Assembly: GCA_000388065.2 (NCBI GenBank)
Contig: KB932206.1
From: Fonticula alba ATCC 38817
Taxonomy: Eukaryota > Protista > Nucleariida
DNA length: 64,000 nt
Direction: 5' to 3' (one strand)
The translations under genes and the position numbers were made by a program. Below, in pieces: positions 1 to 64,000 of the stretch. Every line of letters starts with the position of its first letter. Positions within the stretch are counted from its first letter, which is position 1. Under the pieces are notes generated by a model. The model was not told the DNA's origin, made no database searches, and saw nothing but the letters and a program-made list of their open reading frames with translations.

Positions 1-676
1 CGATTGGAGCCAGCTCGCTCAGCCTCTGGGACGATTACAGTTCCCTGGTGTCGGTCCATGCGGTGGACCTTTGGCAGTTGGCTCTCGGCAAGCTGTCCAG
101 CATCCCCTCCTCGGTGGTGACTTCTTGGTCGGAGAATCTGGCCTACTATTTGCGCCAGCAGCAGCAGCAGCAGCAGGCCCAGGCCACGGGCGGTGTGTCG
201 GCAGAATCCGACACATCCCCCGCCAACCCCGCGGCCGGGACCCCGGCAAGTGCTGAGGGTGCTGCTGCTGGGGCTCCCGCCACATCCACCCCGCCCGGTT
301 CCACCAAGCGCCCAATCTCCCCGGCGCGACTGATGAACTTCCTCTATGCACTGGCGCTGAGTCCGTCAAGCAATCCGGCTGCTGCTTTGCAGGCCGCCCG
401 CCAGGCAGCTGCCATCGATTCCGCTGCCACTCCTGTCGCCTCTGCCACTGCCACTACCACTGCCACTACTACTGCTACGGCTGCTGGTGCTGCTGGTGCT
501 GCTGCTGCCGCGGCCGCTCCCGCGACCAAGTCTCTTCACACGCCACAGCAGCAGCAGCAGTTTGTCCGTCAAACGGTCACAATCGAAATGCGGCCCGGCC
601 GCAAGCGCGATCGGATGCTTTTCAACTTCTGGGTCCCCATGCTCATTTGTATGTTTCCTCTCCTCTGCCTCTTGCC

Positions 677-711
<35 letters not shown>

Positions 712-1065
712 TCGCTTCCTCGCCGTCTGACCATGGACATCTCAAAACCACCTCCCATCATCATCGCCATCCTCCTCGACGCGACTCCACCCCGCCCAGC
801 CTTCTTCGGTATCATGTTCCTCCTCAAGCTGGTCCCCTTCCTTTATCATAGCTACCACTCGGCCATGGTTGGGAGGACCGCCGCGGTCTCCGTTGCCGAC
901 AAGCTGGCTGCCGTACCGGCCTCGACGGCGGCCGCCGTCGAGCAGGCCGCCACGAGCGTGGTCGAGAAGACCTCCGAGCATGCTGGCATTACGTCCTTCG
1001 TATCCGACACTGTCTCGCGCTTGATGGATCTCTTCCATAGCCAGGCGCCGATCATTGCCACCTAG
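1..1065 (+). CDS. Hypothetical protein with a C-terminal transmembrane helix; 5' end lies outside the window; one intron at 649-799
   Basis: The frame is open from the window start (DWSQLAQPLGRLQFLVSVHAVDLWQL...) and has Q/A/T low-complexity tracts. Splicing GTATGT (649) to CAG (799) joins the two ORFs into the hydrophobic stretch MLFNFWVPMLISFFGIMFLLKLVPFLY. Stop is at 1063-1065. No family recognised. Confidence 0.55.
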
Positions 1066-1504
1066 CATTTACGTTGGCGGCTTTCCTTTCCTTGTATCCA
1101 ATCAACCGATCCCTCTGTGGGAGGGACGAATGCAAATGCAATTGCTTGTAGATTACCTCTTCCCCCATCCATGTTGTACATGCCAGAAAATGGGCTCAAG
1201 TTGGTGTTGGCGCGCGCATGGGGCTGGTGCCCTGCGTTGTGTGTGTATGTGTGTGTGTGTGTGTATGTGTGTGGATGCGGTCTCGGCCACCGGGATCAAT
1301 CGTGTTACCCGGAGAAGGCATCATCATAAAGCACTGGCGGACTGAGGACGAGGGGCCTCGCATGGCGTAGAACAGAAGAAAAGATAGCTGAGTGGCCGTG
1401 TGGCCGTGTGGCCACGCCGCAACGGGAAAGGAAAAGGCTCGGGTGGAGAGCAGGAGCCAAGCGGCGGGGACAGAGGGGGAACACATCCACCAAACGGGGA
1501 TCTG

Positions 1505-1570
1505 TGTGTGTGCGTGTGTGCGTGCGTGCGTGCGTGCGTGCGTGCGTGTGTGTGTGTGTGTGTGTGTGTG
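1505..1570. repeat. (GT)n/(GCGT)n microsatellite
   Basis: tgtgtgtgtgcgtgtgtgcgtgcgtgcg...gtgtgtg seen directly. Confidence 0.9.
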
Positions 1571-3184
1571 GATGGGCGGGAGGGCGTGGAAGTCTCCATC
1601 ACTTGTGAGAGGCGAAAGAAAAAAAAACGCACACCCAAGGCCACACAGGCTCGACCCCTGAGGGAGTCCGATCATCGGAAAGGGGTTCGGCTCATGAAGC
1701 CCTGGGGATCAGGGGGGCCGGCGCGCGAGCCACAGCCACGGCTGGCCCGGTGCGCCGGCACCACGCTCCTGGCGATCGGGAATACCATCAACCCCGACCG
1801 GGCCGACGGGCTGACCCGGTGTGGGAACATGCTGCGGTCCTCGGCCAGGCCTCCCGGGTTCCCGGGAGGCCAGTTGTGTAGCCAGGCGGCAGGCGGGAGG
1901 GCGGGGGGGGGGGGGGACAGCAACACGGGGGCAGTTGGCTGGCCGGGGAGTGGTCGCCATTTTTGGGGCTGGGGACCGCGGGGCCCGACACCGGGGCGCG
2001 TCTCGGTCGGGACCCGGCTGCCCGGGGGAGTTGAGCGGGGCCCTGTCGCCAACCCTCTCCTGGTGTCCGCACGCGCCACTGCCCCAATGTTGGGGCGCGC
2101 CCCGGGCGTCTTTCCCCCGGGCGGCTGTTTCAGTTCCCCGGCCTCCTCGCTGACGACGCCCGGCGCTGGAGGGCGAGGGACACATGTGCGGGTCTCCGCT
2201 CGCCAGCTTCCTGTGGCCGGCCGGCCCCCCCCCCCCCCGGCCCTGCCGGAACACGCGGCGAGAGGGATACGCCCCCGGCCGGGGGACGCGCGGAGGGGCC
2301 TGGCCTTATCCATCATCAGTGGGCACCTAGGTCGGGGCGCAGCCGGGGGACCGCGTCCCAATGATTCCTGCGGCTTCGGTCGCCGGAAGATCTTTCCCTG
2401 CCGGGCCTTTCCCCGGCCGAGGAGAGCGAGTTCGCCCCAGGGGGCCAATGGCTGGTGCCCGCTGACCCGGGTAGCGCGGGGCATGTGGCCGAGAAACGGC
2501 AGGAGCGCAGGCAAGAGGCGCCGGCATCCTGCTGCCGCGTGTCCTCCTCCTGTGTGTCGACAAGCACGGGCATGAGGCCGGTGCCTCGGTCCTGGGCCGA
2601 TCTGTTCCGTGGCCTGCCCGCCTGTTGCCCCGGCCTCCTCGGCTCCGGCCCCTTCCCCGCGCCGGGGGCCGAGGCCCAGCGGCGCCTGTGAAAGAGCAAT
2701 CCCCGCGCGGGCATGGTTTTTTTTTTTTTTCGGTCGCAGCGATGCCCCTTCTCGGCCGGGGCGGGCTTCGATTGGCAAGTCTCCCCCCCCCCCCCCGGCC
2801 GCAGAGCTGGCTATGGCTGGACAAGCTCGCCAAGGTGGTCCTCTCTCAACGTGGACGCTGGCGCCCGGCTGCGGAGCTTCCTTTTTTCCCTGACCTCTCC
2901 CCCTGCTCGGCTTCCATGGCCGCGAGGAGCCGGACCGTGGTGACCTGCCCTCGCCAGCAGCCCAGGCCATCTCCCTGGGTGAAACTCCCAAGGGGAGGCG
3001 CCTCGCCTTCGTCGTAACCAGGCGACGGTCCTCCCTCCCCTCCTTCTCCCNNNNNNNNNNNNNNNNNNNNNNNNNNNNNNNNNNNNNNNNNNNNNNNNNN
3101 NNNNNNNNNNNNNNNNNNNNNNNNNNNNNNNNNNNNNNNNNNNNNNNNNNNNNNNNNNNNNCCTCCTCTTACCCATTCGAAAGC

Positions 3185-5542
3185 ATGTCGACCAGCCTGG
3201 CTCTTGCCCCCGGGCTCGGCCCCCTGGCCTTGGTGGCCGTTGGTGCGGCCTTCATCCTGTATCGCTTGTCGCAGGCCGTTTCCCGGCCCCGGCCCCAGGG
3301 CGGCTACCATGCCGGCCTCCCGCATGCCGGCCCGACGCCCGGCGGGGCTGCAACCACCACGCCGCTCGCCTGCTCGGATTATGAGCGCATGCTGCTCACC
3401 GTCCCGCCAGCGCAGGCCCCCTTCGTGCCGACGGGACAGGTCCGCTGCCTTCCCGGGGACTGCCCCCTGGGCCAGCGTGCCCGCATGGACCCCCAGGCCC
3501 TGTCTCGCGACTCCACCACCGACACCGTGCGGCTCCCTCTGGATGAGGTGACCCGACGCCTGCCGGCCCTGCTATACTCCTTCCTGCCGCTGAATCTCCT
3601 TTCGCGTGGCTGGGGCTGGCTCACTTCCCTCCCTGTGCCGGTTTCCCTCCGCGGGCCACTCTACCATGGCTGGCTGCACTACTTCGCCGGGCACCCGGAG
3701 GAGATGCAGCTCCCGGCCGAGGCGTACCGCTCGCTTGGGGACTTCTTCGTGCGGCACCTGCGTCCGGGGGTGCGTGCCATCGGGCCCGATGTGACCGGCC
3801 CCCTGGACGCGGCCCCTCAGCTTGGGGCGCTCTCCTGCCCGGCGGATGGCCGTGTCATGAGCGCCCAGCCGGTCACCGGCAACCTCCTCGAGCAGATCAA
3901 GGGATCGCACTATGTCCTCAGTGCCTTCCTCGGGGAGGACATCATCCAGGAGCACCTCGACACTCAGGCCGCCGCTGCCGCCGGGGCTACCGCCACTCCC
4001 GCACGGCGTCTGTACCAGATCGTCATTTATCTCGGCCCCGGGGATTACCACCGGTTCCACTCGCCGGCCGCCTGGTCCGTGCGCCAGCGGCGTCACTTCC
4101 CCGGCGAGCTGTGGTCCGTCAGCCCGGCGGTTGTGCGCAAAGTTCGCGGCCTCTTCAACCACAATGAGCGCGTGGTCTACTCCGGGGACTGGGCCCATGG
4201 CCGGATGACCTTCTCGGCCATCGGCGCCACCAATGTCGGGTCCATTCGCATCAACATCGACCCGGCCCTGCGGACCAATCGCGCCAATTATGCCCCCACC
4301 GCCCAATGGTTCCGCGCCTCGCCGCCCGACTGCCTGGACTTCACTGCCACCGGTGCCCGGGCTGGCGGCACCACCCACAGTCTTGTCACCGCCGATGCCT
4401 CCTCGCCCTCCTCATACCTGTCCTTCCCGACGCCGGTCATGTCGGCCGATCGGGACCTCAACACCGGTCCACTTGCCGCCGGTGGCATTCCCCCCACCCC
4501 GGAGCAGACCCCTGGCGCGTCCCCCTCCCTGAATGATGACCCGAGCCTGGTCGCAAGCAAGACTGCCATTGGTGGTGCCCAATTGCCCGCCGGTGTGGCG
4601 GTTGCTCGCAGCGAGGAATTCGGCTGCTTCCTGCTTGGCAGCTGCGTGGTCCTGGTCTTCGAGGCGGCCCCCNNNNNNNNNNNNNNNNNNNNNNNNNNNN
4701 NNNNNNNNNNCCCCCCCCCTGCGTGGGGTATCTTCCCACAGACATGATCAGCATGATCGAGCTCGACTTCACGCCCGGCGCCTGCTGCTTCGCCTTCCAG
4801 CCGGGTGACGCAGTCACCACACTCCTGGTGTACGTTCATCCCGGCCCCTTGCGATGGTTCCCCACCACCGTGCCACTCTCTGACAGCTTGGGCCTCCTCC
4901 TTGCCATGTCCAGCTCGAGTCTCGATTCGCGTGACATCCATGTGTTTGACGCCCGTGGCGGGTCGTCGGTTCCCCTGCGGACTTTCAAGATTCACCGGAG
5001 CCCGACACACCTCATGAAGGTGCGCCAGCCATTTGCGCCTCCCTCGGCTGCTCTTCTCCACGCCCTCCCCGTCCACCGACACCATGTGCTCATGCTTCTT
5101 CCTGTTGTCTTGTTCGACCCGGCGGCTTAGTTCGACCCTGTGCACAATCTCGTGGTGAGCGCCGACCGTCGGGGTCATTTCGAAATTTGGGACCCCATCA
5201 CCGGCGACATGCCGGAAGATGGCCCCCTTACCTTCCAATCGAAGCTGGACACCGACCTCTTCGCCCTGGTCACGGCCGGCACCACTCCGACGTCCATCAG
5301 CATTTCCCCCCATGGCAAGGTACAGCCCAGGGCCTTGCCATGCTCTTGTCACTCGTGCCGGACACACCCACACCCGCCCCCACACACTGACCCTTCCTCC
5401 GATTGGTTTGCCATAGCTTTTCGCCACTCTGAGTCTGGACCGTGTGGTTCGTGTGTTTGAGCTCCTTTCCGGCAAGATGATCCGCAGTTACGACGAATCG
5501 CTACGTGTTATCGAGGAGATGCAGCAGGTCCGTCCATTCGTC

Positions 5543-5590
<48 letters not shown>

Positions 5591-5921
5591 CCCCCCCCCC
5601 CCCCTCCCCCCCCCCCCCCCCCCCCCCCGGTCTCTCCCCGCCCATGTGTCACCCCGCCTCTCCCTGCCGCCCCCTGCCGCCCCCCATGGCTCCTTCGGCT
5701 TTTCCGTGTCTCCCCTTCTCTCTGCTACATTTCCTGCCCCCGCCCCCCGGCCACCAGTCTAACCTCGTTCGGGTCCCCCGCGAATGCCCAGGTTCCTCGT
5801 GCAGCCCGGAGACAAGGTTCAAGTTGGCCAGCTGCTCGGATACCATGCCGATCAGACGCTCCCGGCCGCCGCGGCACCCGCCCTCAAGCGCCCGAGCGCC
5901 CCTTCTCTTTCTTTCGATTAG
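3185..5921 (+). CDS. PSD1: Phosphatidylserine decarboxylase proenzyme (type I). Main exon 3185 to ~4672 runs into an N-gap; terminal exon ~5792-5921
   Basis: Family motifs are present: LGDFFVRHLRPG, CPADG, YLGPGDYHRFHSP, NERVV, IGATNVGSI and the cleavage motif LGS(C)VVLVFEA. The typical C-terminus FLVQPGDKVQVGQLLG follows CCCAG at 5791, with stop TAG at 5919-5921. Confidence 0.93.
4742..5527 (+). CDS. PPWD1: Displaced middle exon block of PPWD1 (WD40 region)
   Basis: Translates to DMISMIELDFTPG...DRRGHFEIWD...DTDLFALV...PTSISISPHGK...DRVVRVFELLSGKMIRSYDESL, the central part of PPWD1. Splice phases fit the donor at 7471 and the acceptor at 7722. Confidence 0.88.
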
Positions 5922-6526
5922 ACGTCACATGCCAAATATACGACACGCGACATGTTCCCTGATCACGCGCAGCGAGATACACATCCATGGGCACCTATCC
6001 GTGCATCGTGCGCTTGTGTGTGTGTGCGCGCGCGCGCGCGCGTTTGTATTCCCGCGCGCTGGTGCGGCTCTGCCTGTTCGTGTGCGCGCACGGCCCCGGG
6101 CCGTCCGCCTGACTGGTCCTGGTCTTTGCTAGGGGGTCCAGGATTGCGGGGGATGTGCGTTGGGGACCGGTGGGCGAGGCGCATGCTCGTTGGATGCTCC
6201 CGGCAAGAGGGCCTTGATTGGTGTATGTGCTTGTGCTTGTGCTTGTGTGTGTGTGTGGGGGGGGGAGGGAGGGGGAGGGGGAGGCGGTGCAACGGGTGCC
6301 CCTCTTCCCCCGCCTCACCCCCTCTCGCGGAAGCCCTGCCGCCAGGTGGTTGGCGGTGCCTCTCATGGCCAGCCATGCTGCCGGGGACAGCCCTTGAGAC
6401 TGCTTGCCATGAGCATTCCTTCCTCTTCCTTCCACTCGTTCCGTTCCACCCTGCCCACCTTTTCTTCCCTGCCCCCCCCCCTGCTATCTTCCCCCCTTGT
6501 CCCGCCGTTTTTCCCTCTCGCTCAGC

Positions 6527-9140
6527 ATGACGGGCACCGACTCTGCGGATTCCCAGACCGCCCAGCCACCCACCGCCACCGGACTGGAGGACCAGGCCCC
6601 AGCCGGGAAGCGCTCCCTCCGTGATGCCGGACTGGCGAGCGAGGAGGACACCGGCCTGTCGGCAGGGCCCACCACTGCCCCTGCCGCCGGCAGCAGCGAC
6701 AGCAACAGTGACGATGACGATGACGATGATGATGACTTTGGCCCCTCGCTGAGCGTGGTGAAGCAGGCTCCCAAGCGCGTAAAGAGTATGTCCTGGCCCT
6801 TGCTGACCTAGCCCTCCCTTGCCGGCGACTGACCCTCTCTCCATCTCCCCGCTGGATTCGTCCTTCTGGCCCAAGCTCTTGCGCATGAGAATCTCTTCCT
6901 CGATGCCCTGCCCTCGGCACAGCTTTACGAGAAGAGCTACATGCACCGTGATGTGATTTCCTTCACCACTGTCACCTCGTGCGTCACTTGCCCAGACATG
7001 CCGACGGCTATGCCCCGCTTCTATCTTGGGGATTGCTGTCGACCTTCGGCCGCCATCGCCACCACCACCATCACCGCACCTCTCGGCCCCCCGGTCTTAC
7101 CAATGCCCCCACCATCATCCTGACGGACCCCTCCCCCTCCCCCTCCCTCTCCCTCTCTCTTCCCCCCCTCCCTCTCGGCAGGAGCGACTTCGTTATCACC
7201 ACCAGCAATGACGGAATTGTCAAGTTCTGGAAGAAGAACAAAATTGGCATTGAGTTTGTCAAGACCTTCCGTGCCCACCTCAGTGCGCATGCGTTTGCCG
7301 CCTGGTCATCTCGCCTTCCCCCCTCCCCCGTTCTGACCGTTTCTTCTTCTTCTTCTTCTTCTTTGTGGTTGCAGAGCCCATCACTGCGGTGGATGCTAGC
7401 CGTGATGGATCCCTCTTTGTGTCAGCTTCATCGGACAAATTTGTCAAGATCTTTGATGTGGTCAACTTCGGTGCGTGTGGCCGGGCTGCTCCACCGCCGG
7501 CCCCCTGCCATCCTCTCCTCCTGAAACCATGCTCCTGACCTTGCCCCGTTCTCTCCTCCCCCCCCCCCCCCCCCCCCCCCCCNNNNNNNNNNNNNNNNNN
7601 NNNNNNNNNNNNNNNNNNNNNNNGGTCCGTCCATTCGTCGTGCCCCCCCCCCCCCCCTCTCGCCCGTACCGCCCCGGTGTCCTTCCCCTCCGGCCACTCT
7701 GACGCTCCATCCACCCTTCCAGGCTGGCACTGCGCACATCCAGCTGGATAGCATGGAGTTTGGCTTGCGCCTTGCAAAGGACCGCGAGCTGGACAAGCCG
7801 AACTCCGCCCTCAGTTCCGTGAACACTGGTGCGCTTTTGGAACTTCGCAGCATGCTGCCACCGGGGTGTTGCCATGCCGCCGGTGCCCCTGCTTGACTTA
7901 CTCACCTCACCTCGGTGGGCTTTTCAGTTTTCGATGACAGCGGAAACTTCCTCCTCTATCCGACTCTCCTCGGCATCAAAGGTATGTGCCTTGCACGTCA
8001 TGTCCCTTGGTGCACCCGCGTCACCGCCCCTCCTCGCGCTTTTTTTTTCTCGCGCCCCTCCTGACCCTGCTCTTCGCCCCCGTGAAGTGGTCAACATCGT
8101 GACCAACCGTGTTGTTCGTATCCTCGGCCATGGCGAGAATGCCGCACGCTTCCTTCACATCTCCCTCCATCAAGGCGCTCTCAAGGGCAAGTCCGCTGCC
8201 ACCCTGGTTCGTTACCCCCCTCCCCCCGCTCCCCCTCCGCATTCAAGCCAAGCACACTCGTGTCACGGCTTCTGACCCTCATCCCCTGGAACCCCCTCGT
8301 CCTCTCAAATCGTGCAGGATATGCTTGCCTCGGACAATCCCGCGCTGAAAGCCGCGCGCGAGACCGATCCCACGGTCTTCGCCACCGCCTTGAAGATGAA
8401 GCGCTTTTTCATGCTCACCACTCGAGAGCCTGGTGACCTTGATGGCGATGCGTGCGTCTTGTCCCCTGTTTCTTGTCATCCTCCGTTCTGCACTGGGGAG
8501 TGTCCCCTTTTGTTCTCTCTCTCTCTCTCTCTCTCTGCCTCCTCCTCTCGCTCTCCTTCTTACCACGTCCCACTTTGCCAGTGCTGCTCGTGATGTTCTA
8601 AATGAGCGTCCAGCCGGGACTGCGGCCACCGCGGCCGCAAGCTCGGTCAATGTGGCTTCCCTGCCGACGACCGTGGTCTTGCACACCTCGCGCGGGGACA
8701 TTGTCCTGGAGCTTTTCCCCACGGTGGCTCCTCGGACGGTGGAGAACTTCACCACCCACGTTCGCCGTGGGTACTACACCAACATCCTCTTCCACCGGGT
8801 CATCCGGGGGTTCATGGTGCAGACTGGTGACCCGACTGGCACCGGTTTCGGCGGGCAGTCCATCTGGGGTGGAACCTTCGCCGATGAGTTCAGCGCCGAT
8901 CCGCGCGCTCGGCATGACCGGCCCTTCGTCCTGTCGATGGCCAATTCCGGTCCCGGCACCAATGGCTCGCAGTTCTTCATCACCACCGCCCCGGCTCCTC
9001 ACCTGGACAACAAGCATACCGTCTTCGGGCGGGTGGCATCCGGGTCGGAGGTTGTCACGGACATCGAGCATGTGCGTGTTGATCGTGAGGACCGTCCCCT
9101 GGACGAGGTGCGCATCCTGAGCTCCTCGGTGCGGGACTGA
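6527..9140 (+). CDS. PPWD1: Peptidyl-prolyl isomerase domain and WD-repeat protein 1 (spliceosomal cyclophilin); 5' and 3' exons, multi-intron
   Basis: [57 protein letters not shown] and a full cyclophilin domain ([56 protein letters not shown]). Confidence 0.95.
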
Positions 9141-9506
9141 GGCACTTGCTCTCCCTCCTCCCACGGGAAGTCTGCCCACGGACACACACGCGCGCGCGCG
9201 CGCACGCACGCACGGACACACACACACACACATGCTCCTTCGAAAGCCCTCTCGGAGATTTCCCCAATGCTCCTGTACACATGCATGTGTAAGTGCTTCG
9301 GGGCGATGGCACATAAATACACACACGTTCACACAGTCACACACGCACACACACACACACATGCATAAACATATGTACATGTTTTAGCCAAGAATATGGG
9401 GCAGCCTTGCCTGCTGGGATGGGACCACTTTCTATTTCTGGCGAGATCCTACGAGTAGGAAGGGAATGTGGCAAGGCGACAGAGAAGGAAGGGCCAGGAG
9501 ACCGTT

Positions 9507-11273
9507 CTATTCCTCATCGGAGTCGGCCTCTGACCAAACCACCTCGACCTGGTCGCGAGCCGGGGGGACGATGTCGCTGACAAAGCTTGCTGCCTGCTCG
9601 ATGACAGACGCCTGATGGGCAAAAAGCGTGTCCTGGCCGGGGTGCGAGTTGATCTCGGCCTGGGAATGGGAGAAGGGCGCGGACAGGAGAGGGCAGAGAT
9701 GGGGGAGCGTCAGAGTGGGCAAACAAAAGACCGATGCTCGAAAGGGAGAGAGACGCAGAGAGAGGGAGAGGGACAAGGGGGGGAGGGGGGGGGGGGACAG
9801 GATGGGAGAAGCCCAACCCGGGCAATTCCCCCATGCGTACCAGGAACGGATCGCGCACATCGGTGCGGACACCGAGCAGCTCCTCACACACGGCCAGCGC
9901 ACAGAAAGGTACATAGTAGTCACAGTAGCCCCCCTCGTGGCAGACGGCCACACGCCCCTGGCAGCTGGCGGATGCATCGGCGAAGTCCACCAGCGTCCGG
10001 GTGAAATACCGATAGTCATTGGACCCGAGCATCATGCGAGAGAGTGCTGAAGAGGACCGATGGGTGAGTGGCGCGCAAGAACCAATGCCCGGGCGGGAGA
10101 GCGACACCGATCACCGAGGTGGCGAGGGCACAACGCACGATCGTAGAAGGACGCATCGAAGCCAGCCGAAACGACGATCAGCTGCGGGTCATACGCCTTC
10201 AGGGCGGGCAGAACCACGCGGTCCCAGGTGGTCTTGTAGTCGGTCTGCCCGGCTCCCGGCCACAGGGGGACATTAATGTTGTAGGAGGCCCCCGAGGGGC
10301 CGGCGCCACGCTCATCAAGCTCCCCCGACTTCCGGGGGTAATTGCCGGCTTGGTGAATGGACACCGTGAGTACGGCATCGCTGTCGTAGAAGATGCTTTG
10401 CGTGCCATTGCCATGGTGCACATCGAAGTCCACGACGGCCACCCGGGCAAATTTGTAGTGCTGTTGCCGGGAGGGGCGGTTAGCCACACGGAGGCGCCAA
10501 GGGGGGAAGGGGGGGGGGGTGGAGGACACCAACCGATTGAGGATCGCGGGAGGTGACAGAGGAAGAGAAAGACAGGCAGAGCACGCACGGCTTGTGCGTG
10601 GCGAACAGCCATGGCCACATTTGACAGGAGACAGTAGCCGCGCGCGCGGTCGCGTTCGGCATGGTGGCCAGCTGGACGAACCAGCGCGTAGCCATTCCGA
10701 ATCCGACCCGAGCACACAGCATCCACCAGCTCGATGCACGAGCCGGCCGCCGCCCGAGCAACATCGAAGGACCCACTGCAGGAAAGAAGAGCAGAGAGAG
10801 AGAGTGTGTGTGTGCGTGTGTGTGTGCGTGTGTGTGTGTGTGTGGAAAAGAGCCCGGAGAGGATGTCAGTCAAGGTGGAAGATTGATGGGATCCGCGAGC
10901 AGGGAGGAGGCGGCGTCGCGCAAAGGACGGACATTCCACAGGGTGCCTCGTCGCCAGCTTCACCCCCAATGAGATTAAGTCGCGTGAGGTGGCGAATGTG
11001 TGCCAGCGAGTGAGCCCGGCGCATCTCCCGGTGCGTAGCCACCCGCAGGGGCAGGCGCAGCCAGCCCGGCGCGTCGGGCATCTCAGGATGCGGGATGGAC
11101 AGGAGCCCCGAGGCTTGGAGCATGTTGAGCACGCGCAGCCGGGTCGCCGGGGTATCCATGTGTGGGGTGGGCTCCAAGTAGGGGCAGGGCAGATCTCCCT
11201 CGAGCAGACCGGAGTTATGATCGAGACAGCGCTCGTCAAAGATGAAGCCACTTGGCCGTGCAGTGGGAGACAT
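9507..11273 (-). CDS. Zn-dependent histone-deacetylase-like amidohydrolase (bacterial HDAH / acetylpolyamine-amidohydrolase type), about 5 exons
   Basis: RPAGHHA, GYCLLSN, VAVVDFDVHHGNGTQ, SIHQ, NINVPL, SAGFDASFYD|PLSRM and HEGGYCDYYVPFCALAVCEE. Splice junctions restore CGI|GSFD and D|PLSR in frame. Confidence 0.92.
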
Positions 11274-14200
11274 GGCAGGGAGTCGGGAGTCGGGAGTCGG
11301 CAGGCGAAGGGGCGAGGGGGAGAGGGGGCGAAGGGGGGAGAAGGCGAGGGGGGGTTGGAGGGGAGGACCTGTTTGGGGGGAGGCTGGTCCGCTGCCATGG
11401 GACAAGCAATGGTTGGGGGAGCTGGGGCACTGGGGGTCCTCAAAAGGGGCGAGAGGCTGCCCTCCTTCTGTTCCCCCCCCCCCCCCCCCCTGCCTGCCAA
11501 GCAAAGGGCTTGCGTCTGCGGATGGCTGGTTGTGTAGTGATCCCTCCGCACACCCGGGATGTTTCCCAACCGGGGGGTTTCGGGCCGGGGGAAGGCCGGT
11601 TGCGAGATGGTGGCAGCCCGCAATTTGCCACCGCTTGGAGGACCAGCCCCAAGGGTGATCGTGAGAATGGCCCGGGTGCGTCGGCACGTACAGGGAGGCT
11701 ATGCAGCCGCCGAGAGACGGGCCCGGGGGCGTGGGTACATGCATCCATACACACACACACCTCAGCAAGCGGGGCACTCGGGCCGGGTACGGGATTCATC
11801 TTTCCCTTTTAGCTCACCTCTGGCTGAGTTCAGGGTAGCTGCTAGTCAGCATTAACCGAGCGGGCGACGTTTGTAGAAAACGACAGGCGTGATCACTTCG
11901 GAATCCACCGCCCGGGCGTGATCAGTTCCTCGCTTGTGGGGCCGTCGCCCTCCGGCTTTCCGGTGTCCTCGCACTCGGGACGCGTCCGGAGGGGGCTGGT
12001 GGACCTCGCTGCGAAAGGGGGGCCACCACTTGGCCAGTCTCGGCATACGGCTGGCGCTTTTCTTTTTGCGCCTGGCCCTACGGCACCCCCCCCGCCTCCC
12101 GACTTGCGTGCGGCTTACCAGCCAAGCCCCCCGACACCGACGCATGGGCCTTGTTGGTGGGCATGGATGCGCCTGCCGCCGAGAGGTTCTCGCCAATGCA
12201 ACAGACACCCGCACCGAGGAGGGCGGGGGGGGGGGGGGGGGGATAAAGGCACTCAGCAGTTTGTCGTCGGGAACTTCCCCACAATCCCACCCGGCAAGGG
12301 TCCCCCGTCTCATGTGGACACGTTCCGCCTGAATGGTTCTCGATTGCGCGGCAGCGGTGACCGCAAAGGCGGGGGGGATTTTCTGAGCCTCACGCAAGGA
12401 CGAGTACCCAGCCCGGGCTTTCTAGTCCTGGCAACCCTGGGAGGCTGAGCAGTGGGCTGCTCGGTCATGGTGGCGCCATGATTGGCCATCTTGCCCCCCC
12501 CCCCNNNNNNNNNNNNNNNNNNNNNNNNNNNNNNNNNNNNNNNNNNNNNNNNNNNNNNNNNNNNNNNNNNNNNNNNNNNNNNNNNNNNNNNNNNNNNNNN
12601 NNNNNNNNNNNNNNNNNNNNNNNNNNNNNNNNNNNNNNNNNNNNNNNNNNNNNNNNNNNNNNNNNNNNNNNNNNNNNNNNNNNNNNNNNNNNNNNNNNNN
12701 NNNNNNNNNNNNNNNNNNNNNNNNGTCCGATGGCCAGTGTGGTGCCCGCTTACCAGGGGGGCACGGCTCGAAATTTGGGGCAGTCGTCGAGCCGCCATAC
12801 CGGGGATGCCATCTGGCTGTTTTCTGTCTTCCTCGCTTTCTCTCTCTGTCTCTCTCTCTCTCTCTCTCTGTCATCACCCCTCTCGTCCTGTCTCGACAAG
12901 GCCCCCTGCCCCCCTTGGGCATTGCCTGATCTTAGGCCATATCGAACGTCAGCCTTCTCGCCGCCCGGCCTCGGGGCGGAGTGTGAATCCGAAAACGGGA
13001 TGGGTGTGTTTGGTGAGAGGTGGGCGTCAAGGGGGTTCTTGCCCTCAGCAGCCCGAGAAGCGCATGCCCGGCGGTCGGGGGGGGGGGGGGGGCGGAGTGA
13101 GCGTGGCATTGTGGCACCCGGGACTATGGCAAGGAGGCAATGGACCTGATCGTGGGTCAGAAGGGCCCAACCGTGGACCTGCTGCCCTTGTGTGGTGAGA
13201 GGGGGGGGGGTCGGTCCGGGGAGGGAGGAATTAATGAGTGATGTCAGAGGCAAGTGCGGTTGGCAGGCCGAGCGGGGGAAGCGGAAAAGGGGCGAATCGC
13301 TGGCCAGCAAAAAAACAACAGCAGCAGGTGCTGCCACAGCCGCGCTAGCCACAACAGCGTTAGCAAGACAAGAGCAATAACAACAGCAGCGGCAACAACA
13401 ACAACAATAACAACTGCTGCATGCGAGATGCCCTGTGCCATGGTAGTTGACATTTGTCTGCCATGGCCAGGGAGGGTGTTCCACGGAGGAGCGGGCGGGA
13501 TCGGGTGCTACAGGCAAGCGCGAGCGCTCCTGTGTCCACATCACGATATTGTGATCATCCCCGACCACCGAGCTTTTCCAGGCAGGCATCATGCTTGCAA
13601 GGAAGGGGAGAGGGGGATGAGTGTAATGGCCCGAAGATAGGACCAAGCAAGGGGGAGGGGGGGGGGGGCCTGTTCGCGGAGCAGCCGACCCTCCAAGTGC
13701 CGCGGAGGCATCGGCTGAGAGGGACCGACCCCCCTGCGAGTGTGTGAAAAGTGAATGTGTCCCGGCGCATGGGGCCGTGCGTCGACCATTGGCTACCATC
13801 GACTGAGCGACGGAGAGGGCCCGATGTGGTTGCCGCCCCTGCCCTGGGGTGAGAGAGAGAGAGGGAAGGCAGCAAGGCAGATCGAGCGAGGTGCTGTTCT
13901 TCGCCACTCCCTCCGATCAGCCACTCTCGCCGGTCCCGTGCGAGCACTTCGGTCGCAATGCCCCTGAGTGGATCGGAGCGCATGTGTAAGAGACGTGTGC
14001 ATATATCTGCGTGGGTATTGGGGAATGTAAATGTGCGTGCATACACACCGGGACTGCGAGAGGGGGGACACATGCACCTGCCCCCTCAAGAGCACATACC
14101 CTCATGTATACCCACGATTGGGAGAAGCCGCCCTATCTTGGGGAGACTCCTCGTCACTGATGGCTCCCCGTGTGCCGGATCCCGGGAGCCCGAGTGGCTG

Positions 14201-16663
14201 GAGCTTGGTACCCCCGATCGCCGTCCCTGCGTAGGGTACTTGTGTGCACGTCCATCAAGGGATGCGCGCCTCCGGACGATATGATTGAGAGGCGCCTCGC
14301 CCGTGAGATCTGCGTTTGTTTGGGTGCCGGATGGCCCGGCACCTTTGACATCCATTCGTCTGGCTGCGTGCTGGCTTGTCCCCCCCCCCCCCTCTCGCCC
14401 ACACTGTCCGAGCATATGTGCTCGGACGGGTGCCCATACACTTGTCAACGAGCCTGGCCCTTCGCCGGCTCCGGACTCCCTTCGCTCCGGGCCAGCAGCC
14501 CAGCGGCCCCCTGGTCGATCAGTCCCTTCGTGCTGCCATCGATGTTGCCTGAGTGGGCGGGGGCGGGGGGATTTTCACGCGCCCGGCATCCGGCACGCGA
14601 GGGACCTTCTCTCTCCCCTCTCGGTCTCTGGCCGACCCCAGGGTGGCAGGGACTGGCGAGAGGCAGGCGATCGAGCTGGTCTCCTCTGCGAAGCGGCTCC
14701 GCACAGGGCGGGGTCGGGAGGGGGGGGCGGGGGGGCGGGGGGGGGGGGCCTGCGGGCATGGGCCAATTGTTTCGCACGCACCCGGCCCACAATACACATC
14801 TTGGGCCCGCCGACCCCGGCCCGTCCCCCGGCCCCCCCCCCCCCCCCTCGGCGGAGGGCCCCCTCTCGGGAGCTCGTTACCCGGGCCGGCGCGCAAGGAT
14901 CCTCTCGTACACAAGGCACACACACACACACACATGCTATCATTCGCATGCGAGGGGTATGCGGTCTGGGGCAAGGGCAATCGGGCAGGGGGGGCGTCCC
15001 CGTGGGGGGGGGGGGGGGAGGTGGGGCTCATCCGCCTGTAAGTACACAAACGCAGACACGCCTATGTCCCGGAGCGCACGATACACACAGACACACTCTC
15101 ACGCATAGGCGTGGACCTCGCGCCCAGGGACGCCGATTACGCCACCATGAACACGTACCCCCGGGCACCGAGCCAATAGACCGGGCGCGGATCTCCCCCA
15201 CACGTTGCCGGACAGCCTCTTTCGTGGCGCTTGTTATGTCTGGCCCCCCAGCCCCCCCCGCCCCCCGCCCCTGGCCCACTCTGCCCCAGTTCCGGCCCAG
15301 TCCAACCCCCTTCCCCCCCCCCCCCCGGTACGCCCCGGGATGCCGACCGTGTAGGTTGCTCAGGGGCCTGTTGTCTTTGGCGTTGCATGGCCGCCTGCAT
15401 CGTTGCTTGTGCGGGCGGGCGAGGCCCGCCCAAGGACACGTAGTCTCTTCGCTTGCAGCATGAGGGGGCCGATCCGGCGGGTGCCCCTATTGTGCGCTTG
15501 TGCACACGCCGGGGCTGCGCGACCCCTCGAAAAAGTGGCCATGTGAAAATTGGCATCTCAATGTGTGCCCCAACGGCTGGAACGTTCCACACCCGGGCTC
15601 TCCGCCCCCTCTCCCCCGGTGCTGCGCCAGATGTGCCCGGGGAAGGTGCGGTTCTGTGTACGCCAAAGGCCAAGATACCTCCGAGGAAGAGGCGTTAGCA
15701 GGACCTCTGCGTGCCCCCCCGCCCTGTCGATGGTGTTTTTCTCCCGGCCACTCTCTTGCTGCCTCTCTCTCTCTCTCGCTCTCTCTCTCTGTCTCCCTCT
15801 GACCCCACCCCCAGCTCGCGCGCCCTCCCTCGCACACCCGGATTCCATGCGCCACATTGCGGGAGCCCGCCTCGAAAGGCCCCGAAGCGTGCCAGATGCC
15901 CGGAGGGCGCCTGAACGAAGGGCGGGGGGGGGGGGGGGGGGGCGATGGCCAGCGGGCGGGGCACCCTTTGACCCGCCGCTCCCGATCAGACAATGCCGCG
16001 GGTTTGTCACATAAGCCCAGGGTCCGGTATTGGTGCTTCCCACCCCGCCCGTTTGGGCCCACGTTCCCCGCGCGCGCCCCCCCCCCCACCCCGTGGAGGC
16101 GTGCTGTTGATGTGCCACCCCCCACCAGGCCATTCTTTTCTTCAACATCCCCGGACGGAAGCCCGTCCACTGACTGGAGGCGGGCCCACGGCAATGAGGC
16201 TTGTCACTGGGCTCTCCGTCCACGCGCTCTGGTGTGTTGCCGCTGCGACGTGGAGAAAGCCAGGGCCGCCCCGAGGGCGGGGGGCGTTTTTCCTGGCGAG
16301 ATTACACACACCGGCCACAGAGACCGCTCTCGCTGGGTCCCTCTCCCTCGGCCGGCGGCAGGGTCCGCTTTCCCGATGGCCGCAAGACACCAAGGATGTC
16401 AGGCAATCTAGCACCCCGCGGCGATCCCTGCCACTCAGGTCTCCATCTTAGCCCCCCCCCCCCGCCGGGCCAGGTGAGCCATCACTTCATGAGGCCCCGG
16501 GGCCCCGGGCCTCTCAGCCCCAGAGAAAGGTTACCATCTCTCCCCTTCCCTCCTCTCCCTCCTCCCCTCGTCGTCCTTCTTGCGCGCGCGCCTCTCTCTC
16601 TCTCTCTGCCCCGCCCCCTCTCCCCTCGTCGCTCTCCTCCTCGCCTCCCCGTCTCCATCCAAG

Positions 16664-18405
16664 ATGAGCGCCTCAAACAGTGATCCTCTCTTCCACCCGG
16701 ACAAGTCCTGCACTCGTCCAGGAACCCCTTTCGCCGGCACCACACTTGTCCTGGTGCGCATTCTTCCCTCCCNNNNNNNNNNNNNNNNNNNNNNNNNNNN
16801 NNNNNNNNNNNNNNNNNNNNNNNNNNNNNNNNNNNNNNNNNNNNNNNNNNNNNNNNNNNNNNNNNNNNNNNNNNNNNNNNNNNNNNNNNNNNNNNNNNNN
16901 NNNNNNNNNNNNNNNNNNNNNNNNNNNNNNNNNNNNNNNNNNNNNNNNNNNNNNNNNNNNNNNNNNNNNNNNNNNNNNNNNNNNNNNNNNNNNNNNNNNN
17001 NNNNNNNNNNNNNNNNNNNNNNNNNNNNNNNNNNNNNNNNNNNNNNNNNNNNNNNNNNNNNNNNNNNNNNNNNNNNNNNNNNNNNNNNNNNNNNNNNNNN
17101 NNNNNNNNNNNNNNNNNNNNNNNNNNNNNNNNNNNNNNNNNNNNCTCGGCCGCCCTTCTCACCATTCCTCCCGCCGCTTCTGCCCCACAGTGTATCAGAC
17201 CTTCGACGGGTCGTGCACCATCTTGCAGCAGCGCTCCCCTGCCGTCGAAGGGTGTGATGCTCACTGGGCACGGGAGCTGTTTGACTGGATCCTTCGTGCC
17301 GGCTTCTCTGACGTCTGGCTCTTGACTGGCCTGGACTCAGCCGTGCGTGTCGACACCGACCTCCTGACGTGCGTTCGGCTCCCCCCCTCTCCATCTCCCA
17401 ACGACTACTCCTCTTCCTTTTTTTCCTCTCGCTCTGTCGCGCGCGCGCTCTCTCTCTCTCTCTCCCCTCGCACACGCGCGCATCAGTCGCGCATCTTCCC
17501 GCTCTCTCCTCTGCCCGGCACCCTCTCACACCGGCTTTTCCCGTCTCCTGCCCACTCCTTCTCCTTCTTTCCCCCCCCCCCACCTGCCCTGTCCTCCTGA
17601 TTTGCCGCGTCCTTGCAGCGATGCCAAGATCTATTTCAGTGCGACCCCACTCTGGATGGCCCGGATGGCCGAGAACCCGCACCTGTCTTTGCTGGCCTCC
17701 TCTTGGAAGCCGACCGGCATGCTGGTCGCCACGCCGCCGACCCCGGAGCAGCTCGACCAGGCGCGAGCCGGGGCCCTTGCCGAGGCCAGCGCCCTGTGCC
17801 AGGCCGAGAGCGCCGCTTCGGCCAGTTCTCCGGCCCCTGCCACTGTGGGGTCCCCCTCGGCCGGCAGCCATACCGGCGGGACCACGCCCACCGGCACGTC
17901 GGTCCTTTCCAAGATGCTCTCTCTGTCGGCCGCCTACAGCGGCATTTCCCCGGTCTTCTTCGGGCTCGATGCCACCGCTGGCCGGGGGCCCACCACCAGC
18001 GCCGACCGGGAGCTCCTCGAGCAAGATGCCAAGCTCCCCACTGGCAGCGGCTTCTCCCAGTACATCCTCCAGCGGGCGGCGCTGCTGTCGGCACATGCGG
18101 CTTCCTCCGGCCCCGAGGGGACCTCCTCGATCGCCAGCGACGAGGCCAAGGGGGGGGCCGCCACTTCCGTGGTGACCCCCCCGGCTGTCGTGGCCTTGGC
18201 CCGCTTCACGGCCGACGGTGACAACAAGTCTGACGCCTACATCGTGGCCACGGCCGTGCATGCGGCCCTCTTCGCCGCGCCGGACGCGGCCAAACGCAAT
18301 GTCGGCCCGGGTGGTGGCTTTGTTGAGACTTCGCTTGCCTGGCCACAGCCCTTCAGCTGGCGGCAGCTTTATGGTTCCCCCCTGCCCGATGCTCTCTTCA
18401 CTTGA
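16664..18405 (+). CDS. PSMG2: Proteasome assembly chaperone 2 (PAC2/PSMG2), interrupted by an N-gap and introns
   Basis: N-terminal FAGTTLVL, ILQQRSP...ELFDWI, and a C-terminus RFTADGDNKSDA...WPQPFSWRQLYGSPLPDALF that matches the PAC2 pattern (EGDN..DA...SW..L.G....ALF). Confidence 0.8.
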
Positions 18406-19395
18406 GTGTGTCCCAGCGTGGTGTGGGCGGTGGGCCGGCCCGTGAGAGGGGCGGAGTGGAAAAAAGAGCAATGCCCGGGGCCGGGGGAGAGCGGGGCCAG
18501 GTTATGGGGGTGATCGGGCAAATGGAGGGCCGAGGAGCGGTGTCTGAACCAGCGGGCGCCCCGTCGCGCGCTGATCCACCAACATTCCCTCCCTCTGTCG
18601 GTCTGTCCTCCTTTCGCCCCCGTTGTTCCTCCCCGTTCGCCTCTTTCTCCGTCTCCCTGTCTTCCTCCATGTCTCTGTGCTTGCCTGCCTCCCATTATTA
18701 CTCCTCAGAGCCACCAGTGAAGTGTTCTCACATCGCATGCGCGCCGGCTGTGCCGCGCGCAATTGTACACTACAAACATCCCCGAATACAAATACAAGAC
18801 GTACTGCCGAGTGTTGTCTGGCTTCGCGCGTGCTCCAGCCGTGCGAAACTGGCCGACACACTATCCCCCCTCCCACGAGAGCCATCCACCAACAACATGC
18901 CCACCCCGCGAGATGATCAAAACCAAATAGCAGGAGGGGCCGGCAGGATGTTCCCGGGCAAAGGAGGGCGCCGATGAAATCCCAGCCCGATCGGAAAGCG
19001 CACACATATTCGCACACACGCCCGCACGCGCACGCCCGCGCCTCGCCGGATGCGCAATCGGGGCGAGCAGGGCGCCTGACACTCCCGGCAGTCCAATCAT
19101 ATGATCTCACACGTGCCAGGTAGGCATATGACCTCGAGTCATGCCCACTGGTCGGCTTCCTCTCGCGGGAACCGCCGGACAGCGGGGGGGATGCTGGCGC
19201 AACAGAGCATCATCGCTGGTTCCCGAAACCCGAGGAATGAAGCTTGTGTCCAGGCATCCCCGCCTGGAGTGTCTGTGGCAGAGGTGGGAAGGGGGGGGGG
19301 GGGGGGGACCGGGCTAGGAAGGGGATGACTGTCTGGCGAAGGGAGGGGGCGCCACCTGGGACTCATCGGTGTCCCAGGGGACGGAGCAAGAGGAG

Positions 19396-19398
<3 letters not shown>

Positions 19399-19450
<52 letters not shown>
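19399..19450. repeat. (GA)n microsatellite
   Basis: About 26 uninterrupted GA units. Confidence 0.95.
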
Positions 19451-19452
<2 letters not shown>

Positions 19453-19823
19453 GGCGATTTGAATGGTCCCTTCTCTTTTTGCGCGTCGGGTCTTCCCAGC
19501 TCGTGAGCGGTGATTTCCCTCAGCATCTGGTGGTCTTTCAGAGCCCAGACCAATGCCGAGGAGCTCGTAAGCGTGTGTTGATCGCACAACGTTGTCGCCC
19601 CTCCCCCCCCCCGCCCCCCGCCTCCCCTGGGCCGCGGGAATGGAGGCCACAGCCGGGAAGGCTGGGATTGTGGGACTGCGGGCCGGGGAAAGCCATATAT
19701 CAGCCTCCCGGCTCGCGGGCTGGCGGCGCGTCCGCCCTTGGGGCACATCTCCACTTTCGGCCGACCTCTCCACACCCCCCCCCCCTCGCCCGCCCGCCTC
19801 CCTCTTCTCCACCATCCTTGACC

Positions 19824-22800
19824 ATGTCGGCCGCTGGCGACCGGTCGATATCCCCCACGGCCGGGCAGCCTTTGCTGACGGCCCTCGCGCTGTTTGCCCA
19901 GAAGGCTCTGGCTTTGGCTCCCCGGCTCATTCGAGAGTCTCCCCTCACTGCCCACCCTCGAATCCTGCTTGGGCTACTGTCCTTCGGGGCCGCCGGCTGG
20001 CTGGTGCACCTGTCTCGACAGAAGTTCATCGAGTTCCGCAACCAGCGGCACATTTCCGCCGACAAGACGGCCGAACTGACCTTCTTCCGTGCCCCCTCGG
20101 CCGACGACTCCGCGGAGCCGGGCAGTGCGGAGGCCGACGAGCGGCACAAGCAGGACCTCTTCATGGAGCCTCCCATCCAATACTCGTCCATCAATCACAG
20201 CATGTTCGAGGTCACGGCATCGGTGCTGCAGCCGCCCATCCCCACGGGCAGTTCTGACCCCGGTGCCAGCGCCGAGATGCCTGCTTCTGACGCCGGGCCC
20301 TCCTCTGCCGGGGCCCCGCCCGATGCCCATTCCACCGACCCAAGCACGGCCACCGCCGAGCCCGACTCCTCCAGCCCGGCCAGCGGCTTCAAGCCCATCA
20401 CCGCCGAGGCCATGCTCCACAGCCGTCAGAAGCACCACTCCTCCCGGTGCACTGCGTCGCCGCTGTACTGGAATGACCACCTCTGCCGGCATGGCCTGCG
20501 CTTCGGCCCGCCGCTCGATGCGTCTGGCATCTTTTGCCGCCACGCCGAGTGCCAGATCACCTCGCTGCCGGTTCGCCTTTGGCGCAATCTCTCCCTGGCG
20601 GTGGACTGCCTGCTGACCGGTGTACCCCTGTCGGAGCACTTCTTCTCCAAGGGCCGGCCATGCCCGGATCCCAGCCACCTTGACATCTTCCGAGACGGGC
20701 CCCTCGTCCGGCGGATCAATCACCCCCTGTATGATGTGCCCCTGGACCATGAGCCCCCGATCATGACTCGCGGCCACAAAGTCCGGACCATGACGCTGGC
20801 CTCGCGCTCGGCCTACTCGCACCTCCCGATCTCGACGCCCATTGAGACGGCCAAGCTCCTGTCGGCCTTGGCTTTCGACTTGCAACTGCGCTGTGCGTCC
20901 CTCCTTTCTGCCTCTTTCATTTCGGTGGCTTTTTATTTGGGGTCTTGTTCCCTCTCCCCATTAGCGCCTAACCTCGCCTGCTCTACTCTTCGCCCTGGCC
21001 CCCCCCCCCCCTTCCGCCTTGTCTTTTCCCCTCCGCTTTGTCTCTCTCCCTCTGCTTTGTCTCTCTCCCTCTGCTTTGTCTCTCCCCCTCTGCTTTGTCT
21101 CTCCCCCTCTGCTTTGTCTCTCTCTCCTCCCTCTCCTCTCTCCCTCTCCTCTCTCCCTCTCCTCTCTCCCTCTCCTCCCTCCCTCTCCTCCCTCCCTCTC
21201 CTCCCTCCCTCTCCTCCCTCCCTCTCCTCCCTCCCTCTCCTCTCTCCCTCTCCTCCCTCTCCTCACTTTACTGGCTGCAGCCTCCATCGCGCACAGGTCA
21301 ATCAGCTGCGACAATTGCAATATGTCCCCCCTGCTCGGGATCCGTTACACTTGCCTCAACTGCCCGAATTACGATCTGTGCCAACTCTGCGAGTCCATCC
21401 AAAGCCAGGCCCTTTTTGGCATCACCAGCCAGCATTTCATCAACACTCACCTTGAGAACAACGATTCGATCACCAAGTTCGAGTTGATCCACGACCCGCA
21501 GCACATTTTCATGAAGATCAATCTGCCCGTTTCCTCGATGCTCTCCTCCTTCACCACAAACATGCCGTTGATGTATCCCCCTCGGAGCTCGCCTCCCGGC
21601 ATTCCGACCGCCAAATCCTTCAGCCTGCCATTCCTGACGGCCCCGGAGCTGGCCGAGATCGCCGCCGCCGAGCCCCTGCTCACGACCATGGAAATCTCCG
21701 GGCTGTTTGTCATCTTCACCTCGGTGCTGTCCGACCCGGAAACCATGCGCATCACTCGACCAGCCTTCTACGCGGCCCTCGGGCACTATTCCGGCTTCTC
21801 CATCCTCACGGAGGATGTCCTGCAGCCGCAGCCCGCCGACGAGGACCAAGGTGCCTCCGCCCCCCCGGCCCCGGCCCCCCTCCAGCCGGATGCCCTCTTC
21901 TCGGCTTCCCTTTCGGAGGTGCTGCATGCCGAGCAGGGTGCGGTGGCCGCGCTCTCCGGTCGCCCGGCCCCCGGGACCGCTGATTCCGATTCCTCTGCCC
22001 TGGCTGACGGGCTGGAGCATGCCATCCGCCTGGCCGTCGACCAAGTGGACTCGCAGTGCTCCCAGCGCGAGCTCCCTCCCCTGACATACATTGCCGATCG
22101 TCTGTACGATTTCTACGACTTCGATGGCGATGGCTACATTTCCTTCCAGGACTATGTTCATGCCTATGCCACCACGCATCGCGGATCCCAGTCGGCCATT
22201 CTCCAGTGTACGTCGGCCCCCTTGGGCTCGGTGGCCTACTTTTCCCCCCTTTTCTCCCCTCCCTCCTCCCGGTGTCCTGTCACGCATGGGTGCACAGAAA
22301 AAAAAACAACCCCGAAAACACCCCATGCGTATATGGGCTTGCTGCAGTCCACAACTGACCTTCGCTTTGTGGCCCGGGCCCGGGCCGAACCATCCCCACC
22401 ACCTCCAGCCTTCTTCCGGATCGCCGACCAGGACCGTGATGGCCACATTGACAAGCACGACTTGAACCGCTTCCTGCGGGGCTGCTTCAGCCTGCTGCAG
22501 TCCACCATCTTCGACCAGCAGCGCATGTCCACCGAGGACAATGACTCGGCGGTCTGGAACTCATCCGTCATCCACCGGGACTCGGTGGTCTCGGATCATC
22601 CCGCGGCCGATGACGTGTTCACCCTCGGCAATGACCGGGTCCCGCATGACTGGGATCGGCCCCTGTCAGCCGCTCTTTCCCTCAACAGCTCGGACCTTCA
22701 GGATGGTGTGCCCTTCAGCGACATGCAGAGCACGCCGGCGGACCAGCTGCACGCCTTCCGCACCGCCTTCTCCGAGCTCGACTCCGAGGCCATGGTCGAC

Positions 22801-22983
22801 CAGATGATTTCCCGCCACTCGGAGAAAATCTTCGCTCGTCTGCACACCAGCACCCCGGGTGTCATTACCAAGAAGGAGTTCTACGAGCAGATCATCCTCC
22901 CGCTCCAGCGCAAGGAGGACATCAGCCTGTCCGAGAGCAACCTCTACTATCTGACCTTCTTCACCGAGATGCTCTTCTTGTAA
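19824..22983 (+). CDS. ZZ-type zinc finger + EF-hand protein with an N-terminal hydrophobic segment
   Basis: ZZ motif HRSISCDNCNMSPLLGIRYTCLNCPNYDLCQLCE...HIFMKI; EF loops DFDGDGYISFQDY and DQDRDGHIDKHDL; hydrophobic ILLGLLSFGAAGWLV; introns near 20893-21277 and 22209-22405. Confidence 0.85.
21021..21265. repeat. Intronic CT-rich minisatellite (units such as ctctccccctctgctttgt and ctccctctcctcc)
   Basis: Tandem units visible in the intron of the ZZ/EF-hand gene. Confidence 0.85.
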
Positions 22984-23120
22984 GGCAGTGCTCCAAAATA
23001 CACGTCAAATAAAAAATGCACACATACACGGTCGCCGTCCGCTGGTCGGCCTCGGGGCCATCCTTCCATCGGGGCAGACGGGAGTATGGCATTCATGTCC
23101 CGCCTGTGTTTCCCGGTTTG

Positions 23121-23755
23121 CTTGTGTGCGTGTGTGCGTGTGTGCGTGTGTGCGTGTGTGCGGGTGTGCGGGGGTGTGCGTGTGTGCGTGTGTGCGTGTG
23201 TGCGNNNNNNNNNNNNNNNNNNNNNNNNNNNNNNNNNNNNNNNNNNNNNNNNNNNNNNNNNNNNNNNNNNNNNNNNNNNNNNNNNNNNNNNNNNNNNNNN
23301 NNNNNNNNNNNNNNNNNNNNNNNNNNNNNNNNNNNNNNNNNNNNNNNNNNNNNNNNNNNNNNNNNNNNNNNNNNNNNNNNNNNNNNNNNNNNNNNNNNNN
23401 NNNNNNNNNNNNNNNNNNNNNNNNNNNNNNNNNNNNNNNNNNNNNNNNNNNNNNNNNNNNNNNNNNNNNNNNNNNNNNNNNNNNNNNNNNNNNNNNNNNN
23501 CGTGTGTCCGTGTGTCCGTGTGCGTGTGCGTGTGTGCGGGTGTGCGGGTGTGCGGGTGTGCGGGGGTGTGCGTGTGTCCGTGTGTGCGTGTGTGCGGGTG
23601 TGCGGGGGTGTGCGTGTGTCCGTGTGTCCGTGTGTCCGTGTGTCCGTGTGTCCGTGTGTCCGTGTGTCCGTGTGTCCGTGTGTCCGTGTGCGTGTGCGTG
23701 CGTGTGCGTGTGCGTGCGTGTGCGTGTGCGTGTGCGTGTGCGTGTGCGTGTGTGC
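23121..23755. repeat. Compound GT-rich satellite (GTGTCC, GTGTGC, GTGTGCGG units) spanning an N-gap
   Basis: Seen directly; it lies between two convergent genes. Confidence 0.9.
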
Positions 23756-23848
23756 ATGAGAAAGAGAGAAAGTGGAGAGGGAGGGGGATCCGGGGAGCAA
23801 ACGGAGCAAGAGGCGGATGGTGGGATGGCGTTGGGGGAGATGTCTGTA

Positions 23849-24898
23849 TTAGAAGAGCCCGGCGAAGATGTTGTCAATTTCCGAGGACTTGCTCTTCTTC
23901 GGCATTTTGGCCGTGGCCTTGGTCGTGCCACCGGCTGGGGCCACCGCCGATCGAGGGATCTTCTTGGAGGAGGGGACTCGCGCGGTGGGGAGCGTCGTGG
24001 CCATCTTGTTGGCAGATGCCACAGGGGGAACAGGGGGCGATGTCCCAGTGCCGGGCTTGCCACTCGAGAAGGGGCATGCCCGCACGCCGGTTCGGTCGGG
24101 CCCGGGTGCCGGGGCGCTGGAAAAGGGACACGCCCGAACATTGATCGGAGTGGGGGCGCTGATGAGGGGAGCGGCCGGCTCGGACGCGGAAAGGACATTA
24201 CTTTGGGGGGCGGGCGGGCGTTCCAGAGCCAACCGCAGCATGCCCAAGATGACCTGGGCGAGAACATGCACGCGCCCGAGACAGGCAAACTCCAGAGCAA
24301 CCAGGGCGAAGTTGTGCTCAATCGGCATCTCGGAAGAGGCCTTCCTGTAGGACAGCAGCATCATGGTCAGTACCCAAACCAGCAACGGAGGACGGCCGAC
24401 GTGAGGGAAAAGGAGCCAAGTACGCACATTCCACAATTCTCGATGGCCTCGCAGAACTGCACCCACCGTAGGGGGCCGCGAAGTCCGGCGCGTTAGCTTG
24501 TGGCAGGGTGACCGATGAAAAGGGTGGCCGGCCATGGAAGGTGGCTCGGCGCGTACCGACTCAAATTGCTCGATGGCCCTCGACAGGCCCTTTGCAGGGA
24601 GGTCGCGATTGAGAATCGTCTCCTGGGCGCGCTCATTAATGTGAAGGAACATCCGCACAACCTGGGCAGATGACGCGGAGGGTGTCAGAATGCAAAGTCA
24701 CCAAGATCCGCCAGGGAGAAGACCAAAGGCACCCTCCGATGCCTTGCTCGCACGTACCTTCTGCAAAGATCGGTAGTGGGGAAACTTGCTGTGCTGGTAG
24801 TTGTTCTTGTAGACCAGGCGCCGGAGGATGGCGCACTCGCCGGACAAAGTCAGCCAGAGCTGCCGCCGGCGCTTGATGCTGTCCTTGGGGGCCGGCAT
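23849..24898 (-). CDS. RNase MRP subunit RMP1 / NEPRO-like protein (DUF4477-type), 4 exons
   Basis: [30 protein letters not shown]|VVRMFL...[38 protein letters not shown] resembles the RMP1/NEPRO YKN.NQH...F..L.L...A...R pattern. The basic tail [16 protein letters not shown] is typical of nucleolar proteins. Confidence 0.62.
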
Positions 24899-25631
24899 GG
24901 GCGGCAGGTCGCCAGCCGGAAAGCCAAACCAACACGCATCAGACATGTGTGCTCGAGAAGGATGGCCCTTTCAAGGCGGAGGGGGGAAAAATGCAATCGG
25001 AGAATGGGCGGGAGGGGAGCACACAGCAAGAGGGGGGGGGGAGGAGAGAGGTATGCCAGATCGCGCCCTCGGGACACGCGTGTCCGGGAGATGCCCGGCC
25101 AAAAGATCTCGCTTTTCTGCCCGCCCACCGCCTCCGGCCCCGGGCGCGGGGACCGGGGCACTCTGCCGTGCGTGCGAGCCGCCAACGAACCGGCCGCCAG
25201 GGCATGTGGCCCGGGCGTGATCCGGGAAGCCAACGCACGCGCGATCGTGTCATGCGTTGTTGCTTCGCATGGCGGGTGGATGCACGCGCGCGCGCGCGCG
25301 CGCCCAGAGACCGGGGGGATTGCGCGTCCCGCGCGTCTCCTCCCCCCCCCCCTCCCCGCCCTCACCACGGGCGCACTTTGCCTTGGGGCCCTTTTTCGGC
25401 CCGTATGCCGGTTTTTCCGAAGGGACACTTTTCCCACATCGCCCTTCCTCCAGCCCCGTTTTTCTCCCCTCTCAGCGGCCTTCGGAAAGCCCGCCTCGCT
25501 TCCCTCCCCCCCCNNNNNNNNNNNNNNNNNNNNNNNNNNNNNNNNNNNNNNNNNNNNNNNNNNNNNNNNNNNNNNNNNNNNNNNNNNNNNNNNNNNNNNN
25601 NNNNNNNNNNNNNNNNNNCCCCTGCGGAACC

Positions 25632-28335
25632 ATGAGCACGCCCGCCGTCCCGGCTGCGGCCGACAACAACATCCAAATTGACCTGCTGGATGACACCAAC
25701 CCCGAGGGCACCCAGCCCGCGGTCAAGAAGGTCAAGGCCGAGGCCACGGATGATGTGTCGACCGCCTCGGTCACTGTCTCGGCCGACGCCGCCGCTGCCG
25801 CCGCCGCTGCCAAGAAGAAGGGCCCCATTGCTGTGGTCACTGACGAGGAGCTGATCGCCTCCAACGTGAAGGCCGTACGCACTCCAAATGTCTAACCTTA
25901 CGGTTGCTGCCTTCCGTCCTGCCGGCCTTCCCCTCCGCCTAACATCCTTTGTGTGCTTTGTCTCTTTTCTTTCCCCCCCCCCCCCCCCGGCCCCCCAATG
26001 TCAGGTCCGCCACGAGGTGGCCGTCCCGCCGGGGTACCCGTACGAGGAGCTGGTGGACCTGCCGATGCCGGCCAACCCTGCTCGGCAGTACCCCTTCGTG
26101 CTGGATCCCTTCCAGCGCTGGTCGGTCAACATCATCGAGCGCAATGAGTCGGTCCTGGTGTCGGCGCACACCTCCGCCGGTAAGACTGTCATCGCCGAGT
26201 ACGTTGGCTCGACTGCTGTGCCCTGGCGGCTGCCTAGGACCACACCTCTGACCCGCCCCCCTCCCCCCTGCCCTCGGGCCTACCTGCCCCGGCTGGCTGC
26301 TCGCCTGTGCGTCGCAGGTATGCCATCGCTGTGTCCCTGCGCAACAAGCAGCGTGTCATCTACACCTCCCCCATCAAGGCCCTGTCCAACCAGAAATACC
26401 GCGAGCTCCTGGAGGACTTCGGTGATGTCGGCCTGATGACCGGTGATGTCACCATCAATCCGAATGCCTCGTGCCTGGTCATGACCACCGAAGTGCGTGG
26501 CCACCTGTCTTTTCTTTCCGGGCTGTTCTCTTCCTCCCCTCCCCCCCCCCCCTCCCCTCCTGTGCACCTCGTCTAACTTTGATCATCGCTGGTAGATTCT
26601 CCGAAACATGCTTTATCGCGGGTCGGAGGTCATGCGCGAGGTGGCCTGGGTCATCTTCGATGAGATTCACTACATGCGTGACAAGGAGCGTGGCGTTGTC
26701 TGGGAGGAGAGTATCATCATGCTGCCGAAGAGCGTGCACCATGTGTTCCTCTCGGCCACCATTCCCAACGCCAAGGAATTCGCCGATTGGATTTGCCACG
26801 TCCACCAGACCGTACGGGGCCGTTCATCATCCTTTGCACTGGGCCTCCCGCCTGTTCGCCGTCAACTAACCCACATGTGCCTCGCCCGGACCCCGGTGCC
26901 CCGGTGGTCCTCCTGTTGCTTGGCCACCTGCCTCGGATGCCCAGCCCTGCCATGTGGTCTACACCGACTACCGTCCGACCCCCCTGCAGCACTACCTCTT
27001 CCCCAGTGGCGGTGATGGCATCTACCTGGTGGTCGATGAGAAGGGTCGCATCCGTGAGGACAACTTCAGCAAGGCCATGGCCCTGGTGACGGAGAGCCAG
27101 TCCGGCCGGGGGTCCTTCAAGGCTGGCGATCGCGCTCGGCGCATGCGCAGCAAGGGCTCCAGCTCGGACATCTTCCGCATTGTCAAGATGATCATGGATC
27201 GCCACTACCAGCCGGTGATCATTTTCGCCTTCAGCAAGCGCGAGGTCGAGGGCCTGGCCCTGCAGATTTCCAAGCTCGATTTCAACAGCGAGGAGGACAA
27301 GCAGATGGTGGAGGATGTTTACAACAACGCCATCGACAGCCTGTCCGAGGATGACAAGACCCTCCCCCAGATCCAGCACATCCTGCCCGTACGTTGCTCC
27401 GACGAGTCCCCGTTACCTCCCCCCCCCGGGGGTTGGAATTCCTCTGCTCTCGCTGTCTCTCTTGCTGATGGGCGGATGTCATGAGTGACTTTGTCCTCTC
27501 TCTCCCTCTCCCTCTCTCCCTCTCCCTCCCTCTCTCTCTCTCCTTCTCTCTCCCTCCCTCCCTCCCTCTCTCTCTCTCTCCTTCTCTCTCCCTAACTTTC
27601 CCTCCATCTCCATGGAAATCCGCTCTGTAGCTGCTGAAGCGTGGTATCGGCATCCATCATGGCGGTCTGCTGCCCCTGATCAAGGAGGTCATTGAGATTC
27701 TCTTCCAGGAGGGCCTGATCAAGGTGCGCCCGATCTTTCTTTCCCCTGCTGCTGTTCCTCTCCTTCCGTCACTTGCCGGGTGTCTATGCTCGCGAGCCGG
27801 CGCATTCCCCTTCTCCCCTCTCTCTCCCTCTCCCTCTCCCGCCGACAAAGCCAGCAAGGTAGGAACACCGTTCGTCTCTCTGATCGTTTGCCCCCCCCCC
27901 CCTCGCCTGCCCTCGGTTTTCTTCGCCACCGAGACCTTCAGTATGGGTCTGAATATGCCTGCGCGCACTGTGGTCTTCACGGCCGTGCGCAAGTACGATG
28001 GCAATGACTTCCGCTGGGTCTCCTCCGGCGAGTACACCCAGATGGCCGGCCGTGCCGGTCGTCGTGGTCTCGATGACCGTGGTATCGTCATCCAGATGCT
28101 CGACGAGAAGATCGACCCGCCTGCCTGCCGGGATATGCTCACCGGCGGCGCGGACAACCTCAACTCCGCCTTCTACCTCTCGTACAACATGATTCTCAAC
28201 TTGATGCGTGTGGAGGAGGTCAACCCGGAGTTCCTGCTGGAGCGCTCCTTCTTCCAGTTCCAGAACAACTCCTCGGTCCCCAAGCTCAAGAACGGTTCGT
28301 TGCCCCGTGGCTTTCCTTGTTTCCTTCCCTCCGCG

Positions 28336-28368
<33 letters not shown>

Positions 28369-30106
28369 TTATCTCTCTCTCTTTGAGGCACCATTTGACG
28401 GATGTGCCAATCCTCTGCTCTTCCCTTCTTTTTTTTTTCTCACCTCCTTCACTTCCCCTCCAACAATCAGACCTCGCTCTGCTGGAACAGAAGCGCGATG
28501 AGATTGTCGTTCCCCGTGAGGACGAGATCGCTGCCTACTACTCGATCGAGCAGCAAATCGCCACCCTCAATGACAGCGTCCGCAAGGTGATCACCCATCC
28601 GACCTTCCTGGTGCCCTTCCTCCAGCCTGGACGTCTGGTTCGCGTACGTGTGGCGCCCGGTCTGCCGGCCTCATCCTCGCCAATGGTCTGCAACGCCCCA
28701 AGCCCCGCCATTCGGCCGCCGACTCACCCTCCCCCTCCCGCTGTGCTCCATGAAATGTGGCCACACTGGCCGCAGATCCGCAATGGCGACCAGGACTTCG
28801 GCTGGGGCGTGGTGGTCAACTTCACCAAGAAGACCAACAGCCACCATCGGGCCATCCAGCCGGCCGGTGCGGCCGACACCGACGACGAGTCCACCAAGTA
28901 TGTGATCGACGTGCTGATCAAGTGTGCGTCCATCAACAACGCCATGAAGTCTGCGGAGCCGGCTTCGGCCGATGCCCAGCAGTCCGCCGAGATGCAGGTG
29001 ATCCCGGTCCTCCCGTCGACCATCTACAGCATCTCCTCGGTGCGGCTGAAGCTGCCGGCGTCTTTGAAGCAGCGCGACGCTCGCCAGCGTCTGGAGCACA
29101 CCATCGCCGAGGTGCAGCGCCGCTTCAAGTCCGGCGTCCCCCTGCTGGACCCGGTCACCGACATGAACATCACCGACGAGAAGTTTGCCCAGCTCATTGA
29201 GAAGATTCGCTCCCTGGAGGCGGCTCTCCAGCAGATGGACATCCACACGGCCGACGATCTGGCCGCTGTGCACAAGGTCTACTCCGAGAAGATGACCCTC
29301 ATTGAGGACATTCGAGTGCGTGAATGTCTTTTCCTCTGGGCCTCCCCCTGTGTGCCTTGCCTCCACTCGCCCCTCTACTCGCTCCCCCCCCCCCCCCCCC
29401 CCCCCCTTCCTCGCCCTCTCCCCGATCAGGCACTGACCGGAGTTCGACAACTCGCCCGCAACAGAACAAGAAGCGCCAGATTCGTGACGCCACCTCCATC
29501 ATGCAGATGGACGAGCTGAAGGCGCGCAAGCGTGTCCTCCGGCGCCTGGGCTTCACCTCCATGTCTGACGTCATGGAGCTGAAGGGCCGTGTGGCGTGCG
29601 AGATCAGCACCGGCGATGAGCTCCTCCTGACGGAGATGATGCTCAATGGTGTCTTCAATGACCTGTCGGTGGAGCAGATTTGTGCCATCCTCTCGTGCAC
29701 GGTGTTCGACGAGCGTGTCGGCAAGGATGACGACAAGAAGCCGCCCATGCGCGAGGAGCTGGCCAATCCCCTGCGCCAGCTGCAGGAGACCGCTCGTCAC
29801 ATTGCCCGTGTGTCGGCCGAGTGCAAGCTCGCCCTCGACGAGTCCACCTACCTGGAGAAGTTCAAGCCCGAGCTGATGGACGTCGTCTTCCAGTGGGCCT
29901 CCGGGGCCAAGTTCTGCGACGTGGCCAAGCAGACCGAGGTCTTCGAGGGAAGCATCATTCGGTGCATTCGCCGCCTGGAGGAGCTTCTCCGCCAGATGGG
30001 CTCGGCTGCCAAGGCCATCGGCTCGGCCGAGCTGGAGAACAAGTTTGCCGACGCCATTACCCGCATCAAGCGCGATATCGTTTTCGCTGCCTCCCTCTAC
30101 CTGTGA
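25632..30106 (+). CDS. MTR4: ATP-dependent RNA helicase MTR4/DOB1 (SKIV2L2), about 10 exons
   Basis: [101 protein letters not shown], arch/KOW insert, C-terminal [13 protein letters not shown]. Confidence 0.98.
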
Positions 30107-31682
30107 GGGTGGTGCGCGGCGGCTGCGCGCCTGGCCCAATGTCCCAGCCGGCGGTGCGGGGCGGCCACGACGGGGCAGAAAGACACCCATGTTTGCCCCT
30201 CCCCTCTCCTCCCTTCTCCTCTTCCACATCCCCTGCCCATCCTCCCTGTCGTTGTGTCTCTTTTGTCCCTTTTTCTTTCCCTCCCACACGAAGCGCGCGC
30301 CCCCCCTCTCCCAATACACGCGTCAATCGGTCATCATCCCCCCCTGAGTGCTTCGAGCGTCGATTCTCGCTGGCTCCGCCCGGTTGTTTGGCCCCAGCAC
30401 GGGAGGCCGAGAGTCGGCCCTTCTCGCTTGGAGGCTGCCTGTGTGTTTTCGTCCCATCCGGTGGCCTGCCTCCATTGCCGCCCTCGGTGGCGGCTTCCGC
30501 AGCCAGGTCGAGGGGTCGTCGGGGCTGGCGCGGTGTCGACGCTGAACACCGCGCGTGGTTCTGCACAAGTCGACGTCTCTTCTGAAGGGTCAGAGTTCGC
30601 CCGAGTATCCTCCCTCGCGGAGCCCCCTGGCGAGGCCGAGCTCCGTCACTCCGGTCCTCGGCCTGTGATTTCCGCGGATCCGTGTGATCTCGCCGGTGCG
30701 TCTTGGCGTTGCGAGGGCCGTCGAGGTTCTTAACTGGGACATCCGGTTTGAGATTCAGCAAGATTGTGGTCTCTTTTCCGGCGTTCGACTGTGTTTCATC
30801 CGAATGGCCTCTCCAAATGCTGGCATTTTATATTGCCTACAACATTTATCACCATGTGGTGATTGTCCGAGACCAATGGGCAAGCTAATCTCGATGCGCC
30901 GGAGGGCAAGGCCACACGAACCGCACTTCGACCTTTCTCGAGGCAATGTTCATTTGTCGACACACAAGGCCTGCCTTGCGCGCGGCCAAGCGAAGCAGGA
31001 TCCTCATTGCTCATGAGATGCCCAGCTGTCGAAGACTGGCAAGGGACAATCCAACGCCGAGAGTCAGCTCATTCGCCCAGATGCCAAACCCTAACCAGCG
31101 AGAGAAGGGCCGGAGTCACTGGGCGCGGAGAGGATCCGTCGGCCGGGCACTTGGGGTGGAGAGGAGCCACCGGAGCGCACAGGTGGCCGGCGTTTCATTC
31201 TTCAAGGAAATGCACCCCCCCTGGATGCTTTGCCACCGAATCGACATCCCCCGCCTAAAGCAGACACTGAGCTCCCGGCCGTGGAATCCTGCTCTCGGTC
31301 GGAAGGCCTCCTCTCGCGGTGGGCAGCACATGTCTGGGTGTGTCCGTGTGCCTGTCCTCCCTGCCACTTTTGCTCTTTTTACATAGACACCTCCTCGTGG
31401 GGGGCCTCCTCCGCAAGTTGCTTGGCTGGTGGGCGTTGGCCTCCTTTCTCTCTCCCTCTCCCCCTCTCTGCGTCCATTACTCTCTCCTTCTTGCTCTCTC
31501 TCTCTCTCCCTCTTGCTAGTCGCTCCTGGCAGCAAGCCTCTTGCCACTATTTTCGTTTGGGTACTCTTTTGCCCCTTTTTATCTTTCCTTGTCTCTGCCC
31601 TTTCCTCCCCCCCCCCCCTTCTCTCCCACACACACGGCCGCCCTCTTCATAGGGGGAGCCACTGGCAGGGTCCAAGGGGATA

Positions 31683-31754
31683 AGGGAGAGCCAGGAATCA
31701 AACCCGGGACCTCTCACACCCGAAGCGAGAATCATACCACAAGACTAATCTCCC
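31683..31754 (-). pseudogene. Degenerate tRNA-Pro(CGG), probable pseudogene
   Basis: 72-nt homologue of the tRNA-Pro at 50953-51024. It has lost invariant A14 and C56 (T-loop TTTGA), has a T7:C66 mismatch and has no downstream oligo-T terminator. Confidence 0.8.
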
Positions 31755-32059
31755 CTCGTATGAGGGGGGCAGACCCTCCGAGAGTGGTTTTCCCTGCACC
31801 GTGGGTGGCAACTGGCCCCTGCACCGCCGGGTGCACTTCCCCCGGCGGCGGGATTGACCTGGGCTTTGGCCAGAATAGCGGGAATTTGCCCCGGAGGAGG
31901 GGAAGCTGGGGCCGAGAGAGAGAGAGAGAGAAATAGACAAAGAAGCGGTGTGCGTGTATTAGAGCTGCCAGAAGCAGGACGCATAGCAAGCTTGGGTGCA
32001 TCAGACAGAGACAGAGAGAGAGAGAGAGAGACAGTAATCGTGGCGCTTTTCCCAGCTTT

Positions 32060-35000
32060 TCAATGGAGCATGGAGAGCGCATGGTGGATTCCCGCCGCGG
32101 AAGGGCGCGCCATCGGGTCCGCGGACCAGGCCCGACGCACGACCTCCAGGTAGCTCTCCAGCCAGGGGGCCCCTCCGGCGGGAGCAGAGGAGGCTGACAG
32201 ACGCAGGGGGACAGAGCTGCCGGAGGTGGGACACACATCCGGCCGATGGCCGGCCACAACGTGATCGGCAACCACCTCCGGCGAGAGACCCCGCCATACG
32301 GCCCCACCTTCGACCACCAGGGCAAAGAGAACCACACCCAGCGAGTAGACATCTCCCGCGAGGAGGAAGTCCGCGTCGGGGGTCTCCTGGCCGGGGGTGC
32401 TGCGGCCGAGCATGCGCAGCAGGATTTCCGGTGGCGCGTAAGGCGCACTGGCCGCCTGGATCTCCGCGACCGGGCCCATGGCTGTGGCCCGGCTGAGCAC
32501 CTGGGCCACACCGAAATCGCCGATGATCGGCTGCAGACGCCGGGAGTCCACCGGGTCCGGCCGGATGAAGATGTTCTGTGGCTTCAAGTCTCGGTGGATG
32601 ATGTTCTGCGAGTGGATGTACTTCAGGCCGTCGGCTGAGGTGACGGGCGAGATTGGCCGTGGGTGAGTGTGTGTGTGGAGGGCAGAGGGAAAGGGGGGGA
32701 GGGAGGGGGAGGGGTAAAGAGGGAGAGGGGGAGAGGGGACGGCGGAATAGTGCCGACAAAGGAGCACCCCCCCTACTTGGAAAGGCGGAGCAAATGCCGC
32801 GCCTTGATGGCGCTGGGGCGAGGGACCGCCCGCCGAGGGGAGACACTGCTCGGCTTCGGGGGACGTACCAATTTGCATGGCAATGTTGGGGATAAACTCC
32901 GCCGCAAGAAGCGGCTCATCCGGGACCCGGAGAAGGTCGGACAGGACACCGGGATAGCTGACCATGATCAGCCCCTTGAATGGGGCATTGCAGAACCCGA
33001 CAATGTGGCAGACATTCGGCGACCCGTCACGCAGGGCACTGTGTGACACACACGTAGTTGGCAAGCCGCCCACCCCGCAGGAAGGGAGGTAGCATGTGGT
33101 AAGAAGACCAGTTGGGCATCTTTCAGCTGGTGGCACGGGGGAGGGGGGGGGGGGGGGGGAGAACGCCGGGATGTCGATCGCACCTGAGGATGGAAATCTC
33201 CTGGTCCAGGAGCATCTCGAGCTGCTCGCGATGAGGCACATCTGTTGGGGGAGAGGGAGGGGACCAGCCACGCGCGTGCGGAGGGAAGGACACACATAGG
33301 TCCGGATGTGGGAATGTCAGGAGCTTCGGCAGACCGCGTGTTCGGGGGGAAGGGGAGCGCCATGGGCCGGTGGAGAAAAAAAACACAATGGGCTTCTTAC
33401 GCACCCTCCTTGAGCATCTTGATGGCACACTCGCTGGCTCCGCTGCGGATGATGGCGTCCTGGTTGAGCAGCGTGCAAGGCAGGACCTGAGCCTGCGACC
33501 CTTCACCCAACGGCATGGCGCCGCTCTCGATGCGGAAGTCGGTGCCGCTCGTCATCAGCAGGTATCCAGGCAGTGCGAGCTCTGCCGGCACGAGGAGGGG
33601 GGGGGGAGGGGGGGGAAGCAATAACGGCCGTAGCCGAAGCCACCAGGTCGAGTCAGCGAAAGGCGACAAGAACGGCCGAGAGGGGCAGCGAAGGTGGGGT
33701 GGGGGGAGAGCGGGCACAGGAGGGGAGTTGGGGCATCTTCACCGAGGGGAGAACCCCCTGGCGAGGGGGCCCCGGTAGAGGGAGGGCCACATACCGACAA
33801 GGGTGTTGAGCACGGTCATGTTTTCCGGATTGTCGAAGGACGCCGGATGCATGGAGTCCTTGGCGGAGTTCCGCGCCCGGCGCATGGCAAAGTACATGAG
33901 GACCAGCAGCAAGATCAATCCCAGCACCACCGGCAGGACAATGGCCAGGATGAGGATCGACCGGCCGCCTGCACGCGAGGGCATGGTAGCGCACGCGCCA
34001 TTTGGTGGAGGATGATGCCATGGACGCCCCCCGATGGCCAACAGGACACGGTCAGCAGAGGAACCAAGGAAGGCGCGGCCACAAGGGGGGGGGGGGGGGG
34101 GCCGCGTGCGGCGTGCAAAAGACCAAGCCCGGGGGCGGGCGAGAAAGGAAGAAAGAAAGAAAAGCAAACCAGCAGACGCACTCCTGCCGGGGCAGCCATA
34201 CTCCGAGCCACAGTCAAATTGCAGGCAGCCATCCGGGCCCGGGCCGGTGCAGGTGATGCAGGCCGCGTCGCAGGCCGAGCACATGTCGGCCGCGGGCTCG
34301 GGCGTGTACCACCCACCGGGGCATTCGGCCACGCAGGTGCGCGGCCCGGTGCCGATGGGCGAAGCGTCGGTCGCCTCGCGGTCCAGCAGCCGGATGGACT
34401 GCATGCCGGGGCCACATTCCTCGCAGTCGCCCGGCGAGCCGGGGCATGACAGACACCCACTCGGGCAGCGCAGGCAGTGCCTCTTGGCCTGATCCGTATG
34501 CCAGCCAGTCGGACAGGTGTCCTCGCCGGCCGGCCGGCAATCGCCCGACTCAACCATCAGCAGGCGATCATCCATGCAGCGGGTGCATTGGGTGGCGGCG
34601 GCCCCGGTGCACGCGGCGCAGCCCGCCACACACGGCAGACACACCTGGGTCCCGGCCACCAGGTCCTCGGCAGCGAAGTACCCGGTCGGACATTGGCCCA
34701 CGCACCCGACACCGGTCATCAGGAAGAGGCCCGGCGGACAGGCGGTGCAGTTTTCGGGCCGGGACCCATGCATGCAGGACGCGCAATCCGGGTGGCAGGC
34801 CGCACACCGCGCCAACAGGGGGACGGTCAGGTCGGCGAACTCCCGGTCGCCGCACCGGCTGACGCAGGTGCCGGCCGTGGTGCCGAGCAGCTTGCCAGCC
34901 GGGCATTGGGTGCAGTAGTCGGCGGAGTCCTGGCACTGGTGACACGTGGCGTCGCAGGAGACACACCGGCCACCCTGGGCCAGGTAGCCGGCGCCACAAA

Positions 35001-38000
35001 TGCCCACACACCCGTATGCCGGGTGCAGCAGCAGGCCGTCCAGACACTCGGAGCACTGGGTGCCCTCCGGCCCGGCGCACGACTGGCAGTACGGCGAGCA
35101 GGACATGCACGTGTCCAGGACATTGGCCTCCTGCCCGGGGAAGGTGCCCATCGGGCAGGTTTCCAGGCAGGCGCTCTGCCAGAGGCTCGGCCGGTCCGAC
35201 GCGCAGGCAGTACACTGACTTGCCGCCGGGCCGGAGCACGAGGCGCACGAAGCGTCGCAGCCGATACACTCCCCATGGAGGGGGGTGCTGCTGTCCGGAC
35301 AGGAATCCAGGCAGTGGGAGTCATGGGAGAGACGCGCACGGGGACAGAGGTCACACTGCCCGGGCCCGGGGCCGGTGCACGACAGGCAGGTGGCATCGCA
35401 CGCCTGGCAGGTGCGGTCCTGCTGGAAGTAGCCCAGCGAGGGGCATGCCGCGCGGCAGTACCCCCGATCCAGGACATTGCTGCCGGGACAGGCGGTGCAG
35501 GAGCTCGCCCGGTGGGACGAGCACTCGGCGCAGCTGCCATGGCAGGGAAGGCACGCATCGCCACTGGGAGACAGGTACATGGCCGAGGGGCAGGCATCCG
35601 CGCAGGTGCCATCCGGCAGCAGCAGCTTGCCGGCCGCACAAATGACGCAGAGCCCCGGGTTGGTCGGGCTGCACGACTCGCAGTGGACATCGATACACGC
35701 CTCGCAGGTCGGGCAGGGGTCCGGCAGGCATGACCCATCCTCCTGGAGCAGCCAGTCCGTCGGGCAGGACAGGCATTCGGTCGACAGGGGCCCGCTGCAG
35801 GTGGCGCAGCGGCCGGAGCACAGATCGCAGGACGAGCCATTGGCAAAGGTGCCCGCCGGGCAGGACCCCACACAAGAGGACCCACTCAGCAGGAGCCCCG
35901 GGCCGCAGGTGAGGCAGTCTCCCGGGCCATTCCCATCGCAAGTGGCACAGGTCTCGTGGCACTGGAGACACCGCTTGCCGGTGGCATCAATCTGCAGGCC
36001 GGCCTGGCACAGCCGGCAAATGGCGCCCGGCTGGGCCGTCACACAGGACAGGCACCCGGCGTCGGCGCATGGCTGACACTGGTTCGACCCGGGGGCCGAG
36101 ATGCTGGTTCCTTCGGGGCAGGTGCGCACGCACTCGCCCGAGGGCGCGCGCAGCCACCCAGGCGCACAAGCCTTGCAGTCGCGAGCCGTCAGCCCATCGC
36201 ATCCGGCGCAGGCGGCATCGCAGGGCTGGCACCGGCCCGGCACATTGCCCGGCAGGAAGCGATTCCCGGAGCAGGCGGTACACTGGCTGGCCGAGGGACC
36301 ATTGCAGGCGGCACAGCCGGCCGCACAGGCAAGACACTGGCGCAGGTCCTGCGACAGGGCGAACCCCGGGCTGCACCCGGCCACGCAGGTGCCCGCTTGC
36401 AGGAGCTCCCCCGGCCGGCAGGAGGCACACATGCCAGGCCGAGTGGCCGAGCAGCTGGCACAGCTGCCATGGCACGCGTCGCACCGGGGCGGGGTCACCG
36501 GCACCCCGGTGGCCTCATTGGCCACCGGCAGCAGCCCCACCTGGCAGATGCAGGCGCTGAAGTCGCCGGTCATGCCCGATGGGCAGACGCAATCCTGGGC
36601 GCCCGGGCCGGCCGGCACCGCGTGCTGGATGCACTCGCATGCATCCGACAGCGGGCTGATGAAGCGATTGAGGCCAAGGCAGGAGCATTGGCTGGTGGCC
36701 GGGTCGAAATCCACCCCCGGCGGGCACCAGCCACTGGTCTGGTCCGAGCGGCCGAAGATCGTGAAGGTCGAGGGGGCATCCGGGTCGGAAGACTGCTCGA
36801 ACAGCAAGACATCCACATGCCCATCCTGGTCGACATCGGTCAGCAGGATGTCCGTCTTCCCGGGCGCGGCGGCCACACCGGCCGGGGCGCTCTTCCCCGG
36901 AAGCATGACCACCCGGCGGAAGGAGGTCCGCTCGAAGGTCAAGACCAAATAGGCCACCAGCCGGCCGGAGCCCGGGTACAGCAGGACATAATCCATCATG
37001 TCATCGCCATTGACATCGACCCGGCGGAGGATCACATCCTCGGTGATGGGCTCATGCTCCAGGACATGCATCGGGCAGCCGAAGTTGTCGCGAATGCTGC
37101 CGCTGCCGCCGAGGCCGCTGCCGCCGGCAGCCGAGGTGGCCGACAGGCTGTCATCCGCGATCGGCAAGCTCTGGCACCGGCTGCTGGAGATGCACCCGAG
37201 ATCCATGAGGACAATGCTGTCGCCCCGGCCATCGGCCCGGACGAGGGCAATCTCGGCCTTCTGGCCGAGATCCAACAACGTCACCACGGTGTTGGTGATG
37301 GATTGATCAGCCGGATCCAGGAGCCAGATGCAGGCCGAGCTGTCCAGAAGCATCAGCAGGCCAGGCTGCTGGACCGGGTGCGCCGGGTAAATGTCCCGCA
37401 CGGAGTCCATCAAAACGATGGAAATATCCACCCCTAAGCCAAGCCCCAGGGCATTGGCGGTGGAATAATGCCAAGGCAGGCGACTCGGAGCCGGAGGACT
37501 TACCTCGACCAGAATCTCGTCGCATTGCCCGAAGGCCGAAGTGTCGTCAAGCGGCAGGGTGCTACGATGGACCAGGAGAAGATCCTGCTGGGCACCGGGC
37601 CCCGAGCCGGCCGGGACACGAACCAGCTGGATGCCCTGCGGGTAGAAGCCACTGTCAAAGATGGCTGGCCGCAAAAAGACCTCCTCCTCCGGGTACGGCA
37701 GGGGGAAGGAGCGGATCCTGCACTCGGACATGGCGAAGTCCCGGGTGTCGGTCAATTCGCGGACCTGGATCATGCTCGTGGCCAGGTGCGACAGCGGGGC
37801 CAACGGCCGGCCATGGATGTCGCACAAGCGCAGCGGAGCCTCGCCGCCGAAGCCGATGTCAGCCGGCGCCGGGCCGGCTTCAATGCTCAGGACCATGGTA
37901 ATCACATTGTTCATTTGGCTGAGAGCCTGCTTGGCCAGGCCCGGAGGATGCGGCCCGGAGGCCGTGCCGATGGACTCCACCGGTGGTGGCTCTTGCAATT

Positions 38001-41000
38001 GCGAGAACCAAGGCATGTGAATGGCCTTCGGATAGGGGGTCAGGTGGCGGAGCTTCACATTGTCCCAGGTGGGCTCTTGGGCCGAGGCCCCGGTCACCAG
38101 GGCAGCAAGACCACCCACGGTGGGGGGCACGCCGGCGGAAGTCCGGCCCAGGATGCCCCCCTCGGGTGCCGACTGCCCGGGCAGCAGGAGAGGCAAGATG
38201 CTGGCACTGAGAGAGGCATCCAGCAGGCCGGACGAGGGGCTCGGCCCGGGGGACATGGCGGCGCCGGCGGTGCTGCTTGCCGTGAGCGGGTCCTTGCAGA
38301 ACCCCCGCATGAATTGATGTGCATCGGCCAGGCGAATGGACCGCGGCTCGATGTACTGGGCATTGGGCAGCAGCTGGCCGGCCGAGATGAACCACTCCTC
38401 CTGCTGGCCATCCTCCGGACGAACACTGGACAGGTGTAGGAAGTTGCTGATCGATAGCATGGGAGCCATGTCGCCCTCGGATGACCGAAGCACTCGCATG
38501 CGGGAAGCCTGCAGCATGTTCATGGCCATCCAATCCGCATGGACATGGAAATGCTGGGCCGCCAGCCAGGTATCCTGGGGCCCGATGGCATGGCACTTGC
38601 CATCTTCCACCGGAGCGTCGCGGATGTCACAGCGGCTGGCACACAGCCCCTTCTCGGTGATGAGGAGCCCCGGGTCGCACAACATGCACCGGGCATTCTG
38701 GCACAGCTGGCACCCATCAATCGAGCAGCTGGAACAGCGAGCCTCAGTCCCGGCCGTGAGGCCGGCCACGGTGGTGTCACTCACCCCGGCCGAGCCGCTC
38801 GGGGCGCCGGATTCCGAGCTACACTGGCTACAAAGCTCAGCCTCCGGGCCGGGCGTGTGGAAGCCCTGTGCACACTCGCACAGGTCCTCCACCAGAAGGC
38901 CGGTCGGGAGGAAGGAGCAGCCCAGGGCGCCGACCGGCGAATGGCCATCGACCTCTTCGCCGGCATCATCATCATCATCATCATCACCACCAGCACCACC
39001 ACCGGGGGAGGTGGAAAGATTGGCCGCCGGGCAAAGGGCCCCCCGGTCCCAGTCGGCCAACTTGGTGCAGCGACCAACTTCACCACAGCCACAGCCATTG
39101 GACGGGCTGGCCTGGCGGAAGATGGCACCCACACGGGTAGCCCCATTCAAGAGGACCACCTCCGATTGGCCGTCATTTTCCACATCCAGGACAACCACCT
39201 CCACCGGACCACCGGCAAAGGCCTGGAAGGACCGGCGCGGGACCAGGGGCTGGTGGTTGACAGCCACCGAGTGCGTCCTGGGGGCCTGGTCATCGAAGCG
39301 CACATCCACCCGGTGCAGCCAATCGCCGGACCAGAGGAAGATCCGCGCCCGGCCGGCATCCATGACCAGGGGATCGGACGCGGCCGACAGCAACGCCGAG
39401 GGTGGGACCAGCTCACCGTACCCGAGGTCGGCGAAGGTCAGCAGCGGCAGGGCCGGCAGGAAGTTCGGCCGGAAGTCGCTGCCGGAGGCGACATTCCTCA
39501 GGAGGAACACCAGCCCACCCGCGGGGAGGGCCGGCTGGCCGTCGGTGGCCGCCGTCGCGGTCGTGGGATTCCGCGGGATCAGCAGGAAGGAAGGCCGCTG
39601 GCCTGGACTCGGCAACAGAGGCACCAGCATCCCACAGGGAAGCCGCGGGATGAGGGTCTCCGCTGGCAGGGCCGGCAAATGCAGGATGTCGAAGGACTGG
39701 AAGGGATACCACAGGAGCTCGCAGTCGGTCTGCCCGGCAGGCAGGTGGTTCAGCACCACCATGGTCTCAATGCCAAAGTCATTGTCCACAGCGGCCCAGT
39801 GCACCGAGGAGATGGTGGTGTTGGAAATGGCCCGGGAGCCGAATTGCGGGCCCAGGTGCACACGAAGCATGGCTTCCGGGCCCTCCTCGCCGACAACCCG
39901 ACCGAGGGTGATGTTGGTGAAGTCCCAGCCGATATTCTCCTGCATGCGCTGGCACCGTCCAGACAGGCTGGATTCCGCGCAGGTTAGCAGGTTCCGGGCG
40001 TTCATCATCATGGGGATCTTTTGGTTGTACTTGATCAGCGGCCGGGAGCTGAGGCTGCTGGTGGGGTGGGTGGTGGCGCGATAGCCGCCCCCGAGGCGGC
40101 TGGCGCTGAAGGCCACCGACCCGCTGTTGTCATAGCCAGAGAAGAAGTCCACGCCCTCGCCGGAGGGGTGCGCGATGAAGTCCAACCGCAGGCGCATGTG
40201 TGTCTCCACCATGTCCATGAGCACGCCAATGGGCGAGCCAGACCAAAAGGCCGAGGCCACGCTGTGCGACGCACCGGGGAGGGCAAAATGCCCGTCGACC
40301 GTCGCATCGAAGAAGGGCTGACTCGGGGGGTCCAGCGTCACAATCACCTCCGGGGCGCCGGGACTCACGCAGGCGCCCTGCTGGAGAGCCTTGCCTTCGG
40401 GGCAGGACGAGCACGCGGTGGCCAGCGGCCCGGTGCAGGTGGCGCACGATTCGTGACACGCCTGGCAGGGGCCGTCTGCATGCCGGAAGACCGGACGGGG
40501 AGGGGGGGGGGGGGGGGAATGTTAAAAGCCTGAAGAGATCACCAAGAGAAAGGGAAAACACAAACCCCAGCCCGGCTCGGCCGCATGCACGGGCGGCGCG
40601 GGAGCAGGGCACCCGGGCAGCTGGACGGCAGAAGCATGCGTACCTCCCACACGGTAGAAGCCGGTGTGGCAGAATTCGCACGGCGCCAGGCCGGGGCTGG
40701 CACCCGCATGCGGGTCCAGGCACTCGCATGAGGGCGGCGCGAAGAAGCCCTCCGGGCTGGGAATGCATCGGGCGTTTGGACCACACAGGCAGCTTGGCGA
40801 GGCGGGCACCTGGGACAGGAGCATGACATTGGCCCCGGACGACTTGTGCGCCAGAGCCAGGTCCAGTCGACCATCGCCATCGTAGTCCCCGGTGGCCACG
40901 GAATACCAAACACCCTCGGTGGAGGGGAAGTCCGGCAGCAGGGGCGCGCCCTTGACCGCTCGCAGGCCGACATGGGACACCTGGCCCTTGACCGGGAGGA

Positions 41001-42171
41001 TGGGCCCGGGAACCAGCCACACGCGGCTGCCATGCGCCACAATGAGGCTGGAGTGGCCGGGGGCCAGCAACTTCGGTGCCACAGCCACCTTGGGCCAGCG
41101 GCTCTTGAGCGGGATGCTGGCGAGCGCCGGGTCGTCCCTGGTCATGTCCTCCAGAGAAAGGTGCACCGGCGAGCTGAGGCTCGAGGACAGGATGAAAACC
41201 ACCTGCTCCGGGATGGTGGACGTGGCCCCGGAGACCACGGCCAAATCCGTGGCCAGGCCATCGCCATCGAAGTCCCCGACGACGATCTGCTGCGGCACAA
41301 AGCCCGCCGGCAGCCGATACAAAAGGGAAATGTCGGACACCTTGCTGCCGGTGGTGGACCGACCGATGTTGTGCAGCCAGTAGATGGAATACGGGCTATT
41401 GGGATCCAGGGGCAGGGTGCCGGTGGTGACGGCATCCACCTGCCCATCCCCATCAAGGTCGGTGGCTGCCAGCAGGTGGGGAAACGCCAGCCCGAAGTTG
41501 TCGGTCAGATCGGAGGAGAAGATGTTGTCCTGGAGGGGCTTCAGGTGGACCCTACTGCCATAGAGGGTGAGCAGGTGTGGTGCCATGCGCGGGGGCGAGA
41601 CCGAATCGTAGATCATGGCCGGGCTGTACCCGCCGATCGGCAGCTCGGCCACATTGCGCTCACTCAGCAGGATGGCCGAGGTGGACACGTATACCAGCGA
41701 GTCGAAGGCATCCAGGGCATTGGTCAGCAGCTTGGAATACACGGAAATCGGCTGGACCGGGCCCCGGACAAAGGGATAGTCCGTGAAGCAGAAGATCGGA
41801 ATCATGATGCCGGGCAGGAAGCGCATCGGACGCTCCCCGGCGAAGTCGGACCGGCGCTTGCCCTCGGGCGACGTGCGCACCGAGTAGAAGGACCGCGTGT
41901 AGGCGATGTCGTCATAGCCATCCGGCCCGCCGATGGTCAAGCGGCGCTGGGAGTAGAAATCGCAGAACTGAATGTTCGCATGTTGCTCGACGGACATGGC
42001 GGAGTCCAGGCGCCAGACGGTGTGGAATTCCGGCACGGGCAGATCGACGGAAGAGGACGGCCGCGGTGCAAGCCCTCCAACCAGGAGGAGCAGCAGCAGC
42101 CCGAGCAGCGGGTGCAGCAGCGTGACCCGGCGCCAGCTTGGACGGGCGGCGCCACTCCGTGAGCCCGGCAT
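32060..42171 (-). CDS. Giant single-pass receptor-like TKL Ser/Thr kinase (signal peptide, FG-GAP-like repeats, EGF/furin-like Cys-rich repeats, TM, kinase), multi-exon
   Basis: Signal peptide LLHPLLGLLLLLLVGGLA; DxDGDG loops; many CxxCxxxCxxCxG furin repeats; TM ILILAIVLPVVLGLILLLVLMYFAM-RRAR; kinase motifs GEGSQAQV, CAIK, HRDLKPQN, DFG, YAPPE, DVYSLG. Confidence 0.9.
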
Positions 42172-43422
42172 GAGGCTGCCCCGGGCCGCACCGAGGTCCA
42201 GGGCAGGGGAGCGGGGGGGGGGGGGNNNNNNNNNNNNNNNNNNNNNNNNNNNNNNNNNNNNNNNNNNNNNNNNNNNNNNNNNNNNNNNNNNNNNNNNNNN
42301 NNNNNNNNNNNNNNNNNNNNNNNNNNNNNNNNNNNNNNNNNNNNNNNNNNNNNNNNNNNNNNNNNNNNNNNNNNNNNNNNNNNNNNNNNNNNNNNNGGCC
42401 TGAGGCCCATGTGTAGAAGGAAGGGCATGTAATACAGGGATGACAACAACAACAATAACAACAACAACAACAACAAGAAGGACAACAACATCATCAATAT
42501 CAAAAAAAAAACAGACCCCACGAGGGAAGGAAAACAACAGCAACATGCGAGACGCCCCCTGGATGGCACACTCGCGGCTGGGAGGGTGATTTACTTCGAC
42601 AAGGGGCCCCGACGCCTTGGCTCGGCTCCGGGCCCGGAGGGTGATGGATGCGTCCAATATTGTGGCACGATTACTAACCGGGGTCCCTCCGTCGGACTCC
42701 GCGAGCTTGACCCCGCTGGCCGTGGGAGGACCACGGAAAAAGACAAGGCCCATGGATGCGCTGAAAAAAAATAGCACCTCTCTCGAGCCAGGTGGCCCGG
42801 ACCCGAGCCCCCTCCCCCCGAGCAGGCCATTCGCCCAGGCCCAATGGACGTTATTTGCCCCTGGACTCGAGCTGTTTTTTTTTTTCGTGTGCCTGGCCCA
42901 GGCGCATGCCCGGCTGTGCAGGCGAGACGCGGCCCGCCCCGGGACTTTGGGGGCGGACGGCTGAATGCCGCCCCCCCACCCCCCCCCCCCCCCCCTCTTT
43001 GTTTCCCGGGCGCCCCCCCCCCCCCCCGGCCTGGTCCGTCGAGGGACCCACACCCGAAGATGACGCCACGTACATTGCGCGCTTAGACTCACGAGGAGTG
43101 GAGTGGGTGGACAAGCGAAGAGGAAGGAGCGAGGCAAGGGCCGGGGGAATGAGCAATGTCGAGAACGGGTGACAGGTTGGTGGACAGCAGCAGCCATGGA
43201 GGATCTGGGGACTTCCTTTAAAAGATATGAGGACGGCCGGTGAGCGTCCCTGCGGCTTGCCCGTGCGTCCAGGGGGCTGGGCAGGGGGGGGGGGGGACGG
43301 GGAGGCGCCCTGCGCATTCGCGCAACAGCAAGAGGAGAAAAAATGGTGACAACCCCAAAAACAAGGACAACCGCAAATACAGGGATGACAACAACAACAA
43401 TAACAACAACAANNNNNNNNNN

Positions 43423-43469
<47 letters not shown>

Positions 43470-44183
43470 GCTCCCGCGCGTCGAATGGGCTGACCCAAAC
43501 GGGGCGGCGGCCTGCATAGGCCGCCGGCGGTGGTGGTGCCCGGTCCCGGGCCTAGGGGCCACACCCGGTTGAACAGGACCCCGGGCCGGGGAGGCCGGGG
43601 GCAACGCGGGGCTGAAAGCCTTGCAAGCGGGGGCCGCGGGGACACACAGCCCGGCACACTGCACGGATGAAAGTGTGAAAATCACTTAAACAAGCGGCAT
43701 ATTCGCCCGATCCCGTGGTTAATCCGACATTCCACACACTTAACTCGGGATACCCCGCACCGGCGGACTTGAGCCGCTGCTCCAGGGGGGGGGAGGGAGG
43801 GAGGGAGGGGGGGGGGCGGGACTAGAATCCCTGAGATATACTGGCACGCCAAAGGGCCACTCCCGCGGGCCACCTCTTTTGTGCCCGAGGCTGTGGTGTC
43901 CGCGCGAAGGGAAGTCGCATCGGTTCGAGAAGGCACATTACCGGCTGGCAGGGGCTCCTGTCCAGCCGGGGCGTCGCCTCAGTCGGGCAACCCTGCGGAT
44001 GCCCGGACCGGGGATCGGCGGCGGCCCGGGCGCAGGTGCTCGCTCAAGCCGGGCACCAGCCCCGAGTGCAGGGAGCGAGATCGCGACACACCGGCCAGCA
44101 CCCTGGCATGGAAGATGGATGCCGGCCGATGGATGGCCATGGGTGGGGGGCAGGAGGGCAGATCCGGAAAGGGGAAGTGTACT

Positions 44184-44253
44184 CCCGGGAAGCGGGAGCC
44201 AGGCCCGGGAGGCGGGAGCCAGGCCCGGGAGGCGGGAGCCAGGCCCGGGAGGC
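44184..44253. repeat. 20-bp tandem repeat, about 3.5 copies (CCCGGGAGGCGGGAGCCAGG)
   Basis: Directly visible; the copies abut with no spacers. Confidence 0.9.
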
Positions 44254-44652
44254 TGGCCGACAAGCTGGGCCAAGATCCCCGCCAGATGGGTGACCCCTTG
44301 CCGGTTGCAGGCACGCCTACGATCGGAAGGCCGAGGGGCGACGAGGTACCGGGATGATGTCGGAGTCGCCGACCTAGGGATCCAGGCAGACGGCGGCCCA
44401 GCACCGGTTCAGGCGTGAGGGATAGGGAGACATCGCAGCTCGGTGGGCTGAGGGGGCGCAGCGCATCAAAGAGCCTTGGCAAGAGCCTGCACGGGCCGGG
44501 AGCGAGCAGGGGCTCTTGATGGACGGGCTTCGTGGCGGAAGCCCCGGCGAGGAATTCGCGACCGAGGAAATCCCCGTCGGCGCTCAGTGCGGTTATTCGC
44601 GCGAGTATATGCCCAGCCCAGGAAGCGGCCTTGGCCAGGGGCCGAGAGAGAA

Positions 44653-44695
<43 letters not shown>

Positions 44696-47600
44696 CCCCG
44701 CCCCGGTCTCATGAAGCCGGGCAAGCCCGCGGCGTCTACTTCGCTGGCACTGTCGCCGCGACCGACCATCGGCCAGCATGGCCACCGGGGGAAAGGGATC
44801 ATGGATGCTTCGGTCGGACCAGGAACGGTGGCCTGAGGCCCATGTGTAGAAGGAAGGGCATGTCCACAGGTGGGCCGGGCATTGCAGCGACCGCGCACCC
44901 AGACAAGCGAGACCGCCGGACACAGGCTGGCCCGGGGGCCGAGTTATGGGCGAGGGCGGGCCGGGCATTGGGAGCCTTCGTCGCCGGTGCCCTTCACTTC
45001 GGCTGGCACCTGTGGCGGAGCCACCAGCATTCCGTATGTCGAGAGGCTTGCCAGATCCCACACACGGCGGGCCATCCGGGGGCGAAGGCTTCGCCCGCTG
45101 AGGGGACACATCGAGCTCCCTGGCGGAGTGCGACCATGCTCCGGGAGTTGAGGCTCTCGGTGTGTCTCTGTGTCTGTGTGTATGTGGCGCTGGTGGTTTT
45201 TCGCTCGGCATTTTCACCGGCACCATGTCCAGGAAACAGTGTCGGCGTGTCGGGCCTCGGCGTGGCCGTGATCGAGCTGACTCCCAGCCCGCACAGCACA
45301 CCACACGCGCGGACCCATGGCTGCTCCCTCTGGTGTCGCCGTGAAGGGGCCGCTTCTGGTTCAATGGACTGCCCTCGCTCGGGCGTCACATCCACAGCCC
45401 ACCGGCAAAGGCCCGGCGAGGTGCAATACCTCGGTCCTGGGGCCCCGTTCAGCCGGCCGGCCGGCCGGCCGGCGTGAAGAGGCTCTGAAGAGCCGATGAC
45501 CAGGCACGAGCCGCACGCGCCACCGGGACGGCCATTTTCTCTGGCACCGCCGGCGGCCGAGCGGGGGCGTGACCCCTGGGCCGCGCGCGACAGGCCTGCC
45601 ATTCCTACAGTGGCGCCCACCCTCGCCCGGTCCCAGGCACGGGGAGAAGGAAATGCCCTGAGCGCCAGGGGCCCCAAAATCGGGCAGTCGCAATCCCATG
45701 CTCGAGACGGCCCTCTGGGCAATTGTTGTGGAGGGATCGCCTGGCGGCTTGGGGCTGGGGTCTATCACGCGAAGTCGCGCCCCGCCATGCAGGCAGACAT
45801 GTGTGTGCCGAGGGCTCGGCGACCAGAGCCGCCCCTCCTTGAGGACATGGCCGGGGCGCGTGCCTGGCAGCCGGACGGAGCAGGGCATTCTTGAGGAGGG
45901 CCCCTGGTGAGACGCGCCATCGGCTGTTGGAAGTGTAGCCATGGCTGGCTCGGGCTCGGGGGGACTTCGGGGGCAGCGCGGCCGGCCCGGGGCGACCATT
46001 CAAGGGACGACGGCCATTGGCGGTCGCCGGCGGGCGTGATGGGCTTCGGTGGTCCTCCACCGGATCACCCATTCCTCACATGGAAGCATCGGGTCCTATG
46101 AGTGGCCGGCCTTTGCTGGCGGCTGCTTCCTGTTTGTTTGTTTTTTTATCCGGCGACATAGGCACCCGGCGAGGGTGCACCCGTCATGGCCGTCACCAGG
46201 GAGGGTGACCACAGGCGGCAGGGGCTTTCTTCCCAATGGTGACTGTCGGCGCCGCGTCGCTCGGGGGTCTGCGGCGGGTGTCCCCAGAGCCGGTTTCGCC
46301 AGACGGGGTCCCGGAGTGTCCGCCCGCCTGCCTAGAGGTACGCACCAGGGCGGGGACTGGGGTCCATCCGCTCGGGGCAGGGGCACGCAGGGAGGGCGGC
46401 CGACGCCCATCATGCCTGTGCCTCGCAATCCGCGGGCAGATATCCATGAGATAGCCCAGAGACCGGCGATCCTGGCAGACGCTGCGCCCGCTGCCCAACA
46501 GCCATTCGCAGAAATGGAGCGAGAGAGGCGAGGGCTCACTGTTCTGCCGAGCATCGAAGACCATGTCGCCATGTCCACCGCCAGCAGGGGCCTCCTCCCA
46601 GGGCACAGGGACCCGGGGGGTGGCCAAGGGGGGAATGAACACCGGTCATCCTTTGCAGGATCAGGGGGAAAAAACTCCCCTGCAGCCCGGCATGGAGCCG
46701 TGGTCGGTTGTTTGAAAGCCCTGAGAAGTCATCGGCCAAGCTGGCAGAATGCCGAGTGGGGCCTTTGTGTGTGAGTGTGTGTAAAAGGCAGCCACGAGCC
46801 ACGGTGTGTAGCATCTCCGACTTGCTGATGGTTGCGGGGACCTTTGCAAGAAGTGGCCCTTCGGAGGAGACGAAAAAGCGGGGAGGTGCATCGACCTCCA
46901 GGGCAGGTGCCCGGTGCGATCGGAGGCACGATAGTCCACACATGCACCCCACCGTGCCGGGCGTGAGGGCCCGTGCGGCTCGCCAACCGGGAGGCCAGCA
47001 CGGATGGTCACCCTGTCGGCAGGGCATGCACACCCGGGGACGAGCTCCAAAGGCCCGGATCGCCGTCCGGCTCGGCCAGGGCACCGGCCCCATGTGAGCC
47101 ACACTCGCGCCGACGCACGTCGACCCGAGGCAGACCATCTGCCAAGCGCACGCGCGTGGGGGCCGGCCCCAGCGGCGCATCTCCACTTGGCTGGCTGGAG
47201 GTCATCGACTCGCGGAGCCCGTCGGAGAGGGCCCGGCGGGGCTGCCTCGGGGCCGGGGAGCCTCGGTCGGCTTCGGCGGGCTACTCGGCGGCGACGTGCC
47301 GCACCGGCAGGTCCGCTGCGAAGCTGGCCAGGGCCGAGGCATCGTCGTCATCCCTTTCCCGAGTAGACACGCCGGGCCTGGTTGCGGGGAAGGAGGGAAA
47401 CTGGCCGGTGCACTGTCGGTCAGGCATGCGGACGCACGTCTGCAGGCCCGGCACCATGCCACCCTCGTCAAGGCAGCCCGGGAACCATGATGTCCAATGG
47501 GAAACTCGCTGAAGCAGGGTCACTCGCCAAGGGGGCCGCCGGGCAATTCCCAACCCGTGTCACTGGCCCCGGGGACACAGTCAAGCGTATTTCCCGCCGC

Positions 47601-49139
47601 CGGTCAATTTGTTCCACCTGATGGAGGGCCCATCCACCGTATCTAAGCCCTCCACACTGGAGGCCTTCTGGCAAGGGGGCGCTTTCTCGGCCAAGGAGAC
47701 GCCATTGAAAGGTGATCCAGGGGGTGCATCAGCGGCCAAAGCCGGCAGCCCCGCGCCGGATGGATCCCTTGACCCGTCCCGGGCAGGCCGCGCGCTGGTG
47801 GCAACTCGGTCGGCCGTCTTCTCGCCCGGTCGGCGGTTTGGGCCGGCGCCCGGGCTGCCAAAGTGTCTAGGTGGGCTTTTTGCCTGCGCCGGGGCTCCCT
47901 CGCACATGGGCCACCTCCAGCCGGAGGGAGTCCGTCGGCTAGGAGGAGAACGGCCACCCGCGGGGCAAGCGGTGTCAGTGTCCATGGCGTCGCTAGTTCC
48001 AAGGGAAGCCGGTCGGAAGAACGCCTCAAAGTGGGGCAATGCCACAAGCAGCCCGGCGATGGGCAGGGGGGGGGGGATATGCCCATAGAGGGGGGGCGAG
48101 CTTGTGAGACAAAGGACCCCCCAGCCCTGCCACGGGAGGGGGTGAGAAGAGCCCAGGCTTCATTGGGGCCGATGCCCCGGCGAGGCTGATGCCGATGAAG
48201 CCGCCCCCCTCGGCCCCGGCCCCATGCACCTGGCTGTCCTTGTCACCCGGTCGCATGTGGTCCCTCGGGGCCGAAGGCTCCCCTCGAGGAAGGTAGTCCG
48301 ATACCAAGCCCGGTCGAGGACTCCCGGGGGGGGGGGGGGGGGCCGCCGGCACTCGGACCACCGGCCTCGACCGGAGGACAGAGTTCGATCCGGGCCCAGA
48401 GCCGGGCAGCAAAGTGCCTGCCTGGCAAGGCGACAGGGCCCACCGCCGTGCGGAAGGTCCCCCGGCTCTGGGCGGTCGACCGATGGGCCGATCTCCACCC
48501 CGGCCAGTTGCATGGGGGGCGGGCACTGGCGGTGCGGCGACTGGCAAGGCCAAATGACAGGGGCGAAGGAGCAGTCGACCAGTCGACCAGGGAAGGCGGA
48601 GCCAGGGCGAGGGGCGCCCATCGGGGGGATGCGCGAATGCCGAGCCAAGCCTCGCAGCCCCGAGGCAGGGCTAGGTGCTTGGGTCGCCACCCGCTCGAAC
48701 AACAGCACCCCACACCCTTCGGCGATGCATGGACGATCAGGGGCCCCCGGCGCAAGCGGATGCACCGGTCACGGCCCTCTGAAGCCGAGGAGGCAGGCAG
48801 TGCCTCTCTCTTGTCGGCGAAGGGCCGGCATGGGCCCGGCCCGACGCGCCCCCGGACCCAGGACTGCGAGACCGAGGCATTCGCTGCCCGGACCGGCCGG
48901 TCCCCGGGCCGGGGGCCGAAACCCAGGCGGCGCCGGCATATCCGGGAAGCCGAAAAAAAGACCGCGCCAAAGATGCTCTTCGCCCGATCGACGAAAAGCC
49001 GGACCCTCTCGTGGTTCCGCCCCGGGGCGCCCGCCCCGTCCTGTCTCTCGGGCGCCATCGGCAAGCGGCGCGGCGACCGGCAAGGGCGCGCGAAGGGAGA
49101 GAGGCGGACGCCGGGTGCACCGCAGCAAAAAAAAGGATG

Positions 49140-49221
49140 CATCACCGGCAGGATTTGAACCTACGCGGGCAGAGCCCATCCGATTTCTAATCGGACTCCT
49201 TAACCACTCGGACACGGTGAT
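49140..49221 (-). tRNA. tRNA-Ser(AGA)
   Basis: 82-nt cloverleaf with long variable arm, anticodon loop TTAGAAA and an oligo-T terminator about 6 nt downstream. Confidence 0.95.
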
Positions 49222-49309
49222 GTGCATGTGATCTTCCGCCAGCACACCTGCCACAAAAACAGGCCCCGCTGGGGGGGGTGTTGGGCTTGGATGGGACATC
49301 AAAAGAGGA

Positions 49310-49381
49310 AGGTCGAGCCGAGAATCGAACTCGGATTGACAGATTCAGAGTCTGCCGTGATAACCATTACACCACTCAACC
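49310..49381 (-). tRNA. tRNA-Gln(CTG)
   Basis: GGTTGAG/CTCGACC acceptor stem, anticodon loop CTCTGAA, T-loop TTCGATT. Confidence 0.95.
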
Positions 49382-50952
49382 ACGGGGAGGGGAATCCTTG
49401 TGTGGCCCTTTTTCGCTCGCGCTTTTGGCGGCCTGGTCCTGGGACGCACGCCTTCGGGCACTTCCCCCCCCCCCCCTCCCCCCCCACACCCGTACGACTA
49501 ACACCGAGACGCCTGCCAAGGGCGCGCTCACGAGCCTCCGCATCGGTCGAACGGCCTAGGACCGGTATATGGCCCTCGGCTGGTGGGGGGGGGGGGGGGG
49601 GGGCAACGGCAGAGGACACACCTCGCTCGTTGATGGTGTGGTCGTCGGTGGCACCGCCAGAGCCGACCTGCACACCGCTGCGGGGCACCGTGCCCGATGG
49701 CCGCGCATGCGCGGCACCCCTTGCCCTCAAGAGGACCACATCTCCTGACGAACGCCGGGACAGGGCCAGGAGGATCATTCGCCAGTCAGGGGCCTTGCTG
49801 CCTGCCCCGCGCGGACTCCGAAGACCGCCCTCCTCGCTGGAGCCCGAGCCCCGGGGCATTCGGCCTCGCGCAGGCGCGCGCGCGCGCCAGTTGACAACGT
49901 CCACCCGTGAACATGTTGGCCGGTGGTCGGGCCATCCCCAGACGGGGGGAGCCCGTCCGGGGCGCACCTGCTCGGCGGGCGGCCCGGGCGCCAGATAAAC
50001 GACCCGACATCCCGCCGACGGGGTAGGGCCTGCCCGTGCGCCGAGGGAAAATGTACCCCCCTCGGGGGGCAGAGTTGTCCGGCGTCGCCTTTCGGCCGCC
50101 CCAAGGAGCACCTCGGCCGGCGTTGCACGCTGAAAGCCGGGGAACGGTGTGCCCGGCAAGGGGACGCGACTTTCACCAGCTGGATTGGCGCCCCGGCCCC
50201 GGCCCTTGTGGTCGGCCTGCGCCCCCGAGCCGCCTGACGCCGACACTTTGCAGGGGGGGAGGCGGGAGGGATTCAGCGGACGGCGAAGGAGGCCGGCATT
50301 CTCTCTGGAGACCGCGCCAAGAGTAAAATGTCCCCCCGCGCACCGGGCAGAGGGCACACTTGCTCCCCCCACCTGCTCCCCCGAAAGACATGCCCCCAGG
50401 GCGCCAGCAAGCCGGTCCTCGGGCCGGGGCCCCAAGTGGGCGAGAAAAGGATCCGCGGCCGGGCGAGCATCACCAGAGGAGGAAGCGCACGGGTGGCACA
50501 CGCTCGGGGGGGGGGGGGGACGGGGACCGGCACCGAGAAGGGTGCGCACCGGGAAATGGCTCCCACGATCCTGGCAGACAACAGGGGGTTCCCTCCCGAA
50601 GACCATCGTCGACCAGCCCCCTCCCGGACTCGTCGGCGCCTCAAGGGGGGCGCCCCAGGGGGCGTCTGCCAGCGCCCACCAACAAGCCGAGAGTCACACA
50701 CTGGCGGGCGGACACACTAACGGAGATGAATAAACAAACAGCCCCCGGGCAACGACCGCTCCCCGGGCCGGCATACCCCCCGCCGTCAAACCACCCACAG
50801 GAGAAAGGAGGGCGTGGGCCCTTTTTTTCTTCCCGCCCAGCCGGCCGGCCGGCCGGCCGGCAGAGCACCCTTTTCCTCGAGCCTCGCGTCTTCCCCGGCC
50901 AGGACACAGAGGGGGAGAAGAGGTCGGGACATCGGGGGGGGGCAAAAAACAA

Positions 50953-51024
50953 GGGGAGATCCGGGAATCGAACCCGGGACCTCTCGCACCCTAAGCGAGA
51001 ATCATACCACTAGACTAATCTCCC
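50953..51024 (-). tRNA. tRNA-Pro(AGG)
   Basis: GGGAGAT/ATCTCCC stem, loop TTAGGGT, TTCGA T-loop and a T6 terminator. Confidence 0.96.
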
Positions 51025-51305
51025 TTGATGGGGGAAAACACCCACACCTGCAGCTCAACCCCCTGCGCGTTGGGAGCTGTGTGGCCCTTCTCGCCCGCCT
51101 CGGCGGGCCGGGCGGACCGTCCCCGTTGACCCCCCCCCCCCCCCCGCCTGCCTTGAGGCGTATTTGAGCCTCCGGTGAGAGGGGGGGCCATTGGCGCGTG
51201 GGAATAAAAAAGGAGAGCCGTATGTGGTGGTGGGGAGCATTTGTCACAGGGGACACGCCCCGGAGAGGGGGGCAACATATAGCTGTTTGTCTTTCCAATC
51301 CCCAA

Positions 51306-51376
51306 GCGTCGATGGTTTAGTGGTAGAATTGCCGCCTGCCACGCGGTAGACCCGGGTTCGATTCCCGGTCGACGCA
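51306..51376 (+). tRNA. tRNA-Gly(GCC)
   Basis: GCGTCGA/TCGACGC stem, loop CTGCCAC, TTCGA and downstream TTTT. Confidence 0.96.
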
Positions 51377-51693
51377 GACCCTCTTTTGCGCCGAATGCCA
51401 GCAAGGACAGGGCGCGGAAGCGGGAAAATTCCCCGGATCCCGGCCGTGCCTTCTTTTTTTTTTTTCTTCTGCCTGTCGACACACCGAAGGCCGCCTCGGC
51501 GATCGCTGCCTCGCCAGGGCCATCACGCGCGCCGGGCATGGCTGGCCGTGTGACCGACGTGGGAAGACCGCACTGCGCCCTCCTTCCCTCAGAGATGTCC
51601 ACACACACACACACACACACACAGGTGTAAAGAAAGCATGCGAGAGAGGGGGAGGCCCGATGTGGCCAAGTTATTGCGGGTGCCCGGAAGGGC

Positions 51694-54600
51694 CTAGGAT
51701 CCCGAGTCGAAGAGCAATCGGCCCAGCAACAGCGGAGGCAGGACGGCCTGAACGGCGACATCCGGCCGAGATGCATGCCCCTCATGGCACGGGACCCGGA
51801 GAAAGCCATTGGCCGAGGACGTGGCATCGGCCGGCGATCGAGACATCCACCAGCCTGGCTGGCGGCCGGCGTAATGCCGGCTCGGGCTGGTGCGATCCAT
51901 GCGCAGCATCGTCTGGTCGGCCAGATGGAAGAGGGCATCGTGAACATCGGCCGCGGGAACGAACCGCCGGGCACTGGCCGAGGAGCCGGGGCCGTCCGCC
52001 GGCTCGAAGGCCAGCGCACTGGCCAGCAAGTGTAGCGCCGCAAAGGCCCGAGCCGGCGATGTGAAATGCTCGACCACGGCCGCGGCATCGGCATCCCGGC
52101 GAGGGGCCGCCACACCCAGGCCGCGCAGCAGGCCCGAGCACCGAAGGCCCATGCTGCCGAAGGCATGGGGCACCTTGGCCGCGAGACCCTCCATGGTCAG
52201 GGCCTGGCCAGCGAGGATTTGCCGGTGCCCGGTGAAGAGCTGATCCGCCGGCGTCAAGCCGAAGGCATTCTCCGACAGGAGCCCCTGACGAAGGAGGGCC
52301 CAGTCCACAAGGGCAGATGGCGCGGCCGGGGCCGTGGCACTCGCCCGGCGAAGCTTCTCCACCGAGGCCCCCTCCCCGGCCAGGAGCCCCAGCAAAGTGT
52401 CGGCCATCGGGCCGAGCACATCCATGCCGACGGCGGCCGGGCCGAGAGCATGCACCGCCGGGGCCAGGCCCAGCGCCAGGATCATCTCGGCGGCCAGCGG
52501 GAACTGCGAAAAGCGCAAGGCCACATGCAGGGCGGAGTCCCACCCGCCCGGGGTCCGGTGCTCCGGGTGGAAGAGCTCCGCCCGGGCCAGCAGCACCTGC
52601 CCGGCGGTCGGCCGGCCGGTGGCGAAGCGCTCGCGCGCCAGGGCCACCGCCATCTCCCGGAGCACCCCGTGGGCATTGACCTCGATGGCCAGATGCACCG
52701 CGGTGGTGCAGGCCACCGGGTTCCAGGCGAAGAGGGCCCGGCGCAGGGCCGCCAGCCGAGCCGGGGCCGTGGCGCAGCCGGGGCCCTTGGCCATGGCCGC
52801 CAGAAGCAGGGCCGCCATGGCCGGCTGGTGTGCATGCGCCGCATGGTGCAGCGCGGTCCAGCCACGGAAGGCATCCGCCTGGTGGGGATCGGCCCCCATG
52901 TCGGCCAGCAGGCCGGCCGCCGCGTCCGCCAGGCCCAGGCGAACTGCCAGGGCCAGCGGGCTGAGGGCCACATCGCGCGTGGACACCACCGCCCGGGGCC
53001 GATCCTCCAGGCTGGCGATCGACCCCGAGGCCAGCAGGCTGTTGGGCGGGGCATGGGCATCGACCGCCATGCCGACGGCCGCCAGGGCGGCCACCTGCCC
53101 CGGGTCCAGGCAGTACGGCTCGGCGGTGAGGATTTCCCGAAGGTCCCGCAAGGCCGCCCGCGAATTGAGCATCGCCACCGCCATCAGGGACGTGGTGTAC
53201 TCGGTGTGGCCCGGCCGGCTGGAGGGCATGGCCGGGACCTTGAGCACGGTGTCCAACCGGAAGAGCGCACGCTCGACCGGGTCCGACGAGAGGAACACCT
53301 CCCGGCCGAGGGCACGCAGGACACTTCGCTCGGCGGCCGGCACCAGCTCGGCCAAGCGCCGGACATCCGGCGCCCGGCGGACCCGGAGCTCCCCGGCCGG
53401 CCGGCGCTCCAGGCGCCGGTGCCAAAAGTCGCGGAAGGCCTGCACCGGTGCCGGATCGGCCGCCAGCCACCGAGCCACAGCCACCTGCCCCAGCAGCAGG
53501 GCCACCGTCGGCAGCGGTAGCAGGCTCAGCGGGTGCCGGCTCCGGGGGCTCGGCCCAACCGGCGACCCATGGCCACTGGTCGGACCGTCGGCCCGGCAGC
53601 CAGACCCGGTGGACAAGTCCACCAGGAAGAGCATGTTGCCGGTCGACCGGGCAATCCCCTCGCCCCCGTCGGCCCGACACCGGAAGATGGCATTGGCACC
53701 GGGGCGCGTGAGGACCGTGTGCCGCCGGGAGGCAGCCACCCGGGCATCGGCCGGCATCGGCCACGCCGCAAAGTTGATCCCCCCGCCAAAGCGCCGGAGC
53801 AGCAGCAATAACACCGACCGGGGCAGCCCCATGGCCATGGCAAGGAGGAAGGGCAGGGGCCCGGCATCGGCCTCGGGGCCGGTCGCCACATTGGACATCA
53901 GGCGCTCGGTCAGCCCCATGGCCGGGCGGGGCTGCTCCATGTGGCCCTGGACCCGGGCCGCCCGACCCTCCACCCGGGTGACCGCCTCTTCCACCAGGCA
54001 GAGACCATTCAGAAGGGCAAGCACCAGCTCCAGGGCATGCGCCTCGCCCTGGGCAAGCCCGGCCGCATGGAAAAGGGTCTCATTGATGATGCTCAGGCGG
54101 ATGGGCTGACCCGGCGGCGGTGGCGGCGGCCGCGGCCGCGTCGAGCACATGCCCAGGCCGCCCAGCTGCCGGAGCAGGTCGCGCCCGAGGGCATCCCCCG
54201 GGATCGGGGCCCGCTGGTCGTCCCACTGGAGCAGGCTCGCCAGCGAGGGAACCCCATCCTCCCCCAGCTCATGGTCATTGACGTGGACAGTGGGGCCATC
54301 GAGAGCGCTCGCCAATTGGACCCTCGCGGCGGTGGTAATGGCCCCGGTGGTGGCCGTCAGCCGATGGAGGCCCAGCAGCTGGGCAGCCCCATGGCCCGGG
54401 CGACGACGGCCCTCGGGCAGGAAGGCATGCCATTGGAGGAGGGAATACATCGGGTTGATGGTGCTGAAGCGCCGGTGGCCCGGGTGCTCCGGCTCCGACA
54501 TCCCGGCCGCATGGTCGGGCTGAGGCCCATGGTCGGGCCGAGCCGCGCGCCGAGCCAGACGGTTGGCCCGGCCGGCGCGGTGGCAGGCCTCTTGCGCGGC

Positions 54601-57600
54601 TTCGGCCCGCGAAAGGGGAACCCCCATGGCAGCCATGTGCCCGGTGCCCGCCTCGCGGGCTGCCCACTCATCCAAGTATCCGGCATCCTCATCGGAGAAG
54701 TCCGACCGGTCGCCATCGCCCGGACCGGCGAACGCCGTCGCAAGCAAAGCAACATTGGGGTCGTGGCCGGGGCGCTTGGCCGCCGCCCCGGCGGCCCGCG
54801 CGGCGTCCTCCGCCGCAAGACGCACGGCCCGCCGGCTGACCTTCGGCCGGTACTGGCTGGCCAGGCGGCCCAGGAGAAGCTCCACCATGGGCCCCGGCCG
54901 GGGCAAGAATCGCACCGCCATGCGCAGGGGGGTCGTATGCGCCTGGCCATGGAGCTTGCAATCGACCAGCGCCACCCGGGCCCCATGCTTCGAGGGGTCG
55001 GTCAGGTCGGCCACCCGGTCGAGATCCCCGGCGAAGACCGCCTCAAAGAGCTCCCGATAGATGGCCTCATTGGCCGGACCGGTGACCGGGTGACCGGCCG
55101 CCCAATAGGCAACACGCAAGGGAGGGGCATCCTTGGGCGCGGATGCCGGGGCGGCCCGAGTGCCCGGGCGCGGGGGACCCCCTCGCGTGCCCGGCCGGCC
55201 GGTGGCCGTCGCCTCGCCGGTGGCACTCGCCTCCGCGAAGGCCACCATCTGCTGGAGAACCCCCGGCAATGCCTTCAACGTGGCCATGGACAAGCACCGC
55301 GCAAAGGCCTCGAGACCATGGTGGCCGGCCAGGCCGTCAGCACCTCCCGCCTCGTGGGCGATGGCCGCCTGCAGCGCCTCCACGGTGACGGCCTGGTAAA
55401 GGGCCTCCGCCTCGGCGCCGGTCAGGGACTTCCACCGGCGCCGGCCGAACTCATTGACCAACTGGCTGGCCAGTCGGGCAGGCTCGTCGAAGCCATACTG
55501 CCGTGTGCGCTTCGGCCGGGCAGCCTCGCCCACGGCTTCGGCATACATCCGGTCGAAGGAGGTGCACATGCCAAAATCATGGGCCAGCATCCGCCGCATG
55601 GCATCCAGGCGTTGGAAGGAATCCGCCCGCCGGGCGCACATGGCATCGGTCACGGCGGTCGAGGCCTGCTCCATGGCCTCGACGAGGTGCGGCTTGAGCC
55701 GGGACGCGCCGAGCACGGCCCGGCCCCCGGCCAAAGGACCCGCCCCTGCACCACCCCCGGCGGGGATGCCAAAGCGCCTGGCATCGCGATCATCGGCACG
55801 CTCACCGGCCGGCAGGCCCAGCATATAGTTGACGACGGCCAAGTCCCGAAGCAAAAGCGTGACGATGGCCCCCGGGCCCGGGCCCGCTGATGGGCCCGCC
55901 TGCTGGAGCCCCTCGTGGCGGTCAATCTCGCGCAAAATCTGCCGACGGCCCTTCATCGTGCCCAGCACCGTGCACATGCCCTCCAGGGGGAAGAGCTCCA
56001 GCAGGTCGAGCCGCCCGATGGGGGAGCGCACCCTTCGCGGGAGGCGGTCCCGCAGGCGGATCGCATTCCGCAGGAGGAATACATCATCATCATGATCCGA
56101 CAGCCGCGCGGCCGGCATGGCCAGCCCGCTGACATCCCCGATCCTCAGCCACAGCGGCGCATCGGCGGCCGGCCGCTCGTCGGTGTAGTCCTCATGGTCG
56201 GGCGGCAAGTCCAGGGCCTCGGCCAAATCGGCATCCAAATCCACCGGGGCCGCGTCGGTTCCGGTCCGCCGCCAGCCGGAGGAGTCGGGCCCCGGGGCGG
56301 CCATGGCTGCGGGCTGGCCGGCCGGGCCGGAGCATGGCCGAAGCCCCGGGCTGCTGGCAAGCACCGAGGCATGCTCATTCCGGAGGGCCTTCTTGATGGC
56401 ACGCATGGCCATGCGAATGGAGGCCACCTCGACGCCGGCCCCATTGACAGCCACCTCATTGGTGGAGGTGGTCTTCTTGAGCTCGTTATTGGAGTAGATC
56501 TGATCGACGAGGTCGAAGAGCTCCGGTGCCGCGTTCCGTAACAGCGCCAGCTGCTCGAGATCACCACCGCAGAGGGTGATCATTTGCGCGGCGGCGGCCA
56601 CCACAAAATCGGCCAAATTGCACCTGCGGTCCGCGCTGCTGGCTGCATGGGTGGCAGCAGTCGCATGCTGGGTGCCTTGTTGCTGGGGTGCGGAGTGGCT
56701 CGACGGCGGCATGCTGAAGCTGTGCGGCATCCTGGTCGGATGCACCCGCAGGGGCGTCGGCGAGGAAGAAAGCGAGAAAGCCACCGAACGACACCATAAA
56801 AAGGGCGAATGTGGGAGGAGGGGGACATTGAGATGAAAAGAAAAAAAACAGCCAACGAGTCAAAGAGACAACGAGACAGAGAGAGAGATCCATGAAAAAA
56901 AAAGACGCATGTTGATGGAGGTAGAGCGAGAGAGAGAGAGAGAGAGATGGGTCAGTTGAGGGCAGCATGAAGGACGGGAAAGGCGCCCGATGGAGTCAGG
57001 CACGCACGAGGGGACGCTTTGGAAGGTCAACTCCTCCGCCGGAGCTGCGACCGCATGAAGGATCAGTCCAAGCACCCGGGGAAGGCGGGTCATCAGTGCC
57101 AGGTGGAAGGGCTGCGTATGGAGCCTGACATGGGCGTAGGCTTGCTCCATTCCCGGTGGCCGATCCTCGGGCCAGACGCGCAGCAACAGCTCCTTCGAGG
57201 CGGCAAGGTGGGACGCCCGCACGAGGGCCGGCGCACCAAGGCGAAGCAGAGCCTCCACCGTGTGGGCGGTCATTTGCTCACGGGCGGCACGGCTCAGCCC
57301 TCCGCGCAAAATGACCGGCATGCTACGCCGGCCGAAATCCGTCGCCAATTGGTAGCCAAATCGAATGGCCAGAGCCAGGGGATTCAGCTGGCCGGTGGTG
57401 ACATGCGCGAGCACCGGGCCCAAGGCCTCGGGTGGGAAGCACTTCGCCACGAAGTCGGCCAGCAGGTCCCCGCGCAGGCGGACGGCATACACCCCCAGGA
57501 CATTCAGCTGGCTGGTCAGGAGCATGTCCACCAAGGTGGCCGGTTGGGAGCGCATGGGGCCCGGGCCGGCCGACTCGGCCCGGGCAATGGCCACCAAATC

Positions 57601-60600
57601 CACCCCCTCCACCAGCAGCCGGGCCAGGGCCACAGCCACGGCACTGTCCTCCACAAAGGCCACCAACATCAAGGGGGTCATGGCGTCTCGATCATTGCCG
57701 GCGAAGGGCAGGCAGGGGCGCGACGCGTCGGCCCCATGGGCCAAGAGCACCCGCACGCAGGCCACATGCCCGAAGAGCACGGCATAATGCAGGGGGGTCA
57801 GGTGGCCATCCCAATCTTCGCAATCCACCGAAACGAAGGCCTCGCGCATGGCGACCACGTCCTTGGGATCGGCATCGCCGGCGATCTCGGCGGAGGAGGT
57901 GCTGGCGACATGAATGTCCGGATCATCGTCGGACTCGGCCATGGCCAGCATGTCCTCAAGTTCCGAATCATCCGGGGCGAGGCCATCCTCATGCCCATCC
58001 TCATGCTCATCAGCATACTCATCATACTCATCATCATACTCATCATCATACTCATCTTCATACTCATCTTCATACTCATCTTCATACTCATACTCATACT
58101 CATACTCATCTTCATCAAATGAGCCATCAGATTCACACATGTCCTCAGACGAGCCATACCCACTGTCGGCATCTGGACCACCCTCCTTGGAGCTGCCCTC
58201 GGCGGAGGCAGCACCCCCGTCTATGCTGTGGGAATCCGCCGAGTGCCCAGCAAAGTCCCAAGCACCTGTGTCAACCGCATTCGGGGCGACCGCCCGGTGG
58301 CCCGGGCCATTGTTGAGCCGGTCCCGGGAAGGGGCAGCATGCTCGGGGCCGATGCGCGAGGCCCGGCGAATGCGGCGAGCCTCCAGCAGGAGCTCGCGCA
58401 CTTGGTGATTGTATGCCAGCATGTCGGCCAGGATGTCCGGGCGATTGTAGTGCGCCGCAAAGTGCAGCGGGGTCCGGCCATTGAAGGCGCGCTCCGAGAG
58501 GTTGGGCTGCACATGCTCCGGCAGGGACAGCTCCAGACATGGCTCCAGCTCGGCCAGCAGCCGCCGGTCCGCCTCCGCCGTCATGGGGTCCAGGCAAGTG
58601 GAATGACGCAGACGCAGGACAGCCGCCTGCAGAGACCGCAAGCCGGCATCCAACAGGGCCCGGGCCAGGGCCCGCCGGTTGGCCAGCACCGCCAGGATCA
58701 AGGGGGTCCGGCCGAGCGAATCCCGCGCGTCCAGGCGTATGCCATGGACATCGTGCAAACGCCGGGCGGCGTGGTCTCGGGCCACCACGGCCAGGGCAAG
58801 GGCCGACCGGGCGGCCGCCAGTCGATCGGCCCAGGTGGCCTCGTCGGCCTCCACCACCAGAAACCCCTCGAAGTCCAGGGACACCGTGGCGGTGGCGCTG
58901 CCGGCTTCGGCCGCCTCCACCGCGGCCAGAGCCTCGGCGAGGGCCCGATCGGCGGCCTCCTTCTCGGCGCAGGCCGCCTGCCGCTGGCGGGTGAAGCGCT
59001 CGGATGCCACATCCAGAGCCCGGCGGAAGAGGGCCATGTTGCCGGTGGCCGCCGCCGTGGCCAGCAGGTCGGTGGATTCGGGGAGCAAGGCCGGCTCGAG
59101 CCAATCGCCCTCGGTGATGGGCCGAAAGGACCCGATGGACTGGCGCCCGGGATCGTCGGCCAGGAAGACCAGCGGCCCATGGACAAAGCCCGAGGTGTGA
59201 ATGTCAAAGTCCGCCGGGAAGGCCGGGCAAAATCCACAACAATCCTCCAACACGGCGGCCATGCGCCCCACAAAGCAGGGATGGGTGTGGAAGGTCTTGC
59301 GGCGATCGAACCAGGGGGAATTCAGCATGGCGTCCTTGCCGGCCATGAGATGCTGAATGGCTCGGGCATTCCAGCTGGGCCCCCAGGGCAGGAAGACCGT
59401 GGCATAGTCCGACAAGTGGCTGATGTCGCTTCCCAGCAGCTGGTCCCGGAGAAAGGGGTCGCCGCTGAGGCGGTCTTCGATCTGCTGTCGAAGGTACCCC
59501 CCGGCCGGGGGGCTGCCGACAAGGGCGTTTCCCGGCCCGAGGGCCTCTTTGGAGGGGCTGCGCATGCGGCGAAGGCGCTGCTCATCGCGATAATTTTGGA
59601 CGGCCGCCGGGGTCCGGAGGCGCTCGAGGACCAGAAGCCGGGCCAGGCCCTGGACCCGGTCGAAAGAGCGCTCCAAAATTTGCGGATCCACCCGGGCCAA
59701 TTCGTAGAAGGGGCTCCGCACGGCAAAGCCACGGGCCGCGTACTTGGCCAGCCGGGTCTCGTAGGAGGGCGACCGCCGGGACATGTCAATGGTGTTCCGC
59801 TGGAACACCAGCGCCGCATGGGCACGGGGCAGGGCATAAACTTGCCGCCCATCGAAGGCCACACTGCAGCAGTCCACATCGAACCCCATGAGCACCTCGG
59901 CCGGGGAGGCATACCGGCGGAGGACAAGTTGCACATGGCGATAGGGGAACTGGCTGACAATGGACACGGCGTACTTCGAGCGGAAGACCAAGGTCCCATG
60001 GGGGATGGCATTGGAAATGGCCTCATATAGCTCCAGGAGCTTGGCCCGGGCGGCTTCCTCATCCAGGCCGTAGATGAAGAGGTCGATGTCGGAAGACCGG
60101 TACAGCACATTGTGGTAAAGGTACCGCTGGCGCTTGGGGGAGATGTCCTCGCCCGGGGGGGTGGCCGCGGCGCCGGTGAGCATGGGCGTGGAGGAGTCCA
60201 CCTGGAGCAATGCCCGGGCCTGGGCCACCTGCCCCGAGGCCACATCGGCATCCTCCACGAATGTGAGAGAGGTGTCCGGGTCGAAGACCGGCATGAGGCT
60301 GGCCAGGACCGCGCCGCCCGCCACGATGACATTGTCCCAATTGACATAGCGCAGGGCATTCTCCGTGAAGAGCTCCCAGTTCCGGTGGAAGGCCGCAAGG
60401 GTCCCGGCGGTGGCCGGCTGGCCGGGGCCCTTGCGAAAGCGCTGCCCCTCGGGGCACTGGGTGAACATCATGCGAAAGACCGGCCGGCCATCAGGGCCGA
60501 GGGCGCTTGCTTCGTGGGCCTCGCGTGCGACCAGCACCCCGGGCGCTTGGTCAAAGAGGGGGATCATCATCAGGTGGGGGTCTTGCAAGTCGACATGGTC

Positions 60601-60888
60601 CGGCTGCTGGGCGAAGAGGGTGCGGTAGTGGTTTTCGCGATCGACAACCGCCTGTCGAGCCGACACCCATGGGGCCAAAGGATCGGCCGAGTGTGCACCC
60701 CCCGAGGCAGAGGGAGTCGGGCACAGGGTCAGACCATGGGGGGGGGAGGGGGGGGGGGGGGGGGGCGATCTCGCGGCAGGGCGCACCTGGAAACGCTCGC
60801 CGACATCGGGCGCAGCATCCTGGTGGCCAAAGGCGGCCAGGTAGTGGGCCAGGATCTCCCGCGTGCAGGGGGACATGCCGTCCGGCAT
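51694..60888 (-). CDS. Giant uncharacterised protein (~2,900 aa): N-terminal nucleotidyltransferase-fold (GG...DxD) domain followed by several ankyrin-repeat blocks. The two track ORFs are joined by an intron.
   Basis: NVIVAGGAVLASL...SDIDLFIYG...RHVQLVLRRY...FDVDCC...RRSPSYETRLAKYAARGF. Ankyrin repeats: GRTPLILAV, GRTPLHFAAHY, LTPLHYAVLFGH, SPLALAVRLG, GWTALHHAAH, TTAVHLAIE, DSALHVALRF. The donor GTGCGT at 57007 and the acceptor CAG ending at 56624 are phase-compatible. Confidence 0.82.
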
Positions 60889-62449
60889 GGGGGCTTATCG
60901 GCTGGATCTCCGCACGGAGGCTCGGTCCGTGGCGCTTTGTCCCGTCCAGCCCGATGCTCCGGAGGGGCGTGCCGATTCCGGCCAAGCTGTGACAAGAGCC
61001 CCGACCAAAGAGAGGGGGTATCGAGACAAGGCACAACGAACCAGCTGGCCGGATCCCCCGGACAAAGGGAACAAGAAGATGCTTGTCTGTGTGCGAAGGA
61101 GAGAGGGGGAGGGAGAGAAGGGGGGGAGGGAGAGAAGGAGGGAAGGAGACTGTACTCGGGCTTCGAGAGAGACAGAGAGAGAGAGAGAGAGAGGGAGGGA
61201 GGGAGGGAGAGTGGCACCGTCTATTTCACTTGAAGGGACAAGGAGGAGAGGGAGGTTCCGATGAACTCCCCCAGATCGCACCGCCGGGCGACCTCTCGGC
61301 ACAGGGAGGGTCGAGCCGGGCGACGAGCGCATATCGGACCGGTGGGCCAGATCCTTCGGGGTCATTTTGCACAAAAGAATGGCACTGCTCCGAGTTGGAG
61401 GCGAATGGCCAAGTCCCACGGGCCCGGAGCCGGCAACAAAGGGCCAAGGAAATGGGCGGTGGCCGCGAAGTGCGAGTCAGCCGCAGGCCCGGGTACCGAG
61501 GCGAGCAAGGACAAAGAAGAGCCCGCCGGGGAACGCCCATCCCCTGCATCTGGAGGGGCACCGGAAAAAGGGGCGCTCTCCCAGGGATGGCCCTCCTCGC
61601 CGGGGGGGGGGGGGGGGCACCCGTGCGGCCCCATCGGGGAGGCTTGAGCCCCCAGAGAGAACAAGGGGCCGGGAACCGCCCGACCGGGCTGTGATGCATG
61701 CCGGAAGAGAGATGCCTTGCCGGGGGGTGGCGGCGGTGTGGGCCCGGGGGAGTGAAAAAAAAAAAGAGCCCATCCCCCGTGGAGAGCCGCGGTGGGGACG
61801 AAGCGGGATCGGGCAGGGTCCAGAGGCCCCCCCATCGATGGGACCGCAGGATTTCGAAGTTCCCACCCCGGAGGAGGTCCGCACTCCTGGCGGGCCCACG
61901 GCCTTCACACGGCCGCTCAGTCGCGCCATCACCCCGAAAAACGGGCCGAGAGTCTAGACCGCGGCCAGATGCCGAGCAGAAGCGGCCATTTCGTCGGGGG
62001 GCGACACTGTGTGCCGGGGCGCAGGCGCATCCCCCCCCCCCGGCATGCTTGCGTGCAAATATGCACCATGGAGCACACAAGCAGAGACCAGTCCAGGGAT
62101 ATATGGATTCAAGAATACAAATAAACAAATACACCCTTTTTCGGGCACACGCCTGCAGACACACACGGAAAAAGGGCAACTAGCCGCGGAACAGCCCGGC
62201 ACACGACAGACAATCCTGGATGCGCCAATCGCCCACGGCTGGGGGGGGGGGGGGAACAAGAATCCGATGGGCGCGCGCCCCTCCCCGCGGTCCCGGTGGT
62301 CGGCCCCTTTCGGTGGTTGGCCTCGACCCATGCCCGGCAAAAGAAAGGTGGCGCAGCGGCAAACCATAGTCCCATCCCGAGCATCCTGCCAGGGTGGGGG
62401 GGGGGGCGACTAAAGCGAGTGCAATCAGCCCCCATGGGCAAAATATATG

Positions 62450-62521
62450 TGCTCATTGGGTGGATCGAACACCCGACCTCCAGTTTACTAGACTGGCGCT
62501 CTACCACTGAGCTAAACGAGC
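62450..62521 (-). tRNA. tRNA-Thr(AGT)
   Basis: GCTCGTT/AATGAGC stem, anticodon loop CTAGTAA, TTCGA. Confidence 0.95.
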
Positions 62522-63099
62522 CAGGGTGGTGGCATCACCCACCCAGGGGTCTTAAGTTTGTTGTGGCTTTCGCGCCTGCCACCGTGAAGATGCTGCCGAA
62601 CCGAGGCTGGCATCTCCCGTGCGTGTTGATAGCGCGATCCGCGAGAGGGCGCCGGTGCCTGGCGTGCCGAGACCATGCCCACCCCCCAGAGGGACGCTCA
62701 CGCGGCAAAGGCCCTGACACCTTCTCTGGCGCGGACCGGCAAGAACCCCCGCCTCCGCTCGGAAGCCCGGATGAAGCATGAGAGCACAGCCCCGCTACCT
62801 GCCTGCCCCACCTTCATCTGCGCAGAGAGGCCCCCCCGCTTCGCACCTGTATTCCAACCACCGACGGCGGGACCGGTCTGCTCTCCGTCTCGGCCTCCTC
62901 GCCACACACACACGCACACACACACACACACACTGGCCGAGGAGAATGTGCCTCCACATCGGTGGGGTATGGGATTGTGCCCTGTTTTTGTAGCCCTGGC
63001 GCGGCGCACCTCGACCTTTGCATGCAAGGCAGCCGGATGGCCAGCGACAGGGGACCCAGGAGTTTCAGTTATATGCCTTTGATCCGGCCTCCCTTCCGT

Positions 63100-63181
63100 A
63101 TCACCGTGTCCGAGTGGTTAAGGAGTCCGATTAGAAATCGGATGGGCTCTGCCCGCGTAGGTTCAAATCCTGCCGGTGATG
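63100..63181 (+). tRNA. tRNA-Ser(AGA), identical to the copy at 49140-49221
   Basis: Same 82-nt sequence; oligo-T terminator at ~63193-63198. Confidence 0.95.
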
Positions 63182-63238
63182 AATATCCTTCCTTTTTTCC
63201 TGGCCGAGGAAACAGACCATGGAGGGGAAAAATAAATG

Positions 63239-63310
63239 TGTGGATACCCAGAATCGAACTGGGGCCGAGTGGGCCACAACCACTTATACTAACCACTATA
63301 CGATATCCAC
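63239..63310 (-). tRNA. tRNA-His(GTG)
   Basis: GTGGATA/TATCCAC stem, loop TTGTGGC, TTCGA and an oligo-T terminator. Confidence 0.94.
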
Positions 63311-64000
63311 GGGCCACTGTCGGCCGGCCCGGCGAGGAATGCATTTTTCCCTTCGCCCATGAGGAACACATGACGAGACGCTGACCCATCGGCGCAGGGG
63401 GCCCGCCAGCATGCCTCATCTGCCGCGCTGGCCCCCCCCCCCCCCCGGCTCCCCCGCCCGCGACGGTCCCTTTCAGAGGAGCGGCAGAAGGCCGAGAAAA
63501 GTGCCTTTCGTGCCATAAATGAAACACCCCCTTGACTCCCGGGTCGGAACATTAACTCGACCGGGACGGTGTGCCATTCCGCCTGCTACTCGCCGCGAGG
63601 CCCGGCCCCCGCGGCCAGGCCCCCGTCCCAACACCTTCCACCAACTCCTTCTCCGACAAGGGGGAGCCGAACGGGGCTGGCCCGAGGACCTTGCTTTCCC
63701 TTGGGGGGGGGGGCGGGGGGGCGGGGGGGCGCGGCACACACGCACACGCGCAGGGAGAAAGGTGGTCTCCGGCCAATGCTCCTTCGAGAGGGGGCGACCA
63801 GTCCCTCGAGGTCAGGCTGGCATTTCTGCGCGCGGGACGGGTCTCCCAGGCCCAGGCGCCGAGCCCCCCCCCCCCCCCACACACACACACACACGCGTGG
63901 CCCCTCTCACGGTGGTGCGTGTCATTCCGGCAGGGAGTATTTGGCGGAATAACGCCCCATGGCAGCGGGCGCCCAGTCCGGCGGGCCAAGCCTGGGCGTC

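What the first reader, a model, noticed from the sequence alone, without database searches (positions are those of the whole stretch)
51694..60888. A ~2,900-aa nucleotidyltransferase-fold + ankyrin giant: candidate sensor-coupled NTase system
Seen: the two long minus-strand ORFs (1342 and 1696 aa) join through a phase-compatible intron (GTGCGT at 57007 to CAG at 56624, giving ...FQSVPS-CNLADF...). The N-terminal domain (~59560-60400) has hAGG, then after a ~50-aa insert SDIDLF, then QLVLR...FDVDCC. At least seven recognisable ankyrin repeats in several blocks follow, with helical linkers. Known: GG...DxD plus a distal Asp is the two-metal signature of Pol-beta-superfamily NTases (CCA-adding enzymes, poly(A) polymerases, OAS/cGAS-like enzymes), and ankyrin arrays commonly act as ligand sensors. 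From memory it resembles a conserved fungal family annotated only as ankyrin repeat protein; that needs a search. Inference: an intact NTase gated by a large repeat scaffold could be an undescribed RNA-tailing or nucleotide second-messenger/defence enzyme.
Basis: partly seen in the sequence, partly recalled or inferred. Interest (0 to 1): 0.75.

Follow-up and report, generated by a model that had tools for sequence, protein, structure and literature searches.

The report
Giant Gad2-type nucleotidyltransferase–ankyrin gene
This is one real, transcribed gene of about 2,930 residues in the amoeba Fonticula alba. Its front end is an intact nucleotide-transferring enzyme of the same family as the phage anti-defence protein Gad2, a family found across fungi and giant viruses whose substrate is unknown in any organism.

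Summary
The two minus-strand ORFs are real and belong to one gene. One contig from a 2012 run that is probably RNA joins them. A second intron, in frame and free of stops (60786-60652), is very likely, because both Fonticula paralogues have an annotated intron at exactly that position. The CDS is then about 2,927 aa.

The N-terminal module folds well (pLDDT 81). It matches class II CCA-adding enzymes and poly(A) polymerases (Z 9.2), not cGAS-like enzymes (Z about 3). G[GS], DxD and FDxD are invariant in 60 homologues. Close homologues and both paralogues carry Pfam PF26128 (Gad2). A profile comparison with validated phage Gad2 aligns every motif in order (E 2e-4).

Three ankyrin blocks are confirmed. 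The roughly 1,200-aa central scaffold has relatives only in two Fonticula paralogues among 1.84 billion proteins.

My most likely reading is a template-independent nucleotidyltransferase acting on an RNA or other nucleic-acid end and positioned by the ankyrin scaffold. Its function is untested. This scan had already reported both paralogues on other DNA with the same reading, so this is a new member of a known kind.

The parts
60787..60888 (-). Exon 1a: ATG at 60888, 34 codons ending ...VGERFQ
   Evidence: ORF start. The N-terminus runs in the same order as paralogue P0121 from aa 5. Contig depth is zero upstream of about 61020.
60652..60786 (-). Candidate intron 1: 135 nt, phase 0, no stop codon, donor GTGCGC, acceptor ACAG. 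It contains a long poly-C tract.
   Evidence: Sequence. Both paralogues have an annotated intron at the homologous position, before (A/D)(V/L)(V/I)(D/N)RENH. It is not directly shown by RNA here. The reads tool skipped the poly-C repeat, and one contig stops at 60650 with 44 further letters.
57008..60651 (-). Exon 1b: nucleotidyltransferase module, ankyrin blocks 1 and 2, acidic repeat
   Evidence: Continuous ORF, covered by contigs with no other joints. 57.7% identical to P0121.
56732..57007 (-). Intron 2: 276 nt, GT..AG, donor GTGCGT, acceptor CAG 56734-56732. It splits a TC|G Ser codon.
   Evidence: Joint in an X1 contig with 59 nt on the short side. Sequence. Paralogue introns lie in the equivalent region.
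51694..56731 (-). Exon 2: 1,678 codons plus stop
   Evidence: ORF. 47% identical to P0121 aa 1200-2773.
58969..60651 (-). Gad2-family (PF26128) class-II-like nucleotidyltransferase module, ORF aa ~80-640
   Evidence: 140 homologues, best E 2e-111, nearly all carrying PF26128.2. AlphaFold2 pLDDT 81.3, pTM 0.83. Matches to class II tRNA nucleotidyltransferases by Foldseek and VIA-align. Atlas TM 0.81 to a PF26128 cluster.
60313..60324 (-). hG[GS] motif: VAGG, aa 189-192, at the N-terminus of a helix
   Evidence: A130 is nearly invariant and G131 invariant in alignment A1. Strand 127-130 then helix 132-138 in the model.
60148..60273 (-). 42-aa loop insert between GG and DxD, absent from the family profile, low model confidence
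   Evidence: hhalign insert states. pLDDT below 50 at domain residues 149-181. Paralogue P0121 has the same GG-to-DxD spacing.
60082..60090 (-). DxD catalytic pair: D267, D269
   Evidence: Invariant D207 and D209 in A1. They align to invariant D45 and D47 of phage Gad2.
59929..59931 (-). Invariant Gln (Q320) on the strand where class II enzymes carry the third carboxylate
   Evidence: Invariant Q260 in A1 aligned to invariant Q88 of Gad2. A conserved Gln at this place is described for pandoravirus relatives. The equivalence is inferred.
59872..59883 (-). FDVD motif (aa 336-339). D337 is the probable counterpart of the class II motif B Asp.
   Evidence: F276, D277 and D279 invariant. Phage Gad2 has FDFT and E. 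coli Cca has RRDLT. Pandoravirus relatives have DFD in place of RRD.
59740..59778 (-). RRSPSYETRLAKY block, the most conserved motif of the eukaryotic branch
   Evidence: R311 R312 S313 Y316 E317 R319 L320 K322 Y323 invariant. R..KY is shared with Gad2. It resembles SPAFGEDPLR..RF of E. coli Cca; this is a resemblance only.
58414..58815 (-). Ankyrin block 1 (aa ~692-825)
   Evidence: Ank_2 E 3.1e-10, and Ank, Ank_3 and Ank_4 above their cut-offs.
57984..58117 (-). Tandem DNA repeat (period 12/24) encoding a 34-aa Glu/Asp/Tyr tract, absent from paralogue P0121
   Evidence: Tandem Repeats Finder. Acidic run at aa 925 found only in this copy.
57649..57846 (-). Ankyrin block 2 (aa ~1015-1080)
   Evidence: Ank_2 6.7e-17, Ank_5 3.3e-15.
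53131..56730 (-). Fonticula-specific scaffold of about 1,200 aa with no known domain, predicted helical
   Evidence: No Pfam hit. Exhaustive phmmer against 1.84 billion representatives finds only P0121 and P0242.
52798..52962 (-). Ankyrin block 3 (exon 2 aa ~1257-1311)
   Evidence: Ank_2 5.2e-7, Ank_4 8.8e-6 when the segment is scanned alone.

Best explanation
One spliced, transcribed Fonticula alba gene encodes a protein of about 2,927 aa. Its exons are 60888-60787, 60651-57008 and 56731-51694 on the minus strand.

The first 600 or so residues form an intact nucleotidyltransferase of Pfam family PF26128 (Gad2). This is a Pol-beta-fold enzyme whose head and neck resemble class II CCA-adding enzymes and bacterial poly(A) polymerase.

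Shown: the fold, the family, the invariant G[GS], DxD, Gln, FD and R..KY residues, the single-gene structure, the three ankyrin blocks, and the fact that the long helical scaffold exists only in three Fonticula paralogues.

Inferred: the enzyme uses the DxD pair and two metal ions to transfer a nucleotide from an NTP to a hydroxyl acceptor. The acceptor is most probably the 3' end of an RNA or another nucleic acid, and no template is used. The ankyrin blocks and scaffold would bind partner proteins that bring the substrate or control access to it.

My confidence is about 0.9 for identity and architecture and about 0.35 for the nucleic-acid-end tailing mechanism. The figure below is a blend of the two.
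For: One gene:
- A contig joint runs from 57008 to 56731 with GT..AG ends.
- Both paralogues match in the same order across both ORFs.
- Their annotated introns lie at the same two positions.

Family:
- 140 homologues, best E 2e-111, carry PF26128.2.
- Both paralogues carry it too.
- Validated SPbetaL7 Gad2 and its homologues carry the same Pfam family.
- hhalign of the eukaryotic profile against the Gad2 profile gives E 2e-4 over 147 columns, with every motif in order.
- Both groups hit phrog_1614 and phrog_4400.

Fold:
- AlphaFold2 pLDDT 81, pTM 0.83.
- The 35 best VIA-align rows are all class II tRNA nucleotidyltransferases, PAP or TENT5, with top Z 9.2 over 176 residues at rmsd 3.5.
- The Foldseek top hit is the same class, E 7.6e-4.
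- cGAS-like CD-NTases reach only Z 3.1-3.5.

Active site: invariant residues in 60 sequences, and 85-95% identity between paralogues over the core.

Precedent: pandoravirus BTB-fused relatives were read as class II nucleotidyltransferases with a Gln at the third-carboxylate position and DFD in place of RRD.
Against: - No biochemical data exist for any family member. The mechanism of Gad2 was still listed as unknown in February 2026.
- Class II motif B (RRD) and the class II EDxxR motif are not strictly present. The equivalents here are GFD and YETR.
- The tRNA-binding body and tail of CCA-adding enzymes are not recognisable.
- Pfam PolyA_pol does not hit. The only match is Polbeta at E 0.18.
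- The GG-to-DxD spacing is 74 aa, against the classical 9-13.
- The link to phage Gad2 by profile comparison is weak (probability 47%).
- The local Pfam copy lacks PF26128, so this protein itself was not scored against that model.
- The splice junction rests on one contig of depth about 5, from a run whose RNA nature is only a guess by the tool.
Confidence: 0.55

Rival explanations
1. Sensor-coupled nucleotide second-messenger synthase or immune enzyme. The ankyrin and scaffold region would sense a ligand or invader, and the nucleotidyltransferase would make a signalling nucleotide, as cGAS, OAS and CD-NTases do.
For: - The family behaves like a conflict family. Its phage member is an anti-defence gene.
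- Giant viruses carry many paralogues fused to BTB, F-box, VWFA and ankyrin domains.
- Some eukaryotic members are fused to PARP catalytic, TPR or kinase domains.
- Distribution in fungi is patchy, with several copies in one species, for example three in Gymnopilus.
Against: - Structural similarity to CD-NTases, DncV and CdnE is low (Z 3.1-3.5), against 9.2 for CCA/PAP-type enzymes.
- PADLOC has no hit.
- There is no effector or receptor domain, and no Walker A or STAND module.
- The three Fonticula copies are 82% identical in the core and look strongly constrained rather than diversifying.
Confidence: 0.12
2. Nucleotidylyltransferase acting on a protein or small molecule (AMPylation-like). 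The ankyrin repeats would hold the protein substrate.
For: - The Pol-beta fold also includes protein and antibiotic nucleotidylyltransferases (established knowledge).
- Ankyrin, BTB and F-box partners are protein-binding modules.
- The RNA-binding body and tail of CCA-adding enzymes are missing.
Against: The best structural matches are all RNA-end enzymes and include the neck region. No GlnE-, KNT- or MNT-type enzyme appears among the top rows.
Confidence: 0.15
3. Catalytically inert scaffold: a pseudoenzyme that keeps the fold only for binding.
For: The third carboxylate typical of many Pol-beta enzymes appears to be a Gln. Motifs RRD and EDxxR are altered.
Against: G[GS], both DxD aspartates, FD and the R..KY block are invariant from phage to eukaryotes. 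The preprint, citing Hou et al. 2005, reports that class II CCA enzymes need only the two motif A carboxylates.
Confidence: 0.05
4. Two independent genes: a nucleotidyltransferase-ankyrin gene and a separate downstream ankyrin gene.
For: A stop codon and 276 nt of low-complexity sequence separate the ORFs. Only one contig bridges them.
Against: The joint has canonical GT..AG ends and keeps the frame. Both paralogues are annotated as single proteins that run in the same order across the junction, with an intron in the same region.
Confidence: 0.03

Closest known systems
Fonticula alba paralogues H696_03796 (P0121, 2,773 aa, KB932206.1) and P0242 (2,959 aa, KB932201.1)
   Same: Same architecture from end to end. 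Identity is 57.7% / 47.3% and 52.7% / 36.5% over exon 1 / exon 2, and 82% in the enzyme core. The catalytic motifs are identical, and introns lie at the same two positions.
   Different: This copy has a 34-aa acidic Glu/Asp/Tyr tandem-repeat tract that P0121 lacks. It also lacks the extra intron that P0242 has after aa 478.
Phage anti-Gabija protein Gad2 (SPbetaL7, OQ921347.1; Pfam PF26128)
   Same: Same Pfam family by way of homologues. The motifs align in the same order: GG, DxD, TK, Q, FD, R..KY. A nucleotidyltransferase fold is predicted for both.
   Different: Gad2 is a stand-alone protein of 400 aa with the classical 12-aa GG-to-DxD spacing and FDFT instead of FDVD. It lacks the RRSPSYE block and has no ankyrin repeats. 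The tree branch between the two groups is very long. Its anti-Gabija role has no counterpart in a eukaryote.
Fungal and other eukaryotic PF26128 proteins, stand-alone (380-500 aa) or fused to ankyrin repeats (600-970 aa)
   Same: 36-44% identity over the whole enzyme module, with the same invariant residues. The ankyrin fusion is the commonest architecture.
   Different: They are three to seven times shorter. They lack the 42-aa loop insert and the Fonticula-specific scaffold.
Giant-virus relatives (Fadolivirus ankyrin protein A0A7D3QUG1; pandoravirus BTB-nucleotidyltransferase 'cluster 7'; giant-virus metagenome-assembled genomes (GVMAGs))
   Same: Foldseek E 1.9e-34 with TM 0.68 by query. 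36% identity over 470-520 aa in giant-virus metagenome-assembled genomes. The same substitutions occur: Gln at the third-carboxylate position and (D)FD for RRD.
   Different: The fusion partners differ (BTB, F-box, VWFA). The authors proposed a viral tRNA-maturation role, which is not tested.
Class II tRNA nucleotidyltransferases and bacterial poly(A) polymerase (Pfam PolyA_pol; PDB 3wfo, 3h39, 1miv, 3aqm)
   Same: Pol-beta head plus neck, Z 7-9.2 over 160-190 residues. hG[GS]...DxD is present, and the motif B Asp and the helix after it have recognisable counterparts.
   Different: No significant sequence match to the Pfam models of this clan (PolyA_pol absent, Polbeta E 0.18). RRD and EDxxR are not kept. 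There is no tRNA-binding body or tail. The GG-to-DxD loop is long.

Membership tests
Pfam PF26128 (Gad2) | Significant match to the family HMM | tested here: inconclusive
   The local Pfam copy lacks the model: P0001 and P0050, which carry PF26128.2 in the precomputed tables, give no hit locally. Indirect support is strong. Homologues at E 2e-111 and both paralogues at 53-58% identity carry PF26128.2. The nearest atlas clusters are 85-96% PF26128.
Pfam PF26128 (Gad2) | Homology to the experimentally validated Gad2 of phage SPbetaL7 | tested here: met
   hhalign of A1 against the Gad2 alignment A2: E 2e-4, probability 47%, 147 columns in the same order covering all motifs. Both hit phrog_1614 and phrog_4400. 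The result is weak but consistent. A single sequence against the profile was not significant.
Pfam PF26128 (Gad2) | Conserved residues shared by both branches: G-G/S, DxD, Q, FD, R..KY | tested here: met
   All are present in the window protein and invariant in A1 and A2.
Pfam PF26128 (Gad2) | Anti-Gabija activity | not testable with these tools
   This is a phage-bacterium phenotype and is not expected in a eukaryote.
Pol-beta superfamily nucleotidyltransferase | Strand, hG[GS], helix, then a DxD strand within an alpha/beta core | tested here: met
   Model: strand 127-130, G131-G132, helix 132-138, DxD at the start of strand 208-213, pLDDT above 90 in these blocks. All top structural matches are Pol-beta nucleotidyltransferases.
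Pol-beta superfamily nucleotidyltransferase | Third metal-binding carboxylate on the neighbouring strand | tested here: inconclusive
   Model coordinates cannot be read with these tools. By order along the chain, the strand position is held by invariant Q320, and the invariant D337 follows a helix. The same is reported for pandoravirus relatives.
Class II CCA-adding enzyme / poly(A) polymerase (PF01743) | Match to the PolyA_pol HMM | tested here: not met
   No PolyA_pol hit even at E up to 10. The only match is Polbeta PF18765, E 0.18-0.3.
Class II CCA-adding enzyme / poly(A) polymerase (PF01743) | Motif B (RRD) and the EDxxR motif | tested here: not met
   The window has GFD and SYETR where E. 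coli Cca has RRD and GEDPLR. The correspondence comes from a comparison by eye.
Class II CCA-adding enzyme / poly(A) polymerase (PF01743) | Head plus neck fold | tested here: met
   VIA-align Z 9.2 to 3wfo_C (176 aa, rmsd 3.5), Z 8.2 to 3h39_A, Z 7.3 to 3aqm_A.
cGAS / OAS / CD-NTase (Mab21-like) | Closest structural neighbours are of this class | tested here: not met
   CdnE Z 3.5, DncV Z 3.1-3.4. No PADLOC hit.
Ankyrin repeat proteins | Pfam Ank-family matches above the gathering score | tested here: met
   Ank_2 62.3 bits, Ank_5 56.4 bits. Three separate blocks.
STAND / NLR-like sensors | P-loop NTPase module between effector and repeats | tested here: not met
   No Walker A motif in either exon or in P0121. 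No NACHT or NB-ARC hit in Pfam.

The most novel reading that the evidence does not exclude
Gad2-type enzymes may form an ancient, unrecognised class of nucleic-acid-end modifying nucleotidyltransferases used in host-parasite conflicts from phages to giant viruses and eukaryotes. On this reading, the three Fonticula giants are a lineage-specific form in which a 2,300-aa ankyrin and helical platform couples the enzyme to a cellular or viral target. Working out one member would then explain both how Gad2 defeats Gabija and what the many giant-virus copies do.
Probability: 0.2. Interest if true: 0.7.

Novelty: new member of a known kind. Interest (0 to 1): 0.45.

Why it matters
PF26128 is an enzyme family with clear catalytic residues and no known substrate. 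It spans phages (where it defeats the Gabija defence), giant viruses (many fused paralogues) and a wide range of eukaryotes.

The Fonticula genes show that the module was inherited vertically in the fungal lineage and kept under strong constraint. They also show it can be built into very large proteins. A biochemical answer for any member would settle an open question in phage counter-defence and annotate hundreds of hypothetical proteins.

For this locus in particular, the practical gain is a corrected gene model: two introns, with the acceptor moved by 108 nt.

Tried and rejected
- Local Pfam, NCBIfam and PADLOC scans of the enzyme module gave nothing beyond Polbeta at E 0.18. This was uninformative for PF26128 because the local Pfam copy lacks it.
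- phmmer and a profile search against PDB sequences found only ankyrin proteins.
- tblastn of the core against 50,697 phage records found no match.
- hhalign of the family profile against single sequences of E. coli Cca and of Gad2 was not significant. Only the profile-profile run reached E 2e-4.
- AlphaFold2 of exon 2 aa 500-1678 with a three-sequence alignment gave pLDDT 35. It is unusable, so no fold search was made on it. The scaffold's fold therefore remains unknown.
- The loose-end sequences of contigs at 57410 and 58908 are not in the window. None of the four loose-end sequences (57410, 58908, 59063, 56117) is in the P0121 locus. They remain unexplained.
- A STAND/NLR reading was rejected because there is no P-loop.
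- The joined spliced protein was never built, translated or searched. All searches were made exon by exon by reference. The protein's own database entry and its own PF26128 score were therefore not looked up.
Full report
**Observation**

The window is GC-rich (about 65%). This agrees with the only relatives of the C-terminal half, which are F. alba proteins on NCBI assembly GCA_000388065.2.

The donor GTGCGT at 57007-57002 and a CAG at 56626-56624 exist and are phase-compatible.

**Gene structure**

Four small runs from 2012 of one study hold 45-78% of the locus's sampled words. They are kept as contigs, and the tool only guesses that they are RNA. Laid on 55450-61400, they behave like RNA:
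- Coverage is patchy over the ORFs.
- Coverage is almost absent between 56843 and 57041.
- Coverage is zero upstream of about 61020.

One X1 contig (depth 5.3, 59 nt on the short side) joins 57007/57008 to 56731. It skips 276 nt whose ends read GT..AG on the minus strand.

The acceptor is the CAG at 56734-56732, 108 nt upstream of the proposed one. This keeps the frame (TC|G = Ser, then MPHSFSM...) and adds 36 residues. This is a single contig, so the junction is supported but not heavily.

Independent support comes from the paralogues. P0121 (H696_03796, 2,773 aa) aligns in the same order with exon 1 (aa 5-1279, 57.7%) and exon 2 (aa 28-1676, 47.3%). P0242 (2,959 aa) does likewise. Both are annotated as single genes with an intron in the equivalent junction region.

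A second intron was missed. After ...VGERFQ (60787) the sequence reads GTGCGC, and 135 nt later ACAG|GCG GTT GTC GAT (60651). This stretch has no stop codon and holds a long poly-C tract. Both paralogues lack these 45 residues, and both have an annotated intron at exactly this point:
- P0121: ...VGTRLQ | 111 nt with stops | DLIDRENH.
- P0242: aa 32 | 127 nt | AVVNRENH.

The reads tool skipped the poly-C repeat. One X3 contig stops at 60650 with 44 further letters that are not listed as a loose end, which is suggestive only.

I take the CDS as 60888-60787 + 60651-57008 + 56731-51694 = 2,927 aa. It would be 2,972 aa if intron 1 is retained. Residue numbers below follow the uninterrupted ORF. The joined product was not built or searched, and everything was done exon by exon.

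**The enzyme module**

A word search with ORF aa 61-640 found 140 proteins, the best at E 2e-111 (chytrid Blyttiomyces). They come from chytrids, Glomeromycota, Ascomycota, Basidiomycota, Anaeramoeba and transcriptomes of other protists. Nearly all carry Pfam PF26128.2 (Gad2). Many also carry ankyrin repeats, and a few carry PARP catalytic, TPR or kinase domains.

In a 60-sequence alignment the invariant residues (domain numbering; add 60 for ORF numbering) are:
- G131 of the A-G-[GS] motif.
- D207 and D209.
- Q260.
- F276, D277 and D279.
- The block R311 R312 S313 .. Y316 E317 . R319 L320 . K322 Y323.

With that alignment, AlphaFold2 gives pLDDT 81.3 and pTM 0.83. GG sits at a helix N-terminus after a strand, and DxD sits at the start of the next strand.

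Structural matches:
- Foldseek against the PDB ranks class II tRNA nucleotidyltransferases first (E 7.6e-4).
- VIA-align gives Z 9.2 (176 aa, rmsd 3.5) to 3wfo. The 35 best entries are all CCA-adding enzymes, bacterial PAP or TENT5/FAM46. CD-NTases (CdnE, DncV) reach only Z 3.1-3.5.
- In the ESM Atlas the best shapes are PF26128 clusters (TM 0.81 by target), then PolyA_pol clusters.

**Link to phage Gad2**

Gad2 is the anti-Gabija protein of phage SPbetaL7. It has 400 aa, is predicted to be a nucleotidyltransferase, and is toxic when expressed in bacteria (bioRxiv 10.1101/2023.05.01.538930). Its mechanism was still listed as unknown in February 2026 (PMC12904381).

I fetched the annotated gene (OQ921347.1 109563-110765). 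Its 120 best bacterial and prophage homologues carry PF26128.2 (all but one short fragment), so the Pfam family is indeed this Gad2.

Profile against profile, the eukaryotic and Gad2 alignments match at E 2e-4 (probability 47%). The 147 aligned columns run in the same order and pair these motifs:
- IAGG with VAGG.
- DxDVYF with DIDLFIYG.
- TKKAT with RTKNAIT.
- VQxIHF with VQLVLR.
- TFDFTVCMGAFD with GFDVDCCSVAFD.
- LRVQKY..KGY with TRLAKY..RGF.

Both groups also hit phrog_1614 ('nucleotidyltransferase') and phrog_4400. The local Pfam copy lacks PF26128, so the window protein was not scored directly.

Gad2 has the classical 12-residue GG-to-DxD spacing. Fonticula has 74 residues, of which 42 are an insert relative to the family profile.

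**Which Asp does what (inference)**

E. coli Cca reads GGAVRD..DRD, then ...DLKRRDLTINALAQD, then SPAFGEDPLRVLRVARF. By order along the chain and by secondary structure, FDVD-CCSVAFD corresponds to RRDLT-INALAQD (motif B). RRSPSYETRLAKYAARGF lies where the EDxxR helix lies. The invariant Gln sits on the strand where class II enzymes have their third carboxylate.

A preprint on pandoravirus BTB-fused relatives reached the same reading (10.1101/2023.12.02.569716): a conserved Gln at the third-carboxylate position, DFD in place of RRD, and conserved Arg residues downstream. It cites Hou et al. 2005 as showing that class II CCA enzymes need only the two motif A carboxylates.

**Rest of the protein**

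Pfam supports ankyrin blocks at aa ~692-825 and ~1015-1080 of exon 1 and at aa ~1257-1311 of exon 2. A regular-expression scan for the ankyrin core found six TPLH-type cores, and reading the translations adds a few weaker candidates.

A 34-aa Glu/Asp/Tyr tract is encoded by a tandem repeat at 57984-58117 and is absent from P0121.

Exon 2 aa 1-1200 has no Pfam domain. An exhaustive phmmer search of 1.84 billion representative proteins finds only P0121 (1e-254) and P0242 (4.7e-139). There is no Walker A motif. Folding the last 1,179 residues with three sequences failed (pLDDT 35).

**Evolution**

In a quick maximum-likelihood tree of the enzyme core:
- The three Fonticula copies form one clade (support 100, 82% identity).
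- That clade sits inside a holomycotan clade (support 98), next to chytrids.
- Anaeramoeba and other protists lie outside.
- Phage and bacterial Gad2 lie on a very long branch.

This fits vertical inheritance followed by triplication in Fonticula.

Giant viruses carry the family as well. There are 63 BFVD models at E below 1e-3, the best being a Fadolivirus ankyrin protein at E 1.9e-34, with BTB, F-box and VWFA fusions among them. Ten IMG/VR giant-virus loci reach 36% identity over 470-520 residues.

**Mechanism**

Shown: an intact enzyme module of PF26128 with a class-II-like fold, in one transcribed giant gene with ankyrin blocks.

Inferred: DxD-dependent, template-independent transfer of a nucleotide to a nucleic-acid 3' end. 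RNA is the most probable acceptor, because every close structural neighbour is an RNA-end enzyme. The ankyrin and helical platform would recruit or restrict the substrate.

The rivals are a second-messenger synthase, a nucleotidylyltransferase acting on a protein or small molecule, a pseudoenzyme, and two separate genes. They are weighed in the Rival explanations section.

**Novelty**

The family is in Pfam, giant-virus relatives have been discussed in a preprint, and this scan has already reported both paralogues with the same reading. I found no paper containing the accession PF26128. The papers returned by searches combining Gad2 with eukaryote, ankyrin, fungi or giant-virus terms, judged by their titles and abstracts, do not describe eukaryotic members.

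This locus is a new member of a known kind. Its interest lies in the unsolved biochemistry of the family.

Noticed in passing
window 57984-58117: A tandem repeat of period 12/24 (CATCATCATACT on the + strand) encodes a 34-residue run of Glu, Asp and Tyr inside the giant protein. Paralogue P0121 has no such tract.
   Followed up: partly
window 60733-60776, 56913-56957 and 61093-61217: A long poly-C run lies inside candidate intron 1. (CT)n and poly-T tracts lie inside intron 2. GAGA and G-rich repeats (61105-61146, 61165-61211) lie just upstream of the gene. The reads tool skips these places, so splice evidence there is hidden.
   Followed up: partly
window 57410, 58908, 59063, 56117: Contigs of up to three runs (57410 and 58908 in three, the others in one) leave the locus at these points and continue for about 255 nt (55 nt at 56117). 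The 57410 and 58908 sequences are not in the window, and none of the four is in the P0121 locus. They could be assembly chimeras, the third paralogue or trans-joined RNA. This is unexplained.
   Followed up: partly
L005:2562-2778 (paralogue P0242, KB932201.1): The third paralogue has an extra intron after aa 478, inside the enzyme module. This gene does not have it, because a contig runs unbroken over 59174-59654.
   Followed up: yes
P0075, P0089, P0118, P0077, P0086 (homologues); atlas row 2: PF26128 modules also occur fused to PARP catalytic domains, a protein kinase, TPR repeats and, in haptophyte-labelled proteins, BTB domains. This range of partners was not analysed.
   Followed up: no
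L003:1564-2766 (phage SPbetaL7 Gad2): Gad2 gives a weak PADLOC hit to the candidate defence family PDC-S19 (E 3e-4, profile positions 187-296). A related nucleotidyltransferase may therefore also sit on the defence side.
   Followed up: no
window 50000-62500, both strands: There are many long overlapping ORFs (up to 660 aa) in other frames and on the + strand across the gene. They are typical of 65-74% GC coding DNA, and none has support as a gene.
   Followed up: no
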